NCBI GenBank assembly: GCA_016926735.1
Contig: JAFGOA010000198.1
Location: 1-43,411 of the forward strand
Reading direction: 5' to 3'
From: Promethearchaeota archaeon
GTDB lineage: Archaea; Asgardarchaeota; Lokiarchaeia; Sigyniarchaeales; SOKP01
Length of the DNA stretch: 43,411 nucleotides
Part shown: positions 1 through 43,411 of the stretch, piece by piece
Layout of the letters: each line of letters starts with the position of its first letter
Numbering within the stretch: position 1 is the first letter of the stretch
Program-made: the position numbers and the translations under genes
Notes under the pieces: generated by a model
The model's input: the letters and a program-made list of their open reading frames with translations, nothing else
Told to the model about the DNA's origin: nothing
Databases searched by the model: none

Positions 1-70
<70 letters not shown>

Positions 71-254
71 AAACAAATAAAAATACAGTCAAACTTATAA
101 TAGAAACCAAAAATAATAATAATGAAAGAACATCCACTTTTTCTTTATCTTTTTTTGAAAATAAAATTATGGGAGCATTTTCAATAACAATTTCAAGTCC
201 ATAATCATCAATAAAATTTTGAAAATCTATTCGTCTCCAATTTGATTCAGGCAT
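71..254 (-). CDS. Partial hypothetical membrane protein (3' end lost in the poly-A run)
   Basis: ATG at 254 reads MPESNWRRIDFQNFIDDYGLEIVIENAPIILFSKKDKEKVDVLSLLLFLVSIISLTVFLFVS with no stop before the homopolymer; it ends in a hydrophobic segment. Confidence 0.6.
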
Positions 255-413
255 TTTATTATGAATTAGTATAATTTTAGATAATTTCTTTCAATTAATC
301 ATAAATAATGAATTGTGTATTAAATTTTCTTATTGAAAATCTAAAAAAATCAAAAAAATTGAAGTCTTTGTAGTTTTATTTAAGATGTACTATTATTAAA
401 TATGATAGAATAA

Positions 414-2720
414 ATGGTTGATTTCGATAATTTTATAAAATATATCAAAACTCAAGATTATTATAGGAACCAAATAACACATATTCAACATATACCATCT
501 AAAAGAGCAGAATTTGGTGTATTAGAGAAACCTTTAAGAACAAGACTTCAGAGATGGTTGGATAATAAAGGGATAAAACTCTGGAAGCATCAAACTGAAG
601 CTATTAATTTAATTCGAAGAGATAGTAATATTATTATTGCTACTTCTACAGCTTCTGGAAAATCATTATGCTATAACTTCTCTGTACTTCAAAGAATTTT
701 TGAACATCCTGAAACTACAGCAATATATATCTTTCCAACAAAAGCTCTTGCCCGAGATCAATATAATTCTTTATCATCTTTAATGTCAGATATAAATGTG
801 AAAGAGACTCGTTTAGGTATTTATGATGGAGATGTCGAGCCTAATGTAAAAAAACAAGTACTTGAAAACGTAAATATCATTATAACTAATCCTTATGGAT
901 TGCATTATTATTTACCATGGTTCAAACGTAAGTGGGCTAGAATATGTAAAAATTTAAAATATATTATTATTGATGAGGTTCATATTTATAGAGGTATATT
1001 TGGATCTAATTTTGCTTTATTAATGAGAAGATTAAAACGAATTTTAAAAGAATTTAATACTAAACCAATTTGGATCTTATCCAGTGCAACTATTAATAAT
1101 TCTAAAGAATTTGCAAAAAAATTAATTGGAGAAGAATTTATTGTAGTTGATTGTGATAAGTCTCCTTCAGGAGGGAAAAAAGTAATTTTATGGGATCTTC
1201 CATATGATAGTTTTTCTGAAAAATATCATTCTGCCCATCAAGAAACTAAAAATCTTTTTATAACACATCTTAAAAAAAATATCCAAACCTTAACTTTTAC
1301 CTTATCAAGAAAAATGGCTGAATTACAAGCTATTTGGACACGAGAGATGATTCCTCAAATAAAAGAACAAATCTATAGTTATCGAGCAGGAATTAGTAAG
1401 AAAAAAAGAAGAGAGATAGAAAATAATTTTAAAAATAGAACTATATTAGGTATTAGCTCTACAAATGCATTAGAATTAGGGATTGATATTGGATCATTAG
1501 ATGCAACAATAAGTTCAGGTTTTCCTGGCACATTATCCAGTTTTTGGCAACAAATAGGGAGATCTGGAAGAGGTGAAGAATTATCAATTTCTACCCTTAT
1601 TCCTATGGAAAATCCATTAGATTTATTTTATATTCACAATCCTGATATTTTATTTGGGCCTATCCAAGAAGACATTCCAATTACATTAAAAAATAAATAT
1701 ATTGTTCAAAATCATTTATCATGTGCTTCTAAAGAAAATCCCCTAAAAGAGAATGAATTTGTTCTATTTGATATTGAAAATAAAGATTTTTATTTAGAAT
1801 GTCTTGAAGAATTGATTCTGAAAAATCTTTTGATGAAACGTGGAAATAAATATTACTGGAAAGGAAATTTTTATCCAAATCAGAAATATGGATTAAATGA
1901 CTTATCTGATAAAATTTATAAAGTAATGCTACAAGGTGATACTGAAGATCAATTTCTGACAACTGAAGATGAAAGTTTTGTATTTAGAGACTTACATCTT
2001 GGCGCTGTTTATTTATACGAAGCAGAAACCTATGTTGTCCATGAATTAGACATAGAAGAAAAAAAAGTGTATATAAGAAAAGAAAATGTGGACTATTATA
2101 CACAATCTTTAAAAAGTACAGAAATAACACCATTAGAGGTAATCTATGAAAAAAAAATCGGGCTACATAGTGAAATAGAGGTTTTCTTTGGAAATGTAAA
2201 AGTTGAACATGAATATTATTCATATAAAGTAATTGATTCATTAACTCAGAATATTCTAAGTCGACATCCTTTAGAAGATATCCCAATAATTAAATTTGAA
2301 TCTCAAGCAGTATGGTTTTACATTCCGTTTGAATGGCAAAAAGAGCTTGAAATGAATAATTTTGATCTTGGAGGAACGGTACATGCAATTGAACATGCTA
2401 TGATTGCGATGGCTCCTGCTTTAACTCAAATATCTAGGTGGGATTTAGGAGGTGTATCAATTGAATTTGATCCAATAAAACAACAACCAGTAATTCATAT
2501 ATATGATGCTTATCGTGGAGGTATTGGGATATCTGAACAATTATTTTTTAATATAAAACAGCTCTTTTCTATTACCTATAGACTAATAAAAACATGCTCA
2601 TGTAAAACTGAAAATGGTTGTCCTTGCTGTTGTCTTAGCCCTCGTTGTGGTAATCAAAATGAACCTTTAGATAAAAAGGGAGCTCTTTTTATGTTGGATA
2701 AAATTATCAATTCTTTATAA
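414..2720 (+). CDS. SF2 DExH helicase with C-terminal Cys-rich DUF1998 domain (Hrq1/MrfA/SftH-like)
   Basis: Motifs TASGKS, PTKALARDQ, DEVH, SAT, LELGIDIG, QQIGRSGR; C-terminal HAIEHA, YDAYRGGIG and CSC..GCPCC..SPRC. Confidence 0.9.
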   Translation: MVDFDNFIKYIKTQDYYRNQITHIQHIPSKRAEFGVLEKPLRTRLQRWLDNKGIKLWKHQTEAINLIRRDSNIIIATSTASGKSLCYNFSVLQRIFEHPETTAIYIFPTKALARDQYNSLSSLMSDINVKETRLGIYDGDVEPNVKKQVLENVNIIITNPYGLHYYLPWFKRKWARICKNLKYIIIDEVHIYRGIFGSNFALLMRRLKRILKEFNTKPIWILSSATINNSKEFAKKLIGEEFIVVDCDKSPSGGKKVILWDLPYDSFSEKYHSAHQETKNLFITHLKKNIQTLTFTLSRKMAELQAIWTREMIPQIKEQIYSYRAGISKKKRREIENNFKNRTILGISSTNALELGIDIGSLDATISSGFPGTLSSFWQQIGRSGRGEELSISTLIPMENPLDLFYIHNPDILFGPIQEDIPITLKNKYIVQNHLSCASKENPLKENEFVLFDIENKDFYLECLEELILKNLLMKRGNKYYWKGNFYPNQKYGLNDLSDKIYKVMLQGDTEDQFLTTEDESFVFRDLHLGAVYLYEAETYVVHELDIEEKKVYIRKENVDYYTQSLKSTEITPLEVIYEKKIGLHSEIEVFFGNVKVEHEYYSYKVIDSLTQNILSRHPLEDIPIIKFESQAVWFYIPFEWQKELEMNNFDLGGTVHAIEHAMIAMAPALTQISRWDLGGVSIEFDPIKQQPVIHIYDAYRGGIGISEQLFFNIKQLFSITYRLIKTCSCKTENGCPCCCLSPRCGNQNEPLDKKGALFMLDKIINSL

Positions 2721-2829
2721 CCAATTATTAATTTCTATTATCAAAATCTTTTACATCAATCCAATAATTAAAAAGTTTTGAATTATTTAGAAAAATAATG
2801 TAAATCTTTAAGATAAATTTTATACATTA

Positions 2830-4326
2830 ATGAAGATAATGAATTTTAGGTTAACAAGATTACGTACAATATATCTTATTTATGTTATTTTTATATTGGT
2901 AATTACTTTTTTACCAATAGATATTATTTTATTATATATCTTTCCAGATGATAGTTATTATTATTTTGAGATCGCAAAAAATGCTGCAGTCAATGGATTT
3001 ATCTCTTTTGATAATATAAATAAAACCAATGGATTTCATCCTTTATGGTTTATTATGTTAATTCCTATCTTTATTCTTAACTTGGATAAAATAATAGCAT
3101 TAAGAATTATCCTATTATTTCAAGGAATCATAATTGGAATTGCTGTTTATTTTATTTATAAAATTATAAGAATTTATTTTGATGAAAAATCAGGTTTATT
3201 TGGAAGTTTAATATTCCTTTTCTTACCACTAAGTTTTTTAACATATTTAGATGGATGTGAAGCATCGCTTAATATTTTATTATTAGCAATTGTGATATAT
3301 CAATTGTTAATAAATGATTTTAGTAATTTGGATTTTAAACATACACTTTTTCTTGGGTTTAGTTTTTCACTATCCTTTCTTACACGTTTAGATAATATTA
3401 TATTAATTACACCTATCTTATGCTGGTTGCTTTTTACCAATATAATCCAAATAAATAAAAAGAATATAAAATATATTTTTACTTTTTTTATTTCTTTTTC
3501 AATTTTACCAGGATTATATTTTTTATGGGCTTTTTTAAATTTTGGTCATCTAATGCCAATAAGTGGTGTAATTTGGAATAACTCTACACAGTATACAATT
3601 ATTTATCTTTGTATAATTGTAATCACTTGTTTTTTTCTAAGTATTTTATATAGAATTATATATACCAAATTAATGAAAAGAAAGTGGGAAAGAAGCACAA
3701 AAAATGGCAAAATTCTTATTATCATTCTTTTACTTCCAATCTTCCATTTACTGTATTATTTTACAACAAGAGGTAGGTTTATGTTATGGTATTTACCAAT
3801 TGAATTAATTTTTATTGCTATCGGGGGTTCTCTTGTATTCTATAAAGCATTTGGAAATATAAAAAAAGGAAAAATCTTTTCTGTTGATAAAGAAAAGTTC
3901 ACAATTGCAATTACTGCTTTAAGTTTTATCTTTTCATATGGTACTATTTATTTTTCAGTTTGTGCTGTAGTTGATATAAAGGTATACCATTTATCTCCAA
4001 GATATTATGAAGCAACACAGTGGGTTAATAATCATATTCCTGAAAATGCTACTATGGCCAGTGCTAATGCTGGATTCTTAGGATATTTCATAGATCGTAC
4101 ATTAATTGAATGTTGGGGATTAGTAAATAGTTATGAATTTTTAGAAACATATAATGCAAATGTTACTAAATACATTATTGAAGGGGATTATGACTATTAT
4201 ATTGATCAAATACAGTATATACCTCTAAGTGCTATAGAAATGAATAGTTATGGTTTAGTATTAAATATATCATTTGTAGATTTTGATGCTCCTGAAAGAA
4301 CCCTACAAATATGGTATAAATCTTAA
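2830..4326 (+). CDS. Polytopic membrane protein, probable GT-C fold glycosyltransferase (PMT/ArnT-like)
   Basis: Many TM segments; DDSYYY after TM1, TNGFHPLW, LTRLD and a soluble C-terminal domain. Confidence 0.7.
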   Translation: MKIMNFRLTRLRTIYLIYVIFILVITFLPIDIILLYIFPDDSYYYFEIAKNAAVNGFISFDNINKTNGFHPLWFIMLIPIFILNLDKIIALRIILLFQGIIIGIAVYFIYKIIRIYFDEKSGLFGSLIFLFLPLSFLTYLDGCEASLNILLLAIVIYQLLINDFSNLDFKHTLFLGFSFSLSFLTRLDNIILITPILCWLLFTNIIQINKKNIKYIFTFFISFSILPGLYFLWAFLNFGHLMPISGVIWNNSTQYTIIYLCIIVITCFFLSILYRIIYTKLMKRKWERSTKNGKILIIILLLPIFHLLYYFTTRGRFMLWYLPIELIFIAIGGSLVFYKAFGNIKKGKIFSVDKEKFTIAITALSFIFSYGTIYFSVCAVVDIKVYHLSPRYYEATQWVNNHIPENATMASANAGFLGYFIDRTLIECWGLVNSYEFLETYNANVTKYIIEGDYDYYIDQIQYIPLSAIEMNSYGLVLNISFVDFDAPERTLQIWYKS

Positions 4327-4563
4327 TTTTTTAAAATTCTATATCCACAATAATTTTTAATATGAAAGCAATAGATTAAATTATTAGTTTTAACACTATC
4401 TCTTTTTTTTCAAATAATTATTAATATCAATAAATAGATCATACTTTTATTATCAAATTTTAGAGTCACAAATTATGATAGTGAGACTTAAATAATAGAA
4501 ATACGATATTATTTTTGAAAAATTTTCTTTTTTTAAATAATTCAAAAGGAATAAATATTAACA

Positions 4564-5121
4564 ATGAGCTCAAATGATCTTTTATTAATTAAGAAATATG
4601 AAGAAGAGACGGGAAAAAAGGCTATTCTTAAAGGAAAAGAAACCAAGATTTATTTAAAATGGAAGGATGAGCAACAGAAAATAGAACATAATATTAATGA
4701 TAATTCTCCATCTTCTCTTTCAAATTCTATGGATTCACCGTCATTTTTAGAAATTCAAAAAGAAATTAAACAATTATCTGAAAAAATCAATTCATTTGAT
4801 TCAAGATTAAGAATTATTGAAGAGAAGCTTGCTAATGATAATGAAATGCATTTTATCAAAGAAATTTCAATAGATATATTACTCCAAACAATTAAAGACA
4901 TCTATAATTCATCAGCAAAATTAATTGGAGATTTCGTACATCTATCAACTATAATCCAAAAATTAAAAAAAAGCTTTTATTGGTCAAATGAAAAAATTCA
5001 GAAAGAAATTTTTCAACTTTTTGAGGATGGTAAAATTCAATTATTTCCTGGAAAGACTCTTGATGATGTACCTTTTATTAAAAATGGTAAATCATACGCT
5101 TGGTTTAAAATAACAGATTAG
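4564..5121 (+). CDS. Hypothetical protein, coiled coil plus possible C-terminal winged helix
   Basis: 185-aa ORF with a heptad segment (IQKEIKQLSEKINSFDSRLRIIEEKL) and a helix-helix-strand C-terminus. Confidence 0.55.
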   Translation: MSSNDLLLIKKYEEETGKKAILKGKETKIYLKWKDEQQKIEHNINDNSPSSLSNSMDSPSFLEIQKEIKQLSEKINSFDSRLRIIEEKLANDNEMHFIKEISIDILLQTIKDIYNSSAKLIGDFVHLSTIIQKLKKSFYWSNEKIQKEIFQLFEDGKIQLFPGKTLDDVPFIKNGKSYAWFKITD

Positions 5122-5256
5122 AAATTTCATTATTTTTAAAATATATTTTTGAAAAAATCAATTTAATATTTTCATCTTAACCTATAAATAACAAAAAAGA
5201 ATTAATATATTGTAAATTTATTAAAAAATACATTTTAATAATTATAGGTGAAAAAA

Positions 5257-5466
5257 ATGAGTGTTGAAAAACTCGAAAAGCAAATCGATGATTTGATGGA
5301 TAAAAGAGATAAACTCGAAGAAAAATGTGATACTCTTCCAGAATGTGAAAAAGACGATGGATGTGAAACTTGTAAAGTCTTTGCTGAGATCGAAAAACTT
5401 GATGAAGAGATTGAAAAGTTAGAGGAAAAGTTGGATGAATTAATTGGATCTGATGATGAAGATTAA
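5257..5466 (+). CDS. Small acidic coiled-coil hairpin protein with a 4-Cys cluster
   Basis: SD-like AGGTGA then ATG at 5257; C-x5-C-x5-C-x2-C lies between two heptad helices. Confidence 0.7.
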   Translation: MSVEKLEKQIDDLMDKRDKLEEKCDTLPECEKDDGCETCKVFAEIEKLDEEIEKLEEKLDELIGSDDED

Positions 5467-5638
5467 TTAATCTGCTTTTATATATTAAAAAACTTAACAA
5501 GTATTTTCTTTTAATTTATTATTTATTTTCGCTTTATATTCTTATTCTTTACTATTTAATTTACAATTATTGGAAAATTAACTTAAAATAAAAGAAAAAG
5601 ATAGAATAAAAAAATTAATTGTTTAATAGTACTTAATT

Positions 5639-6937
5639 TTATTTTACTGACATTTTATATAATGTTCTTAAAGCCATACTCATGATATATTGTTGGATTT
5701 GTCTGCTTCCTCCAACTATCTCTTGAATTCTGGAGATACCAAGATAATCATGTATTAAGGTATTATCTGATAGTCCTGCTCCTCCCATAAGATTTGCAGA
5801 TTCATAACATACCACTTTTGATAGATTACATGCTTGGTATTTCAACTGACTTGCGAGAACTACCATAGCTTGTTTGACTCCTTCTGGAATCTTATCTGCG
5901 CCTCCAAATTTTTCAACTTTTTCATCAAAAATTTCACAGAATTTTATTAAACCTAAAGTAAGATTGGTAGTTTGTGCCCAAAGATCAGTTAATACAAATC
6001 CTACTCCTTGGAACTTTAATATTTCTTGATTAAATTGTTTCCTTATATTGGAATAAATCATCGCATGAATCAAAGCACCCCAGCATTGGGACATAGCAAT
6101 CTGAGCAATACCTATACGTTCATCAACTAATCCCTCAAATAAATGATCACGACCCGTTCCGGTAGGGCCTAAAACATATTCTTTTGGTACTCTTAAATTT
6201 TCTAATTTTTCTTTTCCAAGATGTAATTTAGGTGCCCATGGAATATTGACTCGTTCACAATACCAACCATCCCAGCTAGTATTTACTAAGAATTGTCCCA
6301 TTTTATCTCCTTTATTTTTTTCAGCAGTTGCATATGTTATTGCCCATTTTGCTTTTGGACCATTAGTTTGAAATACTTTATCACCATTTAAAATATAACT
6401 ACCATCATCTTGCTCTTCACATATAGTTAATTGATGGACTGCGTCAGAACCTCTTTCGGGCTCAGTTATTGCAACACATCCAACAGCGTCTCCAGTAACT
6501 ACTTCTCTTAAAGCTTCCACGCGTACGGGAATATTTTCATGATGAAAATAAAGAGGATTAATACATAATACATTAGCCCCTGTAACAAATGCAAATTGTG
6601 TGTCAAACATATCAATTGGTAAAAATCTTATAAAGTCAGCAACTAAACCATATTGTTCATAATTTTGATCTATAACTTCATATGCTCTTGATCGAGAAAG
6701 ATATCCTTGCTTTCCAAATGGTCCCATCCAGTTATAAATATCTTCATTAGGACCATGTGTAATATTATTTTTCTTTTCAAATCGCATACAAAATCTTTCA
6801 ACTTCTTTGAGGAGATTAAATTTTTCAGGGGATATTATAGGCATTAAGATATTATTGAGCATACTATAACGATTTTTTAAACTCAATTTATCTAATATTT
6901 CATCACTTACTACTTGTGTTTTAAATTTCGTTTCCAT
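5639..6937 (-). CDS. Acyl-CoA dehydrogenase family protein
   Basis: AITEPERGSD, LNGDKVFQTNG, RKQFNQEILKFQGV, MGGAG, IVGGSRQIQ. Confidence 0.92.
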   Translation of the reverse strand: METKFKTQVVSDEILDKLSLKNRYSMLNNILMPIISPEKFNLLKEVERFCMRFEKKNNITHGPNEDIYNWMGPFGKQGYLSRSRAYEVIDQNYEQYGLVADFIRFLPIDMFDTQFAFVTGANVLCINPLYFHHENIPVRVEALREVVTGDAVGCVAITEPERGSDAVHQLTICEEQDDGSYILNGDKVFQTNGPKAKWAITYATAEKNKGDKMGQFLVNTSWDGWYCERVNIPWAPKLHLGKEKLENLRVPKEYVLGPTGTGRDHLFEGLVDERIGIAQIAMSQCWGALIHAMIYSNIRKQFNQEILKFQGVGFVLTDLWAQTTNLTLGLIKFCEIFDEKVEKFGGADKIPEGVKQAMVVLASQLKYQACNLSKVVCYESANLMGGAGLSDNTLIHDYLGISRIQEIVGGSRQIQQYIMSMALRTLYKMSVK

Positions 6938-7043
6938 TTTCTCACACTAGATAATTTCTTTTTTTTTACTTATCACTTAAAACATTAGTAATCTTAAAAA
7001 TTTTTTTTAATGTTTTTGCCAATAAATGAAAAATAGTAAATAG

Positions 7044-7796
7044 TTATGTGATTAGATCTTTTAATCTTTGTGAGAATTTTTTAGTGATTATTAAACTGGT
7101 CTCAAAAGGACAGTTTTCTTTAAATAGAATAACAGAAATAAAATGATCATCAATTCCTTTCAATGATAAAATACCAAAATCTTCTAATGAAATTAATTCT
7201 TTGACTTTATAATTACCAGATATAAATCTTCCTTCTAACAAACGGATAATTTCTGATAAAACATTAGGATCTAAATTGGATATTATTACTCTTCCTGTCT
7301 GTGTTAAAAGAGCTGATGAAACTACAAAAACAGAAAAAGTATGCAACTCATTGAATACTTTCATAATATCTTTTTTAACTTCATAAGATATTACTTCTTT
7401 ACTGTTATCTAATATATTTTCAATATTTTTTTCGAAATCATTAAATTTAGTAATTTCTCCAGTAAAATTGTGCGTTAGTGAATCCAAGTCAAATTTCTCT
7501 AAAAATTGATTTTTTACTTCTCGTAATTGGTTTCGAAGTTCAACAAGATTATCTCCACGATCAGCAAAAATAGCAAACAACAATTCATCACTTCTTATTC
7601 GAGCAATTTCAAATATGAATTTAAATGGACCAACTTCAATTTCGGATAATTTTTCTGTTTTTAATGTTTGTTTTACAAAAGAAAAAATTGCTCCAAGAAA
7701 ACCACTTGTTAATTTTATATTAAATAAATCTTCATATGCTTTATAAAAAATCAGCTCTCCTGTGTTACCTTTTTGTATAAATATATTTTTAATCAT
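7044..7796 (-). CDS. Longin-like N-terminal domain plus roadblock-like C-terminal domain protein
   Basis: N-terminal IFIQKGNTGELIF..LTSGFLGAIFSF pattern is typical of longin folds; C-terminal VVSSALLTQTGRVIISNL is typical of roadblock/LC7. Confidence 0.6.
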   Translation of the reverse strand: MIKNIFIQKGNTGELIFYKAYEDLFNIKLTSGFLGAIFSFVKQTLKTEKLSEIEVGPFKFIFEIARIRSDELLFAIFADRGDNLVELRNQLREVKNQFLEKFDLDSLTHNFTGEITKFNDFEKNIENILDNSKEVISYEVKKDIMKVFNELHTFSVFVVSSALLTQTGRVIISNLDPNVLSEIIRLLEGRFISGNYKVKELISLEDFGILSLKGIDDHFISVILFKENCPFETSLIITKKFSQRLKDLIT

Positions 7797-7910
7797 TGCT
7801 TTTATTATCCTTTCAAATTTAAATCCAATTTCTTATTATTTAAATAATGTAAAAATAGACATTTAAAAATTTATAAAAAGAAAATTGAATAATGGATAGA
7901 AAAAGTATCA

Positions 7911-8681
7911 TTAAAATCCATCAAATTTAGCCCATTCATCTTCTTCTTCTTCAAATTCTTCTTCCTCATCTTCTTCAGCAGGAATATTATCTTTATTTCC
8001 TTGATCAGATAATTCTTCATATTCTGAATCAAAATCATCTTCAAAAGTTAGAGCCTTCTCAAGATCTTGTGGTAATTCTTCAGAGACAGATGCCATAACT
8101 TTGGGAATAGGTTTTTCTTCTTCTTCTTTCTTCTTTTCAACTAATTTAAGATAATCTCCATGGATTTTAATTGTAATTGGTGTTTCTTCTTGTAATAATC
8201 TTACAACAACTTCTTCACTACTTGATGTATCATGTGGCATTCTCATAACTTTAGCACGTTCTCCTTCAAAAACACCACTAATTATCTCTACTGTATCTCC
8301 TACTTCAAGATATTCTGTGACTGAACGTGGTAATAACACATGTTTTATTTCTCCTAAAGAAATATTCTGTACAATTCTACCTTTAATATGAGGAATTCCT
8401 TGTACTGCTATTTGAACATCATGTTTTTGAGGTGCTTCAAAGAAAATATAGCCGGGGAGTAAAGGAGAGATAAGAATTGCTTTAATATCGGGAATAATAT
8501 CTAATATTCTAAATCTATAGAAAATTTGTCTTAAGATATTACTTTCTTGATTTATTGTTGTTCTAACAGCGAATAAAGTGATTGTATCATCTATTTCATC
8601 CTTTTTATTTGTATTATTTAAATCTTTAAAATTTAAATTCTCTATATCCTTATTATTATAATTCTTTTCTTCATCCGACAT
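7911..8681 (-). CDS. spt5: Transcription elongation factor Spt5 (NGN + KOW) with acidic extensions
   Basis: FAVRTTINQE, LPGYIFFEA, KOW motif LEVGDTVEIISGVFEGERAKV. Confidence 0.9.
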   Translation of the reverse strand: MSDEEKNYNNKDIENLNFKDLNNTNKKDEIDDTITLFAVRTTINQESNILRQIFYRFRILDIIPDIKAILISPLLPGYIFFEAPQKHDVQIAVQGIPHIKGRIVQNISLGEIKHVLLPRSVTEYLEVGDTVEIISGVFEGERAKVMRMPHDTSSSEEVVVRLLQEETPITIKIHGDYLKLVEKKKEEEEKPIPKVMASVSEELPQDLEKALTFEDDFDSEYEELSDQGNKDNIPAEEDEEEEFEEEEDEWAKFDGF

Positions 8682-8893
8682 TTTTTCTCTTATTTACCTT
8701 ATTTGAATTCTTTATTTTTTAATAATATCAATTAAATAATTAAGAAAATAAGTATATTATTATAAGGATTTTACTCAATTAATATTTTTCTTTTTTATTA
8801 AATTCTTCAATTTTAGTTAAATCTAATAAAGTTGGATTTCAATAAAAAGATTTAAATCGATTTGAGTGAAGAGAAATAAATAAATAAAATTAA

Positions 8894-9247
8894 TTAAACT
8901 GGAAGGTTATTGATATCTAATATTTCAGGTATCTTATTATTTCTAGCTAACCATGAAATCTCACTTTTAGTATAACGCCAAGAGATTTCAGCTTTTCCAA
9001 GGTCTTCTTTTGCTTGAGTTTCCCAATCCCAAGGATTAACGATAACAAGATCACCTTTTCTTATCCAGACTCTTTTTTTGATTTTTCCACGAATACGTCC
9101 TATTCTTGCGATACCATCTTCACAAAACACTCTCATTCTATCATTTCCAAAAATATCAACAACTCTAGCAAACATCTCTCCAGATTTTTTTCTGGGAAAT
9201 TTAACTCTGCCAATATTTTCTATCTCTGTTTCATTCTTTTTTTTCAA
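8894..9247 (-). CDS. eif1a: Translation initiation factor aIF1A
   Basis: GEMFARVVDIFGNDRMRVFCEDG..RIRGKIKKRVWIRKGDLVIVNPWDW..WRY; TTG start after AGGTG. Confidence 0.95.
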   Translation of the reverse strand: MKKKNETEIENIGRVKFPRKKSGEMFARVVDIFGNDRMRVFCEDGIARIGRIRGKIKKRVWIRKGDLVIVNPWDWETQAKEDLGKAEISWRYTKSEISWLARNNKIPEILDINNLPV

Positions 9248-9283
9248 ATTTTACACCTTTTCAATCAATCTGTTATTATTAAT

Positions 9284-9619
9284 TCAAATCTTATCATCTG
9301 GTTTATAATCACCTTTAATAAAAATGATTTTAATTGGATTTTCCGAATCGTTTCTAATATTATGCATTTCTCTAGGTTCTATTAGGAATATTGATCCTTC
9401 AGTTGCATTATATTCTTGATCATCCACGATCATTACCCCATTACCCTTTATAAAATAAAAAGTTTCATCAACGATATTATGACCATGAGATTTTTCACCC
9501 ATCATCTCTCCTGGTTTTAACAAAATTACTCCCCAGTCAATGCTAGGTCCTCGCATTAAATATTTAACTCCAGAATCACCATTCCGATAATTAAAATCAT
9601 TTTCACTAACTTTTCGAAT
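9284..9619 (-). CDS. Cupin-domain protein, probable ATT start at 9619
   Basis: Cupin motifs HGHNIVDETFYFIKGNG and EPREMHNIRN; the frame is open upstream of ATG 9556 (RKVSENDFNYRNGDSGVKYL) back to an ATT 7 nt after GGTG. Confidence 0.8.
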   Translation of the reverse strand: MRKVSENDFNYRNGDSGVKYLMRGPSIDWGVILLKPGEMMGEKSHGHNIVDETFYFIKGNGVMIVDDQEYNATEGSIFLIEPREMHNIRNDSENPIKIIFIKGDYKPDDKI

Positions 9620-9766
9620 AAAATAACACCAATTGTTATGATAATAACATTAAAAAGATAATATTTTACTTGATTAATAATTTTTGTTAAAATTTAAAAT
9701 ATACAATAAATAAGGAATTTAAGAAAAATTAATTTTCATTAATGATGTTTTAATTGATAGACATAT

Positions 9767-10294
9767 CTAAATTATACCTAATTTTATCAAAATTTCCCTC
9801 GATAATTTTTCAAATGATTTATGGACATTTTCACCTGTTTTTGAAGACACTTTTATATAATCTAAAAAATTATGTTTTTTCATTAGCTCATCAACATAAT
9901 CATCATCTACAGAAATGTCATTTTCTAAATCCATTTTTGTTCCTAAAAATAAGATAGGAGCTTTAGAATTACCCGCTCTACAAATTTTTACCCAATCATC
10001 TATGCGATCTAATGTCAATGGTCTTGTTAAATCAAACATTATTAATGCTCCTTTAGCCCCTGCTGCATATGATTGTAATAGAAATCTAAATCGTTCTTGT
10101 CCTCCAAAATCCCATAGTTGAAGAGCTACATTTTTACCTTCAATGATGAATTCTTTTAGAAAAAATTCCACCCCAATTGTCATATGTGTGTCTGCCATAA
10201 AAATACCATCAACATATCGATGTAGCAGTGTTGTTTTACCTACTCCTCCTTCTCCAGCTGTAAGTACTTTTAGTATTATAGGTTTTAAAGTCAT
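9767..10294 (-). CDS. Rab-like small GTPase
   Basis: G1 GEGGVGKT, G2 TIGVEF, G3 WDFGGQERF, G4 TKMD, G5 SSK. Confidence 0.93.
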   Translation of the reverse strand: MTLKPIILKVLTAGEGGVGKTTLLHRYVDGIFMADTHMTIGVEFFLKEFIIEGKNVALQLWDFGGQERFRFLLQSYAAGAKGALIMFDLTRPLTLDRIDDWVKICRAGNSKAPILFLGTKMDLENDISVDDDYVDELMKKHNFLDYIKVSSKTGENVHKSFEKLSREILIKLGII

Positions 10295-10492
10295 GATTTA
10301 TACATTTTTTCAGAATAATATACAATAATTTCTTAATAGATTTTTAAAGAAATTTTAAATATTTAGACCTATCTGAATATTATAATATATAATATTATGT
10401 TGATAAAAAATTATTTGGTGATAGTTCTTTTGAAAAAAAAGATTAACTCAAATAAAAAATGTTCTAATTTTTTCGATTTAATTAAAGGATAA

Positions 10493-11659
10493 TTATAATT
10501 CTTGTGTAAAATCTTCTATTCTATTCATAGCTTCTTCTAATAGACTGATATCAGTTGCATATGAAATCCTCAGTGTATTATTTGAGAAACTCCCAAAAAC
10601 ATCTCCCGGAACTATTGCTACTCCTTTTTCCTTAATAATTCTTTCAGAAAATTCTTGACCTGTTATTTGAAATTCTTCAACAGATGGCATAATATAAAAA
10701 GCTCCCCTTGGTTTCACAACACCAAATCCCATTTTTTTTAACCTTTTATATGAAAAATCTCTTCTTTCTTTAAAATTATGAATTATATCTTTGAAGAAAT
10801 CTTTATTCATCTTTAATCCTTCTATAAATCCAAATTGTGCAGCATGATTTGTCCCTGCAACTGTATATTGATGATATTTTTCCATAAGATCTATAATTTT
10901 TTCATTTGCAACCACATATCCTAAACGAAATCCAGTTGCAGAATATAATTTTGACATTGCATTTATTGTAATCGTTCTTTCCAACAAATCTTTAAAAGAC
11001 GCTGGACTAATATGTTCCGCTTCATCATAGATATAATTTTCATAAACTTCATCTGAAATAAGATAAAGGTCAAATTCCAAAACAATATCTATCAAATTTT
11101 TTATTTCTTTTGAAGTAAAGACATAACCTGTGGGATTATTAGGAGAATTAATGAGTATTGCTTTAGTTTTTTTCGAAATTATTTTTCTCAAATTTTCAAA
11201 ATCTGGAGAAAAATCTTGCTTTCTTTTAATTTCTTTTACAGTCACACCAAAAAAGTATCCTAAATAAAAATAAGAAATAAAATTAGGAGAAAATAAAATT
11301 AATTCATCACCTATATTAAAAATTGAAGCAAATGTTAAGGTTAATGCTTGACTTCCACCATTTGAAATTATTATATTTTTATTCCAATCTACTTCAATAT
11401 TATTATCTCTTTTAACTTTTTCCTCCAATAACTGCAATAGTTCTGGATTCCCTCTTGTTGGAGCATATTGAGTGATATTTTTTTCTAAGGCTCTTATATT
11501 TCCTTGAATTATTGGATATGGGGTTTTAAAATCGGGTTGTCCTATACCTAGACTTATTATATCAGAACGACCAGAAGCAAGATTAAAAAGTTCTCTAATT
11601 TTTGATTTAGGAGTTTTATTTGCTAAGATATATGATAATTCTTTCATAACTATTTTCAC
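10493..11659 (-). CDS. PLP-dependent class I/II aminotransferase (aspartate aminotransferase-like)
   Basis: GQPDF, NSPNNPTG, SDEVY, SKLYSATGFRLGY, GAFY, LRISYA. Confidence 0.93.
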   Translation of the reverse strand: MKIVMKELSYILANKTPKSKIRELFNLASGRSDIISLGIGQPDFKTPYPIIQGNIRALEKNITQYAPTRGNPELLQLLEEKVKRDNNIEVDWNKNIIISNGGSQALTLTFASIFNIGDELILFSPNFISYFYLGYFFGVTVKEIKRKQDFSPDFENLRKIISKKTKAILINSPNNPTGYVFTSKEIKNLIDIVLEFDLYLISDEVYENYIYDEAEHISPASFKDLLERTITINAMSKLYSATGFRLGYVVANEKIIDLMEKYHQYTVAGTNHAAQFGFIEGLKMNKDFFKDIIHNFKERRDFSYKRLKKMGFGVVKPRGAFYIMPSVEEFQITGQEFSERIIKEKGVAIVPGDVFGSFSNNTLRISYATDISLLEEAMNRIEDFTQEL

Positions 11660-11842
11660 ACTACTAATTAAAAATTAAGATTTTATGATTTAATATAAAT
11701 TTTATTCAAATTAATTAGTATGAATCATAATTACTATTAAAAAGTGAAGATTCTTTTTCTAAAATCAATTGGCTATATAAAGAATATTTTCAATGATTTT
11801 ATTTAAAATTTATAACCATATAAAAGTTTTATAATTAGAAAA

Positions 11843-12397
11843 TTAGAGACCCTCAACATTTTGTCTTCTTAGGATTTCGATTACTAAATTCTCAAATGCT
11901 TTGTTAACATAATCACCATATTTAGCAGAAGTCTCGATAAATTCAGTAGCATTTATCTGTTCTGCCATTTTCTTTCCTTCTTCTGTAGGAACTATTCTTT
12001 CGTTTTCTAGATCCATTTTATTCCCTATTAACATATAAACTCCTTCTTTCTTAACGTACTTCCTGAAATCTTCATACCATTTTGTCTTTATTGCATCAAA
12101 TGTATTATGTCGTGTAATGTCATACACTAATAAACCTGCTACACAGCCTTGAAAATACATACTTCTTATAACATTATATTTTTCCTGACCTGCGAGGTCC
12201 CACATAATTAAACGAATTCGAGCATTTATTTTTTCAATATGTACATCTTTACGAATGATATTCGCACCTAAAGTAGGTTTATAATCTTCAGCGAAGGATC
12301 CTTCTACATATTGATTAATAAGTGATGTTTTTCCAACTGCAGCTTCACCTAGAATTGTTATTTTAAATACATATTCTTTAATTTCATCTGTTGACAT
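11843..12397 (-). CDS. Rab-like small GTPase
   Basis: GEAAVGKTS, YKPTLG, WDLAGQEKY, GNKMD, ETSAK. Confidence 0.93.
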   Translation of the reverse strand: MSTDEIKEYVFKITILGEAAVGKTSLINQYVEGSFAEDYKPTLGANIIRKDVHIEKINARIRLIMWDLAGQEKYNVIRSMYFQGCVAGLLVYDITRHNTFDAIKTKWYEDFRKYVKKEGVYMLIGNKMDLENERIVPTEEGKKMAEQINATEFIETSAKYGDYVNKAFENLVIEILRRQNVEGL

Positions 12398-12439
12398 ATC
12401 TTTACAATCCTCTGATTGTTATTAATATATTGTTTTATT

Positions 12440-13006
12440 TTATTTAATTTTTTTTTTTATTTTTAGAGAAAATATAAAAGTATTGTGATTAGGATCTTGA
12501 AGATCTTCTTGATTAATTTGATATATTACTTCTTTTTCTGAAGTTAAGGTTTTTTCCAGAGTGTGTACAATAAATCCTTTGAATAAAGTGCATGGAATTC
12601 CTATTTCAGAACAAAAGATACAATTCCGTACTTTAATTTTAATCTCATCCTCTGTTCGATCAATTATTTCAATATCCCAATCTGTATTAATTAACTCGGT
12701 AATTTCTTTTATACTTTCTTCAAATTTTTTTCCAAAAGGAAAGAGATAGAAAGAAAATTTTCTACCAATTTCAAATAATAATTCACTACATTGATATAAT
12801 AGACAATTTTGAGCTGTTAATATTTTCTTAAAAGAAAAATAATCTATCGTACTATCTGGATTAAAATCTTTCTGATTTCTTAAATGAAGTAAACCTGCTT
12901 CCTTTAATATTGATTTCATTCCATCATAATCAAGAGTATCGAGATAAGTTTGCAATAAAGCAGTTACAACTCTGTTCCTGACTTTTCCCTTATATTCCCC
13001 AATCAT
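12440..13006 (-). CDS. V4R-like domain protein
   Basis: IKIKVRNCIFC..PCTLFKGFIVHTLE Cys pattern, with an N-terminal helical part like other V4R proteins. Confidence 0.6.
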   Translation of the reverse strand: MIGEYKGKVRNRVVTALLQTYLDTLDYDGMKSILKEAGLLHLRNQKDFNPDSTIDYFSFKKILTAQNCLLYQCSELLFEIGRKFSFYLFPFGKKFEESIKEITELINTDWDIEIIDRTEDEIKIKVRNCIFCSEIGIPCTLFKGFIVHTLEKTLTSEKEVIYQINQEDLQDPNHNTFIFSLKIKKKIK

Positions 13007-13028
13007 TTAAGAATTCATTTTTACCTTA

Positions 13029-13460
13029 TTAATTTATATTTAAAAGTGATACTTTAAATTGATTATTATATAGCCTTTTAATTTTAGAAGATGTTTCATA
13101 TATATATACTTCTCCAGTTACTGATATAATACTTGGTTGACCTAAATGTCCCCCATTCACTGAGAAATCATTTCTACCAACAATTATATGGAGATGAATT
13201 AGTGGATCTTCATCCTTATAGGAAATATTACCCATGCAGCTTAATAATTCAACATCGTCTATAATTGTTTCAAATTTATAATCCTTCTGTGTAATATCAA
13301 AATACCCCAATGTTACTTTTTTTAAAGCTCCAATTATATTTATCAAACCAGATTTTATATTATGTTTTTTAACAATTTTTATTAAAGAATCAATAATATC
13401 CTCATCTGGATATAGTTTTGCTATAATTACTCTCTCAGCAGAGGTTTCAATACTATTCAT
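13029..13460 (-). CDS. PPC/DUF296 domain protein
   Basis: IGAL..LGYF, ELLSCMGNIS, IHLHIIVG, GGHL. Confidence 0.9.
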   Translation of the reverse strand: MNSIETSAERVIIAKLYPDEDIIDSLIKIVKKHNIKSGLINIIGALKKVTLGYFDITQKDYKFETIIDDVELLSCMGNISYKDEDPLIHLHIIVGRNDFSVNGGHLGQPSIISVTGEVYIYETSSKIKRLYNNQFKVSLLNIN

Positions 13461-13674
13461 AATACTTGATAATTAAATATATAACTACACTTTTATAAAA
13501 TTGTCTACATTTCTATATCTTTTTTTTAATTAAAATAATTAATTAAAAAAAAAAGATTTAATTTATTAATTCTAAAAATCTGGAAAATTTAATTATATAT
13601 TCCACTGATAAATTAAAATATCCTTATAGATAAAAGAATAAATTTTTAATTAAAAGATCTTTAAAAATGATGAT

Positions 13675-14559
13675 ATGACAGAGAAAGTAAATATCTCCGG
13701 TGTTGACATTTTTCTTACCCAACCAGTAGAAGTAGACTTAGAATGGGTTGGTGATGAGAGTGTTATTAATCAATTAAAAGCAGCATGGTTAGTTATAGAA
13801 AAAGGAGATTTACCCCTTACTCCTAGAATCTTAGGGAAACCAGGGATAGGAAAAACAACTTTAGCTTATGCTACAGGTAAAAGACTTAATCAAGATGTAT
13901 ATATTTTTCAATGTACAATGGATACAAGACCTGAAGATTTATTGGTCTCCCCCGTTATAGCTTCAGATAAATCAATAAAATATGTTGGAAGTTCATTAAT
14001 CTCTGCTATGATTAAAGGAGGTATATGTCTTTTGGATGAGGGAAATAGGATGAGTGAAAAAAGTTGGGCTTCACTAGCTCCTCTGATGGATAAAAGAAGA
14101 TATATTGAAAGTATTATTACTGGATTAAGAATTTATGCTCATCCAGATTTCCGTCTATGTGTTACAATGAATAGTGATTCAAGTACTTATGAAATTCCTG
14201 AATATATTCTAAGTAGAATGATTAAAATACAATTAGATTTTCCAGATAAAACTGATGAATTTCAAATTTTAAAATATAATATACCCTATTCTACAGATGA
14301 ACTTTTAAATTATTGCGTTGAATTTCTTCAAAATGCTCATATGCATGAGGAACCATATGTTGTCAGGGATGCTATAAAAATTTTAAGATTATATATAAAA
14401 ACGAGAGAACTTTATAAAGAAGATAAAAATCGATTGGATAAAAATAAGTTTAAAGAAATAATCAAAAATATATTAGATCCTTACGCGACTAAATATTGTC
14501 CCGATGAATTTGTAAAGTTATTAAAAAATCCAAAAAATAATCCAGAAAATATAATTTAA
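13675..14559 (+). CDS. MoxR/CbbQ-like AAA+ ATPase
   Basis: Walker A GKPGIGKT, Walker B LLDEGNR, HPDFRLCVTMN. Confidence 0.85.
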   Translation: MTEKVNISGVDIFLTQPVEVDLEWVGDESVINQLKAAWLVIEKGDLPLTPRILGKPGIGKTTLAYATGKRLNQDVYIFQCTMDTRPEDLLVSPVIASDKSIKYVGSSLISAMIKGGICLLDEGNRMSEKSWASLAPLMDKRRYIESIITGLRIYAHPDFRLCVTMNSDSSTYEIPEYILSRMIKIQLDFPDKTDEFQILKYNIPYSTDELLNYCVEFLQNAHMHEEPYVVRDAIKILRLYIKTRELYKEDKNRLDKNKFKEIIKNILDPYATKYCPDEFVKLLKNPKNNPENII

Positions 14560-14648
14560 TTTGATGTTGATTATCATAAATAGTTATTAATAAAATTATT
14601 TGATTAAAATCCATAAAAACACATAATTTTTTATTAATAATTTGATAT

Positions 14649-15629
14649 TTATTCATTTGGATATTTTAAATTCCATTGGGCTCGTATAATATCCATAGTT
14701 TTTATGACCTCTAAAGTATCATTCAAAGGCATTATTTTACTTTCTAATTTATTTTGATTTATGCAGCTAACCACTTCATTTATTTCATAATTATATCCAT
14801 TTGATTCATAGGGTATTTCTATTGATTTTTGAGTTTTATTGTTCAAATGGATAATTATTCTTGAAGGGTGAAAAAAGTCAGGAACTTCAATATATCCTTC
14901 CTTTCCATAAATATAAGCTGTATGAGGAATATTAAAAATAAATGAGGATGAACATATAGCAGTTTTATTATTTTCATATTCTAATAAATAAGAAGAAAAT
15001 TCATCTATTTTTGTATCTCCAAGAGAAACACTACTTTGGATTCTTTTAGGTGCACATTGATAAATCATTTGAGTAAAAGATATTGGATATACTCCTAAAT
15101 CAAGTAGAGCTCCCCCTCCTAAATTTAAATTTGTTAACCTTTCTATTCCACTTACATTTATACCAAAATCTGCTTTAATATGATATACCCTTCCAATAAT
15201 ATTCTCTATTAACAATATTTTTAATTCTCTGATACAAGGGAAAAATCTCATCCACATTGCTTCCATTAGAAATCTCTTTTTTTCTTTTGAAATTTTTATA
15301 AGTTTTTCTGCTTGCTTGGCATTTAAAGTAAATGGTTTTTCACACAAGACATGTTTATTATTTTTTAAACATAGTAAGGTATTATTAAAATGAAGATTAT
15401 TTGTAGTCGCAATATATATAACATCTATATTAGGATCTTTAACTAAACTTTCATAATCCGTATAGTATGTCTTAATTTTGAACTTTTTACTAAATTTTTT
15501 AGCATTCCCTTGTGTTTGAGATGCCACTGCGTGTAATGTGGTATTTTTACATGATCTAAATGCTTTAACAAATTCTTGTGCAATTTTACCACATCCAATA
15601 ATTCCCCATTTAATTATTTGTTCTACCAT
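14649..15629 (-). CDS. Gfo/Idh/MocA family oxidoreductase
   Basis: WGIIGCGKIA, HVLCEKP, MEAMW, GGGALLDLGVY. Confidence 0.93.
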   Translation of the reverse strand: MVEQIIKWGIIGCGKIAQEFVKAFRSCKNTTLHAVASQTQGNAKKFSKKFKIKTYYTDYESLVKDPNIDVIYIATTNNLHFNNTLLCLKNNKHVLCEKPFTLNAKQAEKLIKISKEKKRFLMEAMWMRFFPCIRELKILLIENIIGRVYHIKADFGINVSGIERLTNLNLGGGALLDLGVYPISFTQMIYQCAPKRIQSSVSLGDTKIDEFSSYLLEYENNKTAICSSSFIFNIPHTAYIYGKEGYIEVPDFFHPSRIIIHLNNKTQKSIEIPYESNGYNYEINEVVSCINQNKLESKIMPLNDTLEVIKTMDIIRAQWNLKYPNE

Positions 15630-15709
15630 TATTTATACTGTATTTTATTAATAAAATTTAAAGTTATTTTTTCTTATATTTATTAAAACAAAGACTTTTT
15701 GAAAAAGAA

Positions 15710-17692
15710 ATGGATAAAAATCCTTTTATAAGATATGAAAATTTATATATAATTCCTTCTTTTCATTGTAGAATCGAATTTGCTAAATTAGTAATAAAAA
15801 CATTTTATAAAATTTATCCTGATGTAATTGCTGTTGAATTACCGCCTACAATTAAAGATTATATCATTGAAGCTACAGATAGATTGCCTTATTTATCATT
15901 AATTGGATATGCTGATGAATTATCTCCTAAAAACATGTATTTTATTCCAATAGATCCAGGAGATTCTATCATAGAAGCAATATTATTGGGTAAAAAACAT
16001 AATATTCCTATTGAATTTATAGATTTTTCTGTAAAAAATTATCATCCTGAAGATATTAAATTACCAGATGATTATATCATTAGTAAAATTGGATTACAAA
16101 ATTTTTATGAGAATATCTCTAATTTTATAAAAAAAAAAAGATCAGAGAAGGACTTGGATTTTAGAAATAATTTTGATTTTAATAATCGCCTAGAGAAACA
16201 TTATGATCCTGAAAAAAACACAAATAACTTAGAAAAAGACATAATGAGAGAGATGTATATGGCTTCAAGATTGATAGAACTTAAACAAGTATATAAAAAA
16301 GTCTTAGTTGTTTTAGGAATGGGTCATTGGGATCATGTTAAATATTATTTATCTCACTCAGATAAACTTAAATCCATTAATACAAATATAGTTCCTAATG
16401 AATTCATAAAAATTTATAATGTTAGAGCTAAAGATGCTAGATTTTTAATAAGAGAACTTCCATTCAGTACTTTTAAATGGGTAAATTTTAAAAAAATAAT
16501 CTCTAAAGAGATGTTGGATACTATTGAATCTCCAGCTCAATTGGAAAATCTAATTGATAAATTTGACAAAAAATACCATATTAATGAAATTTTCTTTAAT
16601 TCTAAGGAAAAATACCAGAAAGAATTTAAAGAAATAATTAATCTTCATAGAATGAAATTATTATTTCGATACTTAAGGAATTTATCTATAATAGAAAGTA
16701 AATTTCTACCAAATTTAATTGATCTTATCATTGCTTCTAAAAATATTATTGATGATGATTTTGCTTGGAAAGTTATGAAAAAAGCATCTTTTTACCCGTT
16801 TAATGATCTGACTGAGAAATATGAAACTTTAAAATTATCATATAAAGGAGCTTATGATTCAAATGGTCGATTTATTAAATTAAGAAGACATCATTCTTAT
16901 TATTACAAAGAAAATAAAATTAATCCATTAAAAACTAGACCTGAAGAAAAATATCCAGGAGAATGGAGGAAGAAATGGAATCAAGGAGGTATAACATGTT
17001 CTTATCCTCCTGAAGATCTTATTCAAGAAAATTATTTTACATATCTAAGAAAGAGGGCTATTAAGAATTTAAAAAATAAAAGGATTAAAATTGAAGAGTT
17101 CCATTCCAGTATAAAAGATGGAATTGCAATTAAAGAAACTATAAGAGATTGGGGGATAAAAAAAAATATTTATATCAAAAATGAACAAATGATACAAGGA
17201 AGAATTGATACTATTGTTATTATCTTTAATAAGGATACACTCGAAAAAGAACAATATCCATATAAGTTAACTTGGTGGGCAGAGCATGATATGGAATGTG
17301 ATATGGCATTTTATGCTACAAATCCTGGGGATTATCTGATTGGACCTGGAATCTCTCATGTGGAAGTTGGTGGAGTACTATCTATTTTTCCTCCCTTGTA
17401 TCTGGCTCCTATATTTGAATCATATATGGATGAAAAATTTAAAGATACAAAAAATAAAGCTGAAAGATTATTAAAAGCAGCTATCATATATTCTAAAGAA
17501 AAATACATATTATATATTGCAAAAAATTTACCAAGAAAATATTTTTTTTCTTTAGCTGGAGTAAAACATAAAGATATTATTTTTATCCCATTGGAACATT
17601 TTTCAAAAGAATCATATAAAACATTAAAACATATGCATATATTAAATGATAAAAAAACCAGAAAAATTGCCCATAAATATATTCTTATTTAA
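15710..17692 (+). CDS. Conserved hypothetical protein with a TraB/ChaN-like N-terminal region
   Basis: 660-aa ORF; H..PDVIAVELP, REMYMASRL..VLVVLGMGHW resemble TraB/Tiki-superfamily motifs. Confidence 0.55.
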   Translation: MDKNPFIRYENLYIIPSFHCRIEFAKLVIKTFYKIYPDVIAVELPPTIKDYIIEATDRLPYLSLIGYADELSPKNMYFIPIDPGDSIIEAILLGKKHNIPIEFIDFSVKNYHPEDIKLPDDYIISKIGLQNFYENISNFIKKKRSEKDLDFRNNFDFNNRLEKHYDPEKNTNNLEKDIMREMYMASRLIELKQVYKKVLVVLGMGHWDHVKYYLSHSDKLKSINTNIVPNEFIKIYNVRAKDARFLIRELPFSTFKWVNFKKIISKEMLDTIESPAQLENLIDKFDKKYHINEIFFNSKEKYQKEFKEIINLHRMKLLFRYLRNLSIIESKFLPNLIDLIIASKNIIDDDFAWKVMKKASFYPFNDLTEKYETLKLSYKGAYDSNGRFIKLRRHHSYYYKENKINPLKTRPEEKYPGEWRKKWNQGGITCSYPPEDLIQENYFTYLRKRAIKNLKNKRIKIEEFHSSIKDGIAIKETIRDWGIKKNIYIKNEQMIQGRIDTIVIIFNKDTLEKEQYPYKLTWWAEHDMECDMAFYATNPGDYLIGPGISHVEVGGVLSIFPPLYLAPIFESYMDEKFKDTKNKAERLLKAAIIYSKEKYILYIAKNLPRKYFFSLAGVKHKDIIFIPLEHFSKESYKTLKHMHILNDKKTRKIAHKYILI

Positions 17693-17801
17693 TAAGATCA
17701 TATAGAGATCTTGTAAAATTTAAAAGATATAAATTAAAAAACTCTAAAGTTAGGATTTTTAAAAATAACAAATAAATTAAGAAAAAAATGAAATCATTAT
17801 A

Positions 17802-19505
17802 TTATTTTTCTATAGATTCAAGTAGATTTTCTATTTTACTTTGAATAACTTCTGGCTTTTCTGCTTCTTGATCTTTAAGAGCCAATTTTTTTTCAATATC
17901 AGCTCTATGTACTGTATTCATCGCACAAAAAGGAATTTCTCTAACTTTTGTTGGATCTTCTGGATCGATTACTCCATAATGAACAAGACATCTTTTAACT
18001 CTGTCTAAATCAAAATTATATGCATCTTGAAAATGCATAGCACTTATTAATAGATTACGTGTGTGAAGAAAATTACCCGCAGACTCCAAACTCGGATTAA
18101 GTACTAATTTAGCAAAAGATTGATAAGTTTTGCTTGTTAATATCTTTTGAGGATTTTTAACATATTTTGCTAATCCCGCAAAAAAATATGCTTTCATTGT
18201 TTGGCGATATCCTATGTTAGTTACATTATCAACAAAACTACTAATTTTATCACTAAAAGAACCAAGGTTCGATAAATCTAAACCTTTTATCCAATTTGAA
18301 GGTTTTGGAACTTCTTTATTATAAACCATATTATAGATCTTATTTGACCATTTTATTAATCCTTCAACATTAAAAAAGTTCTCAATTGGTTCCCATTCAC
18401 CTTTTTCGTTTATTATGCATATTGTAGCAAAACCACAATCTTTATGGCTTAACATAGACCATTCTGGTTTGTTGTCAAACCATGCGAGCAATTTAGTTAA
18501 TTTGGCTGTAGTCGCTATTGGATAAAATTTTGTAAGTGCTCCATTCGTATGTTTATTTATAGCAATCTTTAAATCTGATGTAGTAAATCTTAAGTCCATT
18601 AATTCTTCAAAACTAATCCTACCACATAAAGATATAGGTTGAAAAACAACACCTGAGATAACATCTGCATTATTTTTAGCAAATTCTAAAATATTTCCAA
18701 TTTCATGATCATTAACTCCTTTAGCAACTGTTGGAACAAGCATTACACCGTATTGTCCTACTTTACGACAATTTTCAATTACTCTTTTTTTCAAAGGCCA
18801 AAGATTAACACCTCTTACCTTTTTCCAAGTCTCAGGATCATCTGTTGCATCAAATTGTAAATAAATTGCATCTACTCCTGCTTCATGTATTTTTCTTGTG
18901 TATTCTAAGGATTTTCCCATTCTTACTCCATTAGTAGAAACCATAACCTCTATAAAACCTAATTCTTTTCCAATCTTAATTAATTCCGGTAGATCCTCTC
19001 TTACTGTAGGTTCTCCACCTGCAAATTGGAGCATAGGAGCAGGAGTAGGTTTCATAGATCGAAAATATTTCATTATCTTGACTATATCATCAAAAGAGGG
19101 TTCAACCACATATCCTTTTGCACTTGCATTGGCAAAACATATTGGACATGCAAGATTACATCGATTTGTCACATCTATTAGGCATATACAAGGTGCTGAT
19201 TGATGATTTTCACAAATTCCGCAATCATAAGGACATCCTTTCTTAGTTGATTTTATTCCATCACATACATAAATTGGCTTGGATGTATTATTTTCAGTTG
19301 AACCTATTTCATCTGTAAAATTCTGAGCCCATTTATATTCATCAGGGTTAATAGAAAGCTTATCTTTAAAGTTTCCATGATCCTTACAATTTTTTCGCAT
19401 CATTACCCAATTAGTCACTGGATCAATATATATTTCCGCAGGGATTTGCTGTAAACACTCAGGACATAAGCTTGTAGTGGTATTTATAATCTCTTCTTTT
19501 ATCAT
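17802..19505 (-). CDS. tes: Radical SAM tetraether lipid synthase family protein (Tes/GDGT-MAS, MJ0619-like)
   Basis: N-terminal SLCPEC..CKDHG, CPYDCGICENH, radical SAM CNLACPICFANA, GGEPT, C-terminal FQDAYNFDLDRVKRCLVHY..IPFCAMN. Confidence 0.8.
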   Translation of the reverse strand: MIKEEIINTTTSLCPECLQQIPAEIYIDPVTNWVMMRKNCKDHGNFKDKLSINPDEYKWAQNFTDEIGSTENNTSKPIYVCDGIKSTKKGCPYDCGICENHQSAPCICLIDVTNRCNLACPICFANASAKGYVVEPSFDDIVKIMKYFRSMKPTPAPMLQFAGGEPTVREDLPELIKIGKELGFIEVMVSTNGVRMGKSLEYTRKIHEAGVDAIYLQFDATDDPETWKKVRGVNLWPLKKRVIENCRKVGQYGVMLVPTVAKGVNDHEIGNILEFAKNNADVISGVVFQPISLCGRISFEELMDLRFTTSDLKIAINKHTNGALTKFYPIATTAKLTKLLAWFDNKPEWSMLSHKDCGFATICIINEKGEWEPIENFFNVEGLIKWSNKIYNMVYNKEVPKPSNWIKGLDLSNLGSFSDKISSFVDNVTNIGYRQTMKAYFFAGLAKYVKNPQKILTSKTYQSFAKLVLNPSLESAGNFLHTRNLLISAMHFQDAYNFDLDRVKRCLVHYGVIDPEDPTKVREIPFCAMNTVHRADIEKKLALKDQEAEKPEVIQSKIENLLESIEK

Positions 19506-19890
19506 TAAGCTTACTACTCTTTATCTTATTATTTTATTTAATAAATATCCTATTTAATCAAATAATTATTTTTTTTTTAAAAATACTTTGTTAAATCTAA
19601 TACGATGTTAGATATTATTTAATCTCTTTTAAATCCTTTATTTTTTGAATATTACTCTTATTTTTATTTGACTAATATCTTATAATTATTATATGAATTC
19701 TTGATTTAACTATTTTCTTTTAAATAATCTAATTAATGAAATTTCAATTTTTTTTTCTATTTAGATTGATAATCCAAATAAAATTCAACAGAATTTTAAA
19801 TTTTATAATATAATAAAAATAAATGATTCAATTGTTAAGAAATAATAGTGATCATTAATTGATATTTCATAAAATAAAAGAATAATCTAA

Positions 19891-20298
19891 ATGATTTTTA
19901 TGGCAGAGAAAGAACTGATAAATAGAAAGAGTGAGCCAGAATTTAAAATTGATATAATATTTATAATATTAGTTATTATTGGCTTTATAATTTCATGGAT
20001 TAATATGTGGTTGATAGAAAATACTCCTCTTCAAGGGAGCCCTCTTTGGAATTTAAAAGTATTTGCTTATTTATCGATTATCTTTACAACTGCAATTCCT
20101 TGTGTTATAATTGGAATTAAGAATAGAATCTGGGCATATGGATATATTATTGGTTTTGCAGTAGCAGGACTTCCCTTTTCATTTTTTAATATCTATACAG
20201 GGTTATATACATTTATAACTACATTATTAATATTTTCTATAATGTGGTTAATATTTTGGAAAGCTTGGAGATCTTTAAGTTCAATCAAAACAATTTAA
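19891..20298 (+). CDS. Hypothetical membrane protein with about 4 TM helices
   Basis: Four hydrophobic stretches in 135 aa. Confidence 0.7.
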   Translation: MIFMAEKELINRKSEPEFKIDIIFIILVIIGFIISWINMWLIENTPLQGSPLWNLKVFAYLSIIFTTAIPCVIIGIKNRIWAYGYIIGFAVAGLPFSFFNIYTGLYTFITTLLIFSIMWLIFWKAWRSLSSIKTI

Positions 20299-20354
20299 AA
20301 CTCATTATAGACTATATAAATTAAAAGAAAGATAAAATTAGTATATAAAAGATA

Positions 20355-20813
20355 TTACTTTAATACTTGAATATCTTCAAAAATTACATCTACTACTTTT
20401 TCTATTTGCAGGAATCTGCGTTTAACTTCCTCAATATTCCCTTTTTCTAATTCATCTCCAATAATAAATGCTTCATAATAACAATCTTTGACTTCATAAC
20501 ATAATCCAGTTATATGTAAAACATATTTACGAAGATCCAACTGCTTCAATACATCTGATATGCCATTTACTAAATCTGGTGAAAATTCTTCTAATTTGAT
20601 AAGAATTTTTTTAATATTATTAGATTTTGTAGGGAAACAGTTAATCTTTAGGACTTCTTCTCTTGATATAAAGATGAGTAAATAGAAGGAGGCATCAAGC
20701 ACTTCATTTCTAATTTCATTTGGAAAGATTTTATTTGATTTTAATTCATTATTATCTATAATAAGCCCTGTGGATATTTTTTTCTTTTTTATTTCTTCTT
20801 TTTCTTCAACCAT
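20355..20813 (-). CDS. Hypothetical protein with a possible ACT-like C-terminal domain
   Basis: 152-aa ORF with a beta-alpha-beta-beta-alpha-beta pattern in the C-terminal half. Confidence 0.55.
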   Translation of the reverse strand: MVEEKEEIKKKKISTGLIIDNNELKSNKIFPNEIRNEVLDASFYLLIFISREEVLKINCFPTKSNNIKKILIKLEEFSPDLVNGISDVLKQLDLRKYVLHITGLCYEVKDCYYEAFIIGDELEKGNIEEVKRRFLQIEKVVDVIFEDIQVLK

Positions 20814-21057
20814 ATGAATTCAACGAAATTAATTTATAAAATTTAAAGAATTTAATTAATTTAATTTTATTCACATATTATTTAATCTTTTTTTTTCTTC
20901 TGTAGAAAGAAATTAACTTTCAGGTTTTTTTTTTTTAAAATTATAAAGATATTCTCTGAATAATATCGAAATCATATTTATATTTTTTATCAGAAATCGG
21001 TTTTTTACAATAAATCTCAAAAAATTTTTTATATCCATTTTAGAGAGAAGAATATCA

Positions 21058-21582
21058 ATGCATTTTAAAAATAATAAAAATGAATACTATAGTTCCTTTG
21101 GATTTGAGACAGATCAATTCAATAATAATAATATTAGTCAAAATAGATTTCATGCAATCTATTTTATTGATTATATAACTGGTTCATTACTATTAAGTAA
21201 CAAATATTCAAAAAAATCAAAGTTATGTAATGCTGATGAAGATCTAATTGGTAGTTTCTTAAATGCTATTAATTTATTTATAAATGAACTTAATAATAAT
21301 GAAAAAACTGAAGAGGCAATACAAGAAATTAATTTTATTGATTCAAGAATTTTATATGAAAGAAAAGGTCGTTTAATGATTATTGCCATTTCAAAAAAAA
21401 CAAATTTATCAATTGAAAGAAAGATCTTGAAAAACATATTATTTGATTTTTATTCTCGTTTTAAATATAAAATAGAACATTTCAATGGAATTATTGATAA
21501 TGAAATGTTAGATTATGGAAAATTTTTAAATGATTTAGACTTAAATACACTTTCTCGAATAAATATTTATGAAAATATATAA
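21058..21582 (+). CDS. Longin-like domain protein
   Basis: AIYFIDYITGSLLLS..DEDLIGSFLNAINLF..IQEINF..F..RF pattern. Confidence 0.6.
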   Translation: MHFKNNKNEYYSSFGFETDQFNNNNISQNRFHAIYFIDYITGSLLLSNKYSKKSKLCNADEDLIGSFLNAINLFINELNNNEKTEEAIQEINFIDSRILYERKGRLMIIAISKKTNLSIERKILKNILFDFYSRFKYKIEHFNGIIDNEMLDYGKFLNDLDLNTLSRINIYENI

Positions 21583-21600
21583 AAATTTAGAAAATAAAAT

Positions 21601-22650
21601 TTAGTTATCTGTTGGATCTTTTCTTTTCTCTATTTCAGGTTCGATCTTTTTTGAAATACCTTCAATATCGGGTTTTAATTTCATTCTATTTTCATCCATT
21701 TCTCTTTTCTTTTCTATTAAAAAGCTTTTCTCACTAACGGTTTTTTCAATTAATTTTGAAGTTCCTTCAATATCAGGTTTAATTTGCGCTTTTTTTTCAT
21801 CTTGTTCCCGTTTTTTATCAATTAAAAAACTTTTTTCCTGAATAGATTTTTCAATTAATTTTGAAGTTCCTTCAATATCAGTTCTAATTTCATTTCTCTG
21901 TCTATCATGTTCTTTTTTTCTTTCCATTAAATAACTTTTATCTTCAATTGATTTTTCAATTAATTTTGAGGTACTTTCTATATCAGCTCGAATTTCTTTC
22001 CTCTGTTTTTCTTGTTCTTTTTTTCTTTCCATCATATAAGATTTTTCTTTAATAGAATCCTCGATTTTTTGAGATTTGCTTATTATATTTGGTTTGATGT
22101 TTTTTAAGTTTTCATCTTGTTCTCGTTTTTTATCAATTAAAAAGCTTTTTTCCTGAACAGATTTTTCAATTAATTTTGATGCTCCCTCAATGTCAAGATT
22201 AATATTTGCGATAATTTTATCTTGTTCTTTTTTTTTATCCATCATAAAACTCTTTTCTTGGATAGATTTTTCTATCTTTTGTGATGTAGATTCAAGATCT
22301 AATTTAATCCCCTTAAGTTGTCCATCTTGTTCTTTTTTTTTATCCATCATAAAACTCTTTTCTTGGATAGATTTTTCAATTATTCTTGAAGTACCTTTAA
22401 TATCTGGTTTTAATAAAGCCCTTTGTTCTTCTTTCTCTCTTTTTCTATCCATTAAATAACTTTTTTCTTCAATACTTTTTGAAATACTATCCTTACTATG
22501 CTGGAAAGATTCTAATCTCTCTTGTTCTGTATTTTTTAGATATTTATCTCGATCTTCTTTTTCTTTTTTATATATCTCATTAACAATTTTCTTTTCTTTT
22601 TCAATATTCTCCTTATTTACAGCATTTTCCTGATTAGTCAAAATACTCAC
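21601..22650 (-). CDS. Charged alpha-helical tandem-repeat protein (8 x 35 aa)
   Basis: Unit approximately KSIQEKSF(L/M)xDKKxEQDxxxxxIKPDIEGTSKLIE. Confidence 0.85.
   Translation of the reverse strand: MSILTNQENAVNKENIEKEKKIVNEIYKKEKEDRDKYLKNTEQERLESFQHSKDSISKSIEEKSYLMDRKREKEEQRALLKPDIKGTSRIIEKSIQEKSFMMDKKKEQDGQLKGIKLDLESTSQKIEKSIQEKSFMMDKKKEQDKIIANINLDIEGASKLIEKSVQEKSFLIDKKREQDENLKNIKPNIISKSQKIEDSIKEKSYMMERKKEQEKQRKEIRADIESTSKLIEKSIEDKSYLMERKKEHDRQRNEIRTDIEGTSKLIEKSIQEKSFLIDKKREQDEKKAQIKPDIEGTSKLIEKTVSEKSFLIEKKREMDENRMKLKPDIEGISKKIEPEIEKRKDPTDN
21640..22479 (-). repeat. Coding tandem repeat, 105-bp period, 8 diverged copies
   Basis: Recurrent gatttttcaattaattttga-like segments at 105-bp spacing, matching the 35-aa unit. 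Confidence 0.85.
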
Positions 22651-22765
22651 TTTTCTTTTTATACCATTATAAAATAAATAATCGATCTTGAATTTAAATT
22701 TAAATCTTTTATAAAAATAGTTCTAAAGAAAATAAGGAAATAATGAAGTGAATTATAAGATGATT

Positions 22766-23509
22766 TTATTTTATGCCTATTGGTTCGAACTCTTCTCCCT
22801 GAATAGATTCCATTAAACTTAGCACAGTTAATTTTAGATTCAACATTTCCATAACTTCAAGCCATAGTTTATTACATTGTTCTGAATTAGAAATAAGACC
22901 ACAATTAGTTATTAATTCATTGTATATGGATTTTAATCTTATTTTTAGATCATCTTGATTATCTAAAGAAATGTTTTGAGTTTCAATCCATTGATCAATA
23001 GCTTTTTTAATATCAACTTCTTGATCACTATTAAGAATATAAGAGACTTCAACTTCTTCGAAACCCTTAATCTTCTTTAGATATTCTTCATCTTTATACA
23101 TTGGCTTAATTAATAAACCTAAGTTGATAACCAAGGGTTGTAATTGTAGTTTTTGCAGAGACTGGGTTAAATAATTTAAAACCTGCTCTTTAGCTGATAT
23201 TTTAGAATAAGTCAGATATTCTTGAATAAAACGCATTAATGTATTTTTTATCAGTAATTGTTCAAATTCTTTAATAATATCGGGTTTATATTCTAAAGTT
23301 TTTTTGATTGTGATAAAAACAGAATTCATCATAGGTTCAATATCTCGAAACATAGTAAAATGATTTATATAACTTAGTAATTTATCTACAACTTGTTTTT
23401 TATAATCTTCTGATATATACCACTCTCTAAAAAATGATTCTAACTCATCATTAGTTTCTGGAATAGATAAGAACCATTTAATTTGATCAAAGTTAAAACT
23501 TAGAGACAT
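22766..23509 (-). CDS. Hypothetical protein, mostly helical
   Basis: 247-aa ORF with no recognised motif. Confidence 0.7.
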   Translation of the reverse strand: MSLSFNFDQIKWFLSIPETNDELESFFREWYISEDYKKQVVDKLLSYINHFTMFRDIEPMMNSVFITIKKTLEYKPDIIKEFEQLLIKNTLMRFIQEYLTYSKISAKEQVLNYLTQSLQKLQLQPLVINLGLLIKPMYKDEEYLKKIKGFEEVEVSYILNSDQEVDIKKAIDQWIETQNISLDNQDDLKIRLKSIYNELITNCGLISNSEQCNKLWLEVMEMLNLKLTVLSLMESIQGEEFEPIGIK

Positions 23510-23614
23510 CCAATAATTTAATAATCTTAGTTATTATTAAATTTTTCTTATATTTATATCATCCAAGTCCAGTTTTAGAGATATAATATATTTTTTTTTA
23601 AATCATAAATCTTA

Positions 23615-23667
23615 TATGTCAGTATTTGATATATATCATTAACTGATATACCTCACTTATTGAGATA
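23615..23667. promoter_or_regulatory. Three tandem palindromic operator sites upstream of the padR-like gene
   Basis: TATGTCA-N5-TGATATA (23615), TATATCA-N5-TGATATA (23632) and TACCTCA-N5-TGAGATA (23649), exact 17-bp period. Confidence 0.7.
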
Positions 23668-23693
23668 TTAATTGATAATAAAAAATAATCAAA

Positions 23694-24254
23694 ATGGTTG
23701 AGAATAAAAAGATCGCAGACGAATATGAAAACGCAATGAAAAAAGGCTTCATTAGTATGCTAGTGTTATTAGTACTCGAAAAAAATCCTTCTTATGGATA
23801 TAAAATCAGTAAAGAGATTAATAAAAGAACTATGGGTATTTGGGATCCACCATCCTCAACAATGTATACTATATTGAAAGATCTCACTAAAAAGGGACTA
23901 ATTGAGATTTATGAAATAAAAGAAGATATGCAAACAAGGATAAGAACAAGGAAATTATATAGAATAACACAAAAAGGTAAAGAATCTTTAGCATTAATTC
24001 TAAAAAAACAAAGATGTATTGAAGATTCAATTGAAACTCTCAGAATGACTTTATTAAATAATAAAGAACCAAAATTACGCTTTGGTCATGGTCCATTTCG
24101 TTTCTTTTTTCAACAATTAAATGAGAAATCTGATGAAGAAAGACTTGAATTTCTTGAGATTCAACAAGTAAAAGTTGAGAGTAAAATTCAGCAATTAAGT
24201 GAGGATTTAGTAAAAATAAAAGAAGCTATAAAAAAAATTAAAGAAAAAAAATAA
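23694..24254 (+). CDS. PadR family transcriptional regulator
   Basis: KKGFISMLVLLVLEKNPSYGYKI..STMYTILKDLTKKGLI..RKLYRITQKG. Confidence 0.92.
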   Translation: MVENKKIADEYENAMKKGFISMLVLLVLEKNPSYGYKISKEINKRTMGIWDPPSSTMYTILKDLTKKGLIEIYEIKEDMQTRIRTRKLYRITQKGKESLALILKKQRCIEDSIETLRMTLLNNKEPKLRFGHGPFRFFFQQLNEKSDEERLEFLEIQQVKVESKIQQLSEDLVKIKEAIKKIKEKK

Positions 24255-24267
24255 CAGGAAAAATCTT

Positions 24268-25590
24268 ATGGAAGAAAATATAATTGAAGTAGAAAATCTA
24301 ACCAAAATCTATGAAAATGGAAATGTTTTAGCTGTAGATAATATAGATTTACATATTAAACAAGGGGAAATTTTTGCTTTACTGGGTCCAAATGGAGCAG
24401 GAAAAACCACTACTATTAGTATGTTAGCTACGTTATTATCAAATACAGCTGGACAAGCAATTGTTAATGGTTATGATATAAAAAAACATCCAGATAAAGT
24501 AAGAAAAAGTATTGGAATAGTATTTCAGGAACCTTCCTTGGATGGTGATATGAAAGGTATTGAGAATTTAGAAATACATGCAATTTTATATGGAATGCCA
24601 AAAAAAATACGTAATGCTAAAATAAAAGAAGTTTTAAAATTAGTAGATCTTGAAGATAAAGCAGAGATATTTGTAAGGAATTATTCAGGAGGAATGAAAA
24701 GAAGATTAGAGATTGCAAGGGGTCTTTTACATGAACCTAAAATATTGTTTTTAGATGAACCAACTTTAGGATTAGATCCTCAAACACGTAGAAAAATCTG
24801 GGAGAAAATTAAAGAATTAAATAAAGGTGAATCAAAAATCACTATTCTCATTACAACACATTATATGGAAGAAGCAGATGAACTTGCTGATAGAATTTGT
24901 ATTATGGATCATGGAAAAATAATTGCTTTAGATACCTCTAAAAATCTTAAAAAACAATTATCTGGGGATGTTATAGATATTGAATTTGATAAAATAGAAG
25001 ACACTTCACTATTACCATCATTAATATCTCAATTAAAAGAAATACCTGGAATAAAACACATTTCTTTAGGAGATTCTAAGAATAATCAAGAAGAAATTCC
25101 ATTAAATCTTCCTAAAAATATACCTAATATAGATCCAAATGTCATAAAAGCAAGGATGCAAGAAATGATGCAAGATCCCAAAAAATTATTGATGGCATGG
25201 AAAAATTTTCCCATGTCTCAACAAATGTTTCAAGATGCCCCTTTAGAAATGAAAAAGAAAATAGCTAATATGTTTAATGATGATCTTATAAAAGATATTC
25301 CTGAAAATATTAGAGAAGTCATAATTAATATTAAGAATGGAGTCTTTGAAGATGATAATAGTAGAGAAATCTCTAAAATCTCAATTTCTTGTGAACATGG
25401 TGGGAAACAACTTCCCCTTATTATGCAAAATATAGATCAGAAAAAAATAATTATTAAAAATATATATATGCATCAACCAACTTTAGAAGATGTATTTTTA
25501 CACTATGTAGGAACAAAAATAAGAGAAGAGACTTCAGATCGTACAAAAGATATAAAAAAGAGAATTCAAATGAGGCAATTAACAAGGTGA
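24268..25590 (+). CDS. ABC exporter ATP-binding subunit (DrrA-like) with a C-terminal insertion
   Basis: GPNGAGKT, YSGGMKRR, FLDEPT, TTHYMEEA, PTLEDVF. Confidence 0.93.
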   Translation: MEENIIEVENLTKIYENGNVLAVDNIDLHIKQGEIFALLGPNGAGKTTTISMLATLLSNTAGQAIVNGYDIKKHPDKVRKSIGIVFQEPSLDGDMKGIENLEIHAILYGMPKKIRNAKIKEVLKLVDLEDKAEIFVRNYSGGMKRRLEIARGLLHEPKILFLDEPTLGLDPQTRRKIWEKIKELNKGESKITILITTHYMEEADELADRICIMDHGKIIALDTSKNLKKQLSGDVIDIEFDKIEDTSLLPSLISQLKEIPGIKHISLGDSKNNQEEIPLNLPKNIPNIDPNVIKARMQEMMQDPKKLLMAWKNFPMSQQMFQDAPLEMKKKIANMFNDDLIKDIPENIREVIINIKNGVFEDDNSREISKISISCEHGGKQLPLIMQNIDQKKIIIKNIYMHQPTLEDVFLHYVGTKIREETSDRTKDIKKRIQMRQLTR

Positions 25591-26385
25591 TTGAAAATGT
25601 CTGATTTAAACTTAAAACATATCGGAATTAATTATCCTGCTGTTTGGATATTAACAAAAAGGGAAGTAATTGCATTTTGGAGAGATAAAGCTAGAATAAT
25701 ATCATCTTTTGCTCAAGCTATATTATTTCTATTGGTATTTGGGTATTCATTAGGTCAAAATACTTTTCCACCAGGGTTTAATTATAAAGCATATCTAGCT
25801 TCTGGAATTGGTGCTTTAACAATTTTATTTACTGGAATTTTCGGAGGTATGGGATTAATGAGAGATAAAATGTTTGGTTTTATGAAAGAATTAATTGTAG
25901 CTCCTGTAAGTCGACAAACATTAATGATTGGTAGAACTTTAGGTATTGCAATACAAACTGTTATTCAAGTATTAATTATTTTAACATTAGGTATTGCATT
26001 TGGATTCTTAGGGTATAATCCAGATTTATTTTTACGCATTTTAATAATAATACCAATAGCATTAGCAGCAAGTATGGGAATTGTGGGTATTGGATTAATT
26101 ATCGGTACCAAAATTAGAAATTTTCAATCTTTTGGGCTAATTCAAACATTTATCGTAATGCCTATGTTTTGGCTTTCTGGAACAATTCTTCCTATTACTA
26201 ATGATTCAATCTTATATCCTATTTATCAATATAATCCATTCTCATATTGTGTTGATCTTTTTCGGAGTGTTTTAATTGGTATTAATAATTTCGATATATG
26301 GCTTGATATTTTAGTAATGTCTGCTTTTGCGATTGGGTTGATACTCTTAGGTGCCATTTCTTTTAATAAAATGGACGTATCTTAA
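25591..26385 (+). CDS. ABC-2 type permease (DrrB-like)
   Basis: About 6 TM helices, ELIVAPVSR, PMFWLSG, NPFSY; directly follows the ATPase. Confidence 0.92.
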   Translation: MKMSDLNLKHIGINYPAVWILTKREVIAFWRDKARIISSFAQAILFLLVFGYSLGQNTFPPGFNYKAYLASGIGALTILFTGIFGGMGLMRDKMFGFMKELIVAPVSRQTLMIGRTLGIAIQTVIQVLIILTLGIAFGFLGYNPDLFLRILIIIPIALAASMGIVGIGLIIGTKIRNFQSFGLIQTFIVMPMFWLSGTILPITNDSILYPIYQYNPFSYCVDLFRSVLIGINNFDIWLDILVMSAFAIGLILLGAISFNKMDVS

Positions 26386-26530
26386 TTTTTTTTTATTTTT
26401 TAAAGTGTTTTTATTATTTTTTATTATTATTTTCATTTTATCATTTATTTCTATCTTATCAAAAGATATCACAAAGAACATAAGCTATGAGAGTTTAATT
26501 TGATTCATTGGTTGAAAAAAGTTAAATAAT

Positions 26531-27328
26531 ATGCCTAGAAAGTATATCTTTGGTCCTGTTAAATCAAGACGTTTAGGTTTATCTCTCGGTATAGATATTT
26601 TACTAAAAAAAAAGACCTGTACTTTTAATTGTGTTTATTGCGAAATAGGTTGTACGAATCCAAATCACTTAGTATCTCCAGAATATAGAATTCATAATCC
26701 CCCAAAACCTGCTTTTCAGAAAGAACTTAAAGATATGCTAAAATTTACTCCAAATCTGAATAGTATTACCTTTGGTTATAATGGAGAACCAACATTAAAT
26801 GAAAATATTATAGATTTTCTTAAAATTGCATATCAAATTAGAGATGAAAAAGAATGGAATAAGAAACCAAGAATGTCATTATTAACTAATTCTACTACAC
26901 TATATAATAAAGAAATAAGAGCGAAGATATCACAATTTGAATATATCATAGCTAAATTAGATGCTGGGACTGAAAAAGATTTTAAAATAACAAATAGACC
27001 CCATAAAAATATATCTGATATCAATATTATAGTAGATTCATTGATAAAATTGAAGAGAGAAATGCCAATAAATAATAAACTAGCAATTCAAATTCTATTA
27101 TATAACTCATATATAAGCAAGAGATATTCAAATAACAATAAACAAAATATATATCAATTAGGTTATGCTCTAAAAAAAATAAAACCAGATTATGTACAAT
27201 TATATTCAATCTCTAGAATTCCTGCTGAACCAACAATTTACTCTATTAATACCTCAGAATTGGAAAAAATTTCAAATAAACTAAAAAAGATAATAGATGA
27301 CAATTCAATAACTATTTATCACTATTAA
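26531..27328 (+). CDS. Radical SAM Fe-S oxidoreductase (FGPVxSRRLGxSLG family)
   Basis: FGPVKSRRLGLSLGID, CTFNCVYC, GEPTL. Confidence 0.88.
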   Translation: MPRKYIFGPVKSRRLGLSLGIDILLKKKTCTFNCVYCEIGCTNPNHLVSPEYRIHNPPKPAFQKELKDMLKFTPNLNSITFGYNGEPTLNENIIDFLKIAYQIRDEKEWNKKPRMSLLTNSTTLYNKEIRAKISQFEYIIAKLDAGTEKDFKITNRPHKNISDINIIVDSLIKLKREMPINNKLAIQILLYNSYISKRYSNNNKQNIYQLGYALKKIKPDYVQLYSISRIPAEPTIYSINTSELEKISNKLKKIIDDNSITIYHY

Positions 27329-27362
27329 TTTTATTTAAAATAAATTATTAATATTACCAAAG

Positions 27363-28388
27363 GTGAGAATTTTATTGGAAAAATACATTGTAGGATGTGA
27401 TATTGGAGGTACTTGGGTCCGTGTTGCCATTTGTAAGTTAAGTTTGAGAAATGAAGACATTATTGTTAAAAAGGAAAGGACTCTAAAGGAAGATGAGAAC
27501 TCAATTAGTAAACAAATATGTAAGTTATTAAACTTATTAATTAAAGAAAAGGATCTAAAAGAAGAACAAATTCTTGGAATTGGATTAGCTTCAGCTGGTC
27601 CTTTAGATATAAACAAAGGTATAGTATTTAATAATGCAAATTTAGGATTTAAAGAAATCCCTCTTAAAGAACCAATTAAGAAAATATTTCCAGAGATTCC
27701 CCTCTATCTTATTAATGATTGTAACGCAGCTGTGTTAGGTGTTCATTTTTTTGAGGCAGATAATGATGAAAAAGACAATATTGCTTACATCACTATGTCC
27801 ACTGGTATAGGTGGGGGAGTTATATGTAATGGAAATCTCATTTTAGGAAAAGACGGAAATGCTTCAGAAATAGGACATATGATTCTAGAACCCAATAGCA
27901 TAAATAAATGCAATTGTGGTGCTTATGGATGTTGGGAAGTATTTAGTTCTGGAACAGGTATAAGAAATAGAACTTTAGATGCAATCAAAGAAGGAAAATT
28001 GAATTTTGAAAAATTATTAAGATTAGTGGATAATAATCTTTCTCAAATTACAGCTAAGGAAGTATTTGAAGCTGCAAGACAAAACGATGAGCTATCTTTG
28101 AAAATTATTGAAAAATGTATTTTATTTGCGAAAATTGGCATTGGAAGTGTAAATAACTTTTATGATTGTAAATCAATTTATTTTGGCGGAGCATTAATGG
28201 AAAACTCAGAACAGATAATCAATCCACTTCAAGAGCAATTTAAATCAGATCCTATAAAATTCACAATAAATCGTCCACCAATACTAAAAATAAGTAAATT
28301 TAAAAGTGAAATCGGTATAAAGGGTGCATTAGCTTATATTAAATACAAATTGGAAAAAAATGGAGTAGTAGCTTTTTGTACTGAATAA
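27363..28388 (+). CDS. ROK family sugar kinase (true start possibly TTG at 27375)
   Basis: GCDIGGT, NDCNAA, TGIGGG, EIGH, CNCGAYGCWE. Confidence 0.93.
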   Translation: MRILLEKYIVGCDIGGTWVRVAICKLSLRNEDIIVKKERTLKEDENSISKQICKLLNLLIKEKDLKEEQILGIGLASAGPLDINKGIVFNNANLGFKEIPLKEPIKKIFPEIPLYLINDCNAAVLGVHFFEADNDEKDNIAYITMSTGIGGGVICNGNLILGKDGNASEIGHMILEPNSINKCNCGAYGCWEVFSSGTGIRNRTLDAIKEGKLNFEKLLRLVDNNLSQITAKEVFEAARQNDELSLKIIEKCILFAKIGIGSVNNFYDCKSIYFGGALMENSEQIINPLQEQFKSDPIKFTINRPPILKISKFKSEIGIKGALAYIKYKLEKNGVVAFCTE

Positions 28389-28535
28389 ATTCCTCATTTT
28401 ATACCTTTATAATAATGGGTCTAAATACTTATAGTTCTTGATTATGATATAAACAATCATAAATTTTATTTTGAATTATGTATATATCTATTTATTCTTA
28501 TTTATATTGAATACAAAATTGATGTGATTAATAAA

Positions 28536-28712
28536 ATGGTAAAATGTGAATGTCCTTCCTGTTATTATGAGTTTGAGCTAGACGAAGGTACTATTGTTGG
28601 AGAAATTGTTACTTGTTCTGATTGTGGAGTTGATTTGGAAGTAACTAAAATAGAAAATGAAGTTGCCACAGTTGAAGTAGCTGAAAAGACTGAAGAAGAT
28701 TGGGGAGAATAA
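28536..28712 (+). CDS. lysW: Amino-group carrier protein LysW
   Basis: Zinc ribbon CPSC..CSDCG and the diagnostic C-terminus EEDWGE. Confidence 0.95.
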   Translation: MVKCECPSCYYEFELDEGTIVGEIVTCSDCGVDLEVTKIENEVATVEVAEKTEEDWGE

Positions 28713-28833
28713 TTTATCTATCATTCTCGAGTTTTTAATTCTTCTTGATTAATCTTGTTTTATAAATTTATATATTATTATTATACTGATTTTTAGGTTT
28801 TAACTAATTTTTTTTCAGTAAAATTATTTTAAG

Positions 28834-30657
28834 TTACTTCAATATTTCTAGAATTTTTTGAGCTAAATTTTTTCCAACAATCTCAGAAATGTCTTGAAAG
28901 GAAGCTTTTTTAATACCTTCAATGCTACCAAACTTATTAAAAAGCATATTTCTTTTGGCAGGTCCTATTCCCTTAATATTTTCAAGAATTGATTTAGATA
29001 TTCTTTTTTCTCTTTGTTTTTTATGTAATCTCACAGCAAATCTATGTGCCTCATCTCTGATATGTTGAAATAGTCTTAAAATTGATGAATTATTCGGTAA
29101 TCTTATAGATTCTTTTTGATTTAATATGAAAATCTCTTCTAATCTTTTAGCTAAACTTATTATTGGAATCTCAAGACCTAAATCTTCAATAATTTTACCC
29201 GCAGCATTTAATTGTCCTTTACCTCCATCAATTAAAATTAAATCTGGTAAAACACCATTTCTTTTCATAATTGAACTATATCTTCTTTTAATAACTTCTT
29301 TCATCATTCCTACATCATCAGGAGTTGATTTTGATTTAATTTTATAATGTCGATATTTTTGATTAAATGGTCTACCTTCAAGAAAATACACCATAGAACC
29401 AGTTGCATCCTTACCCTCTATATTTGAAATATCAAATCCTTCAATTATTCGAGGTATAGTTGGTAAATCTAATAAAACTTTGATTTCCTCTAATACTCTC
29501 TCTTGATCTAATCCTTCTTTTTGTTTAATCTCTTCTATTTGTATTTGTTGGAAAACCATAACTTTAGCATTTTTAAATGCGATTTTTAGAAGAGCCTGTT
29601 CATTATAATCAATTGGAGCTCTAATCTTGATGTTTTCTTTTTTATTTTTAAGAATATCATTTAATAAAACAAAATTATCTGAAAATTGAGGTATTACGAT
29701 AATGTCTGGTATACTATATGAAAGATCTTGATAATATTGAACTAAAAGAGATATTAATAACTCTTTTTTTTTTACTATTTTATCATTTAGATCAATATTA
29801 AATTGACTTTTTTTCATTATTTTACCTTCTTGTATATGAATTATTATCAGTGAAAAAAAGTTTTTTTCACTATAATATTGAACTATGTCTTTACTTTGCT
29901 CTTCATAAAGAATTACATGCTGCTTAATTGTTGAGTTTTCAATAGCATCTAATTTATCTCTCCAAAAAGAAGCAGCTTCATATTTCTGAGATTTTGCCGC
30001 ATTTTCCATATTATTTTTGATTTGCTTTTTTAGATCTGTAGTTTTACCATCTAAAAACAGGTCAATTTTTTTTATATTTTCAAGATAATCCTCTTTACTT
30101 ATTATACCAATGCAAGGACCCAGGCATAGTTTTAACTGATAATAAAGGCAATGTTTCTTCCGTTGTTTTATTTTATTCTTACAAGAACAAAAAGGGAATA
30201 TTTTTCTTAAATCTCTTAAGATTCTTTGAATATTTCCTTTATCGGTATATGGTCCAAAGAATTTATTTTTTTGATTAAAATGATGAGGGTTTCTTATAAT
30301 TAGAACTCTTGGGAATTCTTCTGAATATGTAATCATAACCCAAGGATATGTTTTTGAATCTCGCATTAAAACATTAAAAGGAGGGCGATGCTTCTTAATT
30401 AAGATATTTTCTAGTATTAATGCTTCTTTTTCATTTTCTGTTACTATAAAATCAATAGAATAAATCTTACTAACTAAATCCTTTATTTTTTCTCCATAAT
30501 AAGGATCACTAAAAGATGTTTTATTAAAATATTGTGCTACTCTTTTTTTAAGACTAATGGCTTTACCGATATAAATAATAATTCCATTTTCATCTTTAAA
30601 TTGATATATTCCTGGTTCATTTGGTAAACTTTTTCTTTCTAAATCTAAATTATTCAT
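28834..30657 (-). CDS. uvrC: Excinuclease ABC subunit C
   Basis: GIY-YIG domain (PGIYQF..IYIGKA), IEGFDISN, LIDGGKGQL, RDEAHRFA and a HhH tail. Confidence 0.97.
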   Translation of the reverse strand: MNNLDLERKSLPNEPGIYQFKDENGIIIYIGKAISLKKRVAQYFNKTSFSDPYYGEKIKDLVSKIYSIDFIVTENEKEALILENILIKKHRPPFNVLMRDSKTYPWVMITYSEEFPRVLIIRNPHHFNQKNKFFGPYTDKGNIQRILRDLRKIFPFCSCKNKIKQRKKHCLYYQLKLCLGPCIGIISKEDYLENIKKIDLFLDGKTTDLKKQIKNNMENAAKSQKYEAASFWRDKLDAIENSTIKQHVILYEEQSKDIVQYYSEKNFFSLIIIHIQEGKIMKKSQFNIDLNDKIVKKKELLISLLVQYYQDLSYSIPDIIVIPQFSDNFVLLNDILKNKKENIKIRAPIDYNEQALLKIAFKNAKVMVFQQIQIEEIKQKEGLDQERVLEEIKVLLDLPTIPRIIEGFDISNIEGKDATGSMVYFLEGRPFNQKYRHYKIKSKSTPDDVGMMKEVIKRRYSSIMKRNGVLPDLILIDGGKGQLNAAGKIIEDLGLEIPIISLAKRLEEIFILNQKESIRLPNNSSILRLFQHIRDEAHRFAVRLHKKQREKRISKSILENIKGIGPAKRNMLFNKFGSIEGIKKASFQDISEIVGKNLAQKILEILK

Positions 30658-30858
30658 ATATTTTCAATATTATCGTAAATTTAACAGTGTTAATTTATCA
30701 TTTATATTTAAGCAAACAAAATAATATTTTTTTTTCCTTTATTTAAAATAAGATGGATCTTCGATTTTTTGCACTAATAAAAAAATTATTTTATTGACAA
30801 TAAATTATTATCATTTATTATTTTCCAATTTATATAAAGAAATTTTGGTTTTCCTATT

Positions 30859-31287
30859 ATGGTAAACATTAGAATATGTCCAAAATGTAAAAAACCTTCA
30901 TTAACAAATGCTCATAATTTATTGAGTTTTTGGGGTGGAAATACCTTATTAAAATGTAAGGAATGTGATTATCAAGGATACTTTTATTTAGAGATTGATC
31001 CTAATGAATATAAAGACCAAAATGAGGAAAATATCGAAAATTATGATGATTTAACTAAAAAAAATGTTCAAAATATTATTTTTCTTAATTTATGTCATAA
31101 TTGTGGTTCAAAACTAAGAAATAACTCAAATTTCTGTTTTGAATGTGGCTTTAATAAAGAAATAAACGAAAAATTACCCTCTCCAAAATCAATACCAAAA
31201 AATGCTAAAAATTGTCTATATTGTGGTAATAAAATAAAAAAGCGGGATAAGTATTGTGTATCTTGTGGTAATGAGCTCGATCTATAA
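30859..31287 (+). CDS. Multi zinc-ribbon protein
   Basis: Six CxxC motifs (CPKC, CKEC, CHNC, CFEC, CLYC, CVSC). Confidence 0.8.
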   Translation: MVNIRICPKCKKPSLTNAHNLLSFWGGNTLLKCKECDYQGYFYLEIDPNEYKDQNEENIENYDDLTKKNVQNIIFLNLCHNCGSKLRNNSNFCFECGFNKEINEKLPSPKSIPKNAKNCLYCGNKIKKRDKYCVSCGNELDL

Positions 31288-31400
31288 TCATCTATCTTCA
31301 TTCTTTTAATAAATAAATTAGTAGATCTACTTATTTTATACATTTAAAACTAATAAATATGAATAAAATTATATATATCCATATGGATTAGGAATATATT

Positions 31401-32348
31401 ATGGAAAAATTACTTAAAAATGCTGAAAAAATAAAGTCGCTCGAAATTCAAGGTGCAGCTAACGTAGCCCTCTCTGCAATACAATTCTTAAGTGATTATG
31501 CTCATGAGATCGAAAAAGAATGTCAATGTCCTGATGATTGGTTCATTAAATTGGATGAGGTAAAATCAATTCTATTCAAAACAAGAGAAACAGAACCTAC
31601 TATGAGAAATGGTTTAGATTATATAATAAACAAATTAAAAAAAAAGGAGAATCAAATTAAATGTGGTAATATATTAGAATTGATTTCTAAATATAAAGAA
31701 GAATATATTAATATGATTGAAAACGCGAGAGAAAAAATAGCTGAATTTGGTGCTAGAAGAATTCCAGAAACTCCTTCTGAAAATGAATTTATTGTTATGA
31801 CTCATTGTCATTCCTCATTTGTAGATGCAATTCTTTTAAAAGCTAAAACACAAGGAAAAATGTTTAAAGTAATTTCAACAGAAACTAGACCACGATATCA
31901 AGGAAGAAAAAGTGCTAAAATATTAACGGATGCGGGTATTGAAGTTATTCATGTTGTTGATAGCGCTATGCGATGGGCTGTAAATTATTTTGAGGTTGAT
32001 TTAATTTTAATTGGTGCTGATTCAATTACCTCTGAGGGTACAGTATTAAATAAGATTGGTTCAAGACTGCTTGCATTAGTGGCACATGAAGAACATGTCC
32101 CTTTTTATGTAGCTTCTCCCTTACTTAAATACAATCCTCAGACTTCATTAGGGATATTGGAAAAAATCGAAATGAGATCTCCTATTGAAATTTGGGATTC
32201 TCCTCCTGAAAAAATTCAAATATTAAATCCTGCATTTGAAACTATAAGTAGAAGATATATAGATGGATTGATAAGTGAAGCAGGAATTTTTGCTTCCAGT
32301 CATGTTCCTACATATTTTGCTAAATTCTATCCAGAATTATTCTTCTAA
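31401..32348 (+). CDS. Ribose-1,5-bisphosphate isomerase (eIF2B-alpha-like family)
   Basis: IQGA, MTHCHSS, ETRPRYQG, GADSI..NKIGS, NPAF; a form III RuBisCO gene is nearby. Confidence 0.82.
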   Translation: MEKLLKNAEKIKSLEIQGAANVALSAIQFLSDYAHEIEKECQCPDDWFIKLDEVKSILFKTRETEPTMRNGLDYIINKLKKKENQIKCGNILELISKYKEEYINMIENAREKIAEFGARRIPETPSENEFIVMTHCHSSFVDAILLKAKTQGKMFKVISTETRPRYQGRKSAKILTDAGIEVIHVVDSAMRWAVNYFEVDLILIGADSITSEGTVLNKIGSRLLALVAHEEHVPFYVASPLLKYNPQTSLGILEKIEMRSPIEIWDSPPEKIQILNPAFETISRRYIDGLISEAGIFASSHVPTYFAKFYPELFF

Positions 32349-32534
32349 ACTTTCAAACTTTAATTTTAAAAAAAAGAATTGTTATTTTCCTAAATTTAAA
32401 AAATAAATCAAAAAATTTATTAGAAATGCATATTTCAATAAAAATATAAGCGAATAGTTTAATAGATATATAAAATTCAAAAAAAAAGAAATAATAAAAC
32501 GAAGAAAAATCCCTTTTTCTATTGAATAAATATA

Positions 32535-33749
32535 TTGAATTTTATATTAATAACTTATGAATCAAGAATGACAAAAATACAAGTTAATAAAAAAATGACA
32601 GAAATCTCATTTAAAACCTTAAATATAAGTAATGAGCATATTGAAGCTTTAAAAAATATAAATATTGAAAAACCTACAGAAGTGCAAGAGAAAGTAATTC
32701 CTTTAATATTAGAAGGACGTGATATAATAACACAAAGTAAAACAGGTACAGGTAAAACTTATGCGTATTTATTACCAATTATTCAAAAATTATCTTTTAC
32801 AAAAAATGAATGTCTCATAATAGTACCTGTAAGAGAACTTGCTCTTCAAGTTGTTGATTTTATAAATAATTTAGAACAAGATCATGTAAAATCTTTTCCA
32901 ATATATGGAGGAGTTTCAATAGAAAGACAAATTAAAGAATTAAATAAAGGACAGAATATAATTGTCGGCACTCCAGGTCGATTATTAGATATATATAATA
33001 GAGGTATTTTAAAATTAAATAATATTAAATTTTTAGTATTAGATGAAGCAGATCGACTTTTAGATATGGGTTTTTTACCAGATATTAAAGCTATACTAAA
33101 CTCAATTAAAAGTAAATTTCAATTTATGTTATTCTCAGCTACCTTTGATGAAAAACTTAAAAAACTAGTTGAGAAGTATGCTAATAATGATATGAAATTT
33201 CTAAATTTAAGTAGGGACAAGCTCACTGTAAAAAATACAAAACAATATTATTATTTGATAAATACATATAGCGAAAAATACAAATACCTAAAACATATTC
33301 TTAAAGATGAAAATCCTAAATCTGCGATTATATTTGTTAATACAAAGAAAACTGGCAATTGGTTGTCTAATAAAATGAAAACCGATAAATTAAATCTTAA
33401 AGTTGGGTATCTTTCTGGAGATCAAACACAAAATCAAAGAGAAAAAATATTAGATCAATTTAGAAAGAAATATATAAGACTTTTAGTCGCTACTGATGTT
33501 GCTGCGAGAGGTCTTGATATTCAAAATATTTCTCATATTATAAATTATGATGTACCTCAATATCCTGAAAATTATGTTCATAGAATAGGTCGAACATCTA
33601 GACAAAATAAAAAAGGAACAGCAATAACATTATGTTTAGGAGATCAATATAATTTTCTCTGCCAAATAGAGGAAGTAATAAATAAAGAAATAAAACAAAG
33701 AACTCTACGTAATAAAAACAATGATCGTAGAACTGGTTTTTTTCTATAG
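32535..33749 (+). CDS. DEAD-box RNA helicase (true start may be slightly downstream)
   Basis: Q motif PTEVQ, TGTGKT, GTPGR, DEAD, SAT, ARGLD, HRIGRT. Confidence 0.95.
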   Translation: MNFILITYESRMTKIQVNKKMTEISFKTLNISNEHIEALKNINIEKPTEVQEKVIPLILEGRDIITQSKTGTGKTYAYLLPIIQKLSFTKNECLIIVPVRELALQVVDFINNLEQDHVKSFPIYGGVSIERQIKELNKGQNIIVGTPGRLLDIYNRGILKLNNIKFLVLDEADRLLDMGFLPDIKAILNSIKSKFQFMLFSATFDEKLKKLVEKYANNDMKFLNLSRDKLTVKNTKQYYYLINTYSEKYKYLKHILKDENPKSAIIFVNTKKTGNWLSNKMKTDKLNLKVGYLSGDQTQNQREKILDQFRKKYIRLLVATDVAARGLDIQNISHIINYDVPQYPENYVHRIGRTSRQNKKGTAITLCLGDQYNFLCQIEEVINKEIKQRTLRNKNNDRRTGFFL

Positions 33750-33777
33750 AATATCATTTTATCCTTTTTAATTCAAT

Positions 33778-35055
33778 TTATTTTTTCCATTTTTTCAATG
33801 CTGCTTTAAGCTCTGAATTAGTTTTTGCTCTCTCTTCTAAAGTAAAACCATCTATTATTGCATTTACAGCTTGTCTAATTGCTGAAGCACCTGCTAGAGT
33901 TCCATTAGGATGACCATGACAACCCCCTCCAAATTGATATACCATATCAATCCCTAATAAATCAATTAACTTTGGAATATGTAATGGACTTAAACCTCCT
34001 GAAGCTACTGGTAGCGTTGGTTTTATATGATCCCATTCTTGAGAGAGCATAGTTAAATTATTATCCTCAATTGAATTTTTTGTTAGCATTTCATTAATTT
34101 CTAATACTTCTTGTTTATCTCCTTCCATCTTTCCAACTATTGTTCCTGTATGTAATTGATCCATTCCAATTAGACGCATTAATTTCGCTATTGATAACAT
34201 TGTCATTCCATGTTTTTTATTTCTAGTTAGAGCAGCATGCATTGCTCTATGAGCATGAATTACAATATTTTTATTATCTAAATACGTCCTTAATTCTTGT
34301 AAAGCGGAGTAACCTACCGTGATTATATCTACCATAATATATTCTCCACCATAATCTATAACAAAATTAGCTCTTTTTTTCATTAATTCTATTGGTGCCG
34401 TTATATTAGGCATATATATTTTTTTTTCTCCAGTTTTTTCTTCAATTTTATTTCTTACCTTAAAAGTTTCCTCAATTCTTTTTTTAAACTTATTAAAGAC
34501 CATGCTTGTTAAATTTTCATCATCTTTTACAATATCTAATCCACCTAACCATGCTTCTCCACAAACATTAGCATGTTCGATTTCATTTAACCCCACTTTT
34601 GGTTTAACAATTGTACCTAATAATGGTCTTTTTCTAACCTTAGTAAGCTGTCTTATACCCTCTGTACCAAATTTAGGTCCCTTATACATATCTATAAAAT
34701 CCTTTGGGAAGGTTATATCTAATAATCTTAAGTTATCCAATGCTTTCATACCATAAATATTTCCAGCAATGGCGCTAAGAATTTGTGATATATTATTTAA
34801 TTCAAATAAATCTTTATTATAAGCAATCTTAGTAATTCCATTAGGCTCATCAATATAGAAAATTGAAGGTTTCAATCTATTAGCAATTTCTGCAGACATT
34901 GTAACAATATCTGTCCAAGTACCGATTGAACTTTCTTTAGCTATTTCTGTACAAGCATTTTGAAAATCTTTACAATCTTCTGATTTTTCTACATAATACA
35001 TAACAATAAGGTCATTATCATCAGGTATATAGTCCAAATCAATATAATCTACCAT
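33778..35055 (-). CDS. rbcL: Form III RuBisCO large subunit
   Basis: ESSIGTWT, GTIVKPKVG, catalytic KDDE, HAHRAMH, GKMEG, SGG, QFGGG. Confidence 0.95.
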   Translation of the reverse strand: MVDYIDLDYIPDDNDLIVMYYVEKSEDCKDFQNACTEIAKESSIGTWTDIVTMSAEIANRLKPSIFYIDEPNGITKIAYNKDLFELNNISQILSAIAGNIYGMKALDNLRLLDITFPKDFIDMYKGPKFGTEGIRQLTKVRKRPLLGTIVKPKVGLNEIEHANVCGEAWLGGLDIVKDDENLTSMVFNKFKKRIEETFKVRNKIEEKTGEKKIYMPNITAPIELMKKRANFVIDYGGEYIMVDIITVGYSALQELRTYLDNKNIVIHAHRAMHAALTRNKKHGMTMLSIAKLMRLIGMDQLHTGTIVGKMEGDKQEVLEINEMLTKNSIEDNNLTMLSQEWDHIKPTLPVASGGLSPLHIPKLIDLLGIDMVYQFGGGCHGHPNGTLAGASAIRQAVNAIIDGFTLEERAKTNSELKAALKKWKK

Positions 35056-35163
35056 AAAAAATCCTTTTTAATTTACTTTAAAATCTTTTAGTTTAATAAA
35101 TATAAGAAAATAATCATAAAAATTTTATAACATCTTTGATTTAAATAATAAGTGATTTAGGTT

Positions 35164-35496
35164 ATGGCAAAGAAAAAATACCCAAAGAAAATAAAAACAA
35201 CAAAAACAATCTATCTCAATATAAAAGATCTGAGTTTTAATAGTGAACAAAATGTTGATGATTTAATCAGATTCTTAAAGGAACACCTTCCACAATTAGA
35301 TATTTCTAGAGATGGATATGAATTGGCTGTAATAATGCCTGCTGAATTATCAAAACGAGCAATTAGAACAAGAATAAAAAATTTTCTATATAAAAAGAGT
35401 TTAAAAGAAAAATTCCGTCCAATTCAATATAAAACTGATGAAAAAGATGGATATTCTATAAAAGAAAGAAAAGTATTCGAATTTTCATATTATTAA
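35164..35496 (+). CDS. rpl22e: Ribosomal protein eL22 (L22e) homolog
   Basis: Basic 110-aa protein; LSKRAIRTRIKNFLYKKSLKEKFR resembles the eL22 SKRYLKYLTKKYLKK..L...R motif. Confidence 0.7.
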   Translation: MAKKKYPKKIKTTKTIYLNIKDLSFNSEQNVDDLIRFLKEHLPQLDISRDGYELAVIMPAELSKRAIRTRIKNFLYKKSLKEKFRPIQYKTDEKDGYSIKERKVFEFSYY

Positions 35497-35552
35497 ATTC
35501 ATGCTATTTTTTAATTATAATAAATATATTCTTTGTTAACTTCTTTTAAAAT

Positions 35553-36530
35553 GTGTTATTTCAAATAAATAATGATTCTATTTTATTAATTAAAACTCTA
35601 GATGATATTCTTAGATGTACTTCCTTATCTAGTCTATTGGAAATTACTGGGTGGCCTAAGCCTGGGAATGTACATAGAACCAGAAATTATCCAAATATGC
35701 AATTTGAACATTTTATTGCTGCTATTTGTGCGATTTTACCCGAATTTAATAAATTTTGTCTGAGAATTGATAAAGAATCGAAAGATAATAAAAAAGATCT
35801 AAGATATATTCGTCTAGGAATACTTTTTAGAAAAGCTGCTAAGAAAATGATTCAATGGCAAAAGGGAGGGAATGTAATTTTAGGACATATCCTCATACTT
35901 GCTCCTCTTGTTGCAACAACTACCTTATGCCTATCTCAAAATAGAAAGAAACTTCTTGATTTTAAGGATATTCTCAATAGAATAATAAAAGATGCAACTA
36001 TTCAAGATACAATTGATCTATATGAAGCAATTAGAATTTCTAATGTTGGAGGTCTTGGAACAATAGAAAAATATGATATTAATGATAAAAAAGCCATTAG
36101 TCAACTTAAAAATGATAATATGACTTTAAAAAAAATATTTAAATTTTCAGAAGAGAAAGATATGATAAGTAAAGAATATATTTCTGGTTTTAATATCATA
36201 TTGAATGAAGGATTGCCATATTTTATTGATATTTTTAATAAATCAAAGAGTATCAATATCGCTACTGTTAATACATTTTTATATGTTTTATCTAAATATC
36301 CAGATACTTTAATTATAAAAAAATCGAATTATAATGATGCTAAACGTATATCAGATAAGGCAATGGAAATATTAAAATATGAGGGTTTATTGACACCCAA
36401 GGGAACGGATTTAATCAATAAACTCGATGATATACTATATGTTGAAAAAGGTAAATTAAATCCGGGGACTACAGCAGATTTAATTGTTGGAGTATTATTT
36501 TGTGCTTTAATATTCGGATTGAGATTTTAA
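35553..36530 (+). CDS. citG: CitG-family triphosphoribosyl-dephospho-CoA synthase-like protein
   Basis: LLEITGWPKPGNVHR, PDTLI, NPGTTADL. Confidence 0.85.
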   Translation: MLFQINNDSILLIKTLDDILRCTSLSSLLEITGWPKPGNVHRTRNYPNMQFEHFIAAICAILPEFNKFCLRIDKESKDNKKDLRYIRLGILFRKAAKKMIQWQKGGNVILGHILILAPLVATTTLCLSQNRKKLLDFKDILNRIIKDATIQDTIDLYEAIRISNVGGLGTIEKYDINDKKAISQLKNDNMTLKKIFKFSEEKDMISKEYISGFNIILNEGLPYFIDIFNKSKSINIATVNTFLYVLSKYPDTLIIKKSNYNDAKRISDKAMEILKYEGLLTPKGTDLINKLDDILYVEKGKLNPGTTADLIVGVLFCALIFGLRF

Positions 36531-36580
36531 GTAGGAAGTTTTTTAGGAAAAAAGAAAATAATATTTATTGGTGATTAAAA

Positions 36581-36961
36581 ATAGAATTTTGTGATGAGTG
36601 TGGAGGACTTATGATTCCCTCAAAAGAAAAAGGAAAAAAAATATTTAAATGTAAATGCGGTGCTTCAAAAATATTTACTGAAAGTAGATCTAATGCATAT
36701 AAGATTCATACTAAAATAAAACACTCCTATAGAGAAGAAATATCAAATACAAAAGATATAATAAAGTGGAAAGATGAGAATCTAAAAAGCTCAATTAAAG
36801 ATTTTAAATGTAGAAATTGTGGATATGATAAAGCTCAGTTAGAGACACGTCAAACAAGAAGCGCAGATGAAGGTATGACAATTTAAGATATTTAATTTTA
36901 AATCATAAGACATTTTATCATCTGCCTAAAATGTGGAAAAATGAGAAAGATCGGTAGTTAA
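36581..36961 (+). CDS. tfs: Transcription factor S / RpoM family, join(36581..36879,36910..36961), 116 aa after splicing, ATA start
   Basis: The spliced product reads (M)EFCDECGGLMIP..CKCG..CRNCG..QTRSADEGMT|HFIICLKCGKMRKIGS, giving both zinc ribbons and the acidic DE hairpin. Confidence 0.9.
36880..36909 (+). other. Candidate 30-nt BHB mRNA intron in tfs
   Basis: Central helix TATG/CATA, bulges ACA and AGA, 9-bp inner stem, outer exon-exon stem GCAGATGA/TCATCTGC; three in-frame TAA codons inside. Confidence 0.85.
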
Positions 36962-37118
36962 ATTCACAATACATTATTAATTGAGAATATAAATGATTTT
37001 TTTCTTCGAATTAGGTAATATAGTAGAAATATAACCTTCAAATTATTTATAAAAATCTAGTAATTTCTACAAAAATCACCAATTTCTATTCTAATTATTA
37101 ATCTTTTTTTTTTTCAAA

Positions 37119-37226
37119 AGGACCAGCCCTAAGGTTATCAGGCTGTTCGCTCATCACTGAGTTCAAAACATACATCATCTATCATACATAGAGTACTTTC
37201 TCCGAAGTTTTGAAAGAAGTTATCCC
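37119..37226 (-). ncRNA. Candidate structured ncRNA, likely a C/D-box guide sRNA
   Basis: Minus strand reads TTGA-actca-GTGATGA-GCGAACAGC-CTGA; the guide is complementary to the 23S A-loop GCUGUUCGC; stems TTCAAAAC/GTTTTGAA and CAGCCT/GGGCTG. Confidence 0.55.
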
Positions 37227-37531
37227 ACAATACTTATAAAAATAATAAATGTTATAGTATTCTAAGGAGGGACTATTCTTTTTCAAACAAGGCTCAAAAT
37301 CCTTGACTTATGAGAATACCCACATAGAATTATTTGGAAAAGATTCCAGACTTCTATTATCCTTCTAAGTTTACACACACCTATTTTGATATGAATAAAT
37401 GAATAAGTTATGTGATCGTGAGTATTAATGAGGAGCGAAATTGTAAGAGGAATTGTTGACAGTATCAATAGTTGAGAAGTTTTATTTTAAGATATTTAAC
37501 TCCAATGATTTTATTTTCGATTCTTGTTTTT

Positions 37532-37616
37532 TCATCTCCCTCCTTATTTTATAATGTAAGATATAAATTACTATCATTTTAAGCGAGATCGATATTTAAA
37601 ATAAGGAGGGAGATGA
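37532..37616. repeat. Perfect 20-bp inverted repeat with a 45-bp spacer (MITE-like element or hairpin)
   Basis: TCATCTCCCTCCTTATTTTA (37532-37551) and TAAAATAAGGAGGGAGATGA (37597-37616). Confidence 0.8.
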
Positions 37617-37702
37617 TTTTTTTGATTTTTATATAATTTTAATAAAGAGTTGAAATAATAATTTTCATTTCATATAATTATTATAATAATAATATAATAC
37701 TA

Positions 37703-38017
37703 TTAGCTTAGCAAGAAATTGTTTATCTCTTCTTGGTTAATGGATTCTTTAAAATGTATTTTAATTCTTTTTTGTTTACTTTTCATACCAGATGAAAATC
37801 TGATTTGTTCTGAAGATACTTTTAATTTTTTTCTTAGAAGTTGAATTAATTCTTTATTTGCTTTATTATTCTCTGGTGGAGATTTAAGATATACTACTAA
37901 GAATTCTCCATCAATTTCTAATTTTTGTTTGGAGGAATTTGGTTTTACTAAAATGTTAATAATATATATTGATTCTCCATTTTTCTTGATATATTTCAAT
38001 TTTGATTTGACCTTCAT
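37703..38017 (-). CDS. DUF167/YggU family protein
   Basis: VKPNS..LKSPPENNKANKELIQLL..SGMKSKQKRI. Confidence 0.9.
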   Translation of the reverse strand: MKVKSKLKYIKKNGESIYIINILVKPNSSKQKLEIDGEFLVVYLKSPPENNKANKELIQLLRKKLKVSSEQIRFSSGMKSKQKRIKIHFKESINQEEINNFLLS

Positions 38018-39423
38018 TAGATAGAATTTTGGATGTATTCATCAATATTTTCCTTGAGCCTTTTATAAGATGCTTTTGAAAGCCTTATCCCTCCTGCTAA
38101 TTTATGTCCACCTCCTGTACCCCCCAGATCTTTTTTAATCCTACTGATAATTTTATTTACACCAATTCCATTGGTTTCTCTTAAATATTTACGAGTACAG
38201 CGTATACTTAATTTTATTGTTTGGGATTTTCTTTCTAAACCTCCTAATAATAATATCTTTGAAGGATTTAAGAGTTCATTAACCGTACTAAAGGAAGCTG
38301 TATCTGACCAATTACTTGGAGGAATTTTTCCTTTCACATCAATAAATATTGCTTTTTTTGTCTCATAACGGGGGAGTTCATTTGAAAGTATTCTTAAATT
38401 TTTTGCTAAATCGCTAACATAATCCATATAAATCTCATTTGCATATCTTGTTATCTTATTTAATTGAATTATTGAAACAGCAGCACTAATATTTTTAAAA
38501 CATAAAATATTTAAAAGTAAAGCATGTTCAAAAGCAAATTTGAGAATTCCTTGCTTTTGATGTAATAAAGCATATCGTCCTATGCTATTAAATTGTACCT
38601 CCTGTTGAATTTTTTGAATTTCTATCTCATTTAATTTAACAAAGTCTTTGTTTGGATTGATTTGAAGTTTATCTAATAAAGAATTAATTTTTATTTCATT
38701 TTCACCTCCTAATCCTTTTATAAAAGGCAATATGCTATATTTTAGCCCATTTTTTACAGTATCATGCATTCCTCCAAATAAAATTAATCCTTCTTTTTCT
38801 TCGAAGATATTTTCATTTAAAAGTTCTTGATAGACCTCCTGATTAAATGATTTTAATTCATTCATTGGTTTTAAAGAATCTCCAGCAATACCTATAATTG
38901 TTAACCAACCTTGCTTAATGATCTGAGGTTTTATTTTTTTTGCAAAAAGATAAGATAAAGTTGCTCCAGCAATGTGATCTAACCCATCGAATCCATATAT
39001 AGTGGGATTTATAAAAGTTAGATTTTCTGGATATTCATCTCTATGTAAATTACTATCTACTTCGTGATGATCGAGAATAAAAAATTCTTCTTCTCTCTTT
39101 TTTATAATTGGAATTAATTCCATAAGATTTGAGCCAACATCTGTAAATACAAATGCTATTTTATTGGAACTTCTTTTGGATAAAATTCCTTTTAGATAAT
39201 CCTCCCAAGATACAGAGCGATTATATATAAAATAATCATAATTAATATTCATTTTATATAACAGATTCTGCATTAGATGTAAACAACTTATTCCATCTGC
39301 ATCATTATGCGAAATAGATACCACTTTACTAAATCCATCAGAAAGATCACTGAATTTATTAACCCCATTGTTCAGATCTTCTAGGAATTTCTTATTATCC
39401 GGAGCTCCGTCCATATAAATCAT
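38017..39423 (-). CDS. DHH phosphoesterase, archaeal RecJ-like (GAN/Cdc45 family)
   Basis: SHNDADG, FTDVG, LDHH, INP, DHHA1 motif GGTGGGHKLAGG; TAATG overlap with the DUF167 gene. Confidence 0.85.
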   Translation of the reverse strand: MIYMDGAPDNKKFLEDLNNGVNKFSDLSDGFSKVVSISHNDADGISCLHLMQNLLYKMNINYDYFIYNRSVSWEDYLKGILSKRSSNKIAFVFTDVGSNLMELIPIIKKREEEFFILDHHEVDSNLHRDEYPENLTFINPTIYGFDGLDHIAGATLSYLFAKKIKPQIIKQGWLTIIGIAGDSLKPMNELKSFNQEVYQELLNENIFEEKEGLILFGGMHDTVKNGLKYSILPFIKGLGGENEIKINSLLDKLQINPNKDFVKLNEIEIQKIQQEVQFNSIGRYALLHQKQGILKFAFEHALLLNILCFKNISAAVSIIQLNKITRYANEIYMDYVSDLAKNLRILSNELPRYETKKAIFIDVKGKIPPSNWSDTASFSTVNELLNPSKILLLGGLERKSQTIKLSIRCTRKYLRETNGIGVNKIISRIKKDLGGTGGGHKLAGGIRLSKASYKRLKENIDEYIQNSI

Positions 39424-39714
39424 TTTATTCTTGAAAAATAATCAAATCAAATCAACATTCATAAAATCATAATAATATAAATATAAAATTATCATTTAGA
39501 TTATTCTACTTTATACAAAAGCTAAATTGTTATTAATACAATCAGCTTGAAACTCTAAGCAATATAACCATATAAATAATACACTCTTATTTTAAATTTT
39601 ATCTATTTCTATAAGAAAATTATTAGAAGAAAATGAAAATTAAAATTATATCAAAGATTAAAAAAAATAATTTTTGAAATTAATAAAAAAATCGAAATAT
39701 TTATTGAATTAAAG

Positions 39715-43411: not shown

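Follow-up and report, generated by a model that had tools for sequence, protein, structure and literature searches.

An intron of the tRNA type, with bulge-helix-bulge (BHB) boundaries, is known from the cbf5 pre-mRNA of Desulfurococcales and Sulfolobales (Watanabe 2002; Yoshinari 2006; Yokobori 2009, PMC2738675). Only cbf5 and a Haloferax 5′ UTR have been listed as BHB cases in mRNA (PMC7714728), and in the literature searched, cbf5 is the only archaeal coding sequence for which a spliced BHB intron is confirmed. For Asgard archaea, tRNA introns with BHB boundaries and repeated gains have been described, with no general arrival route found (bioRxiv 10.64898/2026.10.13.758758), and EndA is a two-subunit (alpha-beta)2 enzyme with an L1 loop that widens its substrate range (PMC5829648). 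For coding sequences of Asgard archaea, the literature searched, from which subscription journals were mostly missing, yielded no description of BHB introns.

The window analysed here is a stretch of 43,411 nt of Promethearchaeota archaeon (GenBank assembly GCA_016926735.1, contig JAFGOA010000198.1). It is contig C18 of a 3.88-Mb genome of 26% G+C, which we label G000; other G and L labels stand for related genomes and loci, and C labels for contigs. A TFS-like gene in the window is split by a 30-nt insert, which is very probably a spliced mRNA intron of the tRNA (BHB) type. Like the cbf5 intron, it is short and BHB-bounded, lies in a coding sequence, would be cut between bases 2 and 3 of each bulge by a two-subunit EndA, and is precisely present or absent between lineages. 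Unlike cbf5, which is a single case and was read as one gain with few losses, it belongs to a TFS-like gene of the phylum Promethearchaeota, is one of several inserts in its genome, and is scattered over the tree and, in four carriers, linked to endonuclease genes or their remnants. Splicing of cbf5 was shown by cDNA, whereas the TFS-like intron is known here from sequence comparison. Haloferax HVO_1309 (Schwarz 2020, PMC7714728) is likewise an mRNA substrate of the splicing endonuclease, but its intron lies in the 5′ UTR and leaves the reading frame uninterrupted. With the Asgard tRNA introns of the above preprint, the TFS-like intron shares BHB boundaries, repeated gains and the enzyme background, and splicing in Asgard cells is presumed for both; that work covers tRNA genes only, with mRNA unmentioned, while the present locus points to a route for an mRNA intron. 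The features of the locus are as follows.

36570–36575, plus strand: Shine-Dalgarno-like GGTGAT preceding the probable start; the layout matches that of congeners and L231
36581–36879, plus strand: exon 1 of the TFS-like paralogue, with the N-terminal zinc ribbon, the first CxxC of the C-terminal ribbon and the acidic D-E pair; ends within the Thr100 codon (phase 2)
36863–36870, plus strand: 5′ arm of the exon-exon stem, pairing with 36918–36925 (8 of 8)
36874–36880, plus strand: 5′ side of the central helix with the 5′ bulge; cleavage predicted at 36879/36880
36880–36909, plus strand: predicted BHB intron of 30 nt, comprising a 9-bp AU-rich stem, a 5-nt loop and the 3′ helix strand
36904–36910, plus strand: 3′ side of the central helix with the 3′ bulge; cleavage predicted at 36909/36910
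36910–36961, plus strand: exon 2, with the last base of Thr100, 16 codons including the second CxxC of the C-terminal ribbon, and the stop (36959–61)
36918–36925, plus strand: 3′ arm of the exon-exon stem, pairing with 36863–36870

The central helix of 4 bp (36874–77/36904–07) is perfect in the window, and the 3-nt bulges (36878–80 and 36908–10) lie on opposite strands. The inner stem (36881–89/36895–903) has 9 bp and a 5-nt loop, and an extra pair is formed by G36873 and C36911. A sequence-only reading of this DNA had proposed these elements, together with the arms, and all of its coordinates were found to be exact. It had also stated that cleavage between bulge bases 2 and 3 (AC|A and AG|A) restores the family spacing; excision by this rule indeed yields DEGMT-HFIICLKC, the sequence of the intron-less orthologues. 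Deletion of 36881–36910 gives the identical product, the junction in the window being ambiguous by one base. In G009, with bulges ACT and AAG, it is unambiguous. Left in place, the insert holds three in-frame TAA codons, the first at 36884–86.

When the insert was shuffled 10^6 times, 0.085% of the shuffles formed the central helix together with 8 or 9 of the 9 inner pairs; the folding z was −2.4. The drawn BHB has an energy of −11.0 kcal/mol, and the fold of lowest predicted energy (−13.7) lies 2.7 kcal/mol below it. With more flanking sequence included, the pair probability was about 0.5 for the central helix and 0.17 for G36873–C36911. A genome-wide scan for the motif plus an ORF gave 49 matches versus 48 in the antisense control, so the BHB shape alone proves nothing, and with the drawn structure also lying above the minimum, the decision rests on comparison with relatives. 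An Rfam search of the window gave no match, and viral contigs searched for the pattern of the intron gave none either. That the intron was copied from one in a tRNA gene is unsupported, since no near copy of the intron was found elsewhere in the G000 genome, where the sole significant match of a covariance model was the TFS-like locus itself.

The TFS-like gene was present in 122 of 135 genomes of the family. Fourteen of the 122, under six genus labels, had an insert with stop codons at the same site, and about 106 read straight through; for G117 and G129 the contigs stop inside the gene, and these were placed in neither count. About 87% of the family genomes thus lack the intron. Thirteen carriers have 30 nt and one (G001) has 31 nt, which shifts the frame. 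The position was identical in all 14 (phase 2 of a Thr codon), and excision by the EndA rule gave the intron-less protein in every case, the 31-nt version included. Where compared, the 14 introns were 70–93% alike. A protein search for the spliced form yielded no RNA-derived sequence; the one full-length relative that it gave, of 106 aa, is encoded on a DNA metagenome contig, hence it is an intron-less allele and not RNA evidence.

Over the 14 sequences, 95% of the cells of the structure were paired, compared with 28–49% in slid controls, and four pairs showed changes on both sides. None of 500 shuffles matched the observed number of paired cells and none of 500 the covariation score; the carriers are related, and these counts are not probabilities. 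The inner stem was 99.2% paired over the 14 genomes, with two-sided changes at three pairs. The first pair of the central helix, formed by an exon base (third position of a Gly codon) and an intron base, had also changed on both sides (U-A and A-U). All four pairs of this helix were present in nine carriers and three of four in the other five, in which the same Gly-codon base can instead pair with the last bulge base. Such mismatches would require an enzyme of relaxed specificity. The exon stem 36863–70/36918–25 was perfect in 8/8 carriers of a first set versus 7/54 intron-less genes. A second register, adjoining the BHB, was intact in all 14 carriers; in one comparison it was perfect in 13/13 carriers versus 26/60 intron-less genes. 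Both outcomes for which an orthologue alignment had been proposed, intron-less alleles and compensatory stem changes, were therefore seen.

The dN/dS among carriers was 0.05–0.18. Between G000 and G001, exon 2 showed seven synonymous changes and one non-synonymous change, and it is conserved despite near-saturated synonymous divergence. Low dN/dS and the retention of exon 2 behind the frameshifting G001 insert argue that exon 2 is translated in the spliced frame. Sequence comparison establishes that the insert exists, how it folds, where exactly it begins and ends, and that both exons are under selection.

Exon 1 matched PF02150 and positions 1–27 of the 39 of PF01096. After intron removal, the protein has N- and C-terminal zinc ribbons and an acidic D-E pair, as in archaeal TFS/TFS1 (PMC7289017) and the RPA12/RPB9/RPC11 family. 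The sequence-only reading had called the host TFS; the two ribbons and the D-E pair agree with this, but the alignments identify the gene as a second, TFS/RPA12-like paralogue and not as canonical TFS, which in the congeners is a different gene. That gene ends in the usual Trp motif and is 36–39% identical to the TFS-like family, which is without this C-terminal Trp. Against TIGR01384 the intron-less orthologue scored 53.5 bits (cut-off 64.75), and a 96-aa part of the congeners' Trp-bearing paralogue was also below the cut-off. Canonical TFS was absent from the G000 assembly, in which the TFS-like gene is the only one with a TFIIS ribbon; probably it is unassembled there. An argument that the gene must be essential as the only TFS gene was dropped, as the congeners possess the canonical paralogue. 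Besides the family itself, one neighbouring family was found to have the TFS-like paralogue. In G000, a short ORF of 44 aa (C35, about 11030–11165) encodes a TFS-like N-terminal ribbon and nothing more; it is truncated in G003 too.

The TFS-like gene is flanked by a citG homologue and a convergent DUF167 gene, an order conserved throughout the family. It may be noted that a RuBisCO large-subunit gene (window 33778–35055, minus strand) is divergent from the citG-tfs unit, and that this order too is kept in relatives. A non-coding element of about 600 nt (window about 37030–37640) has intergenic copies of 77–91% identity on C177, C210, C52 and C4 and many partial copies; no transposase is adjacent to them and Rfam gave no match. 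The element may be MITE-like or an RNA gene.

Translation probably starts at ATA 36581, which aligned with the ATG of orthologues. An ATA start also occurs in two congeners and in G006 and L231, the last two being intron-less alleles; G001 has TTG. With this start, the spliced product has 116 aa. In public annotations, the carriers are entered as truncated proteins of 91–101 aa, one of them as hypothetical, and Asgard gene inventories are affected for this reason. In a model of an intron-less orthologue (moderate, pLDDT 69.6), exon 2 formed two strands, one closing the acidic hairpin and the other being the last of the protein. Because exon 2 gives these strands in the model, the unspliced 101-aa product should be without a folded C-terminal ribbon.

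We propose that the pre-mRNA of the TFS-like paralogue would fold into the BHB, that the two-subunit EndA would cut it after the second base of each bulge, and that RtcB would join the exons into the message for the 116-aa protein, in which both zinc ribbons are complete. Translation of unspliced mRNA would end in the 101-aa product, which would lack the returning strand of the acidic hairpin and two of the four zinc ligands. Very probably, then, this mRNA must be cut and rejoined to give the full protein. The locus offers a small testable substrate of 63 nt, with carriers and non-carriers among close relatives.

As for the machinery, the genome has two EndA genes above the TIGR00324 cut-off (contigs C33 and C100). 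One of these aligned over its full length with solved crenarchaeal (Aeropyrum-type) catalytic subunits, its loop region aligning with 3p1z/3ajv; the catalytic His is retained in G000, the position being Ala in entry 3ajv. A search for rtcB in the G000 assembly found none. Of 81 genomes searched, 74 had the gene, the three congeners among them, and because the congener contig that bears rtcB overlaps the end of G000 contig C232, its absence is probably due to a contig gap in the assembly. Separately, rtcB itself was found to be split by a 29-nt BHB-shaped insert in its GGVGY-DINCG motif at L090, L091, L092 and L093 (G015, G035, G031 and G018). On one G000 contig, ARAGORN reported a cluster of 21 tRNA genes, most of them intron-less, that spans about 6.5 kb and may represent a mobile element or contamination.

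The history of the intron was examined on two trees. On the independent RpoB tree, five changes are needed, of which at least four are forced by well-supported branches. The citG+tfs tree (73 sequences, G005 left out) requires 10 gains or 21 losses. For the six carriers grouping with genus g11, comparison with the nearest relatives that lack the intron gave base differences of 28–30% in codons 0 to +9 and of 10–15% upstream. The non-sister genomes G097 and G104 are identical from codon 0 to +13 and differ in 7 of 14 upstream codons. By these alignments, the carriers show a 3′ co-conversion tract. No co-conversion beyond paired positions was seen among the deep carriers (g1, g3, g7 and g12), and the shared 3′ codons could stem in part from selection for exon pairing.

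Extra DNA 3′ of the stop is frequent in carriers, and in four of them related LAGLIDADG genes lie 3′ of the locus, intact in G009 and G083 and as remnants in G097 and G104. In G009, a two-motif LAGLIDADG protein of 454 aa is followed by a complete second exon 2 that starts within the His codon. The gene of G083 lies at the same place and is 48% identical to it. In G104, the remnant is on a contig other than that of the intron, and behind it come an exon 2 in decay and the DUF167 gene. A displaced old exon 2 is thus seen in two carriers, intact in G009 and decayed in G104. The closest family matches to the G009 endonuclease (48–50% identity) are all in carriers, and others reach at most 39%. 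The putative endonucleases are weak in Pfam, with 22.3 and 26.2 bits at a cut-off of 22.5. G083 has one carrier copy and one intron-less copy; the former falls with genus g11, and its contig was probably mis-binned.

The linked LAGLIDADG genes, the displaced exon 2 and the 3′ co-conversion tract make the intron appear mobile, and it probably spreads between lineages by homing. We suggest that the mobile cassette would consist of the intron, a replacement exon 2 and a free-standing LAGLIDADG endonuclease gene; that it would land at the intron site and push the resident exon 2 downstream; and that the endonuclease would later decay, the bare intron then passing on vertically, as in the genus of the window. 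Collaborative and intronless homing are known for free-standing endonucleases of phages (PMC2988022), and in fungal mitochondria free LAGLIDADG genes occur with partial duplication of the neighbouring gene (PMC7487136). The cassette resembles these systems in having the endonuclease outside the intron, a co-converted flanking exon and a duplicated gene end as a pseudo-fragment. The phage and fungal introns are, however, self-splicing group I introns or absent, whereas here the intron is a predicted protein-spliced BHB of 30 nt on a cellular archaeal chromosome. In the literature searched, we found no paper reporting an endonuclease-linked intron cassette at Asgard genes. The two intact endonuclease genes, with their predicted target, bear on how Asgard BHB introns arrive, which the 2026 preprint left open. 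At the window locus itself, the 740-nt spacer holds no endonuclease gene or remnant and no displaced exon, and the intron is present in each of the genus's four species; the copy in the window is therefore likely to be a settled resident. Elsewhere in G000, ORFs related to the G009 endonuclease were found on C50 (40709–41857), directly behind the aldolase intron, and on C95 (24559–25815), behind a gene for an SNF2-like helicase.

Other explanations were weighed against a spliced intron. The genome is metagenome-assembled, which might suggest an artefact of assembly or sequencing, but diverged versions of the insert occur at this site in 14 independently assembled genomes and in metagenome contigs; an artefact is next to impossible, and this rules out the assembly error that the sequence-only reading had named as a possible refutation. 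Translational recoding, in which the ribosome hops the hairpin or reads through the stops on uncut RNA, is very improbable. A stop two codons in and a stable hairpin are indeed like bypass signals (such as that of T4 gene 60). Read-through, however, must pass one to three stops, adds 10 residues inside the ribbon and cannot repair the 31-nt insert of G001, while for hopping the take-off and landing codons mismatch (ACA versus AGA, AAA, AAG or AAT), and the two-sided changes keep an exon-insert pairing that bypassing does not need. Even less credit can be given to a pseudogene, that is, to an insertion that killed a dispensable second TFS paralogue. The three stops and the non-standard ATA start would fit it, and the separate canonical TFS of the congeners means that the gene may be dispensable. 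Against this stand the dN/dS values and the conservation of exon 2 given above, the lack of other lesions in the 14 carriers and the presence of ATA in the intron-less alleles as well; purifying selection on exon 2 bears out the earlier reading.

Two further alternatives accept splicing and differ in role or history. Unspliced mRNA might serve as a regulatory switch, giving a truncated factor (acidic pair, half ribbon) that ties transcription fidelity to EndA activity. The intron does lie three codons past the D-E pair, with an early stop in every carrier. On the other hand, most of the family manages without the intron, AU-rich inserts are expected to contain stops, and similar inserts in unrelated genes fit a parasite that targets conserved motifs, which makes a switch quite improbable. 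An old, immobile intron, with one basal gain, many precise losses and the endonucleases as intergenic passengers, would change the history only. It agrees with the likeness of the 14 introns, with the precise intron loss reported for cbf5 (PMC2738675), and with the intron-less L231 allele, which bears the ATA start typical of the window's genus. It needs about 21 losses versus 10 gains, however, and leaves unexplained the displaced copies of exon 2, the 3′-only co-conversion tract and the confinement of the closest endonuclease relatives to carriers; we regard it as unlikely.

Homing of a spliced intron remains our preferred reading, and it can be set beside other genes of the same genome. We are inclined to think that in Loki-type Asgard archaea the tRNA-splicing enzymes also process, as a matter of routine, the mRNAs of core genes (the TFS paralogue, RpoB, translation factors). 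The 30-nt introns of these genes would arrive by homing cassettes, in which a free-standing endonuclease brings the intron together with a replacement 3′ exon and afterwards decays. A genome-wide count of introns is withheld because the scan did not beat its antisense control, and inserts are named only where orthologues, Pfam or a well-known motif support them.

The sole rpoB found in G000 has a 32-nt frameshifting BHB insert near the gene start (C69, 28503–28534, minus strand), at a site where relatives show an uninterrupted PDIPG. This insert occurs in three species of the genus (G000 and two congeners; loci L118, L123 and L131) and is absent in the other genera examined; in one congener, stem bases have changed yet are still paired. 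As rpoB is interrupted, the organism would have to possess a general means of removing such inserts. In nadE, the halves on the two sides of the insert matched Pfam positions 2–143 and 144–242. Inserts of 29–32 nt also split the G1 motif of EF-2, a ThiF-family gene, a MoxR-type ATPase, iorB, an aldolase and aIF2-gamma. The last of these lies in the window (42938–42968, minus strand); it has 29 nt and a relaxed BHB with three of four helix pairs, and splits the GHVDHG-KTT P-loop, a motif that is restored when the insert is removed.
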